The notes beneath the pieces are model-generated. The model was not told the DNA's origin and searched no databases. It worked only from the letters and a program-made list of their open reading frames with translations. The translations under genes were made by a program, and so were the position numbers. A DNA stretch of 64,000 nt from Octopus bimaculoides (taxonomy: Eukaryota), in contig NC_068987.1 of NCBI RefSeq assembly GCF_001194135.2, forward strand, positions 24,517,587 through 24,581,586. Reading direction: 5' to 3'. Below, in pieces: positions 1 to 64,000 of this stretch. How positions within the stretch are numbered: position 1 is the first letter of the stretch; the number at the start of each line of letters is the position of its first letter.

Positions 1-2398
1 TTCCCCTGATAGTTTCTTGTTAAAACTTCTCAAATATTCCTGTTCATTTCTTCTTATTGTTCGATAAACATCTTATTTACTCAAATCCAGTTTACAACTG
101 ACACTTAGGGAATCGAATTATATAAAGATGATCGATATTTACCTCTATAAAGAATACATGCAACATTCTTAAGTACATTGACTTGAAAATGGAAATTAAT
201 GCTTGAGGTAAAAATTTTCTTGACGCTGGCATTGTTCACTCTGTCTGTTTAAATACATTGTGACATCTTTCTCTTGGATCTATTTTAATATGTAAGTATA
301 ATTTATATAAACGGTCTTTGTTGTTTACATGTCATAATACGCACATCTCTGTTTTGACGTGTTCGATAAAAGTAAAAAGAAATGGAAATAAAGAAGAAAT
401 TTCACGAAGGTAAGGATGTAGTGAGACGCAAAAGTGGCTGTGTGGTAAGAAGCTTGCTTCCCAACCATATGGTTCCGGGTTCAGTCCCATTGCGTGGCAC
501 TTGTCTTCTATTGTAACCGCGAGTTGACCAAAGCCTTGTGAGTGGATTTGGTAAGCGGAAAATGAAAGAAGCTTATATATACATACACAGGTGTGTTTTT
601 GTGTTTGTCTCCCACAACCCCTTGACAACCGGTGTTGGTGTGTTTACGTGCCCGTAACTTCGGCAAAAGAGACTAATATGATACGTACCAGGCTTGAAAA
701 TCTTCAAGGTTGTGCCCCAGCATGGCCGCAATCTAATGAGTGAAACAAAAGATAAAAGATGTTTTCCAATTGACACTCCATTCTGATATTCATTATTCCC
801 CACATCTTTGAACAGAAAGATAATGTTTATCTTTAATCATATGAATTCATTCTCTTGTTTAAGTATATTTCACCTTTATTTGTACCATGAAAACTTGACT
901 TATAGCTCCACACTGTATGCATTCATCAAAATATCTCTTTCACTGGCATATCTATACAAGTCTGCTCCCCAACTTTGTTTCCTTATAACTTTCAGATAAT
1001 AGATGTTCTTTAATGAAAAATTTCAGAATCACTTTTCAGATGCTAAAGATTACAGTTACATAAATTTGTTGTGAAAAATTTTTTCGGGAGGTGGTGGATA
1101 ATTCGCATGAGTTGACTTTGTGACATACCTACACAGTTGTGCAATGCCCTCATCCTTATTTACTCTCCTCTAACTCATGTACACAATCTTAGAACTATGT
1201 TCCTTCCATCACCTTTGAACAGTGTGTACTGGTGTTAGCTTTAATCCTTACCAGTTGTCATCAAGCTGTCCAAATGTCCCTGACCCAACAAACCAACTCA
1301 CCATTTCTTGACCATTTTTGTATCTTTAGGAAATCTTTCAAATAACTTCCAGGTACTTTTCTTTCATTAAAATGAAATGAAATAAAGGCATTTTCATGAT
1401 TATCTGACTTACACATCTTTTTATAGACAATTTATATATTCATACATTTTACTGGTTTCATTCACGGAACTTTAGCCATGCTGGGACATTGCTTTTAAAA
1501 GTTTAGTTGGCTTAAGCAGCTCCAGTAATAATTTCCGTCTGGTAATTATTTTATTGAGTCTATTTGTCAAACTGCTAACTGATGGGATATAAAGTGATGC
1601 AACATATATTAAATGTAGGCAGTCACACAATCAAACACACACACACATGCATGTACATTGTTCATAGACATTTGTTAGAGTTTTCTATCAACCAAATTCC
1701 ATTAACAAAGTATTGGGTATAAGAAAAGGCACATGTTCAAGGTGCTATAGTGTGGGGTTAAACCCAGAACCAAATGGTCACACAGTGACATTAACAAACA
1801 CAGGCATGCCTGTGACTATACATCTTTTCTCTGTGGATATTTTCTCTCTCTTCCTTGTTGTTCTATCTTTCAATATCTCTGGTTAAATGTCTTCTAACGT
1901 CCTTTGTATTGACTTTTAATTGTCTCATATTATACTGTCTCTATCTTTCAGTTATCTGGTATCATTGATGTGACAATTTCTCACACAACTAATTTGTGAA
2001 GAATATGAAAAACTGACCAGTGGCATTATAAAAAGACATGTGACAGAAGTGATATAATTTTAAAAGAGATTTTCTAAAGTTGATTGGAAATCTTTTTTGT
2101 GGATGATTTTATATGATGATGGATATCAAAAAATTTCACAACAATTTAATTAGAAAATAACAATCTTAACAAATGCATCCATCTTCACATACCATTGAAA
2201 AGTTGTTTTTAAAGCTAGGACACAATGGCAGATTTTTTTCAAATATTTGTTTTCTATTGTTGGTTAAGACTACCATCAGCATAATAATCATGTGTTCCAT
2301 GGCCTAGTATGTTAATCTCACTGTCACTTTGCCTTATAAACAACTAGTTTGGCTTCACAATATAACAGAAAGATTGTGTTTTGTGAACAAATAACATT

Positions 2399-3412
2399 AT
2401 GACAGAGAGACTGTGCGAGAATCTGGTTTATGAAGAAACACAAAATGAGAATAATGAATTTCCTCACCAAAGTGAAAATGTAGGGAAGAAATCATGCCAC
2501 TGTGACATCAAAGTAAAAACCTTTACCAGAAGTGAAGATATCAATGAACATAAATTATTTCACACAAATTCAAATGTTTACCATTGTAAAAATTGTAGTA
2601 AAGGGTTCAGTACAGATGCTGCTTTGGCATCACACAAATGTACACCTACTGGTGGCAAACCATACCACTGCAACATCTGTGGTAAAACATTTTCTCGAAC
2701 TGGACATTTGACTAGTCACAAACGTACACACACTGGAGAGAAGCCATTCCACTGTGAAATCTGTGGTAAAACTTTCTCTCATAACTGTGACTTGACTGTT
2801 CACAAACGTACTCATACAGGTGAGAAACCATACCACTGTAATATTTGTGGGAAAACATTCTCTCGCAATGATGTTTTAACAATTCACAAACGTACTCACA
2901 CAGGTGAAAAACCATACCACTGTAATGTCTGTGGTAAAACGTTTTCTGTGAATGAACATTTGACTCGTCATATACGCACACACACAGGTGAGAGACCATA
3001 CTACTGTGCATTGTGTGGTAAGACATTTTCTTCTAATAGTACTCTGACTGTTCATAAACGTACTCACACAGGTGAGAAACCATATCACTGCAATATCTGT
3101 GGTAAAACATTCTCTCATAACTGTGACTTAACTGTTCACAAACGTACTCACACAGGTGAAAAACCATACCACTGTGAATTGTGTGGAAGAACATTCTCTT
3201 TTAACTGTACATTAAATGTTCACAAACGTACTCACACAGGTGAGAAACTATACGGTTGTGATACCTGTGGTAAATCATTCTCTCGTAATGATATCTTGAC
3301 AGTTCATAAACGAACACACACAGGTGAGAAACCATACAACTGTGAGTTGTGTGGTAAAACATTCTCTTCTAATAGTACATTGGCTGTTCACATACGTACT
3401 CACACACGTTAG
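2399..3412 (+). CDS. C2H2 zinc-finger protein, 337 aa: 9 canonical fingers plus 2 degenerate N-terminal fingers
   Basis: Open ORF with tandem CxxC-x12-HxxxH fingers and TGEKPY linkers. Candidate splice acceptor (ctttcag) ends at 1951. Confidence 0.93.
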
Positions 3413-5055
3413 AAACCATATCAAAGTGATATCTGTGATAAAATGTCCTTTCTTAACAATAACTTGACTGTTTGTAAACATACTGATGCTAGTGAGAAAC
3501 CATACCACTGTGATATCTGTGATAAAGTATTATCTAAGATTACTGATCTAACTAGTTACAAATACACTTGAAAAACTAACTTATTTAAAAAAAATATTAT
3601 TAGAATATATCCAAGCAGAGAGGTATGTACTAGACTGGAATTTAAGGTAAATCTTGGGAAAATTGTATAAAGATACTTTTAAACAGTTTTATTGTAAAAT
3701 GCTTTGTTTTAGAATTTTTGCATATCAAGTTTGACAGAAAGTCATTTAATTGATATCTGTAATATTTAACAGTCTCAATTCTCTACAACTCTCTTTGCAT
3801 GACACATTTTATTATTCAAAGGTGAAAAAGGAGTGTCCATTATCCTTGCAAGACCTCTGAAACATGGTGTGTAATGAAAATCACATGGGTCACTGCTTAC
3901 TAGCAAAGAAAGTATAATCAGAAGATATTAATTATAGAGAGCATATTATGGATGCATCTAGTGGCAAGCTTCTGTTTGAGAACCATTTCCATCTTGAAAC
4001 TGCCAATGGAGATACTACACAAGGAAGTAGCCTATCAAAATATCAAATTATCTTCAGACCAGGGATCTAGTTTCAATGCTTTTGATAGAATGGACTATTA
4101 AAAGTGCACAAAGGCTGGGTGGTGGTGTTAAACTGAGCAACAGATTAGCTCTGTCATCCAAAGTGTCTACATAAGTGTGTGTGTTTGTGTGTATATAAAT
4201 GCAAGCATTGTTGTGTGGTAAGAAGTTTTCTTCCGAAACACATGGTTCCAGTTTCACTCCCACTGTGTGGCACCTTGGGCAAGTGTCTTCTGCTATAACC
4301 TTGGGCTGACCAAAGCCTTGTGAGTGGATTTGGTAGACAGAAACATATATGTACATATCTATGTGTGTGTCTTTATATTTCTGTTTGTTTCCCACCACCA
4401 CTTGACAACCAGTGTTGGTTTGTTTATGTCCCTGTAACTTTGAGGTTCAACAAGAGACTGATAAAATAAGTACCAAGCTTCAGAAAAATAAGTACTGGGG
4501 TCAGTTTGTTCCACTAACCTCTTGAAGGTGGTGCCCCAACATGGTTGCAGTCCAAAGACTGAAACAAGTAAAACAGATAAAAAATTACACATATATCTTT
4601 TATCTTTTACTTGTTTCAGTCATTGGACTGCAACCATGTTGGGGCACTGCCTTGAAGGATTTTAATTGGCTCAGTCAACTCCACTACTTCTCTCTTAAGC
4701 CTGGAACCTATTCTATCGTTTCCTTTTTGTTGAACCACGAAGTTACAGGGATATAAACAAACCAACACCGGTTATCAGGTAGTAGTCGGGGACAAACTCA
4801 AAGATATATATATGTATCATCATCATTTAATGTCTGTCTTCTATGCTGGCATGGGTTGGGCTGTTTGACAGGAGCCAGCCAGGTAGAGGACTACAACAGA
4901 CTACTTTGTCTGTTTTGGCATGGTTTTTTATGGTTGGATGCCCTTCCTGATATCAACTATCCCATAGAGTGGACTGAATGCTTTTTATGTGGCACCATCG
5001 CCGGCAAGTTCACCAAGTGACTTGCAAGACAAGGAATTTTGAGAGAGGAGGGGGC

Positions 5056-5096
<41 letters not shown>

Positions 5097-7689
5097 NNNN
5101 NNNNNNNNNNNNNNNNNNNNNNNNNNNNNNNNNNNNNNNNNNNNNNNNNNNNNNNNNNNNNNNNNNNNNNNNNNNNNNNNNNNNNNNNNNNNNNNNNNNN
5201 NNNNNNNNNNNNNNNNNNNNNNNNNNNNNNNNNNNNNNNNNNNNNNNNNNNNNNNNNNNNNNNNNNNNNNNNNNNNNNNNNNNNNNNNNNNNNNNNNNNN
5301 NNNNNNNNNNNNNNNNNNNNNNNNNNNNNNNNNNNNNNNNNNNNNNNNNNNNNNNNNNNNNNNNNNNNNNNNNNNNNNNNNNNNNNNNNNNNNNNNNNAT
5401 TATCTGGATTCCAGTGCTCCTGACCACTAGACTACACGCCTACTCAACACAGTTATAAATGCAGAACTGACAGTGCATGCTGTCTTGGGTACAGTTATGT
5501 CCCTTTATATGCTGTACGATTTGAAACCACCCCAGTAAATTTATGGCCGTGTACCAATGCAAAAAATCTGTATAATACATTACCCACCATAACATAAATT
5601 ATTCATACGTGTACAGATATCTGTGTGTGTGTATACTTATATGCTTACAACTTAATATGTGGTTGACATGATTACCTTAATAAGTCAGTACCAGTATTGT
5701 CTAACTAACACAGAAATACTTTAAAGCAAAACATGAATATCAAATGTAGAGTATATTGTGATTGTGAAGAAACCATGTTATTTTGACTCTGATAATATAT
5801 ACACTGGTAGATATAATAAAAATATTACTTTTGTGCTGTGGAATCTCCATGAGTACTAAGACAAAAGACTGGTGATACATGCCACAAATTGTGATAGGTA
5901 TTACTGCTGCTATTATGTTTGACATTTCACACAATACAAATAAATAAAGTATATTAGGAAAATAACTCTTTTATATTTTCTTCACTAAGAAATAAAATGT
6001 GTACTTAATTAAAAAAAAATATTTCCAGAATCTTACATATCAACAAATACCAACATAAAATATATAACAATGTAGTGAGATTGATGATGTTAAGTATAAC
6101 TAATATACGTCCTGTGATTTGAAACCTAGTCTAACAAGGAAGTGCAAAGAACACATTTCTTCAATTTTCTTCTAGACAATATAGGTGGTGCTCAATTTCT
6201 TGAACTTCTGCAAATTTATGCTTGTAGGGATAAAGTTGGCAGGAAGGTATTCTTGGAAGTTTGGAGTGAAGTGGCGATAGGATTGGATCGGTTGTTTTAT
6301 ATGATATCTGAAAGAGACAATAGAAGTGAGGATATTGGATGAGGGTGGAACACAACTGGTGGTTTAAAAAGAATGTGAGTAAAGTAGTTTCAATGGATCA
6401 TGCTAAATGAAGATACAGCACGATAAATTTTACTGTCAATCAAGATGATTTTCTTTTGGATGTTTTCTGAAATGTTTATGCATCATTGCCATTGTACACA
6501 TCTCAAAAAGTATAAATACAATAACAAAACATAGAAGACCCAGTGTGAATACAGTATGACAACTGGTGTTTTTAGTGGCAAGATACAACAATGTTTCAAC
6601 ACGAATTGACATCAAGAATCTTGCAAGATACATAAAAAGTATATGAAAGAGAGAGATGTGTGTGCATGTATATATAAATGAATACGTTCATTGTAAAATT
6701 TGTGTTGTCTTGGACATGGTTTCGCCCAATGTTTTCTTCAGCCAAATATTATCATCAATATTTTTATGTTCACTTTTCCATGTTGGCATGGATTGCACCA
6801 GACTTCTTAAGATAGTAAACTGGAATCAGATGCACTTTTTCTTTATGAACTTCAAAATAGACACACACATGCCCTTTTCTCTGGTGCATGGTAAAGTGAA
6901 CAACTATGTGATTACATGAAAAGGCAATTCACACCAATATCAGTGAACTGACTCCTGTGCAGGTGGCATGTAAAAAAACACCATTTGAGCGTGGCCGTTG
7001 CTAGTAAAAAGCCATCTGGTTCGCCAGTCCCCAGTCAAATCGTCCAACCCATGCTAGCATGGAAAGCGGACGTTAAATGATGATGATCAGTCATTTTTTC
7101 AATCCACTGAGGAGTACTGCTGACTATGAATGTATATGTGTTTTTTTTTTTTTTAAATTTAATCTGTGGTACAGAAATACAAAAGTACTCCCTACAACCT
7201 TGTATTAGTAGTCTATCTGATCACCATCATCTTTTTATATCCATTTTTTTCTTTTGTATGCTTCCATTGGTTGGATGGTCTTTTCTGGCAGTCTCTCAAG
7301 TGTTTAAGAGATTCTGCTCCCTGAGGTTAGCCTTCACCAATTCTTTCCATGCCTTTTATAGTCATTCCTTTCACTTGGACCTTTTGATATTTCTTTGCCA
7401 TCTCCCATATCACATGTATATCAGTCTTCTCTCTTGCACATTACATGTGAGTCATGTTGTTGGGTTGTATAGTATGATAATTATTGTGTCTGGTAATATA
7501 CTCTGTGTTGTTCTCTAGTATGACCGGAGGTATTGTTGGGTGTTGTAAATTTAAGGATCAGGTGTAAGTGAGTGGTGGTAGTCAGTTGGTGTATTGGGTT
7601 TATATGTATGGAGCTGGGGGTTATGTTGAGTTAATTTGTTAGGATGGGGGTTAGCCTGTTGTAGATTTCGGAGTTTTTTGTTGTTAAAA

Positions 7690-8410
7690 TGTTGACAACA
7701 CAAATTTCTTTATAATCGTAATCTGTACTGTTTAAAAGGTGTTTCCATAAAATTTCATCAAAAGATATCCATTTTCCTGAAAGTTATGAATGGAAAAAAA
7801 ATGGATCATGTAAATTTTCCGAAATCTTCTCCCCCACTCCTTCGGAAAACATTTTCCCCAGAAATTTCTTTATAATCGTAATTTGTGCCATTTGAACAGT
7901 ATTTCTATAAAATTTCAGCAATATATATCCATTTTCCTGAAAGTTATGAGAGAAAAATTGGATCTTGTGAATTTTCTGAGAGTACCCCCACCGCCCGTTC
8001 GTTTGTGCAAATTTTTGCTTTCGTATTCGTTTTTTACGCATGTTTACATCAAGTAGGCTGGGTTTTTTTTCCTGGCGGGGGCTTAAAGCGTATTGTAAAA
8101 ATTTTTTTTCACAAAGTAAAAGATGCAGTAAATATCTTCACCNNNNNNNNNNNNNNNNNNNNNNNNNNNNNNNNNNNNNNNNNNNNNNNNNNNNNNNNNN
8201 NNNNNNNNNNNNNNNNNNNNNNNNNNNNNNNNNNNNNNNNNNNNNNNNNNNNNNNNNNNNNNNNNNNNNNNNNNNNNNNNNNNNNNNNNNNNNNNNNNNN
8301 NNNNNNNNNNNNNNNNNNNNNNNNNNNNNNNNNNNNNCAATTCCCCCCGAATTTTTTTTTTTGCGAAATACGTAGAAAAATACGAAGATTAGGATTCTGA
8401 AAAAAATTGT
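7690..8410. mobile_element. Degenerate MITE with subterminal motifs like the 49660 element; gap-interrupted
   Basis: Two copies of aaaatttca...atatccattttcctgaaagttatga, the motif also present in the 49660 arms. Confidence 0.5.
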
Positions 8411-9079
8411 TTGTAAAATTTGGCATAGCAATGTCATGGGTCAAATGGAGCGAGTGAGTGATTTCATATGTGTGTGTGTGTGTGTATAGTAGAAGTAAGG
8501 ACCCAAACCCTTCAAAAGGATGTTTAGCATCTAAGTTCCTGAGGAAAAGCCTAATTTGTGATTTCAAAAGTATTATATTTTCCTCAAGGTTACGAGAGAA
8601 AAACTCGGATGCCATGCATTAAGCATCAACTGAGCAGTGTTATGATTTTCTGGAGACAGAAAAACTTTATATATCTTGTACTCTATAGCTTATACTGTTT
8701 TTTTTTGTTTTTTTTTTAATTTCAGAATCAAACAACATCAACGTAAAAGAATCATTTACTTCATCAAAGGTGTATATCTTTTAAAGGCTGAATAGTAATG
8801 TTTTACAGAACAGATGTAACTCCTGCCTTTTCTTTGGCAGACTTACTGTCAAACATTTCCTCATGACATTTGCTACTAGCAAAATGTGTCCACTTCACTT
8901 TTCGGAACAAGATGATTTTGCATTCTAATTAAACTTGGACAAATATAACAAAGATGTTTGCAGTATATTGAAATACCAACAACAATAAGTTGATGGAAAT
9001 ATAGCAGTAGAGATATTTGTTTGGAATAAATTATAAAATAAAAAGGAAAATATACATATATTGTGTTTAGAGAAGAAAA

Positions 9080-10096
9080 ATGATGGGAAATGATTTATGC
9101 AAGAACCAACTTAAATGTGAAAAACAGTTGAAAAGGGTTGATTTTCCTGATGAGATGCTGAAAGAGATAGGAAAATCATCATACCACTGTGATATCTGTC
9201 AAAAGTCATTCTCTCAAAAAAGTAATCTAACTACTCACAAACGTATTCATACAGGGGAAAAACCATACTGCTGTGATATTTGTGGTAAATCATTCTGTCA
9301 GAGATATAGCTTAACTAGTCACAGACATATTCATACTGGAGAGAAACTGCATCAATGTGATATCTGTGGTAGATCATTTGCTGAAGGAAGTGTCTTAACT
9401 AAACACAAACGCATTCATACAGGAGAAAAACCATACAACTGTAATATCTGTGGTAAATCATTCTCTGCAAGAAGTAGCTTAACTACTCACAAAAATATCC
9501 ACACAGGAGAGAAGCCATATCACTGTGATCTGTGTAGTAAATCATTCTCTGCTAGAAGTAGCTTAATTAATCACAAATACATTCATACAGGAGAGAAGCC
9601 ACATTGCTGTGATATCTGTGGTAAATCATTCTCTCGAAATGGTGACTTAATTATACACAAACGCATTCATACAGGAGAGAAGCCATATCAGTGTGATATC
9701 TGTGGTAAATCTTTCTCTGAAGGCAGTGTCTTAACTAAACACAGACGCATTCATACAGGTGAGAAACCTTATCATTGTGATATCTGTGGTAAATCATTCT
9801 CGCAGACAGGCCACTTAACAACTCACATACTTATTCATACAATAGAGAAGCCATATCATTGTAGTATCTGCAATAAATCATTCTCTGAAATGCGCAAATT
9901 AATTACTCATGAGCGAATTCATACAGGAGAGAAGCCATATCACTGTGATATTTGTGGTAAATCATTCTCTGAAGGAACCGTCTTAAATAAACACAAACGT
10001 ATTCATACAGGAGAAAAACCATATCACTGTAATACCTGTGGTAAATCATTCTCTCAGACAGGTCATTTAAAAACTCACAAACACATTCATACATGA
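9080..10096 (+). CDS. C2H2 zinc-finger protein, 338 aa, 11 fingers
   Basis: Tandem fingers with TGEKPY linkers. Polypyrimidine tract plus aatttcag acceptor ends at 8725. Confidence 0.93.
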   Translation: MMGNDLCKNQLKCEKQLKRVDFPDEMLKEIGKSSYHCDICQKSFSQKSNLTTHKRIHTGEKPYCCDICGKSFCQRYSLTSHRHIHTGEKLHQCDICGRSFAEGSVLTKHKRIHTGEKPYNCNICGKSFSARSSLTTHKNIHTGEKPYHCDLCSKSFSARSSLINHKYIHTGEKPHCCDICGKSFSRNGDLIIHKRIHTGEKPYQCDICGKSFSEGSVLTKHRRIHTGEKPYHCDICGKSFSQTGHLTTHILIHTIEKPYHCSICNKSFSEMRKLITHERIHTGEKPYHCDICGKSFSEGTVLNKHKRIHTGEKPYHCNTCGKSFSQTGHLKTHKHIHT

Positions 10097-10659
10097 GGGA
10101 AAGCATACTGTCGCAAATCATTCTCTCAAAAGTATCACTTGACTATGTGTGTAAAAATTTTGTTTCAATTTGATTAAAATACCAACAACTTCAGAACAAA
10201 ACATCTCATTAAAGTTTACCTGCATTGAACATCTCTGTCACTCACTCCCACTCCATTTGTTGTTTTAGGTTCCTTCTGCCAGTGTAACCAATGTGAAACA
10301 CGTATTTTGTTTATACNNNNNNNNNNNNNNNNNNNNNNNNNNNNNNNNNNNNNNNNNNNNNNNNNNNNNNNNNNNNNNNNNNNNNNNNNNNNNNNNNNNN
10401 NNNNNNNNNNNNNNNNNNNNNNNNNNNNNNNNNNNNNNNNNNNNNNNNNNNNNNNNNNNAAAAATGTGTCCATCGGTGTTCCTTATTTAAAAATTTTTTT
10501 AGAAAACTATTTCATTAAGCAGTATGAGACAAATGCAAAAAATAAACAGAGTGACTCCAGCTCATGTTGAATGATTTAGAAAGTATGAATATTATAAAGA
10601 ACAGATTCAACAGCTTCAAACTCCAAAGTGTTACTAAAAAAAAAAAAAAGAATATAGCT

Positions 10660-10950
10660 TATTATAGATATTGATTTGGTTTATTAACTCCAGGAAACCT
10701 GCCAGTCACCTGTTCACCTACCAGTCTGGTGGGCACACTAGTCAGATTGACTACATTCTCGCTAGGAAACTGGAAAGATGGCTACTTAGAAATGCCAAAA
10801 CTTTCCCAGGTGAAGAATGTACCCCACAACATAGATTAGTAGTTAGTGACTTCAGGATTAGTGCTAAATGGCTGCCCAGAAGACGACCAGCATGGAAAAG
10901 ATGGGTCTGGAAGCTTAAGAATCCTCTGAATGGACAGAGATTTAGAGATT
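10660..10950 (+). mobile_element. RTE LINE fragment (endonuclease C-terminal part)
   Basis: SQIDYIL...NAKTFPGEECTPQHRLVVSDF...WKLK. Confidence 0.85.
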
Positions 10951-11890
10951 TAGGGGCTAGCCAGATTGGAGCAATCTCGAATATAACCAGCTGAAATTGC
11001 AAAGATATCTGAAACTCAACTGAGGAAAGAAAACTCCGAATGACCCGTCCTTATTTTCTTTGTATCGTCTATCCGGATGTTTTGTTGTCCTTTTTTTGTA
11101 TCACTTAATTGTCTGGATGTTTTGCGTGCTTGTCCCATTTTGTATTTTTTAAATATATATATATATATATATATATATAGTGGCGTACGTACACTTTGGT
11201 CTCTTATATGTAAGTGTATATTTATCTAAATCTTGTACAACTCTATTCTTTTATTCTTTCTTTCTTTCTATCAGCCCTTTCACGCTTACTTCGTTCTTTC
11301 ATTCCCCCTCTCTCACATTTCCTTGCCTTCTCATCATGCTCACTTTCCCTCCCCTTTTCACTTCACTGCGTCCCTGTCATTTTTTCTTGCCCTTCCTTAT
11401 TTCTTCTGTCCTTCTGCCTCTACCTCTCTCTCTCCACGTGACCGTTGTTCGGTCAAGCCTGACCTTTCTTTCTTGGTTTGGCCGCCGTCCGTGCAACATC
11501 TATATTCCTTCCTGTGCCTGTGAAATCTTGTATCCCTGTCGTAAGGCTTTATCTCCACACACACCAGCTTAATTTAATTCGTCTTTAGTTGAAAGACACC
11601 TGTTATTAGTATTTGTGTAACAATCTGGTTTTTTTCCGTCCTTGTTTTTGTATACATTCGCTGCTTTCTTCCAAGGAATCTAATGCCCATAGCTTAGTTT
11701 TTCCTTGGGGCTGGCCAGATTGGAGCAATCTCGAGTATAACCAGCCGAAATTGCAAAGATAATCTGGAACTTGACTGAGGATAGAAAACTCTGAATGACC
11801 CGTACTTATTTTCTTTGTATCGTCTATCTGGATGTATTGTCGTCCCTTTTTTATATCACCTAACTGTCTGGATGTTTTGCATTCTTGTCC

Positions 11891-11900
<10 letters not shown>
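10951..11900. repeat. Unclassified repeat: two direct copies of about 200 bp (10951-11150 and 11708-11900), each followed by (TA)n
   Basis: ggggct(a/g)gccagattggagcaatctcga...cttgtcccatt is shared at high identity. Confidence 0.75.
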
Positions 11901-11923
<23 letters not shown>

Positions 11924-12599
11924 CATATATAGATATATAATATATTACTTGTTTCAATCAGACTATGGCTATGCTTGGGCACCACCTTAAGTAATTTCCT
12001 TTTTAGTCGAATGAATCAACTTATTGTTTTGTTTTGTTTTTTTGTATCAATTCTGGCATTTATTCTAATTGGTCTCTTTTGTGAAACCACTAAGTTATGG
12101 GGACATAAACAGAATGACTCTGGTTGTTAAGAAGAGAGTAGAGGGAGAGAGAAAGAAACTCCAGACAATATAAAATCAATAGTAAGAACAAAAATAACAA
12201 TAAAATAATATAAATAGTAATAGCAATAATATAAGGGAGAATACTAAATTTTATTAGAACATTTAATACAAAGAAACAGGAAAGAAGAGAGACAATAAAA
12301 ATAAAAAGAAAAAAGATGGGGGGTAAAGCACCAGATGGGGCTATGAGCCACCACATACCCCATAAAAAATGGTGTGCTCAACCATGCTCCACAGTAATCA
12401 CTGCCACAGAGAATGGCCAGCAACCTCACAGGGTGTATTTCTCCAACAAGCTGTCGTTATCCCTGTTTTGTACAGGAAATCAGTACAATGGGGTCCTAGA
12501 ACATCTGACATCTCAAGCCGACCAGGCCCCTGTATTTATTAATTTGAACTATGTACTACTATTTGGCTGTGAGGCAGAACAGAGAAAGGCTAGGTGGTA

Positions 12600-13500
12600 C
12601 TAGTCTAGTGATGTCTCTAGCTGCTTGAGGGTTGGACTTTTTTATTCTGGGGGATGGTAAGCCCATCAGTGGACCATCTGGCTAGAGCCAACTCTGGTTC
12701 CTGGGCCACATTAGGTTTGGCTATCCCATGGAGTATCTTGACAATGAAGGTGCAGCTGGAAGAGACCAAAGAAAGATAGGCTAGCAGAGCCAGTCCACTG
12801 CAGATCACAGACCAAGGCCACCAAATCTAATAAGCAGTTTGACCTGCTGCCTGCCAGCATTGTCAAAACAGACTTTGCAGTTCAGTTCAGCACAGCTCTA
12901 GATGGTGTTATCAAAATTACTGAGGCAGCCTCTGAGATACTGACCATGGCACACTGTGTAGTGCAAAAAGGGGCTTAGCCAGAGCAAAGCAATTCTTCAG
13001 GAGGAAGAGTACTGGGTGCATGTCAATGAGGCACAATCTCTTGGTCAACTTGGAAGTCTGCAAGGTATTCAGGAGGATTGGGGAGCTAAGGATGTAGACA
13101 GTGTCCTTTGGTGTCAGCCAAACCCCCTCCAAGACAGACTGGATATTGAGTTAGGCATCTCAAAATTCAACCTCACCATCACTCACATTAATCACTTCTG
13201 ACTCGGATGGGTTGATCTCAAGCCCAATAAGCTTTAGGTAGGGAATAACCTGTTGAAGGTCCCTAACTACAGATTTAGCTGCACCACCTAGAGTTGCGTC
13301 ATCTAGGTACAAGACACTGAAGGGTGAGCAGACTGATTAGGTAACGTCATTGACAACCAGCACAGAAAGGAGCAGACCAAGATAATCCTGCTGGACACCT
13401 GTGGAAAAAACGATCCTGTTGTCAGCAACCATAAGTGAGCTAGGTGTACCATAGAAGTATACGAGTGGGTGTAATGAGGGGGTATGCCTTAGACAGTGAC
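12600..13500 (-). mobile_element. Decayed CRE-clade (restriction-like endonuclease) non-LTR retrotransposon fragment
   Basis: Minus-strand GVQQ...LGLLL (about 13390), YLDDATLGG...IGLEINPSESEV (about 13300-13200) and EP...DGLTIP endonuclease motif (about 12660). Confidence 0.7.
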
Positions 13501-15519
13501 CAAAATGTGGTCGCATCTAACGCTGTTGAAAGTTTTTGGAACAAGGCCAGCAATTTTAAGGAAGCGGGTAAGTCAATTACATTGAGGTGCTCAACTAGTA
13601 CTCGCTTTTATTGATCCTGAAAGGAAGAATGTAAAATCAACCATAGCAAATTTGAACTGGGAATGTAAAGAGCCAAAAGAAAAGCTGCTACGCATTTTGC
13701 CCAATGCACTAACAATTCTGCCAATTTACCACCTTAATAATACTAAGAAATCAATAATAATTATAACAGCAAAATCACAACCAGATGAGGAACAACAGTT
13801 AGTGGCATACATCACAAGGAGACAGTAAAAGAAAATGACCATTGACAAATTTATGGCATTTAGCTGAGGAAAATGCTATTTGGCAGATATGGTAGGGGTT
13901 AGTACATTCAAAATAGTTACAAAACAAAGGCAAATGCAAACCACCAGTTAGGGGCTGCTGCACACGCACACAGAACCAAATACAAGTACACTCACACACT
14001 TGGCTTCAGCCACCTGTGTGCACACTTGTACATGCATACAAATACATAAGCTGTCATGTCACATAACCAAACAGCACCTCTTGATGCCATCAAACATGCA
14101 CAACTAAAACCTTGTCATACTGCCATGCAAATAACCAGCATGTACAATAGTAAGTCCTCCCGAGTTGATTGCACAAGTCAGCAAAGGTGTAACAAACATT
14201 TAAACTCCATCCACTGTTAAGAATCATCAACAGTGTGTATATAATCATCAACAAAGGGTATATAATCACAAGTATCTGAAATTGCTATGGCAGGTATTGA
14301 AATCCATCGAGTCCAGGCTATTTGCAAAATACTTGATAATGGTGGTGGGATTATTTGGTACCTGCCAAGAAGTTCCAGAGACAATCATGGCCAACGGGTA
14401 CATATAAACAGATAGGACGATAGAGATGCAAATGCAGGGAATAAACAAAAGAGGTGTTTTTGTATAGGATCTAGGACACAGTTCATTATTCTGCAAATGC
14501 AAAAATAGTAGGGCTTGGTGGCATAGATATCACTATTAACATGTTGAGAGCTGAAGACTAGCCTATCTCATTAGTTACAACCTACCCAGTAGTGTCGACA
14601 GATTTGAGACTTTTGGTGGGCACAAAACAACCCTATCTCATTGTGTTTATCAAATAAGGGTTACAACTAGCTAATATAATCTCTAACCCAGCTTTAATAC
14701 AAAGACTGCAGGGATGCTTTCCTTTCTACAGGGCCAGGTACATCCCACTACCAACTGTAATTACTACTGGATAGTGATGTAGAGAACTAATCTTCAGGCT
14801 GAAAAAAGAATGTTTATGTAAGGCAATGCCCTGTTTCACAGGGCTCATAGTAGCCCCTATGTAAAACTTAGTACTACTACAAGTCCCTGTGATGTACTTA
14901 TATACATTGGTCCAAACAGTGCTCACCCGGAGGGATTTTTCAAAGGAGTTCTGCAGTTTTCCCTGGCATGAGGTACCACAGAGTAAGGATCCATATATCA
15001 CCTCACTTCTAGTAGAGTTGGGTGGGGAAGCAGTTTGGTAAGTACCTTATGTGACAGGTCCATTCTCTTTAATATAGTAATGTTTTCTGTATGTCCACCT
15101 TATGCTTCTAACTTCCCACCACCATGGGTTTTATCTGAAGAGGCTCCACATTGTACTTGTTTGCAGGTGCTACATAAGGTACTTACGAAACTGCTTCTAC
15201 AATATTGGAGGCTTTCATACAATACTTTATCAAAAATTCTGTTTCCCATTTTTTTGATAACCTCTCTATTATTCACTGCACCACGTTGTCTCTGTAATGA
15301 GGGATAGCATTGGATCTTAATTGATCTCCATCTTGTTCTCTTCAAGACATCTGCATGTATAGGATAACATCAGATCTGTCATTCTTCCATTACTCCTTCC
15401 TCCAGAAACCCCTCATCCCATTTCTTCTGTCAGACACTTGTTCTTTTCCCCTCTCATCTTTCTGTCATTACACTTTCTTGTCTTTACTTCAATGGTTAGA
15501 CTGACTGCCTCATGAAGGA

Positions 15520-15990
15520 GTGAAGACTTTTTATTTTATTATTTGTTGGAGCTGGAAGAAAGAGCAATGCCCATGACAAGCACAAGCCCTCCAAGACAAA
15601 CGAGATAGATGACATCAATGTTGCTGTTGTCATCACGCACAGTAAAGTCATGAGCAGGAAGCAAATTCTAGACCAGCACTCTGGGAAGGAATGACAAGGT
15701 GCAGTGATAAGTGTGTGTGTGTGTGGGGGGGGGCTAAGCAATTGAACCCAACAAGGGGAATGAGAAAAGAAGAGAGTTGGGACTGCCTGAGTGGGTGTGA
15801 CATGAACCCAGCCAACTTCGAGGTGCAAACGCCACTATAGTAGCAATAGAAAAGGCACAAGATAATAGCATACCTATGCGCCAGAGGCTGAAGCATGTCT
15901 GTGCATGCAGCAGCATCATCCCCAACAAGGGAACAATACTTAATTTTGGTTCTCATCTGAGCTTTATAAAGTGTCAATAAGAAGTGTGTG
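15520..15990 (-). mobile_element. Decayed CR1/L2/jockey-type LINE 3' coding fragment
   Basis: LYKAQMRTKIKYCS resembles the post-RT LYKAQIRP-MEYCSH motif of these clades. Confidence 0.5.
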
Positions 15991-16296
15991 TGTGTGGAGG
16001 AGGATGTTAAAGTATCTCCTGGCTCCTTACTGAAGGGTTACTAATTAGCATACAATCCTAACTATAAGGATAAGCATTTGCTAGGAGAGATTCTGAGTGA
16101 TAGGTAGACTTAATAATTGGATCAGTTGTGACGGTTCTAGTTGCATGCTAATCATAATTAAATGCAGTGTGGTGCAATAATGATTTCTTGATATGAATAT
16201 TATTTGAATTTCCTTGCTTTTGAAAGAGACAATATTAACATCTTGGAGGATGCTTTCAAGCTTTCTGTTCATGGAATCAGTTTAGCAGTTTAGATA

Positions 16297-17073
<777 letters not shown>

Positions 17074-17694
17074 TTACTCACCACAGTATATTAATAATTT
17101 TGTGTTTAGATATTTCCATACATCAACTGTTATCTTTGCTGATATTGGAATGATGCTGCAAATTCCTTTGTACATTTGTCTAGTTAGTGAAGTAAAGAAG
17201 GGTTGCTAATAAACTCATTTGGAGGAAACACTTCATGAAAATTCTCTTGCAGATTTATATAAATGAGATTGTATCTATTCTGTATAACTTCTTCCTTTAG
17301 TCTGATATAAAGACAATAAATATTGATGATGCATCTGGATTTTAAAATTCTTCATTCTGAAATTAAAAAAAAAAGTAAAAAGTATAAAGTATAAAGGATA
17401 CTTAAAATGTAGAGGTTCAACAGTGGAAATTTTACATTTCTATACCAACAAACTAGAATAACTTAATTTCAGTTTTAACTTATTTAAGTTACAACATATA
17501 GCTTTTTGTGAATCTACGACTACACATACAACCTCAGATTGTGTACCATTATATATATGTATATGTATAGGCATTAAGATAAACTTACTTGGAAATGGAT
17601 GCATGGTGTTCAATCATATAATAGTATAAATAAAATAAATATATATGCATATATACATACATATATATATATATATATTATTTATATTATATAT

Positions 17695-20650
17695 AGGCAT
17701 GTTGATGCATGTTGCATTCAAGAGGTAAGGTGGCAGGGAGCTACAGCCAGTTTCCTCAAAGGCAGATACATGGGTATAAAATCTGGGAAGGTGACAATGA
17801 CAGTGTAAGTAGTGTGGGCATACTTCTTGTCAAGGACATCCTAAGACCCAAAAGAAATGAAGCTAGTATACTCTGCTGGATATGCAATGTCAGTGTGCAT
17901 GTACAACAGAAATAGATGGATAGGGTCATAGAGGTAGTCAGAGTGTGCAATAGAGTACTTAAGCTCAGGCTAGTTTTGCAGAATAGAACAGCAACAATTA
18001 TCTCTGCTTATGCCCACCAAGCAGGTCTACCAAATGAACAAAAGGATTGCTTTTATGATATTCCTCTGCACACTACCTTAGAGACGAATGACAATGATCT
18101 CATTTGCATGACTGGGGATTTCAATGGGAATGTTTCATCCACGGTGTACATGGGGGCTATGAAATTGGCTCCTGAAACAAAGAGGGGACAAGGCTACTGG
18201 AGTTCTGTTATGTGAATAACCTATTGATCTGCAACACCAACTCCAAGAAGCCAGCCAGCACCTGATAACCTACCAGTCAATTAATCATGCTAGCCAGATT
18301 AATTACATTCTCATCAGAGAACTGGATACATGGTTGCTCCTAAATACAAAGACCTTCCCTGGTGAAGAATGTACCCCCTGGCATAGACTAGTCATTAATG
18401 ACTTTAGACTCCAGGCCAGAAGGATGCCAAGAAATAGAGCAATCTGGAAAAGAAGGATTTGGAAGCTTAAGGATCCTTTATATCGTCAGAGATTTAGGGA
18501 CAACCTAATTGAGGAATTTGATGAGAGGGAGGAGAAACTACAGACTTGTAACATAGAGGGCAACTGGGAATTCCTGTGGGACAACTTGCTGAGTGCCACA
18601 GACTAAATCTGCAGCCAGTGCAAAGTCCCATCCAGACCTAGCCTAATGGTGGTGGTGGTGGTGGTGGAACGATACTCGACAAGGCTATTAGAGCAAAGAA
18701 GCAGGTCCGGAAGGATTGGATGCATGGGGTAACAGATAGCCAGAAGAGAAGCTAGGGGACAGGTATATCTAGCCAGGGAAGAAGCAGAAAGAAGAAGTTT
18801 GCCTATGTTCAGCAACGTGAGAACCAGAGACTTGAAGTGTTTTGGATTGCAGGGCAGTCTGTGAGAGAAAATTGTGATGACATAGGAGAGAAATGTGTCC
18901 ATATGGATGATGGTGCACTTGCATTTAATGATTCTGCAAAGAAAGCGGCTTAGAAATGCCATTATGAAAGGCTGCTAAATGTGGAGAATGAATGGGAAAA
19001 GAAGAATCTGCCAAATGTTGTCCCAACTGAGGGACCAGCTATCCTAATTGACAGTAGATTAATAGATAAAACAATTAAGGACATGAAGACAGGGAAAGCC
19101 CCTAGCTCATCAGGAATCTCCACTGAGATGCTGAAAACATCTGGCATAGTAGGGTATAGCCTACTCATCCATATAGTTAATCAGGTTGTCTATGAGGGAG
19201 TCATAGCCAATGATTCGTGTAGTAGCATCATAGTCAAATGCTACAAAAGTAAAGGTGATGTTTTAAACAGAAATAATTACAGAGGCATCAAACTACTGGA
19301 CCAGGTGAAGAAAGTCACAGAGAGGGTCATAGTTCAATTAATTAGTGAGAGAATTAGGCTAGATGTGATGCAGTTTAGATTTGAGTTAGGCAGTAAGTGG
19401 TGTAGGTTATGGTCAAGTCACCTGTATTGTAAATCAGGTAGTTCACAAAGGAGTCAAACCCAATGACTGGAGTAGCAGCACCATAGTCAACTGCTAAAAA
19501 GGTAAAGGTGATGCTTTAGATAGAAATAACTACAGGGGGTATCAAACTGCTGGATCATGGAGAGGGTCATAGCCCAACTAATTAGGGAGAGAGTCTGTTT
19601 ACATGAGATGCAGTTCAGTTTTGTGCCAGGTAGAAACACTACTGATGCTATATTTCTGGTAAGGCAACTGCAGGAGAAATGCCTACCCAAAGACAAACTT
19701 CTATACTTGGCTTTTGTTGACTTGGAGAAAGCCTTTGACAGGGTCCCCTGATCCCTTATCTGGTGGGCGATGTGGAAACTAGAGATAGACGAGTGGTTAA
19801 TAAGAGCTGTACATGGATGTTGTCAGTAAGGTAAGGGTTGGCAATTAGTATAGTGATGAATTTCGGGTAGAAGTAGGGATTCACCAAGGATCAGTCCTCA
19901 GCTCCCACTTATTCATCATAGTTCACCAGGCAATAACAGAGGCTGCACTTGGGAGTTCCTCTATGCTGATGACCTTGCTCGCATAACTGAATCACCACCA
20001 GAAGGGCCTTAGAGTCAATGTTGCAAAAACCAAAGACCTAGTTAGTAGGAAGGTGAACAAATCACAAATCCCTTCAGGTAGATGGCCCTGCTCGATCTGT
20101 AGAAAAGGCATAGGTAGAAACTCCATAAGACGTACCCAATGTAAGCTATGGACAAATAAGAGGTGCAGCAACATCAAAGGAAGGTTAACTTGTATGATAG
20201 CTTTTGTGTGCGGCAGATGCACAGGTGCAATAAACACCAAAGATTCTATCACATGCCAAGGGGAGAAACTAGAAGTAGTTGATAGCTTCTGATACCTAAG
20301 TGACCAAGTCCGTAGTGGGGGTGGATACTTGGAGAGCGTTGCCGCTAGAATAAGAATAGCCTGGGCAAAGTTCAGAAAGCTCCTACCTTTACTGGTGACA
20401 AAGGGCCATGACTGTTAAGAACATACGCAGGCTTGAAAGAAATGAAGCTAGTATGATCCACTGGATGTGTAATGTCAGTGTGCACACACAACAGAGTGCA
20501 AGTGCCCTGAGAGAAATGTTGGACATAAGAAGCATCAGATGTTCAATGTTAGCAAAACAAAATCTTGAATATGATGTGTTTGCAAAGGCTTGATAGAAAT
20601 GAAATGAGCATACACTATTCGATGTGTAATGTCAGTGTGTATGAATGACA
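17695..20650 (+). mobile_element. Near-full-length decayed RTE LINE (APE plus RT) with internal rearrangements
   Basis: CCIQEVRW, IISAYAHQAG, TGDFNG, YRGIKLLD, AFVDLEKAFDRVP, YADD region and C-terminal RNEASM; many stops and frameshifts. Confidence 0.92.
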
Positions 20651-21653
20651 GATTGAGTTACCATGCTTCTACAACATTCTACATCATCAAGGCACACAAA
20701 ATCATGCCACTGGCATGTTTTCTAGAATCTACTGTTCAATCACGAATCTCCAGAATCTAATAGAAATCCCTGATGCTCTTTGTTACCCTGCCTTAAAGTG
20801 CATGATCCACTGTCTGCATACTAAAACCTTACCTGGCTGAACAGAGGAAATACAACTACAACTGTTGTTTGTCTTTAAATAAACCCCCAATTTCATTCAA
20901 ACAATGAAAACCAAATAATGGCTGGCCACAGTTGTGAACGATTTCATGGTTCATTTGCCATCAACAAACAAAAATCATCCGATGATTCTCTTTTCCATTT
21001 TGTTGCAGAGACATTTTACCTAAAACCTACTGTTTTTACCAGTTGTTCTACATTTCCCAAACAATAAGTACATTCACTCAAATTGAGTGACAACACTCAT
21101 GACCTATGAAGTATTCACTTTCTATATAAATATGGAATCACTGTTAGTCATACCAATCCTACAATACCTGAGTGATGACCAGTATTATATATATATATAT
21201 ATATATATATATNNNNNNNNNNNNNNNNNNNNNNNNNNNNNNNNNNNNNNNNNNNNNNNNNNNNNNNNNNNNNNNNNNNNNNNNNNNNNNNNNNNNNNNN
21301 NNNNNNNNNNNNNNNNNNNNNNNNNNNNNNNNNNNNNNNNNNNNNNNNNNNNNNNNNNNNNNNNNNNNNNNNNNNNNNNNNNNNNNNNNNNNNNNNNNNN
21401 NNNNNNNNNNNNNNNNNNNNNNNNNNNNNNNNNNNNNNNNNNNNNNNNNNNNNNNNNNNNNNNNNNNNNNNNNNNNNNNNNNNNNNNNNNNNNNNNNNNN
21501 NNNNNNNNNNNNNNNNNNNNNNNNNNNNNNNNNNNNNNNNNNNNNNNNNNNNNNNNNNNNNNNNNNNNNNNNNNNNNNNNNNNNNNNNNNNNNNNNNNNN
21601 NNNNNNNNNNNNNNNNNNATTTCTGATTGATCAACAAATTATAGGAATTAACC

Positions 21654-22771
21654 TGTAGTGAAACTACCTCCCGCCATTAGATACAAAACTACTATCGCCA
21701 TTACATACAATCTTCTCATTTAAATATAAGTAAATGCGAGCGTAGTAGAGAACCCATTCCTTGTCCATCACGTGACTGATCATTATTCGAATCGGCAACT
21801 TCTTCGAACCGTTCCCGCCAGAACGCAAACTGACCAATCACGGCTCCTAATAAGGTCACGTGATAGAGTGTATTTCTACCATCTGGTGAGCCAATAGTTT
21901 GTTATAAATAGCTTTAACTCGGCAACCAAATTTGTCTCGGTCCAGTTTCTCTTTGAGAACTGTTCGGTGTACCACACGACAGCAGCAGCAGTTCTAGCTA
22001 CCACTTCAACAGCTTCGTCCAGCCACGATGACCTCCGCCGTCGCCACATCAGCAACAAGAGTCTACGACTACTATCCAGCATCATTGTCATGACCAACAC
22101 GATTAATACCAAACAGCCTCTACACTACCAGCGTCAACACGAATTACTATGTACACCAAACCAAACCTCCGCGGCACATCTCTCTCTTCGATTCTGTCAG
22201 GTGACTCAGCTTCACCACAGTAAATAAACAGACAAGAGTTCTTAAACAGACAAGAAATTCTCAGCCAGCGACGAACATCTGTATAACAAGAATCACGGCA
22301 CGGCATCGATGCCACGACATCACAACTAGTGATCAGCACTGCCACACTCAGCCTCTCCTCACTTTCACATACAGAACTTTTCCTATAGTGTACTAACGAT
22401 CTGGTATAATTGTTCACGTGTTATTGACTCTCTTTCTATCTGCTGTAAACACTCACACACATGTATCACTCACATACACACTTTTCTTTGTATGACGGCC
22501 TGTCTTTGATTATGCTCTTATATGTCGCATTCACACTCTCACACAGACATACATCTTTAATGCCACAATAAATATCTCTGTTATTCATCTAATACGGCTG
22601 TGGTCTTTCATTACTGGTCATCTCTGTTATCGTCGCATAACATATCATGTATATCATCCTCGATATATAATTGTATGTTCGACCGTGTGACATGTTTAAA
22701 TAAAAGGAGTCCTCCTGTTTTTCCATTCGTCACCATTTCTCCTTTTTGAGTTCGCACGGTCGTCCCTTACA
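21654..22771 (+). mobile_element. Probable solo LTR, about 1.12 kb
   Basis: TGTAG...TTACA termini; flanks AACC/AACT (4 bp, 1 mismatch); CCAAT at 21834 and 21891, TATAAATA at 21903, AATAAA at 22699; CpG-rich relative to flanks. Confidence 0.6.
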
Positions 22772-24054
22772 AACTCATCAAGGTATATATTCAATTAACC
22801 AGACTGAATCGATAGACTATTCTTTTACTTGTTTTTGTGATTTGACTGCGGCCATGCTGGAGCACTGCCTTGGAAGGTTTTAGCCAAACAAATCGACCCC
22901 AGGACTTTTTTTAAAGCCCAGTACTTATTATATCGGTCTCTTTTGCCGAACCGCTAAGTTATGGAGGCGTAAACACACTAACACCGGTTGTCAAGCGGTG
23001 ATGGGAGGGGGACAGACACAAATACACAATCATATAGATATATATATACGACAGGCTTCTTTCAATTTCCATCTACCAAATCCAAGCCCCAATATTTAAG
23101 CGATTGTTATGAATAGACAGTACTCGCATTCTTTTACGACTGTTAATTTCACATTCTGATGGAGGTAATTATGAAAATTATTTTGTGTTATGTGTCATTA
23201 ATTCCGTGAAGTTCCTATCATTTACATAACCATTTACATAACCTCTACTATTTAGTCATGTAATGTAGTTCCCCGGGTTTTACATTACACTATATAACCT
23301 TAAGTTTACGCTGTCGCTTTTAATTAAATTAAACCTATCTTCATTTTTGCCTTCTTAAATCTGTTTCAAAATGAAATGTAAGAATTTCATTAAAAAAAAA
23401 AAGTGGTAAATTCAGACAATAAATTTTTGTTTATATATTATCTTTGATGTTTTGAATGAATCTGACCATTCGAAACCGTCGGAAATTACTCGTTCTTTCG
23501 GCAAACCTTAAAGTGAGATAGGCCTAATAGTAAACTTACCAAGAATTCCTTTAAAGTTCAAAATTTTGTGCAAATATTACATCCATCATAAGTATTAATA
23601 TTGCAAAAAGAAAGAAACACGGTTGCTGATCTAACAAATAGCAGCCAAATCTCATACGAATAATTTTCTTTTTTTTTTAAAAAAGATATCATATAGCACT
23701 GAGGTTGATATGATGCCTTAGTATGGGCATCAGTGTAATGAAAAAAAAAAACGGTAAAAGAATAACAAAGAATATTTACATAACACTCTGATTGACAAGA
23801 TTCATAAATACAAGATATCTCTACAAAATACTTACATATATAATTCGCGAGTGAACATAAAATGTGAAATGGAGACTATAATTCTAACGCTGAAATCTCA
23901 CAGAAGACAAAATTGATGGTTTTGTGTTGGAACTTTACGTAAGTTTATAATCTCCTGATTAAGATAGATTAATCGATAGATTGTCGAGTTTCTAGACACG
24001 TGCAATGGATTACGAAACAAAAAAAGCTGAACGAATAAATTTACATATTTCTGG

Positions 24055-24200
24055 ATTAAAGTACAGCGGAAGTCACGATACTAGGTTTCTCATTGGTCAT
24101 TTGGTCAGATGATTAAGGCATACAGCAAAGTTATTGGCTTAGATCAACTCGAGCGGGTTTTCAATAATAATCGTCCTAGACATGACCAAATATTCATTTA
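24055..24200. promoter_or_regulatory. Candidate bidirectional promoter between the minus-strand ZNF gene and the orphan ORF
   Basis: CGGAAGT (ETS) at about 24067, reverse CCAAT boxes and local CpG enrichment. Minus-strand donor TTG|GTAAGT at 23540; plus-strand donor at 24851. Confidence 0.4.
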
Positions 24201-24204
24201 GGAC

Positions 24205-24563
24205 GGTACTACTAAAGAAGAGTGGTCCCCAACGTGCACCCGTGCAGTCGCGCGTCTGCGCTAGCTAGTTGTGAGTAGTCGAACCTACAAGTGCGCGTAT
24301 GCAAATGAATACATATATATAAATAGTTATATAGATGGATTGGTAGATAAATAGAAAGGAAGATAGATAATTAGTAGAAGTTGCAAAGTGACTTAAGTAC
24401 TGAAAGTTTCACACGCATGTACTAATTTGCATACGTGCGCACGCGCACATGTATTCATTTGCATACGCGCGCACTTGTTGTAGGATCGACTACTCACGAC
24501 TAGCTAGCGCGGACGCGTGACTGCGCGTGTGCGGGTTGGGAACCACTCTTCTTTAGTAGTACC
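24205..24563. mobile_element. Merlin-type MITE, 359 bp, with about 105-bp terminal inverted repeats (TIRs)
   Basis: GGTACTACTAAAGAAGAGTGGT...ACCACTCTTCTTTAGTAGTACC; perfect 8-bp TSD TTTAGGAC at 24197-24204 and 24564-24571. Confidence 0.85.
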
Positions 24564-25077
24564 TTTAGGACTACAATATCTATTGTATCTATGTAGGGTG
24601 TTTCTCTGTTATTTCTAGAAAATCGAGCGATCAGACTAGAGACGTAGTAGTGGTAGTCAAAAATGTTGCTGTATACAGAACTTCTACATATATATTGGAT
24701 CTCTCTGAATTGACGGGCACCACTTTTCATTTATTCCTTTTTCCTTGCGCTAGCTTATTATACTGTCTGATAGTCGAAAGACCCTATCTGTTTGTTATTT
24801 CCTTGTGTTTGTGTATCTGCGGGACTGATAATGAAACCATAACAGTCCAGGTAAAATACGAAAATAAAGTTGTGTATTCTGAGTAAATATGTAAATAGTT
24901 GGAAATATATAAATTCAATATTCTCCTCAGTTAAATATTTTCAAATTATTTTTGTAAATTCTTAAGAATGTTTCCAGTTTTTGTACATAGACTGAAACAT
25001 CGCTTGTATTTTTATTTATTTATTTTTTTCTTCTTATATTTTGATAGAAAAATGTTTCCAAGTTAGTTTCTGAAATA

Positions 25078-25922
25078 ATGGCGGATGTAAATATATTAAG
25101 CAAAGAAAAAGTAGATGAGTTACGTCGCAAGTTATGGGGAAATAATGAAAAAATGAAGAACTGTATCCCGAAGGAGAAACAGAATGCATACAACGGTTAT
25201 TTCAACAACGCGGGTATAGAAAAAGTGTCTGAATTCGTAGAGGCATATATGGTCTTAAGAATCGGGGCTTCGTTGGATTTTGACATCAAAGAAATTGAAA
25301 ACGCTTTGAAAGTGTATAATAAAGATACTCTCAGTAATATTTTGAAAGGGTTTTTGTCAGATAGTTTAATTAGTGATTGGGACTTTTACCAGAAATTGCG
25401 CAAGATTCTTCGAAGATATGAATTACAATATAANNNNNNNNNNNNNNNNNNNNNNNNNNNNNNNNNNNNNNNNNNNNNNNNNNNNNNNNNNNNNNNNNNN
25501 NNNNNNNNNNNNNNNNNNNNNNNNNNNNNNNNNNNNNNNNNNNNNNNNNNNNNNNNNNNNNNNNNNNNNNNNNNCTGGAAAAACAATTGAATGATAAGTT
25601 CTATTTTTGTTTCTTCCCCCAGAAGAGGAAATATTCCATGAACACTGAAAAAGAAGAAGAATGCACATATTCAAACCAAACATTGATTTATATAGTCGAT
25701 AACATATTTCCGAGTTGCTTTTATTCTGACCCTGTTTTTAAGCTATCTTGTAAAGATAACGAAAATCGCAATGAATTGTGGAATAAACATTTAATAGAAT
25801 TAAAGGAGAAGGTAGAAGATAATACATTGGAGGAAACTCTCGAAAAGTATCGCGTGGATCCTCAAGAAAAAAAAAGATGTTACATTCGTAAAATTACAGG
25901 GAAACAAGAATCCGTGTGGTAG
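25078..25922 (+). CDS. Orphan protein, about 280 aa, interrupted by an assembly gap; N-terminus possibly a death-fold (DED-like) helical domain; C-terminus probably truncated by hAT sequence
   Basis: Open frames on both sides of the gap (25078-25432 and 25575-25922). Upstream GT-AG intron 24851-25047 (ccag|gtaaaa ... tttgatag|). The stop codon lies within antisense hAT sequence. Confidence 0.55.
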
Positions 25923-27545
25923 GGAACGAAATGATGCTTGCTTCTACATGTCGAAAAATATTTGGCTGCGATTCCTTTATCGATATGTAGGCAAAGGCAC
26001 CTTCTTTTTCAACTCTTCTTCTCAGTTTCATATTCTTTTTGAAATCCAACAACATTTCAGCCAACTCAAAATTTTCATTTCCTGGTTCATAATTTTCTAG
26101 GTCTACAGACCAGAGTGGATAATCCATCTTTAATAAATGGCATAACTACAGAGTTCTACCCCCCAGACTTTGGAAGGTCATAGTTATGCCTAATAAATCA
26201 TTGTATCTTCTCTCAAAGTCTACATGAAAACCTTCAAGATGGGCAATGCATTCTGATGTAGTAGCAGTGGTGTTAAAAGTTTGAAATGATGCCAAAATTT
26301 TAATTTCCCCATATACCCTTTTATCTTCTGAGAACAGGTGACCAAATCTGATTTTCTACCTTGCAGCTCTAAGTTAAGCAGATTCACTGTTTTAAAAATA
26401 TCACTCAAGTAGAATATTTTTGATTTAAACTCAGTCTTTCCAAAATTTTCTGAGCTGTATCAGACAAACTTTTAATGGATAACATTTCTTCCCTTATTTC
26501 ATCTTCATGGATGAATCTGACATGGACCAGAAAGATAGCTTGGTTAATAATTATGCTATCATCAATCTGGATAGAAAAATTTGTCTTTTGGAGAATTTCT
26601 ACAATCTTTTCCTCAACAAAATTAGACATTTCATCCTGTCTTCTTGTAATTGTGTTATTTGAAAGTGGAATTGTACTCCGAGTAAATGCAGCATCTTTTC
26701 CCAGAACCTCATTTGCACATGCTATCATAGCAGGCTTGACAAGTTTCTCACCATAGAGCTGAGGTGCTGCAACCTTGGCAATAATTTCAGAGACCAAATA
26801 ACTTGGTTTGAGTGTCTTTGCTTTTTCAGTATTTATCTTCTTTACAAAGTCAGGTAGTTTGATTGGCTGTATTTTCTTTTTATTCTCAAAATATTCCCTG
26901 CCTTTACGAACAGATGATGGCTGCCTTAATTTCTGGTGCTGTTCCAGCTTAACTTTTTTCATCGAATGATTTGTCATGATGGCATCACATTCAAGACACA
27001 TAGGATTTGAGTCTACAGATACAAAACCAAACATGATAAAATCTTCTTTTAGTTCCTCAGTTTTACCTTCTTAGCAGTTGGTTCAGGCATTATTACAACC
27101 GATCTTAAAAAAAAAAAAAAAAAAAAAATAAGAGTAATAAATGCTTTATTTCTATAAAATAATAAATACTTTATTTCTATAAATTAAAAGTATCAAATTT
27201 ATTATTAAACAATATTGTGTAGTGATTTATTAAAAATATCAAATTTATTATGAAACTGTTGTGATTGTAAAATTTAAATTATGTAATTCTTGATTGTAAT
27301 ATATTATTGATTATATATTATATATTGTTGATACTTATGGAATAATTATAAAATTTTCTTTTCTTATTATTCTATTATTCTGTCTTCATATAAATTATTA
27401 TTAATTAACAGTGTCTTTATTATCGAACAATATTGTGTAGATCTGAAATGGCTTCAATATTTTTATGGCTACGAATTCTCTGGGAACCACTAGAAATTCT
27501 CTGGGGACCACTGGTGGGCCCCAGGGACCACGTTGGGAATCACTG
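25915..27545 (-). mobile_element. hAT (Buster/ZBED5-like) transposon, 3'-truncated and internally deleted
   Basis: BED-like CLECDAIMTNHSMK, IPLSNNTITRR, FSIQIDDS, and C-terminal HLEGFHVDFERRYNDLL...IISFPTT; CAGTGATTCCC terminus at 27545. Confidence 0.88.
26139..26190. mobile_element. 52-bp Merlin-type micro-element inserted in the hAT transposase
   Basis: GGCATAACT...AGTTATGCC with perfect 8-bp TSD TAATAAAT; removing it restores the transposase frame (DFERRYNDLLKMDYP). Confidence 0.85.
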
Positions 27546-28812
27546 ATTTATAGGAGTGTAGTGAGACATGTTAGCACTATTTTGTTCTGGCTGCATAACA
27601 GTTATGCTATGCCCGGCAACTTCCACTCGGCAGTGAAGCACACGTTTTTCAAAAGCAAAAGCCAATTGCTGTTGGACTGTCGAGACGAACCTAGTTTCTT
27701 TTGGTACTTGACAAGATGCAGTCTCTGATTTTTCGGTGAGATTCTGACTTGCCTTGCATGTCACTCATTGGATTTATTGCTTACATCTTGAAACTGGGGC
27801 TAATGCAGTTCCGCACCTTTCCTTGAAAAATGCATGTTATTGAAAAGTTTTTTTTTTCAGATTCCTATGTTTTAGATGTCGGAGATTACAAATATGCAAA
27901 AAAAGAAATTGGTGTTCCTTCGATATAACTCTACAAGATCAAAACATCAATTCGACTCTTTCCGTGAAAAGCTCTGCTATAACACGGCAATTCACTTTGG
28001 ATATCTTCATGACAGCAGCTGTCACAGAGATATCTGGAGCCAATTATCGAGTTATATCAAAGATATCTGAACTTAACTGTCAAAAGTTGTCGAGTTATAT
28101 CGAAGGAATGCCAAGAAATTTTTTAACCACCATCACCACTCCCCCTCCCATTAAAAATTTTGAACTTTTTCAAAATTTTTTTCTCCGTATGTTTTAGATG
28201 ACAGAGGTCCTGGATGTGCAAGAAACCACGTTTTCAAAATTTTAAATTCAATAAGCATATAGATAGGTGTATAAAGAGATAGATAGGAATGTCTTCCTGG
28301 GGCTAAAAACAACAGTAACACCGTCTTCTATAGGACTGCCACATTTAGTTTAGACAAATATACTTTATGAATAAACGAACAAGGATAAATAGATAAACAG
28401 ATAAATAAAGAAATGGATGAAAACGTTCAAAATTTAAAATTGGAGAAGGGGTAAAATTTGAACCCCTTATTAAACTTTATAACATTAATTATTAAATATT
28501 AATATTTGTTTCTCATAAAATGGTGTATATTTAAAGTAGTTGTATGATGTCAACTTAATGTGACAGTCCCACGAAGGGAATAATACTACTGCCATTTAGC
28601 CCTAGGAAGCAGCACCACTTCCTGTCGGCCTTGACATAATTCCTGTGTCCTTATGTTTACAAGGGGGAGACAAGCACCCCCCACCCAGCTAAGCCTGCAT
28701 CCTGAGACATGTTTCTGAGTCTTTGCTCGTCTGGAGATGTGAATGTGTTTCACTAGAATTATTATATGTTTACAAGAACTAGACGCATTGCCAACTAGCA
28801 GGCCATTGCTAC

Positions 28813-28855
28813 TCCAGACTGATGACTAGCAAAGACTCAGAAACATGTCTCTGGA
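28813..28855 (+). ncRNA. Minimal type I hammerhead ribozyme motif (Penelope/retrozyme type), copy 1
   Basis: TCCAGA-CTGATGA-ctagcaaagactca-GAAA-CATG-TC-TCTGGA: 6-bp stem I, catalytic boxes, palindromic stem III (ACATGT), predicted cleavage after C28849. Stem II is weak in this copy. Confidence 0.75.
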
Positions 28856-29156
28856 TGCAGGCTTAGCTGGGTGGGGGTGCTTGTCTCTTGTAAACATAAG
28901 GACACAGGAAATGTGTCAAGGCCGACAGGAAGCGGTGCTGCTTCCTAGGGCTAAATGGCAGTAGTATTATTCCCTTTGTGGGACTGTCACATTAAGTTGA
29001 CAGCATACAACTACTTTATCGCATCACTACTGCATAAATCTCTCTGCGAGATTTAGAAATGTATTATTTCTATTTTTGAAATCAGTGAATGTGTTTCGCT
29101 AGAATTATTATATGTTTACGAGAGCTAGACAGGCATCTCCAACTAGCAGGCCATTG

Positions 29157-31535
29157 TCTTTGGATACCATCTATGATTTTTTTTTTGACGTTTTTCCTTG
29201 CTGCCAGAGTGAGTTCGTGTTTTGCTTGTGTCAACTGTTTTTTTCTGTGAACTGTTTGTTGTTATTTTCACCCTTCGGGGCGGAAAATTTCTGTGGAATT
29301 GAAAATTGTTTTCTTGTCTAACGACAAGTATGGAGCTAAATATAGCATTGCAGAAGGAATTCTCCAGAGTGGGAGAGGTCAACCCAGTTGAAAAGTGAAC
29401 AAAGGAAACCAAGTTTCTCCAAGGCAGTGAGCAGAGGCTCAATAGAATTGGAAGTAACAGTGGACAAGTTGTTTCAGTATAGACAACTGATACAGAAAGT
29501 GGGCGAAAAAACAAAACTAATACTGCCCCCAGAGTTGATAAACGCAATTAAAGAAAAAATTAGTTGTATATAAAGTATACAACTTAAAGGAGAAGAGGAT
29601 AGCCGAAGTAAAGACGGATATTGTGGAGAGATGTTTGGCTCCAATTTAGCCAAAAGTTCGCTACGTTAGTCGAGGCACAAGAAGTGCAACTGTTGAAGTG
29701 CATTTCGACTCGGCTAACGTAGCAGAGGAGATTTCCACACAAACCTTAAAAAATGAAAGCATTATGCTGCTGCCCACTTACATGGGACGCAGAACGGCTC
29801 GAATCACAGTGGAAGACATACCGGTCGGGTATGATGTAATGTGGGTGGCAGCAGCGGTATCTTTTGACGCGGAATAAAATTTAAACATCCTGAGTATGAG
29901 GAAGGAGGAGGCAATCAACTGGAGAGGGCAGATGCTAGAAATAGTTGTTCAAGAAAGTTTGCCTGACAGTCCTGATCAGGAAGAGCTTGGACTTACAGAT
30001 AAGTACTGTCTTTTTGGACCCAGAAGGTAGGCTGGTCGTCCTCGATGTAACAAGAGTAAGCAGCCCTTCAGGTTGGTAGCTGTCTATGCTCCAAATGAGC
30101 ATGGGCAGTCTGGTTTTTTTCGGAACCTGGAGTACTTTCTACTGATGTCAAAAACAGTAGTTTTGTTAGGGGACTTCAACACTATCCTTGATGCATGCAT
30201 CGATAGTGTAGGCTCCACCAATAGAAAAGGGAATCCATGCTTCAAGGGTCTACTAGACCGCTACCGACTGGATGAGCCAAGCATTCCACAGTGGATGTGG
30301 AGTACCAACGACGGCTCATGCAGATCGTATATAGACAGAATATTCGTCAAGGAAAGAGATAAACATAGCCTTAGTTGTCCACAATTTTGTATTGTGCTTT
30401 ACATGGATCACAAGCTTGTGATGTGTAAGGTACAGGTAGATAAGTGTCATAGACAGGGACCAGGGTATTGGAAAATGAACAAGTCTATTTTGGCTTGTGA
30501 AGCTTTCCGTACCCTGATTAAGGAGTTAGTTCAGAGGGCGTTATGTGGCACCATCATTAATAATAGATGGTGGCACGCCCTCAAGAGAGCCATCCGTCTT
30601 GAGTCCATTAGATTTAGCAAGCAGCTAAGTGTAGATAGGACTAGAATAGAGGGTGACTTAGTTAAGAGCCTAGATGAGGCAATGGAATCTGGCTCCACAC
30701 CTAGAGTGTTGGTGGCGAGAATGGTCTTGTACCGTCACCTCAATGCCAAACATGAAGGGTGCTGAGTTAGAGCTAATGTACGTGCTGGGAAACGAGAAGG
30801 TATTAATGTAGCCAGATGGGCTCATCACGTGGAGAGTCAGAAGGGCAAAAAGTCCTGTATTAAGTCTTTAACTGACGAACAGGGTTGCAAGATCTATGGA
30901 CAGGAGGAGATGCGAAAGGCTTTTCACCAGCATTTTGTTCAGTTGTTCAGGGAGAGCGGTACGCTTGAGCGCGGGGAGCCCTTAAGGGACTTCCTAGCTG
31001 GCGGGCCTCGACTCTCGGCAAATGAAGCTGGATGCTGTGAAGGGCCGATCACTCCCACGGAGGTAAGAGAGGTGCTGGCCGAGTGCACTGGGGAAGAGTC
31101 TCCGGGACTGGATGGTCTGCCCTGTGAGTTTTACCGTTTAATGCCGGACTTGTTTGGGGATGTCCTGGCTGGCGTCTATGCAAACTGACAGCAGAATGGG
31201 AGTATTCCCAGTGCTGTAAGCCGTGGAGTAGTGACGCTGGTCCAGAAAGACCCAAGCAAGGGGGATAGCATTAGCAACTATCGGCCCATAACTCTACTTA
31301 ATGTAGAGTTTAATTTCTGTGTAATTTTAAAATGATAACCAAAAAAAAAAAAACAGATTAGTTTAAGTTCTCTTAATTTTTTATCAAGTTCTCAATTTTA
31401 ATTTCATTGATTAAATTGTACATAATCGTTAAAACCAAAAATTGTATATAAGCATGATCTCATTCATTTTGTGTAATTGTCTGTCTTGTGCCGTCCTCAT
31501 CTATGTGTGATCTGTAGTGATCATAATAAAGATTT
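29157..31535 (+). mobile_element. Tx1/L1-clade LINE, internally deleted and decayed (ORF1 remnant, APE endonuclease, start of reverse transcriptase (RT), 3' end)
   Basis: LVAVYAPN, LLGDFN and SYIDRIFV (APE); SPGLDGLPCEFY and NYRPITLLN (RT start); AATAAA near the 3' end; 17-bp TSD CAACTAGCAGGCCATTG at 29140-29156 and 31536-31552. Confidence 0.9.
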
Positions 31536-31556
31536 CAACTAGCAGGCCATTGCTAC

Positions 31557-31599
31557 TCTAGACTGATGACTAGCAAAGATTCAGAAATATTTCTCTGGA
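31557..31599 (+). ncRNA. Degenerate hammerhead ribozyme motif, copy 2
   Basis: TCTAGA-CTGATGA-ctagcaaagattca-GAAA-TATT-TC-TCTGGA; stems I and III carry substitutions. Confidence 0.55.
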
Positions 31600-32244
31600 T
31601 GCAGGCTTAGCTGGGTGGGGGTGCTTGTTTCCCCCTTGTAAACAAAGGACACAGGAAATGTGTCAAGGCTGACCGGAAGTGGTGCTGGTTCCTAGGGCTA
31701 AATAGCAGTAGTATTATTCCCTCCGTGGGACTGTCACATTAAGTTGACAGCATAAAACTACTTTATTGTATCACTACTGCATAAATCTCTGAGAGATTTA
31801 GAAATGTATTATTTCTATTTTTGAAATCAGTGGGTGTATATTTAACTTACATTATATTATTAAAGCAAACACAAGTAAAACGCAAATTCTTTTCATTTTA
31901 ATGTTTTTGTCTGTATTTAATTTCGATTTGTATATGTTTGTCAATTTGCTACGATCTCTTTAAAGTAAACAAAATCAAAAACTTAAAGGTAAACAAGTAC
32001 CATAAATGGTGCAGGTAAAGATCATGGACCACACTCTCATGGCGATTTATTTTTTTTGTGTTCTTTTTTTTACAGGAACATACTATGTCAAAGGTGGAGA
32101 TTCCGAATCTGCAAAAAAAAACCTGCATTTTAAAAATTCATCAGTTTGGATGAATTTCCCAGTGCAAAAACATTGAAATAGCTTAAAAAAATTTATTATC
32201 AGATGTTCTGTACAAAAAAAATGAGATGAAGCCTTGTGGATCTT

Positions 32245-32313
32245 TCATTTTGTCCAGCTGACTTTGGGAATATCAAAGTGTTCAGTGAGAGTGTCCAAGT
32301 GTCGGTTGAAATC
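32245..32313 (-). CDS. FAM32A: FAM32A last coding exon (DFNRHLDTLTEHFDIPKVSWTK*)
   Basis: Translation is the conserved FAM32A C-terminus; ttttgcag acceptor; TGA stop at 32247-32245. Confidence 0.96.
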   Translation of the reverse strand, partial: DFNRHLDTLTEHFDIPKVSWTK

Positions 32314-34635
32314 CTGCAAAACAGAATGAAATAAAATCAAGAAATGCTTCAAATTTTACATATAAAGCCAGAGTGAGGAACCTTACTAATACAAGGGGCA
32401 AGCTGCAAGCACATTAGAATGAATCTATGGGGAGACATCGATGTTAAAAGAAATAATACATCTTATATTTTAAAAGTTTATAGATATTTAACTTATATTG
32501 AATTACACTAAGAGGTGTAGTTATGGCACTGTAGTTAAGAAGTTCACTCCCCAAATATGTGGTTTTGAGCCCAGTACGAAGTGTGGCAACTTGAGCAAGT
32601 GTCTCCTACTATAGCATAGACTAGTGAATGGATTTGGGAGGTGAAAACTAAAAGAAGCACACCATGTATGTGTGTGTGTGGGTGTGGTTAAGAAGCTTGC
32701 TTCATAATTATGTGTTCTTAGGTTCAGTCCCATAGTGTAGCATCTTGTGTAAGTGTTTTCTACCATAAACCTGGGCTAACCAAAGCCTTGTGAGTGGATT
32801 TGGTTGATAGAAACTGAAAGAAGTGTCACATACACATATACATATGTGTGTGTGTGTGTAGACAAGATTGTTTGTCTTCCATGAAAACATGCCAGCTATA
32901 GGGAAAATATATTGCTAGTAAACAATGGAGGTTAAGTAACAAGAGGGGTATTTGGCTGTAGAAAATCTACCTCCAGAAATTCTGTTTGACTAAGCAAAGC
33001 ACGGAAAAGTGATGTATGTATGTGTGTGTGTATGTATGTATGTATATGTGTGTGTATGTATGTATGCATCTTGTAGGTATGTACACATACACACACACAC
33101 ACACTCTGAGTGTACCATATATTACCCATTATTTATTTTATAAAATAAAAAGTTTCACATTTTGGTTAATGAAAGTTTACAAGTTGATTGTTATATTTAT
33201 TCACAATATTTTACACATATTTACAATTCAAAATGGCCAACCCTTGCTTTCACCATAACCCTTAATATCTATTCAACTGTTTTATCACCTCACAATTCTT
33301 TATACCAGCCATTTTCAATGCTACGATTTGTTCACATTTGTTTGAGCCATCATATTTAATTAGGGGTAAATAACAAGACAAAAGAATGTTAAGAAGCATT
33401 AAACAACATTTGCAACTATTTTTGGAAATAAGAATGTTTGAAATTATTGCCATTGAAAATTCCCACTTTCGGCAAAAGGTACACAGTCTGATAATAAGCA
33501 AGAAACTAGAAATGCATTCATTGCTTCTACAAGAAGGCATCTTGAAATGTGCATGCAGTAGTGTATACAATCCTAGTACAGATCATATATGTTTGGGACA
33601 TACTTAACTCGCACAAAGGCTGTATTCACTAATACAATGTGTGTGTGTATGTATTCTGTTAGGTTGCTCTTCAGTGGCACTAGTAACATGTAACCCAGTA
33701 CAACCTGTTGCATAGATGGACCATCAGTAACTAAACTGACAACATCAACAAGCCTGCTTTTTGAGTAGGCTGGCTTTTGGACATCCTACAGGATGAAAAA
33801 TAAAGAAGACAAATCTGACAGTTTCTCTAAGGAATTTTTGATAAATATGAAATACAGTAGAATATCAGCCTGATTGTTTGCAGAGCTGCAACAACTCCAA
33901 ACATGTTTCAGCTTTATTAGACCTTTCCAGTAAAGTACAATCTAGCAGCAACTGCAAGATCTTAGAATGACTAGGGAGAATATAGGAATTACAAGAATAA
34001 ACACAAAACACTGAAATAACTTGAAAGAATGACTGGGAAAAATTGCCATGGATTGCCTGCTGCAAGAAAACTTTATTATATTAGTGGTTTTCAACTGAGC
34101 TCCATGTAAGACTTTTAGGGGTTCACACAAGCAAAATAGTAAATTGGGGATCCACAAGTAGTATTTTAAGGATCCATGGAAAAAATTTTGTTTTAGAAGT
34201 ATTTATTGCAAGGAAACTAGTTCCACCAGAATAGAGTAACCAATGGGATCCATAAATAAAGAATGGTTGAGAACTACTAAGTGGGGGGGGGGGGGCATTA
34301 GCATATGAGTGTAGTCAGCTAACCAACATTATTTCAGAAGAAACAAGTAAAATCGGATTGTGCTGACAAACCACAGATGATTTTACGTAAGTAAAAGAGT
34401 TAATGGGGAAACCAGTACACAATTAATCCTTTATTTTTTTATATATTTTTCATTTTGTCCTGCCCGCCTAAGCTCTGGTATTTTGCTGAATTTGTTCTGG
34501 AGAACACGATTTTTCTTTTGTGGTTGGGTTGTTGATGACCTCTTTCTAGCATATTGGATGTCCATCTAGTGGTCATCCCTTCTTATATGCATGTAATACA
34601 ATTTTTCTGAATTATCAGATTTTTTATATGCTAGA

Positions 34636-35435
34636 CCATCATCATCATCATCATCATCATCGTTTAACGTCTGCTTTCCATGCTAGCATGGGTTGGACGA
34701 TTTGACTGAGGACTGGTGAAACCGGATGGCAACACCAGGCTCCAGTCTGATTTGGCAGAGNNNNNNNNNNNNNNNNNNNNNNNNNNNNNNNNNNNNNNNN
34801 NNNNNNNNNNNNNNNNNNNNNNNNNNNNNNNNNNNNNNNNNNNNNNNNNNNNNNNNNNNNNNNNNNNNNNNNNNNNNNNNNNNNNNNNNNNNNNNNNNNN
34901 NNNNNNNNNNNNNNNNNNNNNNNNNNNNNNNNNNNNNNNNNNNNNNNNNNNNNNNNNNNNNNNNNNNNNNNNNNNNNNNNNNNNNNNNNNNNNNNNNNNN
35001 NNNNNNNNNNNNNNNNNNNNNNNNNNNNNNNNNNNNNNNNNNNNNNNNNNNNNNNNNNNNNNNNNNNNNNNNNNNNNNNNNNNNNNNNNNNNNNNNNNNN
35101 NNNNNNNNTTCACGCAGCTATCCTCCTCCATTCTCACCACATGTCCATACCAGCGCAATCGTCTCTCTTGCACGCCACAACTGATGCTTCTAATGTTCAG
35201 CTTTTCTCTCAAGATACTTACACTCTGACGGGTATTCACATTGACATTACACATCCAACGGAGCATACTGGCTTCATTCCTTGCGAGCTTACGTATGTCC
35301 TCAGCAGTTACAGCCCATGTTTCACTGCCATGTAGCATGGTTGTTCGTACGCATGCGTCATACAGTCTGCCTTTTACTCTGAGTGAGAGTCCCTTTGTCG
35401 CCAGCAGGGGTAAGAGCTCTCTAAACTTTGCCCAG
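34636..35435 (-). mobile_element. 5'-truncated RTE LINE (C-terminus plus 3' UTR) in a FAM32A intron
   Basis: AWAKFRELLPLL...RNEASMLRW...LRWYGHV; (GAT)n tail. Confidence 0.92.
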
Positions 35436-36309
35436 GCTACCACTGGTTTTAAATTGAAATTAATATTCAATTTTCACCCTCAGTATATATATATATATAT
35501 ATATATATAGGATAGACTTCTTTTAGTTTCAATTTAACTTGAAGCTATAGCAGTGCATATTAGTATAGTAAGAGTTGATGTAAAAAGACTGAACCCAAAA
35601 CCATTTAGTTTGGATGGGAACTTTCTAACCACAAAGCCATGCCTGCATCTTATTGTAACAATAATAGTGATGTTAGTAGTAGTAGTAAAATGATACTGGT
35701 GATGGTAGAAATCACTCAATTTCCAGACAATACACCCAAAACTGCCATAGATATTGCCTTAAAACCATACCAAGACATTCTTGGTGCAATTACATCACAA
35801 ATGAAAAAGTCATGGAAAGGTCTGGGTTGAATAACCTACAGATATCTTCACAGAGTCCAATGGGAATCTCTCATGAGTAGAAGCTATAGTGGAGGCATAG
35901 AAGGTAAGGCAGATCTAAAGCCTGAATGAGGACAGTGAAGGAAGTCTTCATAGACATGAGCCTGGCCAGGGAGCAGGCTCATGACAGGGCTCGCAACTGA
36001 GCTGGGTAGAGATTTCTCATCACTCAACACTCCATGAGGAACTAAGACTAAGACATTATTCAATGTGTCTTTACTGTTCTGATTTGCAGGAAAAGGGTGA
36101 GGGGGATTTTGCTGCTATTTCTAGCAAGTTGAATAGCATCAGAGAGACTTTCTCATTGGTTTCTTGATGTCCACATTTACATTAGTGATAATGAAAGATC
36201 ATGCTGGTGATGATGACAACTATGACAAGTGGATAGACGATGAACACAATGACAGATGGTGATAATGATAATTATAATGAACTAGAGCTAGATTAAAGAA
36301 GAATGTTAC

Positions 36310-36363
36310 CATAATTCGTTCCTTGTGTGACTTGGAGGCACGTTCCACAATCTGTTCAACTAA
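36310..36363 (-). CDS. FAM32A: FAM32A internal 54-nt exon (LVEQIVERASKSHKERIM)
   Basis: ag|TTA...ATG|gtaac boundaries; phase 0/0; corresponds to the MERILKKASKTHKQRVE segment of the family. Confidence 0.92.
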
Positions 36364-36459
36364 CTATAAAAGCAAAAACAAAACAAAATAAATACAAAGA
36401 GCAGATAATGAAAAGAGCAGAAACATGGTTAACAAAGTTTGAATGTATGTGTACACACA

Positions 36460-37240
36460 TAGGTTGTCAAGTATGAAATTTGAAGTAACATATATGGTAA
36501 ACTTTGTCAGCTGCTCATTTTGCGCCATTATTATATTTTGACAATCTTTATTTTTTGTTAGAAAGCTGACACATCTATTTCTTTATTCTAACTCATTCTG
36601 CGCTTTATAAAGTATTTATAAATCATTTTTTGCTATTCTTGTTTAGAGATGGATAAGTTGGAAATTCGTAGTTTTGAAATATGAGCTTGTTTTGGAAATA
36701 CAGTATCACAGACAGCTCGGAATATTAATGGAATATTTCATTCTAATGTTATTACACAGCAGACAATATCAAATTGGTTTGCAAAATTTCATTCTGGTAA
36801 CTCTGACTTCACAAATGAGCAATGCAGTCGACCAGAAACAAAAGTGGATAATGATGAACTGAAAGCCACCGTCAAGTCAGATCCATTTCAAAGTGTCAGT
36901 GAATTATTGTTGTTTGGTGTTAGCAAGCAAACAATATTGGCTCACTTAGTTCGAATCGGTAAAGTAAAAAAGTTGGATAAGTGGGTTCCACATGAACCCA
37001 ATGAAAATCAGAAACAACAATGTTTGGAAGCCTGCATTATGCTACTTTCTCATCACAAAAATGAGTCATTCTTGAATCAAATTCTAACATGTGATGAGAA
37101 ACGGATCCAATACAATAACCATAAATGTTCAGCATAATGGCTGGACAATGACGAGCCACCGAAACACAGTCCAAAAAGCAAAATACATCAAAAGAAGCTG
37201 ATGGTGTGTTTGGTGGTCTGGTGCAGGTGTAATCCATTAT
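36460..37240 (+). mobile_element. Mariner transposon 5' fragment, cut by an RTE
   Basis: KKLDKWVPHE...ILTCDEKRIQYNN. Confidence 0.85.
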
Positions 37241-37242
37241 GA

Positions 37243-39003
37243 TTTGACAGAGACTCCCGATCCCTTATCTGGTGGTCAATGAAGTAACTAGGGATAGATG
37301 AATGGTTAGTGAGAGCTGTGCGAGTCATGTACAGGGATGCTGTCAGTAAGGTGAGGGTTGGCTACGAGTACAGTGAAGAATTCCGGGTAGAGGTAGGGGT
37401 CCACCAAAGTTCAGTCCTTAGCCCCCCTCCTATTTATCATAGTTCTATAGGCAATAACACAGGAATTCAAGACAGGATGCCCCTAGGGGCTCCTCTATGC
37501 TGATGACCTTGCTCTAATTGCTGAGTCACTATCAGAATTAGAGAAGTTTCAGGTGTGGAAGCAAGGATTAGAATCGAGGGGCCTTAGAGTCAACCTAGAT
37601 AAAACCAATGTCCTAATAAGTATGAAGGCAGACAAACCTCAAATCCCTTCAGGTAGATGGCCCTGCTCAATCTGTATTAAAGGCGTAGGTAGAAAGATGT
37701 ACCCAGTGTAAGCTATGGACACATAAGAGGTGCAGCGATATCAAAGGAAGGCTAACTAGCAAGATAGTTTTTGTATGTGGCAGATGCTCAGGAGCAATAT
37801 ACACTGAAAATATGCAGAGAACAACTTCTGCCATGTTCGAGGGAGAAAAACTAGAAGTAGTTGATAGCTTCCGTTACCTAGGTGACCAAGGAGGGTGCGC
37901 TGAAAGTGTAGCTGCTAGAATAAGAATAGCTTGGGCAAAGTTCAGAGAGCTCCTACCTCTGCTGGTGACAAAGGGTCTCTCGCTCAGAGTAAAAGGTAGA
38001 CTGTATGATGCATGTGTACAAACAGCCATGCTACATGGCAGTGAAACATGGGCCGTGACTGCTGAGGACATGCGTAAGCTCACAAGGAATGAAGCCAGTA
38101 TGCTCCGATGGATGTGTAATGTCAGTGTGCATACTTGACAGAGTATAAGTACCTTGAGAGAAAAGTTGGACCTAAGAAGCATTAGTTGTGGTGTGCAAGA
38201 GAGATGATTGTGCTGGTAGGGTCATGTGACGAGAATGGATAGCTGTGTGAAAAAGTGCCACACCCTAGCGGTTGAGGGAACCTGTGGAAGAGATAGACCC
38301 AGGAAGACCTGGGATAAGGTGGTGAAGCATGACCTTCGAACATTAGGCCTCACCAAGGCACTGACTAGTGACCGAGACCTTTGGAAATATGCTGTGTGTG
38401 AGAAGACCCAGCAAGCCAAGTGAGACCAAAACTCTTGGCCTTTGCCAGGTGTTTTTTATGTGCTACCAGCCCACTTATGTGTACCTTTCCTTCATTGGAC
38501 ACTAAACTCTGCTTGCAAAGACCTGTTGAGGCAATTGAAATTGAACCAAATTCGATGACTGGCACCTGTGCCAGTGGAGTGCTGACAGCACCATCCGAGC
38601 ATGATCATTACCAGAGCAGCTGTCTGGCTTCCGTGCTGGTGGCATGTAAAAAGCACCATTTGTTACCAGCGTCGTCTTACTGGCACTTGTGCAGGTGCCA
38701 CATGAAAAAACATTTGAGCGAGGTCGTTGTCAGTGCCGCTAGACTGGCTCCTGTGCAGGTAGCACATAAAAAACACCATTTGCGCGTGGCTGTTGCCAGT
38801 ACCACCTGACTAGCCCTCGTGCCAGTGGCACATAAAAGCATCCACTACACTCTCGGACTGGTTGGCGTTAGGAAGGGCATCCAGCTGTAGAAACTCTGCC
38901 AGGTCAAATTGGAACCTGGTGCAGCCATCTGGTTCGCCAGTCCTCAGTCAAATCGTCCAAACCATGCTAGCATAGAAAGCAGACATTAAACTATGATGAT
39001 GAT
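37243..39003 (+). mobile_element. 5'-truncated RTE LINE with repeat-rich 3' UTR and (GAT)n tail
   Basis: VEVGVHQ, LYADDL, VVDSFRYLGD, GRDRPRKTW; ends gacattaaactatgatgatgat. Confidence 0.92.
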
Positions 39004-40426
39004 AATATATTCTCTGCCAGTTTGCCTATGAACCTGCTATACCTTGTGTCCATTGTATGGACTTTATACCACACAATGTGCATACCTAATGAGTTTATAC
39101 CCATACGATATAGTTTATACCTATATCTTGTATCCATTGTATGGAATTTTTACCCACTCCTTTCTGCGTATTGAGCAAGACCATTTCTCTGAAGCATACC
39201 AGGGCCCTTTCTACTTTCCCAGTTACTAAAACCATTGTCTTTCTAATTCTTGAGAAGATCAGCACATGTCAGTGAAACTGAGTTCTAGAAGTGCTGTGTG
39301 CCCCACCCACACATAAGAAAATTTCTCACACACCCTATCACAACAAACCAAACCACATCTCTTCTCTTCTTCCCATTTCCAAATCATGCACTATGCTTAC
39401 TGCCCACTCCCCAATCCTTGCTCTCTTGGCCCTGTCTCACTGTATTATTGCTATTTGCTAGCCCCGGACCTGTGTGTTCCACCCATATGTAATAAGAAAA
39501 CTTTTCACACACATGTAACAAGAAAACTTTGCACACATCCTACCCCAACAAACCAATCTACATCTCTTCTGTTCCTCACATTTCCTCCTTCGTGCACTAT
39601 GCCAACATCTCACTCCCCAATTCTGTCCTCATTGCCATTTCTTTGTTTCATTGCTATCTGGTGGCCCTATCACACACTATATATATATATATATATATAT
39701 ACANNNNNNNNNNACACTATATATATATATATATATATATATACACGTAGATTTTCACCACTCACTTCTCCTCTCCACTCTTCTAATCACGCTTCTTTGG
39801 CAATATCCTGCAACTTACATTATGACTTTTGAACCTTAAGGGTATGCCCTGGCACTTGCCATTATCTATATCGCTCTCTGCCTTTACTTGACCATCTCAT
39901 TTATATTCTGATCCCTTACTTTTGTGAGTATGCTCAACACTGCCACCATCTTTATCCTGCTGTCTCTCACATGCTCTCTCCTTCTCCTGCACTTCCCTCA
40001 GGTTGGGTAACCATGTATCTCCTTTGTAGCAGCACACCTGTTTCTGTCTACATTCCTGAAAGTTGTTGGCATTTGGAAGGGCATCCAGCTGTAAAAACCA
40101 TGCCAAAACTGACCTTGACTGTGCTTGTGCCACGTAAAAAGTAAGTCCACTCTGCTGGGTGGTTGGTGTTAGGAAGGGCATCCAGCTGTACAAATACTGC
40201 CAAAACGGTCATAGAAGTCTGGTGCAAGCCTCTGCCTGGTCAGCTCCTGTTAAACTGTTCCACTCATGCCAGCATGGAAGGTGAATGTTAAACAATGATG
40301 ATGATGATGAATTCCCCAACAGACTCCAACTGACATAAAAGTAAACATTATATATATGTGTGCATGTGTGTGTGAAAGAGAGAGACGATAAGCTGTAAAT
40401 AGTATATTTAGAAATCATATACTTAC

Positions 40427-40574
40427 CCTTTTGTCACGAGCTTTTTCAAAAGCTAATTCAGCTTTTGTCTGTTTTTCAACAACATTTCGAAGAGAAGGAT
40501 CTAGAACTTCTGAGTCACTGGAAACTTTTTCCAGTGATTTCTTCAATTTTTTTGATTTGGATCCAGAACTTTTC
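40427..40574 (-). CDS. FAM32A: FAM32A exon 2 (KSSGSKSKK...KQTKAELAFEKARDKR)
   Basis: tag|G...AGG|gtaagt boundaries; 148 nt; the TKAELAFEK motif matches the family TPAQAAFEK motif; in frame with the downstream exons. Confidence 0.9.
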
Positions 40575-40603
40575 CTATTAAAAACAAATAGTAATAATAA
40601 TAA

Positions 40604-41070
40604 TCCTTTCTACTGGAAGCACAAGGCCTCAAATTTGGGGGAAGGGATTAAGTTGATTACATCAACCCCAGTGTGTAACTGGTACTTATTTAAATCAACC
40701 CTGAAAGGATGAAAAGTAAAGTCGACCCCGTCAACTGCCTTTAAATAATAATAATAGTAATAATGGTTCCAAATTTTGCCACAAGGGCAGCAATTTTGGG
40801 GGAGGGGAAAAGTCGATTGCATCGACCCCAGTGCGTAACTGGTACTTATTTAATCGACACCGAAAGGATGAAAGGCAAAATCGACCTTGACAGAATTTGA
40901 ACTCAGAACATAGCAAGAGGTGAAATACTGCTAAGCATTTCGTCCAGCGCGCTAACGATTCTGCTAGCTCGCCACCTTAATAATAATAACAATCCTTTCT
41001 ACTATAGGCACAAGGCCCGAAATTTTTGAGGAGAGGGGCCAGTCTATTAGATCGATCCCAGTATGCAACT
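40604..41070 (-). mobile_element. Tandem cluster of Meta/MESC-domain-like SINEs (one full copy at about 40770-40980 plus truncated copies) with (TAA)n spacers
   Basis: Conserved ctgagttcaaattctg...gtcga(c/t)tttgcctttcatcctttc...aaataagtaccagt body; tRNA-like head. Confidence 0.7.
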
Positions 41071-41136
41071 CGTATGTTTTAGATCGATGTATAGATGTAT
41101 TTATATATGTAAGTATACTGTAAAGTGTTAATATGT

Positions 41137-41450
41137 ATCATCATCATCGTTTAACGTCCGCTTTCCATGCTAGCATGGGTTGGATGATTTGACTGAGGAC
41201 TGGTGAAACCGGATGGCAACACAAGGCTCCAGTCTGATTTGGCAGAGTTTCTACAGCTGGATACCCTTCCTAACGCCAACCACTCAGAGAGTGTAGTGGG
41301 TGCTTTTACGTGTCACCCGCACGAAAACGGCCACGCTCGAAATGGTGTCTTTTATGTGCCACCCGCACAAGCCAGTCCAGGGGCACTGGCAACGATCTCG
41401 CTCGAAAATCCTACAGGAGCCAGTCAGGCGGTACTGGCAACGGCCATGTA
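41137..41450 (-). mobile_element. RTE 3'-UTR copy
   Basis: catcatcatcgtttaacgtccgctttccatgctagcatggg tail. Similar copies at about 4815-5045, 6930-7090, 39990-40310 and 63555-63780. Confidence 0.85.
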
Positions 41451-41848
41451 TAATATATAAAATATATAATATAAAAATATGTTAGTGTTATTTAATTTCT
41501 GAACGGTTTTGCTGCCATTTGTTTATGTATTTTGATTTCTTTATCCATCAGTTTCTACTAAGATAGAGATACGAGCAAAATCAAAACTGAAGAAACAAAA
41601 ATAAAACTTTGGAAACAGCCTAAAAGGAGATAATTGAGAATCACATGAAAGTTAACGTAAGCTGTAATCATGTAAAGTAAATATAACAAATAATCTAGGA
41701 TCCTTGTCTAGTACCGGATCGATCCCAAAATCTAATCATTTCGTGCCAGTTACCCGAATCCATCCAGTGGTTCTTGAGATATCTTGTCCACGGACAAACA
41801 AAGAAACACAACTGAAAACTACCTCCACCTTAATGGTAACAACAACAA

Positions 41849-42045
41849 CAATTGTCGATAATTTTTCAGATTGAAACCCGCACGATTTTCACTAGGGTGT
41901 TCGAGTTAGCGTTTTAGGGTCAGGGTTAGGGTAAGTGTTAGGGTTACGGTTTTAGGATCAGGGTTAGGGTTTTAGGGTTAGGGGTTAAGTTTAAGGTTAG
42001 GGTTAGGTAATCGTGCGGGTGTTAATCTGAAAAATTACCCAATTG
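41849..42045. mobile_element. MITE of about 197 bp with a degenerate (TTAGGG)n core
   Basis: 29-bp inverted repeats at 41859-41887 and 42009-42037, CAATTG on both outer sides, enclosing TTAGGG/TCAGGG/TTTAGG variants. Confidence 0.75.
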
Positions 42046-42801
42046 TCTTTCCGAAGATGATAAAGCACAGCCAAGTTCTGGGTTCAATTTAACTGACTAT
42101 ACCCTCCATCCAAATGTGTGACATTTAAAAATTATTTTCTCACCCCCAAAGAGATTGAAAGAAACATTGTTGCTGTTGTTTAGCTCCTCTCCAACTCAAG
42201 TCCAATATGTTTTTTTCTTTTCCAGGAAGTAGGTTTGGCCAGCTATACAAGCTGGATTTGAATTCAGAGGAGACATTCAAAACATAACATACCAGCTGGT
42301 TTGACAGCAGCATTTGGTCATTGGATGCTTGTTGCAGAGTACACTGTGTTTTCTCTCCTTTTTCATTTGATATTCAAGTTGAGTATCAGTCACAACAATC
42401 TCAACAACCCTCTTTTCTCAAACTATGTAATTTCATATACCAGGGTTTTGTTACGAAGGTGTGAGGGCACACATTTATAATAGAGGGGAAGTGTTAGAAT
42501 ATATGCTAAGATGTAAACAAAAACAACAGAAAAATACACAAAAGAAAATACAATTATTATAATTTACTGCATTATAATTGAAGTCAAAGGTTCATACCTT
42601 CCTTAATGATATTAGAGATGCAAAAGATGTGAAATGGCTATCCATGATTAGAAACCATGTACCACGTTTAGATATTTTAAAATCTGACAAAAATGTTAAC
42701 AATAGAAACAAGACCATAAATATTAGGAGTAGGGAAATGTCACTTATTTTACTTAACTGTTTTTTCTTTTTATCACCCAGGTAATGATGAAAAGTAATGT
42801 C

Positions 42802-42838
42802 GGCATAACTACAGGGTTTTACCCGCCAGAGTTATGCC
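42802..42838. mobile_element. 37-bp Merlin-type micro-element
   Basis: GGCATAACT...AGTTATGCC with perfect 8-bp TSD GTAATGTC at 42794-42801 and 42839-42846. Confidence 0.8.
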
Positions 42839-43538
42839 GTAATGTCAACAATGAAGAGATTCAAATTCTGATTCTGCTAATTCACAACCTTACGTGGTAG
42901 CTCGACCTGTTAGAAATAGCAACCAAATCTCTCTCACGTCACAACCTTACTGTCTTAATTAATGAAAATTAAAAAAAATTACATAATGATACCCCTACAA
43001 ACACGGCATAGTTAGGGATGAATTTAATCAAAAGCCAATTTTAACAAGGTTGATTTACGGCTAAACAAAAATAGACGCTCTTGGTATTCCAAAGAATACC
43101 CTTATTTTATGGACTCCGAAAGGATGAAAGACAAAGTCGACCTCGGCATAATAATAATTTCTTTACTAACCATAAAGGGTTGACAGAAACATTGGGAATG
43201 ATAGAGGGCGATAGTGTGAGATTATGTAGAGGTGTGTGGGAAAAGGTAAACAATTAGGAAGCAAAAAAAAATTAAAAGAAGAAATAATTCCCCCAAAAGA
43301 TGGAAGACCTTTGAAGACTATTCGTGGAAATCCCACAAAAGCACGGTCACCCAGAACAGTAAGGGAAGTGCCCTCTCTCTGTTACTGCTGGTTTGAGTTG
43401 ATTCTTTGGCTACTGACAGCTAATACCATGACTGGCCGGAGCGAGCTATCTGTCTGTCTCTATCTATCTATCACTCGAAAGTTATTGGAACAAATTTGAC
43501 ACCTATATCCATGCGTTTGAAAACACACAGAGTATAAG

Positions 43539-43612
43539 GGTACTACTAAAGCAGAGTGGTCCCGAACGCGCAGTCGCGCGTCCGCGCTAGCTAGTCGTGA
43601 GTGGTCGATCCT
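43539..43612. mobile_element. Single TIR arm of the same MITE family as 24205
   Basis: GGTACTACTAAAGCAGAGTGGTCCC...GCTAGCTAGTCGTGAGTGGTCGATCCTA matches the 24205 TIR. Confidence 0.8.
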
Positions 43613-44378
43613 ATTATTTTTAAACTTCAAACTTCATTTGTTTTCTATTTTGATAAATTCTCTCTGTTGAAAATTATATTTTTATATTTTAAATAATTTG
43701 CAATTTCAGAAAATATATTTTTATATTANNNNNNNNNNNNNNNNNNNNNNNNNNNNNNNNNNNNNNNNNNNNNNNNNNNNNNNNNNNNNNNNNNNNNNNN
43801 NNNNNNNNNNNNNNNNNNNNNNNNNNNNNNNNNNNNNNNNNNNNNNNNNNNNNNNNNNNNNNNNNNNNNNNNNNNNNNNNNNNNNNNNNNNNNNNNNNNN
43901 NNNNNNNNNNNNNNNNNNNNNNNNNNNNNNNNNNNNNNNNNNNNNNNNNNNNNNNNNNNNNNNNNNNNNNNNNNNNNNNNNNNNNNNNNNNNNNNNNNNN
44001 NNNNNNNNNNNNNNNNNNNNNNNNNNNNNNNNNNNNNNNNNNNNNNNNNNNNNNNNNNNNNNNNNNNNNNNNNNNNNNNNNNNNNNNNNNNNNNNNNNNN
44101 NNNNNNNNNNNNNNNNNNNNNNNNNNNNNNNNNNNNNNNNNNNNNNNNNNNNNNNNNNNNNNNNNNNNNNNNNNNNNNNNNNNNNNNNNNNNNNNNNNNN
44201 NNNNNNNNNNNNNNNNNNNNNNNNNNNNNNNNNNNNNNNNNNNNNNNNNNNNNNNNNNNNNNNNNNNNNNNNNNNNNNNNNNNNNNNNNNNNNNNNNNNN
44301 NNNNGTGTGTGATATATTATCACACACACACATAATCACGAACGCTAACTCTATTAGAACAAATTTACAACATAAGTT

Positions 44379-44390
44379 GATGACGTCATC
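44379..44390. promoter_or_regulatory. 12-bp CRE/ATF palindrome GATGACGTCATC, possibly in the FAM32A promoter
   Basis: Perfect TGACGTCA in a CpG-retaining patch just upstream (minus-strand sense) of the gap that may hide exon 1. Confidence 0.35.
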
Positions 44391-44504
44391 GTTAAAGCAC
44401 GAAAACGTAGTATACATAATATTATAGTTTCTTCTTAGGAGCTACGGATCTTTAGAAATCTCTCCTAAATATTCTTTCCCTTCAAAGTAAAAAATCTCTA
44501 CAGA

Positions 44505-44750
44505 AACAATAATAATAATAATAACACATTCTGGTTTTATTGGCCACGAGGGCAAATAGAAATCAAAAACATGTATAAACAAACACAGGACGAAAAATAC
44601 AAAGGGTTTTGCGAAAAAGAAAGGTCCGTGTAAACAGAAAACAGCGAAAAATATAACAATTAGAAAGAACTCCCAATAGGGTGAGGCGCTTTGAAAGGTT
44701 ACTCGTGGAAAAACACTTAAAAGCTACTGGAGCCTGGTCAAAAGGGGAGA
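44505..44750 (-). mobile_element. Probable L1/Tx1 3' UTR fragment
   Basis: T-rich minus-strand tract ending ...gtggccaataaaaccagaatgtg followed by (TTA)n. Confidence 0.45.
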
Positions 44751-46498
44751 GTGCCCCTTCTCATTTTATATTCTCTTTTTTTTTACAGGTGTAACCTCAG
44801 AATTGGTTCGTTCATACTGGCTATTTTACCGACATTCACCCACCTTTCAATAAATTTGCTACGAGACAGCACTTTCTCTAGCAGGTCATGCAACCACATA
44901 CAGACTCCCGTCGTTTGTCTGTCTCAGTAATAATTTTGTTGTTGTTTAGCCTCAAATCAACCCTGATACAGCAAACCTATCATCAAAGACATTCCAGCCT
45001 TCTTTAGGGATAATCTAGGACATTACGTACAATAGGCGTGTGATTTAGGTAGGGGGATATTTTGGTTGCTATTTTGGTAAATTTTTTGTGTAGCACCTGT
45101 ACGATTTTCACTAAGAAAAAAACAAAACTCGGATTTTTTTGCGTGGAATCAAGTACCGTGACCTAATATGCTGCAAATTCCTTATTTTGGTTCGGAAAAA
45201 AGGGGCGGGCGAAGGGGACACCCCCGTCCCAGATCATTNNNNNNNNNNNNNNNNNNNNNNNNNNNNNNNNNNNNNNNNNNNNNNNNNNNNNNNNNNNNNN
45301 NNNNNNNNNNNNNNNNNNNNNNNNNNNNNNNNNNNNNNNNNNNNNNNNNNNNNNNNNNNNNNNNNNNNNNNNNNNNNNNNNNNNNNNNNNNNNNNNNNNN
45401 NNNNNNNNNNNNNNNNNNNNNNNNNNNNNNNNNNNNNNNNNNNNNNNNNNNNNNNNNNNNNNNNNNNNNNNNNNNNNNNNNNNNNNNNNNNNNNNNNNNN
45501 NNNNNNNNNNNNNNNNNNNNNNNNNNNNNNNNNNNNNNNNNNNNNNNNNNNNNNNNNNNNNNNNNNNNNNNNNNNNNNNNNNNNNNNNNNNNNNNNNNNN
45601 NNNNNNNNNNNNNNNNNNNNTCGTTGAATGAATTCCTGTGACCTAATATGCTACAAAACCCTTTTTGGGGTTCGAAAAACGGGGTAGGGTGAGGTGGAAG
45701 CCTCGGAAATTTTACCCACTCCCAATATTTTACAGAAATAAATTTTTCAGAGTGTGAATTTCATCCTTTCTGTTTTTCTATCCCACCCTTTCCCTATTCT
45801 TCTCTCCCTTTCACCGTTCCCTCTCTCTCTCTCTCTCACTCTTCCTCCTTGACCCTTTCGTCGCTAACTTGTGACGAAAGGGATTCTTTCTTTCTATCCG
45901 CTGGCTTCCTATGGAGAAGACGTGATTTTTCTGTCTCTTGTCTCTTCTCTCATTCCAGTATCTCTACTAAAGCCTCAGGCCGACCAAAGCCTTGTCAGTG
46001 AATTTGGTAGATGGAAACTGAAAGCTCACTGTGCATATGTATGTATGTATGCATACATTTGTGTGTCTGTGATTGTCCCCCAACCATCACTTGACAAACG
46101 ATGTTGGTGTGTTTATGTCCTTGTAACTTCACAGTTTGGCAAAAGAGACTGATAGAAAAAGTACTAGGCATATAAAAAATAAGTCCTGGGGTCAATTTGT
46201 TTGACTAAAGGTGGTGCTCCAGCATGGCTGCAGTCAAATGAGTGATACAAGTAAAAGAGTAATGAGTAAATAATTAAAAATAAGATAAACCTGCATTAGA
46301 CTCTACACTTTGGCAATTCTTCAAGTCTTTAACCTACAGATTTCTCTATCAGATGTAATGCTTATCTGTTCACATTGTTTGGAATTAATCATGCATTGTC
46401 TTGATAGCCACAAGATATTGATGGTGTGTATTTTTAGAGTAACATTATTGGGTAACTGTGACAAGCCAGATGTTGCTGGTTTGAACATAAAACAAGTA

Positions 46499-47761
46499 TT
46501 GGGTTGTCTGGAAAGTTCATGCCGATATTTAAAGGAAAGAAAAAGGTCAATAAATACTTGTCATTACATTTTTAATCAACCAAATATGAACCATTTTGTT
46601 GCACAATGTGTCTCCATCTTTCCTTTAACTTGAAAATCCCCTCTTCCCAGAATTGAGGTGGTTTCATGGCAAAGAATTCATCAAGGTATCTTTTTACGTC
46701 TTCCAAGGAATTGAAATTTTTACCATTAAGACTATTCTGCAGAGACCTGAATAAGTGGAAATTCGAAGGAGCAATATCTGGTGAATATGGAGGGTGGGGT
46801 GACACATCCGAGCCGAGCTGCAGCAATTTTTGTCTGGTTCCCCAAAAAACATGTGGTCTTGCATTATCAGGTTGGAAAACAACACCCTTCCTGTTGGCCA
46901 ATTCTAGACGTTTCTCTTGAGTTGCTGCGTTTAACTCGTCCAGTTGTGTGCAGTATTTCTCAGAATTAATTGTCTGGTTACTTGGGAGAAGCTCATAGTA
47001 CAGAATTCCTTTCCAATCCCACCAAACACAAAGCAAGACTTTTTTAGGCTGAAGACCCACTTTGGGGTGGCTAAGGGTGGCTCATGTCGCTTACTCCAGG
47101 ATCGCTTTCTCTGAACATTCCAGTAGATAATCCATTCCTCATCACCTGTCACAATTTGTTTTAAAAAAGGCATGTTTTCATTCCGTTTATAAAGCAAATC
47201 ACAGATGGAAATGAGATCCAAAAGATTGTTCTCATGTGGTACTCAAACATCGTTGCGATTTGTGTACCCAAGCTTTACCAGGTGCTCATGAATGACGGAT
47301 GAGGCTTTCTGCCAATTCTTGGGTTGTGCAATGTGGGTTATTCTCAATTAATGACTTGATTTGGTCATCATCTGTAGTGGATGGTCTGCCTGATTGCTCT
47401 TTATCAATAAGGCTACAATCTCCAGCTCGGAACCTTGTGAACCACTTCCATACAGTTCTTTCAGATAAAGGAACATCACCATAAACTACGCATATTTCTT
47501 TGGTTACTTGCGAGGCATTTTTCCCTTTATGGAAAAAGAAAAGCATCAAGTGCCAAAAATGAACTTTCTTATCTTCCATTTTAAAGGGTTACAGAATTAA
47601 CACAGGTTATAGGAACATAAACCTTCTTCCATGAAAAGATAGCTTAAGCTGTGCTCTAAATGGAGGTGTAGTCAAATCCTATTTTATGGACTCAACCATG
47701 TTCTAAAATAAGTTGAAAAGTAAGCTACTATAAATCGGCACGAACTTTCCGGACAACCCAA
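46499..47761 (-). mobile_element. Full-length mariner (D,D34D) transposon, 1263 bp, inactive
   Basis: About 27-bp TIRs TTGGGTTGTCYGGAAAGTTCRTGCCGAT; TA TSD at 46497-46498 and 47762-47763; frameshifted ORF with GDEEW, PDNARPH and YSPDIAPSNF (third catalytic Asp changed to Asn). Confidence 0.96.
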
Positions 47762-47806
47762 TAGAATATTTAGGCCAGTTATGACCAGTTTAAATGCTAA
47801 AGAGTT

Positions 47807-48112
47807 AATTCATAGAAATAGTTGAAATAACTTGAAAGCATTTAATTTTTTACATTAGATGTTTGTAAATATGAAGTGCTGACTTTTACCGTTTTAGCTT
47901 ATTCATGGATACAGAAGATTCTCATCATCACCATCATCATGGTTTAATGTCCACCTTAAAACAATGATGATGATGATGATGACGATGATGATGACAATAA
48001 TCTTCTGTATCTATGAATAAGCTAAAATGGTAGTGGTCAGCACTTCATATTTACAAACAACTAATATAAAGAATTAAATGCTTTCAAGTTATTTCAACTA
48101 TTTCTTTGAATT
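47807..48112. repeat. Foldback repeat with about 110-bp arms around two opposed RTE-tail remnants
   Basis: 47807-47919 is the reverse complement of 48001-48112; the centre is (CAT)n...(GAT)n. Confidence 0.8.
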
Positions 48113-48381
48113 AGACTCACTGAATTCATATCAAATCAAATAAACATTCATTTAATGCTACATTGCACCAATTTTTGAACCTTAAGCTTGGGGAGGAATT
48201 TTATGCAATTAACTGAAGTTTATTTTAATTTGTATTTGGTTAATTATATATTTGATACTAAGTTCTTTGGCATTATGAAAAATTATGCAATTAACTGAAT
48301 TATTCAGTTAATCAGTATGTAATTATATACTGAATTATGTTTGAATAAACAAAGTACATAAAACAGTTAAAGTTTATATAC

Positions 48382-48547
48382 AGGTGCAGGAGTGGCTGTG
48401 TGGTAAGTAGCTTGCTTACCAACCACATGGTTCCGGGTTCATTTCCACTGTGTGGCACCTTGGGTAAGTGTCTTCTACTATAGCCTCGGGCCGACCAAAG
48501 CCTTGTGAGTGGATTTGATAGACGGAAACTGAAAGAAGCCTGTCATA

Positions 48548-48586
<39 letters not shown>

Positions 48587-48790
48587 GTGTGTTTGTCCCC
48601 CCAACATCGCTTGACAACCGATGGTGGTGTGTTTAGGTCCCTGTAACTTAGCGGTTCGGCAAAAGAACCGATAGAATAAGTACTAGGCATCCAAAGAATA
48701 AGTCCTGGGGTCGATTTGCTCAACTAAAGGCAGTGCTCCAGCATGGCCGCAGTCAAATGACTGAAACAAGTAAAAGAGTAAAAAGAGTAA
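48382..48790 (+). mobile_element. Best-preserved copy of an abundant tRNA-derived CORE-type SINE (OR2-like)
   Basis: tRNA-like head (gtggctgtgtggtaag...ggttccgggttc), CORE motif ccttgggtaagtgtc, internal (TA)n and conserved 3' half. Other copies or halves at about 425-752, 1640-1800, 4200-4800, 11960-12130, 22815-23095, 32515-32830, 45965-46262, 58575-58750 and 63930-64000. Confidence 0.85.
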
Positions 48791-49049
48791 TATATATACA
48801 CACATGTAAATAATAGTTACGCACAACACAGTGAGTATTTGAGAGCACACAGTAGTTTTAAAGTAGTTAAACTACAGTTTTTAAAGCCTTTCACCGGGGA
48901 TTCTTAAACTAGTATGAATACATTTTGTTATTTTTGTTTTTTGTACATAGAAAAATAAAGAAGACTTCCTTGACACATTTCACAGTTTGTTAACCAGAGG
49001 ATGTAGATTAGTCTAGCCATTAGAGTTAAATTCTTCTTTATGTTTGGTA

Positions 49050-49620
49050 TAAAAGGGTAAAAGGGGTTACGTGGTTCCAAATATGTGGTATATCCAGGTT
49101 GTCGGCTGTCAGGAGCTTCAAATTTGCCAGCAGGGCAAATCTCTGGTGACAGAAGATAAATCATATTTCTTGTTGATGGATACTGTGGGTTGTTGGAGGA
49201 TATGCAGTTTTTCGTGGAGGCAGAGCTGGCAGTTGGGGACATGGGGTGAATATGGTGACACTCTGTCAACAATAGTTCACTTGATGCTGGTTGTTTCGTC
49301 TCGGAGGTCATGGAGTCTCCAGAGAAAATGAGACAAGGAAGTAGAGTTCTCTCTGTCCCTAGATCTGAGTTAGTGCATATGCTGGAAGTATCATCCCTTG
49401 AAGTCAATAGCTGTCATACCTGTATAGTGCCTAGTAATGCTATCGGATGGTGTAAGGGTGGCTCTGTATACTATGATCCTTGAAAGGCAGGATCCTTCTA
49501 GAGGGCACATGGTGGGGTTTTGGGAGTTGCAGGTTGGGGTCGGGGCTGGTGCAGGTGCATTTTTATGTCTGTTGATGCATGTGATGTTAGATGCGATATT
49601 GTCATTAAAAAAAAAATACT
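49050..49620 (-). mobile_element. Penelope-like element, GIY-YIG endonuclease C-terminal fragment (decayed)
   Basis: Minus-strand TCN...MCPLEGSCLSRIIVYRATL...HYTGMT..FK...H...TSLSHFLWRL...I..TIVDRVSPYS....CQLCLHEKLHIL....INKK. Confidence 0.85.
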
Positions 49621-49659
49621 GATGTCTTGCATTAAACAGTTTTGTATAAAACCATTATC

Positions 49660-50072
49660 GGCATAACTACAAATTCTTGCTCACCTCCCCCGACTTTGGA
49701 TGATCATAACTTTCAGAAAAATGGATATTTCTTAATGAAATTTTCTACGAATATGTGTTATATCATGTAGATTCCGAATATACAAAACTTTTTGGGGAAA
49801 ATGTTTTAGGAGGAGGTGAGGTGGAGAATTTGGGAAAATTCACCGGCGTCCACTTCAATTCGTTTTAACTTCCAAGAAAGTTGATATTTTTTAACGAAAT
49901 TTTCTATAAATATACCTCGGACTATGTAGATTCCGAGAACATAGAAATTTAGGGGGAATACAATTGGGAGTTACTTTTGAGGACCGTTCCCCACACGGGG
50001 GTGTTTCGGAATAAGTCCATATTTGTTCATTTTTCCTTTGAGCGTTTGTGCATCCGTAGATTTCTAGCCCCC

Positions 50073-50127
<55 letters not shown>

Positions 50128-50703
50128 ATATATGTAATTAAAAAAGTTCAAAAGGGGAATTATTCTATTCAATGTCTTTCTGTTAGAAACGTTTAGACCT
50201 TTAGCTGGTATTTTTAGCATAACGATAACGAGTTTTCCGGTGACGAGTTTTCTGGTGACAGTTTAATTGCCTGCTGCTACAGTAGAAATCTACGGATGCA
50301 CAAACGCACAAAACGGAGAAAATGAAACAAATATGAACGACTTGTTCCGAAACACCCCCGAGTAGGGAACGGTCCTCAAAAGTAATTCCCAATTGTTTTC
50401 CTCCCAAATTCCCATGTTCTCGTAATCTACATAGTCCAAGGCATATTTGTAGAAAATTTCATTAAAAAATATCTATTTTCTTGAAAGTTAAGACGAATTG
50501 AAGTGGACACCGGTGAATTTTCCGAAATTTCCCACCCTACCCCCTCATAAAACATTTTTCCCTAAAAGTTTTGTATATTCGAAATCTACATGATATAACA
50601 CATATAGAAAATTTCATTAAAAAATATCTATTTTTCTGAAAGTTATGATCATCCAAAGTCGGTGGGTCGGTGGGGGGGGGGAGCAGGAATCTATAATTAT
50701 GCC
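49660..50703. mobile_element. Foldback MITE of the GGCATAACT family with about 410-bp inverted arms
   Basis: Arms 49660-50066 and 50283-50703 are reverse complements around a (CT)n(AC)n core; no clear TSD. Confidence 0.85.
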
Positions 50704-52162
50704 GTACTTTGAATCGGTATCTAAAGAGGTTTATCTGTTAAATTTCCCCATAGACATTTCATACAATATCCATCGATAACTTTGACCTTTGTTTTATGGG
50801 TTGAGGAGAGAGAAATTATTTGTTTGTTTTCAAATACCACATATCATCACATGATTGTTTGACGAAACTTGATACATAAACAAAAACAAATTACCAAGTT
50901 AGCTCATTCGTCACGTACGTATGATTTGTGAAGGAATTTTACATTATTTTTGGTAAGTTAGCCTACCTTTTAAAATGTAAATTTTTAGAGAAGTGGATTA
51001 TATAGACATCACACTACAGTCTGTTATGGTTACTGTTCTCGCCCGAGTGATATTTCTCTTTATCGATGTAATTTTATCACGATAATTAGACGAACCTTAT
51101 GTCAGCCTTCATAAAAAAAACCCATGAAGTTTTTTTTAACCATGACTATACCGTCGGAAAAACTTCCTTTTGGTCCCCCCCCCATNNNNNNNNNNNNNNN
51201 NNNNNNNNNNNNNNNNNNNGGGGGGGGGGGAGGTCTTGCCTTATTCACTTTGTCCAACAAATCTTACGATCAATGCTTGATTTGCGTGTTTATCGGACTA
51301 TTTGTGTAACGTAATTGCTGTTAAGACTAAAATTCAGAATTTAATATATTGGTAATATATTGGTGGGTGTGTGTGGCAGTTATTTCCCCTCGTAGAAATT
51401 ATCCGATACACTTAGTACAAAGAGTAAAAAATTCTATTTCCCGTGTGGAAGTAAAAGGATGGACTATAAGAAAACTAAATTTTGAAAACGATCTCTTTTC
51501 GCGCAATTGGGATGTCTAGTTATTTCCAGCATAGAAATCTGAAGACTGTTGGATAAAATCAAAATATATAAACATAGGTAAAACCTTGAACACTCCTTTT
51601 GTCGTGAAATATTCATGAAAACAATGTAAAATTTTTTTCATTCCCTTTATTCTTATTTCTAATTTTAATTACGCCGCTTTTCCTATGTAACCTATTATTT
51701 AATATCGTCGTTCCTTTCTTTTTTAAGGCGTTAAGATTTATACTTAACATTTCAAACCACTGCATTAATTTTCCCTCGATGGCTTGTGATCTGTGTTGAT
51801 CTGCCTTGTTCAAACTTATAAGAAAGCAAGATTAAGGGCAGTTATTTCTAGTAGATCTGTTGACCATGTACAATTTCTACATATCTTTCGTTGGATCGTG
51901 TTTAGTTAGTGTATGTTTTTTTTAGTTTATTTCAGCCATCTCGTTCAGACTTGCCGTGGGAGCACTTGCATTTATTTTTTCTTTTGATTATATTTTGATT
52001 TTACCCCTACACATACGTATAGATTGTTGGAGCGGATTAAGTAAAGTATGTTATTTTTACAGGAAATGATCACGAATTGAGAGCGGAAAGTTGTCGTAAG
52101 CATTTGGAACTGAAATTCTGAATCAAGACCTTTTTGACGACCTATCGCATTTTTACCCCTCC

Positions 52163-52202
<40 letters not shown>

Positions 52203-52875
52203 AAAAAAAANNNNNNNNNNNNNNNNNNNNNNNNNNNNNNNNNNNNNNNNNNNNNNNNNNNNNNNNNNNNNNNNNNNNNNNNNNNNNNNNNNNNNNNNNN
52301 NNNNNNNNNNNNNNNNNNNNNNNNNNNNNNNNNNNNNNNNNNNNNNNNNNNNNNNNNNNNNNNNNNNNNNNNNNNNNNNNNNNNNNNNNNNNNNNNNNNN
52401 NNNNNNNNNNNNNNNNNNNNNNNNNNNNNNNNNNNNNNNNNNNNNNNNNNNNNNNNNNNNNNNNNNNNNNNNNNNNNNNNNNNNNNNNNNNNNNNNNNNN
52501 NNNNNNNNNNNNNNNNNNNNNNNNNNNNNNNNNNNNNNNNNNNNNNNNNNNNNNNNNNNNNNNNNNNNNNNNNNNNNNNNNNNNNNNNNNNNNNNNNNNN
52601 NNNNNNNNNNNNNNNNNNNNNNNNNNNNNNNNNNNNNNNNNNNNNNNNNNNNNNNNNNNNNNNNNNNNNNNNNNNNNNNNNNNNNNNNNNNNNNNNNNNN
52701 NNNNNNNNNNNNNNNNGATGAAAGTTCTCTGGTAATTTTCTTTCATGTAAATAAATGTTTATGTTAATTTGAAAATTTTCCCGTAAAATCTTGTAAAATG
52801 ACAATGTTCTAAAAGGAAAAAAAAGTTGTGATTTGGCCTGATGGTCTGATTCTAATACATTTTAATTTTTTAAAC

Positions 52876-55189
52876 CAGGGGTTCTTAACCTTTTTTACTG
52901 CCACGCCTCCCCTAGAAATTTGTCCTCCGCTCCACGTCCCCCTCTCAGATTTTAAATAAAATCTAAAATATGTTTTTAGTCTTTTTATTGAATAAGAATT
53001 AGTCACATTATACAAAATATGTATAATTTTATATATAATCACATTATACAAAAAGTGACACTGTTTTTTAGCTACAAGATCTTGAATGCATAGTTGAATG
53101 CCAGAGAGTGCACAACGAAAGTCCCTTTCAACATTCAGCCTGTTTCTATACTTGGTTGTGACAGCAATGAGTGTCGAAAATGCAGCTTCACAAAGATATG
53201 TGGATGCAAACATAGTAAAAATCTGAAGAGCCTGATGTGAGATCAGAGGATAAACAGTATGTTTCCAGATCCAGTTCTTTGAAGTCTTCCTTAGCTGGGT
53301 GGTTGAACTTCAGCTCAAGAAACTCCTCTTGCACTTCATTTCATCCAAAACATCAGTCACTTCACACTGAAATGGGTTCCTAATAAATTTCCAAGTTTCA
53401 TGCTTTTCATCTATATCTGGGAAATATCTGATGAATTCTATTTCCAAGTCAGATGAGTGATTATTTGTTTCTTTAACTCAGAATCAAGGTTACCATGAAT
53501 GAGAGCAGAATTCAAGTAACTAAAACTGGCTGCATTTCCCTGCTGAATTCAACATTTCTAGAGGTTGAGTTTGGCCACGAAGGTTTGAATGGTGTCGTGG
53601 TGCGTGAGAATGTTGATGTTTTTCCCTTGTAGTTTAAGGTCAAGAGCATTCAATGCTTCGAAGATGTCCACCAGGTAAGCTAGAGATAGCTGCAAGCCTT
53701 CAGACTGGAATTTGTCATGGAGATCTGCCTTCTGTTGTAAATCTAGAAATATCACTACTTCTCATAACTCATAAAGCCACCCAAGCATGTTGCCCTTTCA
53801 TAGCCATTGTGCGGTTGTGTGAGAAAGCAATGCTTCATGTTTAGATTCCATATTTACACAACAGTTTGAAAAGATGACTGTTTAATGCTTCACCTTTAAC
53901 AAAGTTGATCACCTTGATAGCCATGTTCAGGACATTTCTCACTTTAGTAGGTAAGGTTCTGGATGCTAAGACTTCATGATGAGGTATGCAGTGTGTACCT
54001 ACAATAGATGGATTTTTTTCTCTCATCCTAGTAATGAATCTAGATTGCAGACCAAGCATGGCCAGAGTTCCATCAGTGCACACCCCTACCAGCGAATCCC
54101 ATGAAAGTTGGTTTTCCTGACAGAAGTTTGATACATCACAAAAAATAGCTGCTGCTGTTGTACAACTATCCATAGGGTGACAGAACAACATTTCCTCTTT
54201 TACACAGTTGCCTGACACAAAACAAACATACCAGTAGCTGAGAACATGAAGAAATGTCAGTCATTTCATCACACTGGATGGCAAAAACAGGAGAGTTTCG
54301 TACTTGGTTGAGAATTTAATCTTTGGTATCTTGAGACATGTCATCGATCCTTCCCTTGACAGTATCATTTGATGGTGAAATCTGGGAAAGCTTGTTTGCA
54401 CTATCTTTCCCCAGAATGAGTTCTGCTCCACGGAGTAGACTTGGTTTTATGAGAGACTCTCCGATGTTATGGCTCTTTTTGCTCTTTGCAATACCAGTGG
54501 TTCTTAACCTGAGTCTTGTAACAAAAAAAAAATTACGAAATAAAAGCAAATGTTAAGGCTACTATTCAGAATTAGTGGGGTGTTTTGAGGGATATAAAGG
54601 GAGGTCAATAAGTACAGAAAATGAACTGGTTGTCACTCCGTCGATCAACGGAACAGCCTGCTCGTGAAATTAACGTGTAAGTGGCTGAGCACTCCACAGA
54701 CACATGTACCCTTAACGTAGTTCTCGGGGATATTCAGCGTGACACAGTGTGACAAGGCTGACCCTTTGAAATGCAGGTACAACAGAAACAGAAAGAAAGA
54801 GTGAGAGAAAGTTGTGGTGAAAGAGTACAGCAGGGTTCGCCACCATCATCTGCTGGAGCCTCATGGAGCTTTAGGTGTTTTCGCTCAATAAACACTCACA
54901 ACGCCCGGTCCGGGAATTGAAACCACGATCCTACGACTGCAAGTCCGCTGCCCTAACCACTGGGCCATTGCGCCTCCACACAGAAAATGGTAAGCAGCAC
55001 TAAGATAGAATAAGAAAATTAAAGGTAAAAGGCAATATGTGTGCCTCTTTTCATAAACTTCTCATTATTTGACCATGCTCTCATTAAGAGAATAACAAAT
55101 ATAATTAGAGAAATTCCTGTTTTTTCTAAAGGGCTCACACCCCACTTGGAAATTACTGACACCCCCACCTCTCAGGTTAAGAATCACTG
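52876..55189 (-). mobile_element. hAT (Buster/Charlie-like) transposon with decayed transposase and a third, internal TIR
   Basis: CAGGGGTTCTTAACCT ... AGGTTAAGAATCACTG termini; perfect 8-bp TSD TTTTAAAC; GVCTDG, THCIPHHE, LAYLVDIFEALN and STYLCEAAFS motifs; extra CAGTGGTTCTTAACCTGAG at 54495. Confidence 0.93.
54624..54979 (-). mobile_element. Intact tRNA-derived SINE nested in the hAT element
   Basis: Head ggaggcgcaatggcccagtggttagggcagcggac...ggtttcaattccc with A/B boxes; 10-bp TSD ACAGAAAATG at 54614-54623 and 54980-54989. Confidence 0.9.
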
Positions 55190-56440
55190 TTTTAAACTGT
55201 AAATATATGTATAATGTATTTTTTAAAGTAATTACCAGTAATATATTTGATTGAATCAACTTGTATTCCCACCACAGTTATTCAATCTCCATGTATAAAA
55301 ACATTTAAGTTTGTTGTATAGTCCCCTAGTAAGATAACTGATCAGCGCGAGTACGTTCACCAAATGAGGAGGTGTGATATTTTGCTTTGCTTCTACCTAA
55401 ATAAGAACTTTATTACGCATTTTGTTATGCAAGATGCTGTAATTTATGTGTGGTGGTATGGGTATGTTGAGATAAAAAGTATTGCTTTCTTAAAATAATG
55501 TTTTAGCGTCGCATTTTGAAATTCATTGAAAGTTAATATACATGACATGTTTTTATATGTTTCTAAGTACAGCACAGTGGGATCAAACTCATAAAACATG
55601 GTTGCAAAGAAAGCTTCTTAATCACACAGTATTTAACTTCAGGTTTGAATAGGCTGCAAACAATACCATTGTATTCTTGAGTGATTATTCGCAAGATTTG
55701 GCGGGGGTAAAGAATACGCACATCACCTGTTTTCAATGGAAAATGGGTGGTGTGCGTATTCTTTACCTTCGTCCAAGGTTTCATTCAACAAGTACTATCA
55801 TTGAATATGAAACGTTCATTCAAGTACAAACCAACGTTTTGTAATCAGTGTTTTGGAAAGCAAACATAAAGTGTATCATTGGTACCCATAGGTTGATTTC
55901 AATACATTTCACTCTTAGTAGCTATCGCTCTATTTCTCATATTTATTATCTAGAGGGTCTGCCATCCTCTCATCCCAATCACTTTATATCATCACACTCT
56001 GCTCCTCTCTCCTACCTCATTCTGGTTCTACTGTTGTTGCCATTCTCTGAATGCTAAAGGGTTAAAGCTGTATTATATGTATTTGTCCATAATTTTTTCT
56101 ACCTCGCTTGCATATTGTTCACCTCTATGTTCTTAGTCTTTTCTTTATAATATCTATCACTTCAGTGATATGAACTATCACTGGTGCAACCAAAGTAGTA
56201 ACATGGAATTTAGATTTTAGACTTTAAACATGCTGAAACTATGCACATTCTGGTCTCTATGGCTGACAAGACATGCTTCATACTCAGTATCCTTTTCAGT
56301 TAATCTTTTCCATGTTCCACTTCAGTTTTCATTTTATACGTACATCAAGATTTTGTTTAAGCATAGCGATACTAATAATCTGGTGTTAGAACTCAATATC
56401 GATGTCCTTCAGAATAAAGCGTTAGGTGAGTACAGAGCAT

Positions 56441-56630
56441 AATATGAAATTAAATAAATGACAAGGGAACAGAAATTACATAATCATCTTCATTGGGTTA
56501 CAGCTGTTTCTGCTACAAGATGCAGTGCACTCAGAGCTAAGTGCTTGTGCATTACCTTATAGCAGAAATTGCTGCAAGCTAATGAAGATGATTATATAAT
56601 TTCTTTTCCCTGTCATTTCTTTAATTTTAT
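56441..56630. repeat. Imperfect palindrome of about 190 bp (probable MITE)
   Basis: aaatgacaagggaacagaaattacataatcatcttcatt pairs with aatgaagatgattatataatttcttttccctgtcattt; followed by (TA)n. Confidence 0.65.
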
Positions 56631-57334
56631 ATATATATATATATATGCACAAGTTCTGTTTACCAGTTTTACTCACAAGTCATTGGTCAGTGAAAACAAA
56701 CAACGAAACACATAGTTGTTAAAATGAAGTTCTTAACCATCTCTGCATATAAAATTGTATACATTTTGTGGATGCATGAAAAGGTCACAGAGATATAAAC
56801 TGAAAAGATGTGGTGGGTCTCTGTGCACAAAACTAAATAATGTTAGTCTGGTTTGCAATAAGTCTGCTTGTATCAGCTAGTGAATGGATGCTGATTAGCA
56901 TGGCGACTTTGAAGGTTGATGGAAAAATACTTAGGGACACACTCTGTATTTGAACTAAGTAGTACAGTTGCTGCTAACGTAATGTAGTGAAGCATATAAT
57001 TGTAATCTCTTGGCTCTCTACATTAAGTACAAACCTTACCATGTATTAGAAATAATTGACAACCAAGTGAAGGACATTGTCCTAATGAAATCAATTATTC
57101 TCACATGACAATTACTAAACAGCTAGTGAGTCACTCATTGGGAACAAACTTGTGAGCTGTGAACTAATTAACAGATCTCTAATTAAAACATTCTATCCTT
57201 TCTGTCATGCTTATGTAGAAGTAAGGGAGGGAAAATGTTTATATATTTTCTTTTATCATTTACTTGTTTCAGTCATTAGACTGTGAGCATGCTGGGGCAC
57301 TACCTTGAAAAGTTTCAGTCAAAGGAATTGACCA

Positions 57335-58190
57335 CATCATCATCATCATCGTCGTCGTTTAACGTCTACTTTCCATGCAGGCATNNNNNNNNNNACATCA
57401 TCATCATCATCGTCGTCGTTTAACGTCTACTTTCCATGCAGGCATGGGTTAGATGGTTTGACAGAGGGCTGGCAAGTCAGAAGGCTGCACCAGGCTCCAA
57501 TCCGATCTGGCAATGTTTCTACAGCTAGATGCCGTTCCTAATGTCAACCACTCTGAGACTGTAGTGGGTGCTGTTTACGTACCACTAGCATGAGGGCCAG
57601 TCAGGCAGTACTGGCATCGGCCACACTTGAATGGTGCTTTTTATGTGCCACTGGCACGGGAGCCAGTCAGGTGGCACTGGCAACGACCATGCTTGAATGG
57701 TGTTTTTTACGTGCCACTGGCATGAGACCAGTCAGCTAGCACTGGCATCGACACACTTGAATGGTGCTTTTTATGTGCCACAGGCACAGGTGTCAAGCGG
57801 TACTGTCATTGGCCACAACAACAACTTCACTTACCTCAACAGGTCTTCGCAAGCGCAGTTTATTACCCAATGGTTGAAAGGTACTCTTAAACGGGCTGGT
57901 TATGTTGCACTGGCATAGGCCACAGTTATGGTCTCACTTAGCTTGTCGGGTCTTCTCAAGCACAGCACATCTCCAAAGGTCTCGATCACTTGTCATCCCC
58001 TCGGTGACGCCCAACATTTGAAGGTTGTGCTTCAACACCTCATCCCAGGTCTTCCTGGGTCTACCTCTTCCACAGGTACCCTCTACTGCTAGGGTGTGAC
58101 ACTTTTTCACACAGATGTCCTTATCCATACACAACAAATGACCATACCAACACACTTGTCTCTCTTGTGCACTACATCTGATGCTTCTGT
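57335..58190 (-). mobile_element. 5'-truncated RTE LINE 3' end
   Basis: WYGHLL...GRGRPRKTWDEV, 3' UTR repeats and (GAT)n tail. Confidence 0.9.
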
Positions 58191-58331
58191 CCAGACAACT
58201 TTGGAATCTCCTGCAAGTCTCCTGGATGGTCTTCTTTTTTAAGTTGGCGAATGCTGCCATAATCTTTGCCTTCAGTTCATCTTTGGTGTTACAAGGAGTT
58301 TTGTTAGCCTCTTGCTTAACTGCATCCCACA
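58190..58331 (-). mobile_element. Tc1/mariner transposase C-terminal fragment
   Basis: YVWDAVKQEANKTPCNTKDELKAKIMAAFANL...CRRFQSCL. Confidence 0.75.
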
Positions 58332-58518
58332 CATATATTAGCGCTTGCATCCACTCTAATAGATTCTGAAGAATCTACTAGAATAGATGCAAGCGCTAAT
58401 ATATGATTTATAAAAACATCTGACATATTAATAAAAATCTGTAAATGTACAACCATCCAGATCTCTGAGTATCTTATTATTTTTTCTAATATATAATTCC
58501 TGTACACAACCTCCAAAC

Positions 58519-58566
<48 letters not shown>

Positions 58567-58846
58567 TACATATACATATACAGACATGCTGGGCTTCCAC
58601 ACAGTTTCTGTCTACCAAATTCACTCACAAGGTATTGATTGGTTGGCCTGAGGCTATAGTAGCAGACATTTGCTCAAAACACCATGTAGTGGGACTGAAC
58701 CTGAAACCTTGTGGTTGCAAAGTGAACTTCTTAACTACATAGCCATGTCTGTTACAATATAAAATAAAAAAAAGAACAACAACAATTTAATACTTTCAAT
58801 TATCTTTTTGCAGAACCTGTTCTGAAAATACAAGAAAGAAAAGAAA

Positions 58847-59013
58847 ATGGTATATTTAAAGATTGCTTTTGGGTTAGCATCCATTTTACTACTATGTCAA
58901 AGTGTGCTGTCTCTGAAGAATGGCCTTGCTTTGACACCACCAATGGGTTGGCTCTCATGGGAGAGATTCCGATGTAATATTGACTGTGATAATGATCCCG
59001 ATAACTGTATCAG
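58847..59013 (+). CDS. NAGA: First coding exon of a GH27 alpha-N-acetylgalactosaminidase / alpha-galactosidase A-like lysosomal hydrolase
   Basis: [22 protein letters not shown] signal peptide followed by [33 protein letters not shown]. Acceptor at 58813; phase-2 donor AG|gtaatt at 59013. NAGA versus GLA cannot be resolved from one exon. Confidence 0.93.
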
Positions 59014-59401
59014 GTAATTATGTTTATTTTTATTATACCTTTTTACTATTGTTCACAAAATTTTAAAGTGTTTTATGATATATATTTAGTTGTGAGACTG
59101 GAAGATCAAGGAATTCATAGGAAGAAATGGTGAGGTGTAAACCTCAAGATGCCAATGCCTTATTCTATGTGTTTTTCTGTGTCTTGTGCACTTAGAAAAA
59201 GTGCCTATAACTCTCCAAATACTCTAAGATTTGTGGGAGGTATGGAGAAAGGAAGGAAGGTATCCTTAGACTGGAGATGTGTGTGAATGCTTGTACCAGA
59301 GAAGATTCAGTTAAAGGCACCTAAGGTACTTGATAATGATGCAAAACTGGATGACAGACTTAGCCTGTTACCTATTCACTGAGTTTGTGTATTAATATTT
59401 T

Positions 59402-59797
59402 GTAAGGCAGTGAATTGCAGAATTGTTAGTACACTGGGCAAGATGCTTAGCGGCATTTTGTCCATCTCTACATTCTGAGCTCAAATTCAGCCAAAGTTGA
59501 CTTTGTCTTTCATCTTTTTGGTTGACAAAATAAGTACCACTTGAGTACTGGGGTAGATGTAATCAATTTATCCCCTCCCCCAAACTTGCTGGCCTCGTGC
59601 CAAAATTTGAAATCAATCTTTTGTATGGCGGTAAGATAGCAGACTGGCAGAACCGTTAACATGTGAGGCAAAATGCTTTTCACTCTTTTGGGGTTGATAA
59701 AACAAGTACCAGTTGAGCACTAAGGTCAATGTAATCAACGTACTCCCCCCCCCCCCACTATCCAGACTTGCTGGCTTAGTGCCATAATTTGAAATCA
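59402..59797 (+). mobile_element. Two tandem Meta/MESC-like SINE copies
   Basis: Same body as the 40.6-41.1 kb copies. Confidence 0.65.
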
Positions 59798-60379
59798 TTA
59801 TTTTGTATAACTGTAGTGCTGGCTGTAATTACTTGGCAATTAAAATTTTTAGCTGCTATCATTTTGCTTAATTAGCTAATGTCATTGGAAAGTCATAAAC
59901 ATCATAACCTCCATTTTCCTAATCTAAAACAAATTAGCAGGACTGATTACTCATTGATTGATACTACTGGTCATGAGCAGTCAAGTAATTGATCAAATAA
60001 TCACACTAGTGTAGTGGTTCCTAAACAATGCACAGTGCAACATAGCACATCTGTTGTGTTGCAAGATGTAGGTACCCATGCATTGCAAAAACAATAAAAT
60101 TATTTCTGAAAATGTGAAGATACTCAGTGAAATTTTAAATAGAATTAAGTAGTAAGCACTTACTGTTCTGTATTTTAAGTTATTTTTATTGATACACCTA
60201 ATATATAGATTTTATCATCATCATTGTTTAAATGTCCACATTTTTCATGCTAGTATGTATCAGGTGAGATTTATTGAGGCAAGTTTTTCTACAGCCTGAA
60301 GCTGAATCTTGTTGCCAAGTAAGGTACGATTAGGTTAGAAAGAAAGTCCTGTCACGTTTCAAGATGGGAAAGAAACAGA

Positions 60380-61330
60380 TGCTTCTTTGGTCTTAACTGA
60401 AATATTCAATCAAGATAATGTTTCGCTTCATTATTGATAACATAATCCCATCAGTTTGGCAAATTGTCGATCCCATGGGCATAAAATTCTTTAGGTATTG
60501 AAGCAAAGAAAGGTACAATACCATTTTTAACCTCTTCACAATTAATAAGCTGTTTTCCCTCTAAATAATGTTGCAATGATCTGAAANNNNNNNNNNNNNN
60601 NAATCAAGATAATGTTTCCCTTCATTATTGATAACATAATCCCATCAGTTTGGCAAATTGTCGATCCCATGGGCATAAAATTCTTTAGGTATTGAAGCAA
60701 AGAAAGGTACAATACCATTTTTAACCTCTTCACAATTAATAAGCTGTTTTCCCTCTAAATAATGTTGCAATGATCTGAAAAAAATGAATGTCAGATGGAG
60801 CAAAGCCAGGAGAGTTAGGAGGATGAGGTTAAAATTTCATATTCAGTGCCAAAATCTTTTCTTGAGTGACGTAGGCTATATATGGTCTTGCATTATTGTA
60901 TAAGAACAGCACCCCTTTACAAATGGACCAGTGATGGATGTTAACTGTTTCACTTTGGTTTAACACTTCATGATAGATGACACCTTTCATATTCCATTAA
61001 ACACAGAGCATAACTTTTTTTGTGGTGTAGTCCTGGTTTGGGGATGGATTCTCCTTTTTAATTGAATGCGAACCATTGTTGTTTTTGTTGGATATGATTA
61101 TAGAGAACCTACTTTTCATCACTTGTGATGATAGTACTCAGGAAAGGTTTGGTTGCAAGTCTACTCTTGAATGCCACACAAAGGGCACATCTTCATTAAG
61201 CTAAAAAGCAGTCAGATAATAAGGAACTTACTGACCAAGTTCAGATGTTTTTCCTAGTTCATGAATGTGTTTTATGATCAAAGTGTAACTAGAATTGAAC
61301 TGATTTGTTAATTGTGCAGTTTGCTTTGGA
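60380..61330 (-). mobile_element. Decayed mariner transposase
   Basis: IITSDEK motif at about 61100-61135 and C-terminal KEFYAHGIDNLPN*WDYVINNE. Confidence 0.75.
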
Positions 61331-62899
61331 TTTTCATCAACTACAGTTTTCAGAAGCTCAATATTGACAGAACTTGGTGGTCCAGATCAAGGGGAATCTA
61401 CAAGAGAAGAGTTCCCTGGGTGAAACTGGGCAAAATATTGTTGGCATGTCTGGAAACTTAAAGCTTCATTTCCATAGAAGGAACAAAAATATCTTGCAGC
61501 TTCCATTGCTGAAGGGCCTCTTCTTAATTCATAGAAGCATGCAGTGTCTAATATGAGTCTGATCTAAACTCATTTTAAAAGTGTAAAATCAATATGAATT
61601 TAACCTCTGTGGTATAAAGTAATCTGCAAAAAAAGGAAAAGAAAAAAATTAGAATGTTAAAATTAATTTTCATTTTACTGTAAGTTTTTAAAAATTACCT
61701 TCGAAGTGATCATGAAAAAATGCAACAGAATTTTCCTTCCATCTTATTATTTAAATATTCTCATGATCTTTCAAATGACATACAGCTCAACTGCTGCTGG
61801 ACCTATTTTCTTGACAGCTATTAACAAATACACTACCTACATAATGATAATGTTTAGACAATATGTAAACAATTTAATGTCCATACAATGGGAAGACAGA
61901 AATACACACATTCACATACACATGCATGCATTTGATACTTCTTATTGAATGATCAACAAAAAATAATTTAATTTCTCTCAGACAACTTTTCTATATATGT
62001 GTATATATGTGTATATATATGTGTATATATGTGTATATATATATGAGTATATATATGTGTATATCTTATCTTATTTTTACTGGTTATCTTATCTTATTTT
62101 TATTGGTTCATTTGGTCTTCGTCTTCGCTAATCGTGCCATGNNNNNNNNNNNNNNNNNNNNNNNNNNNNNNNNNNNNNNNNNNNNNNNNNNNNNNNNNNN
62201 NNNNNNNNNNNNNNNNNNNNNNNNNNNNNNNNNNNNNNNNNNNNNNNNNNNNNNNNNNNNNNNNNNNNNNNNNNNNNNNNNNNNNNNNNNNNNNNNNNNN
62301 NNNNNNNNNNNNNNNNNNNNNNNNNNNNNNNNNNNNNNNNNNNNNNNNNNNNNNNNNNNNNNNNNNNNNNNNNNNNNNNNNNNNNNNNNNNNNNNNNNNN
62401 NNNNNNNNNNNNNNNNNNNNNNNNNNNNNNNNNNNNNNNNNNNNNNNATATATGTGCATATATTAATATATATCTGTATTTCACTATTAAAAGTGAAACT
62501 ATAATCTCACATTACATATATACATGCATACATACATGCATGCATACATACATACATACATACATACATATGTACACTAATCTATAGAGAGAGTGTTATT
62601 GATATCTCTATATTTACATCTTCCTCCAACCATTCATCTGTTAGTTGTGGTTTAATATTTGACATGACTCTCATCCCTATTGCACACAGATAGGAACAGA
62701 CAAACACGAAACTCATAGATTCAACTTCTCTGCTCCTTTTTTTAAAGTTCCTATTATTATTTTCTCTCTGCACTGATGAGTACTATGATAATTTTCAAAT
62801 TCAAATATGAATTCATATCTATGTACGAAACAATTGTATGCATGATTAAACTTCTTACAACTTTTTAACATCTTATATTCTCCATTTTAGACTTCTTTA

Positions 62900-63330
62900 T
62901 GTAGATGTTCTCATTCATATGCATCACATGTCCAAACCAATGTAGTCTTCTCTCTTGCATGCTACATTTGATTCCTCTTACGCCCAACTTTTCTCTCAAT
63001 ACATTTGCACTTTGTTGTACATATGCACTGATGTTTCACATCCAGTGGAGCATACTATCTTCATTTTTCTCCAGTCTATGCATGTCTTTTGCATTCAGAG
63101 CCCATGTCTCACTACCATGGAAAATAGCTGTTTGCACACAAGCATCATACAGTCAACCTTTCACTCTGAGAGAGAGCCCTTTTTTTGCCAACATAGGTTA
63201 TAGCTTTCTGAACTTCCTCCACCATATTCTTATTCTAGAAACAATACTTTCAGAACATCCTCCACCATTGCTAATTTGGTCACCTAGGCAACCAAAACTA
63301 CCCACAACCTCAAGAGATCCTCTTGGTCAT
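62900..63330 (-). mobile_element. RTE LINE C-terminal fragment
   Basis: Antisense of the RIRIWWRKFRKL...LKGKLYDAC...WNIS region. Confidence 0.8.
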
Positions 63331-64000
63331 TTGAGAGAATCTAAGTTCTGTGTGCTCTTAGTGCTTATTGTTCCTGCATGCATGCACACACACATGCAGG
63401 CATGCAGGCACGCATAAATATGTTAGGCATTAGGAAGGATATCCAGACATAGCAACCATGTTAAAACAAATACTGGAACTTGACACAGTCCTCTGATCTA
63501 TCTAATCCTGTCAAACCATCCTATGCTGTGAGACTGGACCTGAAACCACATGGCCATCATCATCAACATTCAACACCTGTGCTCCATGCTAGCATGGAAT
63601 GGACAGTTTGACAGGAACCAATGTGCTTAAGGACTGCAACATGTTCCAGTGTCTGTTTTGGGGTGATTTCTACAGTCGGATGCTCTTCATAATGCCAACC
63701 ACTTTACAGTGTGGACTGTGTACTTTGTTCATGTCATCTGCACTATTGAGATTGCCATGCAGCTCTCAGAATTTCAAATCCTGGGGTGGGGGCCCAGCTT
63801 CATGCTAGGGGATGAGGGGTTTGATCTATAAGAAGGGGAGTGGGGGATTTGCATGGCATCTCACATCTAGGAGGGAAAAGAGAGAGAGAAAGAGAAAACA
63901 AACAGTAGCAGCTGAAAGTGAAAGGTAATGGTGATGAGGCGCCTAAACTGTAGTCATGGCTGTGTAGTTAAGAAGTTTGCTTTGCATTCGTGTGGTTTTT

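What the first reader, a model, noticed from the sequence alone, without database searches (positions are those of the whole stretch)
29140..31599. Tx1 LINE inserted 4 nt upstream of a hammerhead and bracketed by two ribozymes
Seen in sequence: a 17-bp TSD CAACTAGCAGGCCATTG flanks the LINE. The uninterrupted site survives in unit 1 (28792-28808), which is an internal empty-site control. The insertion sits just before stem I of hammerhead copy 2, so predicted cleavage sites at 28849 and 31593 flank the whole LINE on its sense strand. Established: Tx1-clade LINEs often have sequence-specific endonucleases targeting multicopy repeats or small-RNA genes, and R2 elements use a self-cleaving ribozyme to release their RNA from co-transcripts. 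Inference: a Tx1 family may specifically target retrozyme units and use host ribozymes to define, or even circularise, its transcript. I do not know of a described case.
Basis: partly seen in the sequence, partly recalled or inferred. Interest (0 to 1): 0.85.

Follow-up and report, generated by a model that had tools for sequence, protein, structure and literature searches.

The report
Dead Tx1 LINE nested in hammerhead-like repeat
A broken Tx1-type jumping gene sits inside a short tandem repeat that carries a degraded hammerhead-ribozyme-like motif; this looks like an ordinary transposon-in-transposon insertion, and nothing shows that the element targets the repeat or uses its ribozymes.

Summary
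The structural observation holds. A 2,379-bp LINE (29157-31535, + strand) is flanked by a perfect 17-bp duplication, CAACTAGCAGGCCATTG. It lies inside unit 2 of a 346-bp tandem repeat, and unit 1 keeps the uninterrupted site. The LINE scores closer to Xenopus Tx1 than to human L1. It is a dead copy with one frameshift, two in-frame stops and about 2 kb of RT and C-terminus missing.

The "hammerheads" are not confirmed. Rfam gives no hammerhead hit even at E<=10 on 81 nt. Helix II forms none of the pairs next to the core (no G10.1-C11.1). Copy 2 has lost GUC and the palindromic helix III. A motif of this quality without helix II turns up in about 2% of random 64-kb windows.

The predicted cut sites lie 307 nt upstream and 58 nt downstream of the LINE ends, so they cannot define its termini. 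Site-specific targeting could not be tested because no same-family copy was reachable. Relatives at 37-51% identity have unrelated flanks.

New point: the whole repeat cluster is itself one retroposed insert, with a 13-bp TSD and a 5'-inverted partial unit (twin-priming-like).

Most likely this is ordinary nesting in a repeat-rich cephalopod genome. Targeting remains a minority possibility of about 0.15-0.2.

The parts
28522..28534 (.). Left copy of the outer 13-bp target-site duplication GGTGTATATTTAA, flanking the whole repeat cluster
   Evidence: Identical 13-mer at 31833-31845. A common substring of 13 or more occurs in 3 of 2000 shuffles of the 60-bp flanks.
28535..28738 (-). Inverted partial unit (reverse complement of about unit positions 74-283). 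It lacks TGATGAC of the hammerhead-like core
   Evidence: blastn 28731-28532 against unit positions 86-280, 94%. Inverted repeats I1 and I3. Junction detail and 3-nt microhomology with the TSD.
28739..29084 (+). Unit 1 of the 346-bp repeat, intact. Strongly self-paired as RNA
   Evidence: RNA fold -117.6 kcal/mol, z = -6.7. GC 41.6%.
28792..28808 (+). Uninterrupted target site CAACTAGCAGGCCATTG (empty-site control). It lies in the 5' arm of a 137-nt hairpin that extends helix I
   Evidence: Hairpin 28764-28900, -54.2 kcal/mol, z = -5.5.
28813..28855 (+). Hammerhead-like motif 1: helix I UCCAGA/UCUGGA, CUGAUGA 28819-28825, helix II segment 28826-28839 (unpaired next to the core), GAAA 28840-28843, ACAUGU, GUC, nominal cut after 28849
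   Evidence: Sequence. No Rfam hammerhead hit. Helix II count 0.
29085..29156 (+). 5' part of unit 2, ending in the left TSD copy (29140-29156)
   Evidence: blastn unit positions 1-70, 90%. Family D8.
29157..31535 (+). Tx1-type LINE, dead copy. 5' UTR about 29157-29330. ORF1-like 29331-29877. ORF2 from ATG 29896, covering the endonuclease and the RT N-terminus up to YRPITLLN at about 31311. AT-rich tail 31312-31535
   Evidence: Translations. Pfam Exo_endo_phos, weak. Homologues. Tx1 against L1 scores. Frameshift near 30028-30050. Stops at 30763-30765 and 31186-31188.
31497..31535 (+). Conserved 3' terminus of the LINE lineage (CTATGTGTGATCTGTAGTGATCATAATAAAGATTT). It has no poly(A)
   Evidence: Aligns with the 3' ends of relatives L001, L007 (two copies) and L006.
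31536..31832 (+). 3' part of unit 2, starting with the right TSD copy (31536-31552) and ending at the cluster's 3' boundary ...CAGTG
   Evidence: blastn unit positions 54-346, 92%..
31557..31599 (+). Hammerhead-like motif 2, further decayed: helix I with a U.G pair, GAAAUAUUUC (no GUC, helix III not palindromic), nominal cut after 31593
31833..31845 (.). Right copy of the outer 13-bp TSD GGTGTATATTTAA

Best explanation
This is a two-layer nested retroelement with no functional link between the layers.

Layer 1. A multimeric RNA of a 346-nt, highly structured, retrozyme-like repeat was reverse-transcribed into the genome by a LINE-type (target-primed) machinery. That event left a 13-bp TSD, two tandem units and a 5'-inverted partial unit, as twin priming produces.

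Layer 2. A Tx1-clade LINE was integrated by target-primed reverse transcription into unit 2. The bottom strand was nicked at 5'-...GCTAGTTG^GAGATG-3' and the top strand 17 nt downstream, giving the 17-bp TSD. This happened either afterwards or already in the source array.

The LINE copy is now dead. The hammerhead-like motif of the repeat is at best a decayed relic. Its closeness to the insertion point is coincidental.

Shown: the anatomy, both TSDs, the empty site, Tx1 affinity, the defects of the copy, and the lack of a canonical helix II. Inferred: twin priming, the order of events, and the absence of targeting.
For: - TSDs, empty site and unit collinearity.
- Outer 13-bp TSD with the inverted segment abutting it through 3-nt microhomology.
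- LINE identity and defects.
- Only one LINE and one repeat cluster in 64 kb.
- No hammerhead in Rfam at any threshold.
- Helix II absent and chance rate 2.2% per window.
- Copy 2 and the inverted copy carry further core lesions.
- Nominal cut sites are 307 nt and 58 nt away from the LINE ends, whereas the TSD abuts the LINE's own 5' end and its lineage-conserved 3' terminus.
- Relatives at 37-51% aa identity have unrelated 3' flanks.
- The window is rich in transposable elements (other RT fragments, a mariner-like transposase, zinc-finger gene cluster).
- Octopus genomes are reported as about 66% repeats, with 12.9% LINE, 11.6% SINE and 13 recently active L1-Tx1 families (PMC13282606). Landing in a repeat is therefore the default outcome.
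Against: - Many Tx1-clade families are target-specific, including for other transposons and satellites, with TSDs of similar length (16 bp for Tx1-Mar/SINEU-3; PMC4494074). The prior for targeting is therefore not small.
- The nick site is not the A/T-rich L1 type, and the copy has no poly(A).
- The relatives examined belong to other families, so their flanks are weak evidence.
- The hammerhead-like motif has canonical metazoan type I spacing: 6-bp helix I, 4+6+4 nt for helix II, and a 2-bp palindromic helix III (PMC4209133). It sits at the tip of a significant hairpin. It may be a real relic, and the family consensus might be active.
Confidence: 0.7

Rival explanations
1. This Tx1 family is sequence-specific. 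Its endonuclease recognises the site around CAACTAGCAGGCCATTG in this repeat family, as Tx1 does with Tx1D and Tx1-Mar with Mariner-N4_AMi. The insertion is therefore targeted, but ribozymes play no part.
For: - The Tx1 clade is known for target preference, including transposons and satellites (PMC4494074).
- The element is nearer to Tx1 than to L1.
- The 17-bp TSD is similar to the 16 bp of Tx1-Mar targets.
- The nick site GTTG^GAGA is not A/T-rich, and there is no poly(A) tail.
- A 37%-identical relative forms head-to-tail arrays (L006). Three L001-like copies are followed by (ATT)n-like sequence. Both hint at non-random integration in the lineage.
Against: - There is a single instance.
- No second copy of the family was found in the window or in any reachable collection.
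- A solitary copy of the L006 family has a different 3' flank.
- The flanks of the L007 copies do not resemble the unit.
Confidence: 0.18
2. The LINE exploits the flanking hammerheads of the repeat: co-transcripts are cut at 28849 and 31593, releasing and possibly circularising a 2.7-kb RNA that carries the LINE, analogous to R2's use of a 5' ribozyme.
For: - Hammerhead-like motifs lie on the LINE's sense strand on both sides.
- Unit 1's motif meets the core, helix I and palindromic helix III criteria.
- Animal retrozymes are transcribed as multimers and circularised (PMC7229834).
Against: - No Rfam hammerhead hit.
- No helix II pairs next to the core, and no G10.1-C11.1, which is described as highly conserved (PMC4209133).
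- The downstream motif has lost GUC and the helix III palindrome.
- The cut sites are 307 nt and 58 nt outside the LINE, so they would not give LINE-length RNA.
- The TSD shows this copy integrated with its own termini, including the lineage-conserved 3' end.
- The LINE copy lacks most of the RT.
Confidence: 0.03
3. Order-of-events variant, compatible with the best explanation. The LINE entered the repeat at the source locus, and the whole unit-LINE-unit composite was then retroposed here as one 3.3-kb RNA. Other genomic copies with identical flanks could then exist without any targeting.
For: - The outer 13-bp TSD encloses the LINE as well as the units.
- Both TSDs are perfect, so their relative ages cannot be resolved.
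- Units 1 and 2 already differ by about 8%. This suggests divergence in a source array.
Against: - Nothing direct.
- A 3.3-kb chimeric template is less common than a short one.
- No second composite copy was seen.
Confidence: 0.25

Closest known systems
Target-specific Tx1-clade LINEs (Tx1 in Tx1D, Tx1-Mar in Mariner-N4_AMi, Keno in U2 snRNA genes, Kibi and Koshi in microsatellites; Kojima and Fujiwara 2004; PMC4494074)
   Same: APE endonuclease plus RT element that scores closer to Xenopus Tx1 ORF2 than to L1. Inserted in another repeat with a 17-bp TSD, no poly(A), and a nick site that is not A/T-rich.
   Different: Specificity is defined by many copies sharing a target. Here only one copy is available, and relatives have other flanks. 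This copy also lacks most of the RT and the C-terminal zinc-binding region.
Animal non-LTR retrozymes (Cervera and de la Pena 2020, PMC7229834)
   Same: 346-nt unit in tandem, GC 41.6%, strongly self-paired RNA, TSD longer than 4 bp, and a type-I-like hammerhead layout with 6-bp helix I and a short palindromic helix III.
   Different: The hammerhead is not detected by Rfam and has no helix II pairs next to the core. Only 2.6 units are present. Expression and circularity are unknown. The 5' inversion and 13-bp TSD point to LINE-type mobilisation, whereas Penelope-like elements are the favoured partner in the literature (10.64898/2026.07.22.740005).
R2 and other LINEs processed by self-cleaving ribozymes (HDV-like ribozyme at the 5' junction; from established knowledge, also cited in PMC4494074)
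   Same: The idea that a LINE co-transcribed with its target is released by a ribozyme.
   Different: In R2 the ribozyme is encoded by the element and cuts at or next to its 5' end. Here the motifs belong to the host repeat, lie 307 nt and 58 nt away from the ends, and are probably inactive.
L1-type 5'-inverted insertions by twin priming (established knowledge; Ostertag and Kazazian 2001)
   Same: A TSD-flanked insert whose 5' segment is inverted relative to the 3' segment. A short stretch is missing at the inversion junction, and there is microhomology at the target.
   Different: The template is a multimeric non-coding repeat RNA without poly(A), not an L1 mRNA.

Membership tests
Tx1 clade of non-LTR retrotransposons | N-terminal APE-type endonuclease followed by RT in one ORF2 | tested here: met
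   Pfam Exo_endo_phos hit, weak (E = 8e-4, below the curated cut-off) on the decayed copy. Collinear match to endonuclease plus RT of relatives carrying PF03372 and PF00078.
Tx1 clade of non-LTR retrotransposons | RT/ORF2 closer to Tx1 references than to the sister L1 clade | tested here: met
   phmmer, Z = 177635. Window protein: 88 bits to Xenopus Tx1 ORF2 (P0307) against 55 bits to human L1 ORF2p. Relative L001 RT: 264 against 146 bits. No full phylogeny with all clades was possible.
Tx1 clade of non-LTR retrotransposons | Complete RT plus C-terminal zinc-binding region | tested here: not met
   In this copy homology stops at YRPITLLN (about 31311) and resumes only in the 3' UTR. Relatives have RVT_1 plus zf-RVT. 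This is a defect of the copy, not of the family.
Tx1 clade of non-LTR retrotransposons | Target-sequence preference (20% or more of copies in one kind of sequence, PMC4494074) | not testable with these tools
   One copy in the window. No same-family sequences in the protein or DNA collections.
Hammerhead ribozyme, type I | Conserved core CUGAUGA ... GAAA with a cleavage triplet NUH | tested here: met
   Unit 1: CUGAUGA 28819-28825, GAAA 28840-28843, GUC 28847-28849. Unit 2 keeps CUGAUGA and GAAA but has UUC. The inverted copy lacks UGAUGAC.
Hammerhead ribozyme, type I | Helix II closing the core, with the G10.1-C11.1 pair | tested here: not met
   CUAG/CUCA gives C.A and U.C next to the core and only two inner pairs. 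Helix II count from the core is 0 in both units. G10.1-C11.1 is described as highly conserved (PMC4209133).
Hammerhead ribozyme, type I | Helix I and helix III | tested here: met
   Unit 1 has a 6-bp helix I and A-U plus C-G with the palindromic ACAUGU, the dimer-type helix III of metazoan hammerheads. Unit 2 keeps helix I with a U.G pair but has lost helix III.
Hammerhead ribozyme, type I | Match to curated covariance models | tested here: not met
   No hammerhead family at gathering score, at E<=10 on 3.7 kb, or at E<=10 on 81 nt.
Hammerhead ribozyme, type I | Self-cleavage | not testable with these tools
   Needs in-vitro transcription of monomer and dimer constructs.
Animal non-LTR retrozyme | Tandem units of about 170-400 nt, GC below 50%, TSD longer than 4 bp when present (PMC7229834) | tested here: met
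   346-bp period, two units plus an inverted partial unit. GC 41.6% and 13-bp outer TSD.
Animal non-LTR retrozyme | Active type I hammerhead in each unit | tested here: inconclusive
   A hammerhead-like layout is present, but helix II is missing and Rfam gives no match. The family consensus is unavailable.
Animal non-LTR retrozyme | Highly self-paired RNA expressed as linear and circular monomers | tested here: inconclusive
   Self-pairing is met (z = -6.7). Expression and circularity cannot be tested here.
Ribozyme-terminated LINE (R2-like processing) | Ribozyme cleavage at or next to the element's own 5' end | tested here: not met
   The nearest upstream nominal cut (after 28849) is 307 nt before the LINE 5' end (29157). 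No ribozyme family matches inside the LINE.

The most novel reading that the evidence does not exclude
An octopod Tx1 family is a site-specific LINE. Its target is a conserved site of about 17-25 bp in the 5' arm of the extended helix I of a retrozyme-like, hammerhead-derived repeat. That would make one retroelement parasitise the tandem copies of another, non-autonomous, possibly LINE-mobilised one. In the extreme version, read-through repeat transcripts carrying the LINE are processed or circularised by intact hammerheads in younger copies.
Probability: 0.15. Interest if true: 0.6.

Novelty: new member of a known kind. Interest (0 to 1): 0.28.

Why it matters
As it stands this is an ordinary nested transposon and matters little.

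Two things would make it worth a genome-wide follow-up. First, if the LINE family proved to be targeted to this repeat, it would add a retrozyme-like repeat to the list of Tx1 targets. It would also give a handle on how Tx1 endonucleases choose sites.

Second, and independent of the LINE, the repeat cluster itself shows hallmarks of LINE-type target-primed integration: a 13-bp TSD, a multimeric insert and a 5' inversion. This bears on the open question of whether LINEs or Penelope-like elements mobilise animal retrozymes. One locus with an unvalidated ribozyme cannot settle either point.

Tried and rejected
- **Rfam at three stringencies**. No hammerhead hit. The only hits were a spurious long-hairpin match (MIR2646, 43 bits against a cut-off of 245) and weak C/D-box snoRNA-like matches driven by UGAUGA. 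All rejected.
- **tRNA or SINE-head search**. Nothing found, despite an A-box-like GCTTAGCTGGGTGG.
- **Tandem Repeats Finder**. It does not report the 346-bp repeat because the LINE interrupts it.
- **Other repeat units outside the window.** One metagenome scan gave three 20-21-nt chance matches in microbial-mat contigs. The GTDB genome scan and the IMG/VR scan gave none.
- **Same-family LINE copies by protein**. The best hits were only 51% identical. The source genome's transposon ORFs appear not to be indexed.
- **L006 head-to-tail LINE array as a sign of site specificity.** The shared CTAGnAGG after the 3' end looked promising. A solitary copy of the same family (L011) has an unrelated flank, so that sequence is probably the next copy's 5' end.
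- **Hammerhead-like pattern in fetched relatives' loci**. One loose match in L007, far from the LINE. Not pursued.
- **Literature.** No paper links retrozymes or hammerheads with octopus, or Tx1 with hammerheads.
- **Similarity between the target 24-mer and LINE 31268-31291** (17/24). Judged probable chance, and it does not fit the geometry of priming.
Full report
**Anatomy**

The region contains a short repeat of 346 bp.
- Unit 1 is 28739-29084.
- Unit 2 starts at 29085, is broken after 29156, and resumes at 31536, running to 31832.
- Upstream, 28535-28738 is an inverted partial unit: the reverse complement of about unit positions 74-283, 94% identical.
- No other copy of the unit, and no other copy of the inserted element, exists in the 64-kb window.

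**The insertion and its TSD**

The 2,379 bp between 29157 and 31535 are flanked by two identical copies of CAACTAGCAGGCCATTG (29140-29156 and 31536-31552). In unit 1 the same 17-mer (28792-28808) is followed directly by CTACTCCAGACTGATGA, the sequence that follows the right-hand copy in unit 2. This is a textbook target-site duplication with an internal empty-site control.

From the geometry, the bottom strand was nicked at 5'-...GCTAGTTG^GAGATG-3' and the top strand 17 nt downstream. The target is not the A/T-rich L1 type, and the insert has no poly(A).

**What the insert is**

One reading frame carries four segments:
- an ORF1-like segment (29331-29877), whose RRM-like part matches ORF1 of an Argonauta hians relative;
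- an ORF2 start at 29896;
- a decayed APE endonuclease;
- the N-terminal part of an RT, up to the YRPITLLN motif at about 31311.

Coding homology then stops. The last roughly 40 nt (...CTATGTGTGATCTGTAGTGATCATAATAAAGATTT) align with the conserved 3' terminus of the same lineage in four other loci. The element therefore has authentic 5' and 3' ends, but about 2 kb is missing (most of RT, the zf-RVT region and part of the 3' UTR). ORF2 also has a frameshift near 30028-30050 and stops at 30763-30765 and 31186-31188. It is a dead, non-autonomous copy.

**Clade**

The closest proteins in the 5.8-billion-protein collection are only 51% identical. They come from metagenome contigs, and their relatives are annotated in Argonauta hians and Acanthosepion pharaonis, so the lineage is cephalopod.

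A third search brought in the Swiss-Prot reference Xenopus Tx1 ORF2 (P0307). phmmer scores at equal database size were as follows.

| Query | Xenopus Tx1 ORF2 (bits) | Human L1 ORF2p (bits) |
|---|---|---|
| Window protein | 88 | 55 |
| Relative L001 RT | 264 | 146 |

The Tx1 label is therefore supported, although no full clade phylogeny was possible.

**Are there hammerheads?**

On paper, unit 1 has:
- a 6-bp helix I (UCCAGA/UCUGGA);
- CUGAUGA;
- 14 nt in place of helix II;
- GAAA;
- a 2-bp helix III with the palindrome ACAUGU;
- GUC.

This is the layout described for metazoan type I hammerheads that act as dimers (PMC4209133). It sits at the tip of a significant 137-nt hairpin (z = -5.5).

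Four things count against it:
- Rfam 15 finds no hammerhead at gathering score, at E<=10 on 3.7 kb, or at E<=10 on just 81 nt.
- The helix II segment CUAG-CAAAGA-CUCA gives C.A and U.C next to the catalytic core and only two inner pairs. The highly conserved G10.1-C11.1 pair is absent.
- Unit 2 reads GAAAUAUUUC, so GUC and the palindrome are lost.
- The inverted copy lacks TGATGAC.

In first-order Markov simulations of the window, three motif definitions occurred at these rates.

| Motif definition | Share of simulated 64-kb windows with at least one hit |
|---|---|
| Core plus helix I of at least 5 bp | 10% |
| Stricter form met by unit 1 (helix I of at least 6 bp plus a 15.2-16.2 pair) | 2.2% |
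| Form with helix II of at least 3 bp | 0.3% |

A plain chance hit also lies at 9147-9183 inside a zinc-finger ORF. I read the motif as suggestive of a decayed hammerhead relic, not as a demonstrated ribozyme. "Bracketed by two ribozymes" is not established.

The whole cluster (28535-31832) is flanked by a perfect 13-bp direct repeat, GGTGTATATTTAA (28522-28534 and 31833-31845). A match that long occurs in 3 of 2000 shuffles of the 60-bp flanks.

Reading left to right, the insert consists of:
1. the reverse complement of unit positions about 283 down to about 74;
2. two sense units ending at ...CAGTG.

The inverted segment abuts the TSD with 3 nt of microhomology. This is the arrangement expected from target-primed reverse transcription of a multimeric RNA with twin priming (inference, from established knowledge of L1 5' inversions).

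Together with the unit size, GC of 41.6%, strong self-pairing (z = -6.7) and a TSD longer than 4 bp, this fits the description of animal non-LTR retrozymes (PMC7229834), apart from the unvalidated ribozyme. It also suggests LINE-type mobilisation, whereas Penelope-like elements are currently favoured (10.64898/2026.07.22.740005).

The LINE may have entered before or after this event. The data cannot order them.

**Testing the targeting idea**

The decisive test needs other copies of the same family, and none could be reached. The protein collection has none. DNA scans of the metagenome, GTDB and IMG/VR collections for the unit gave only chance 20-mers or nothing.

Relatives that share the conserved 3' terminus are followed by:
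- TTAATTACTT... and CTATTTTTAAAA... (two Argonauta copies);
- GATTATTAC (L001) and a long (ATT)n (L010);
- TGGAAGAAATATATC... (solitary L011 copy) against the next element's 5' end in the L006 tandem array.

None resembles the unit. These are different families (37-51% identity), so this counts only weakly against targeting.

On the other side, many Tx1 families are target-specific, including for other transposons and satellites, with TSDs of 16 bp (PMC4494074). A real preference therefore cannot be dismissed; I put it near 0.15-0.2.

Octopus genomes are reported as about 66% repeats, with 13 recently active L1-Tx1 families (PMC13282606). The window itself is full of transposon fragments. Landing inside a repeat is the default outcome.

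**Testing the ribozyme-use idea**

Apart from the doubtful catalytic status, the geometry argues against it. The nominal cut sites lie 307 nt before the LINE's 5' end and 58 nt after its 3' end. In contrast, the TSD abuts the LINE's own termini, including the lineage-conserved 3' end. This copy therefore integrated from an RNA with LINE-defined ends, not ribozyme-defined ones. R2-type processing requires cleavage at the element's 5' junction, which is not the case here. No ribozyme family matches inside the LINE.

**Verdict**

This is a dead, internally deleted Tx1-type LINE nested in a retrozyme-like repeat that carries a degraded hammerhead-like motif, and the repeat cluster is itself a retroposed insert. 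The description is largely right, the ribozyme claim is unconfirmed, and the proposed mechanism is unsupported. It is ordinary unless a genome-wide flank survey shows otherwise.

Noticed in passing
window 28522-28534 and 31833-31845, with 28535-28738: The whole repeat cluster, LINE included, is bracketed by a perfect 13-bp direct repeat, GGTGTATATTTAA. It begins with a 5'-inverted partial unit. This looks like a single LINE-type (twin-priming) retroposition of a multimeric repeat RNA.
   Followed up: partly
window 28532-28731 and 28824-29018: The inverted partial unit and unit 1 form a hairpin with arms of about 200 bp (94-96% complementary, 92-nt loop). This explains the spurious Rfam MIR2646 hit. 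Any read-through transcript would be long dsRNA.
   Followed up: no
L006 1-22307 (ENA ERZ21867824, ctg108305l): A Tx1-like LINE with a 643-aa ORF1 and an 1158-aa ORF2, 37% identical to the window's, is arranged as a head-to-tail tandem array. The period is about 6.43 kb and copies are 98-99% identical. A solitary 5'-truncated copy of the same family in L011 has an unrelated 3' flank.
   Followed up: partly
L010 about 2010-2105; L001 3869-3877; L007 12286-12305: In the closest fuller relatives, the conserved 3' terminus ...GTGGCCAATAAAGAAAY is followed by (ATT)n (more than 30 repeats in L010) or degenerate ATT-like sequence. This is either a templated microsatellite tail or a microsatellite target, as in the Tx1-clade Kibi and Koshi families.
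   Followed up: partly
window 31268-31291: Inside the LINE, right at the last RT motif before the deletion, GCATTAGCAACTATCGGCCCATAA matches the target-site 24-mer GCATTGCCAACTAGCAGGCCATTG at 17 of 24 positions. This is probably chance.
   Followed up: no
window 9147-9183: A second CTGATGA...GAAA...TH motif with a 5-bp closing helix lies inside a C2H2 zinc-finger ORF. It is a clear chance match and shows how easily loose hammerhead patterns arise.
   Followed up: yes
window 2399-3412 (+), 9080-10096 (+), 16297-17064 (-); also 18981-19466, 34664-35470, 46572-47060, 57934-58350: The window is a cluster of C2H2 zinc-finger ORFs interspersed with fragments of other RTs and a mariner-like transposase. 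It has 3,374 N in assembly gaps and overall GC of 37%.
   Followed up: no
P0112; L001 and L009 (ERZ25513664); L002 (JGI 3300037538); L010 (JGI 3300045642): Cephalopod-type Tx1 LINE sequences turn up in metagenome assemblies. One protein is labelled as coming from a Herbaspirillum MAG, which is likely host-DNA contamination of those data sets.
   Followed up: no
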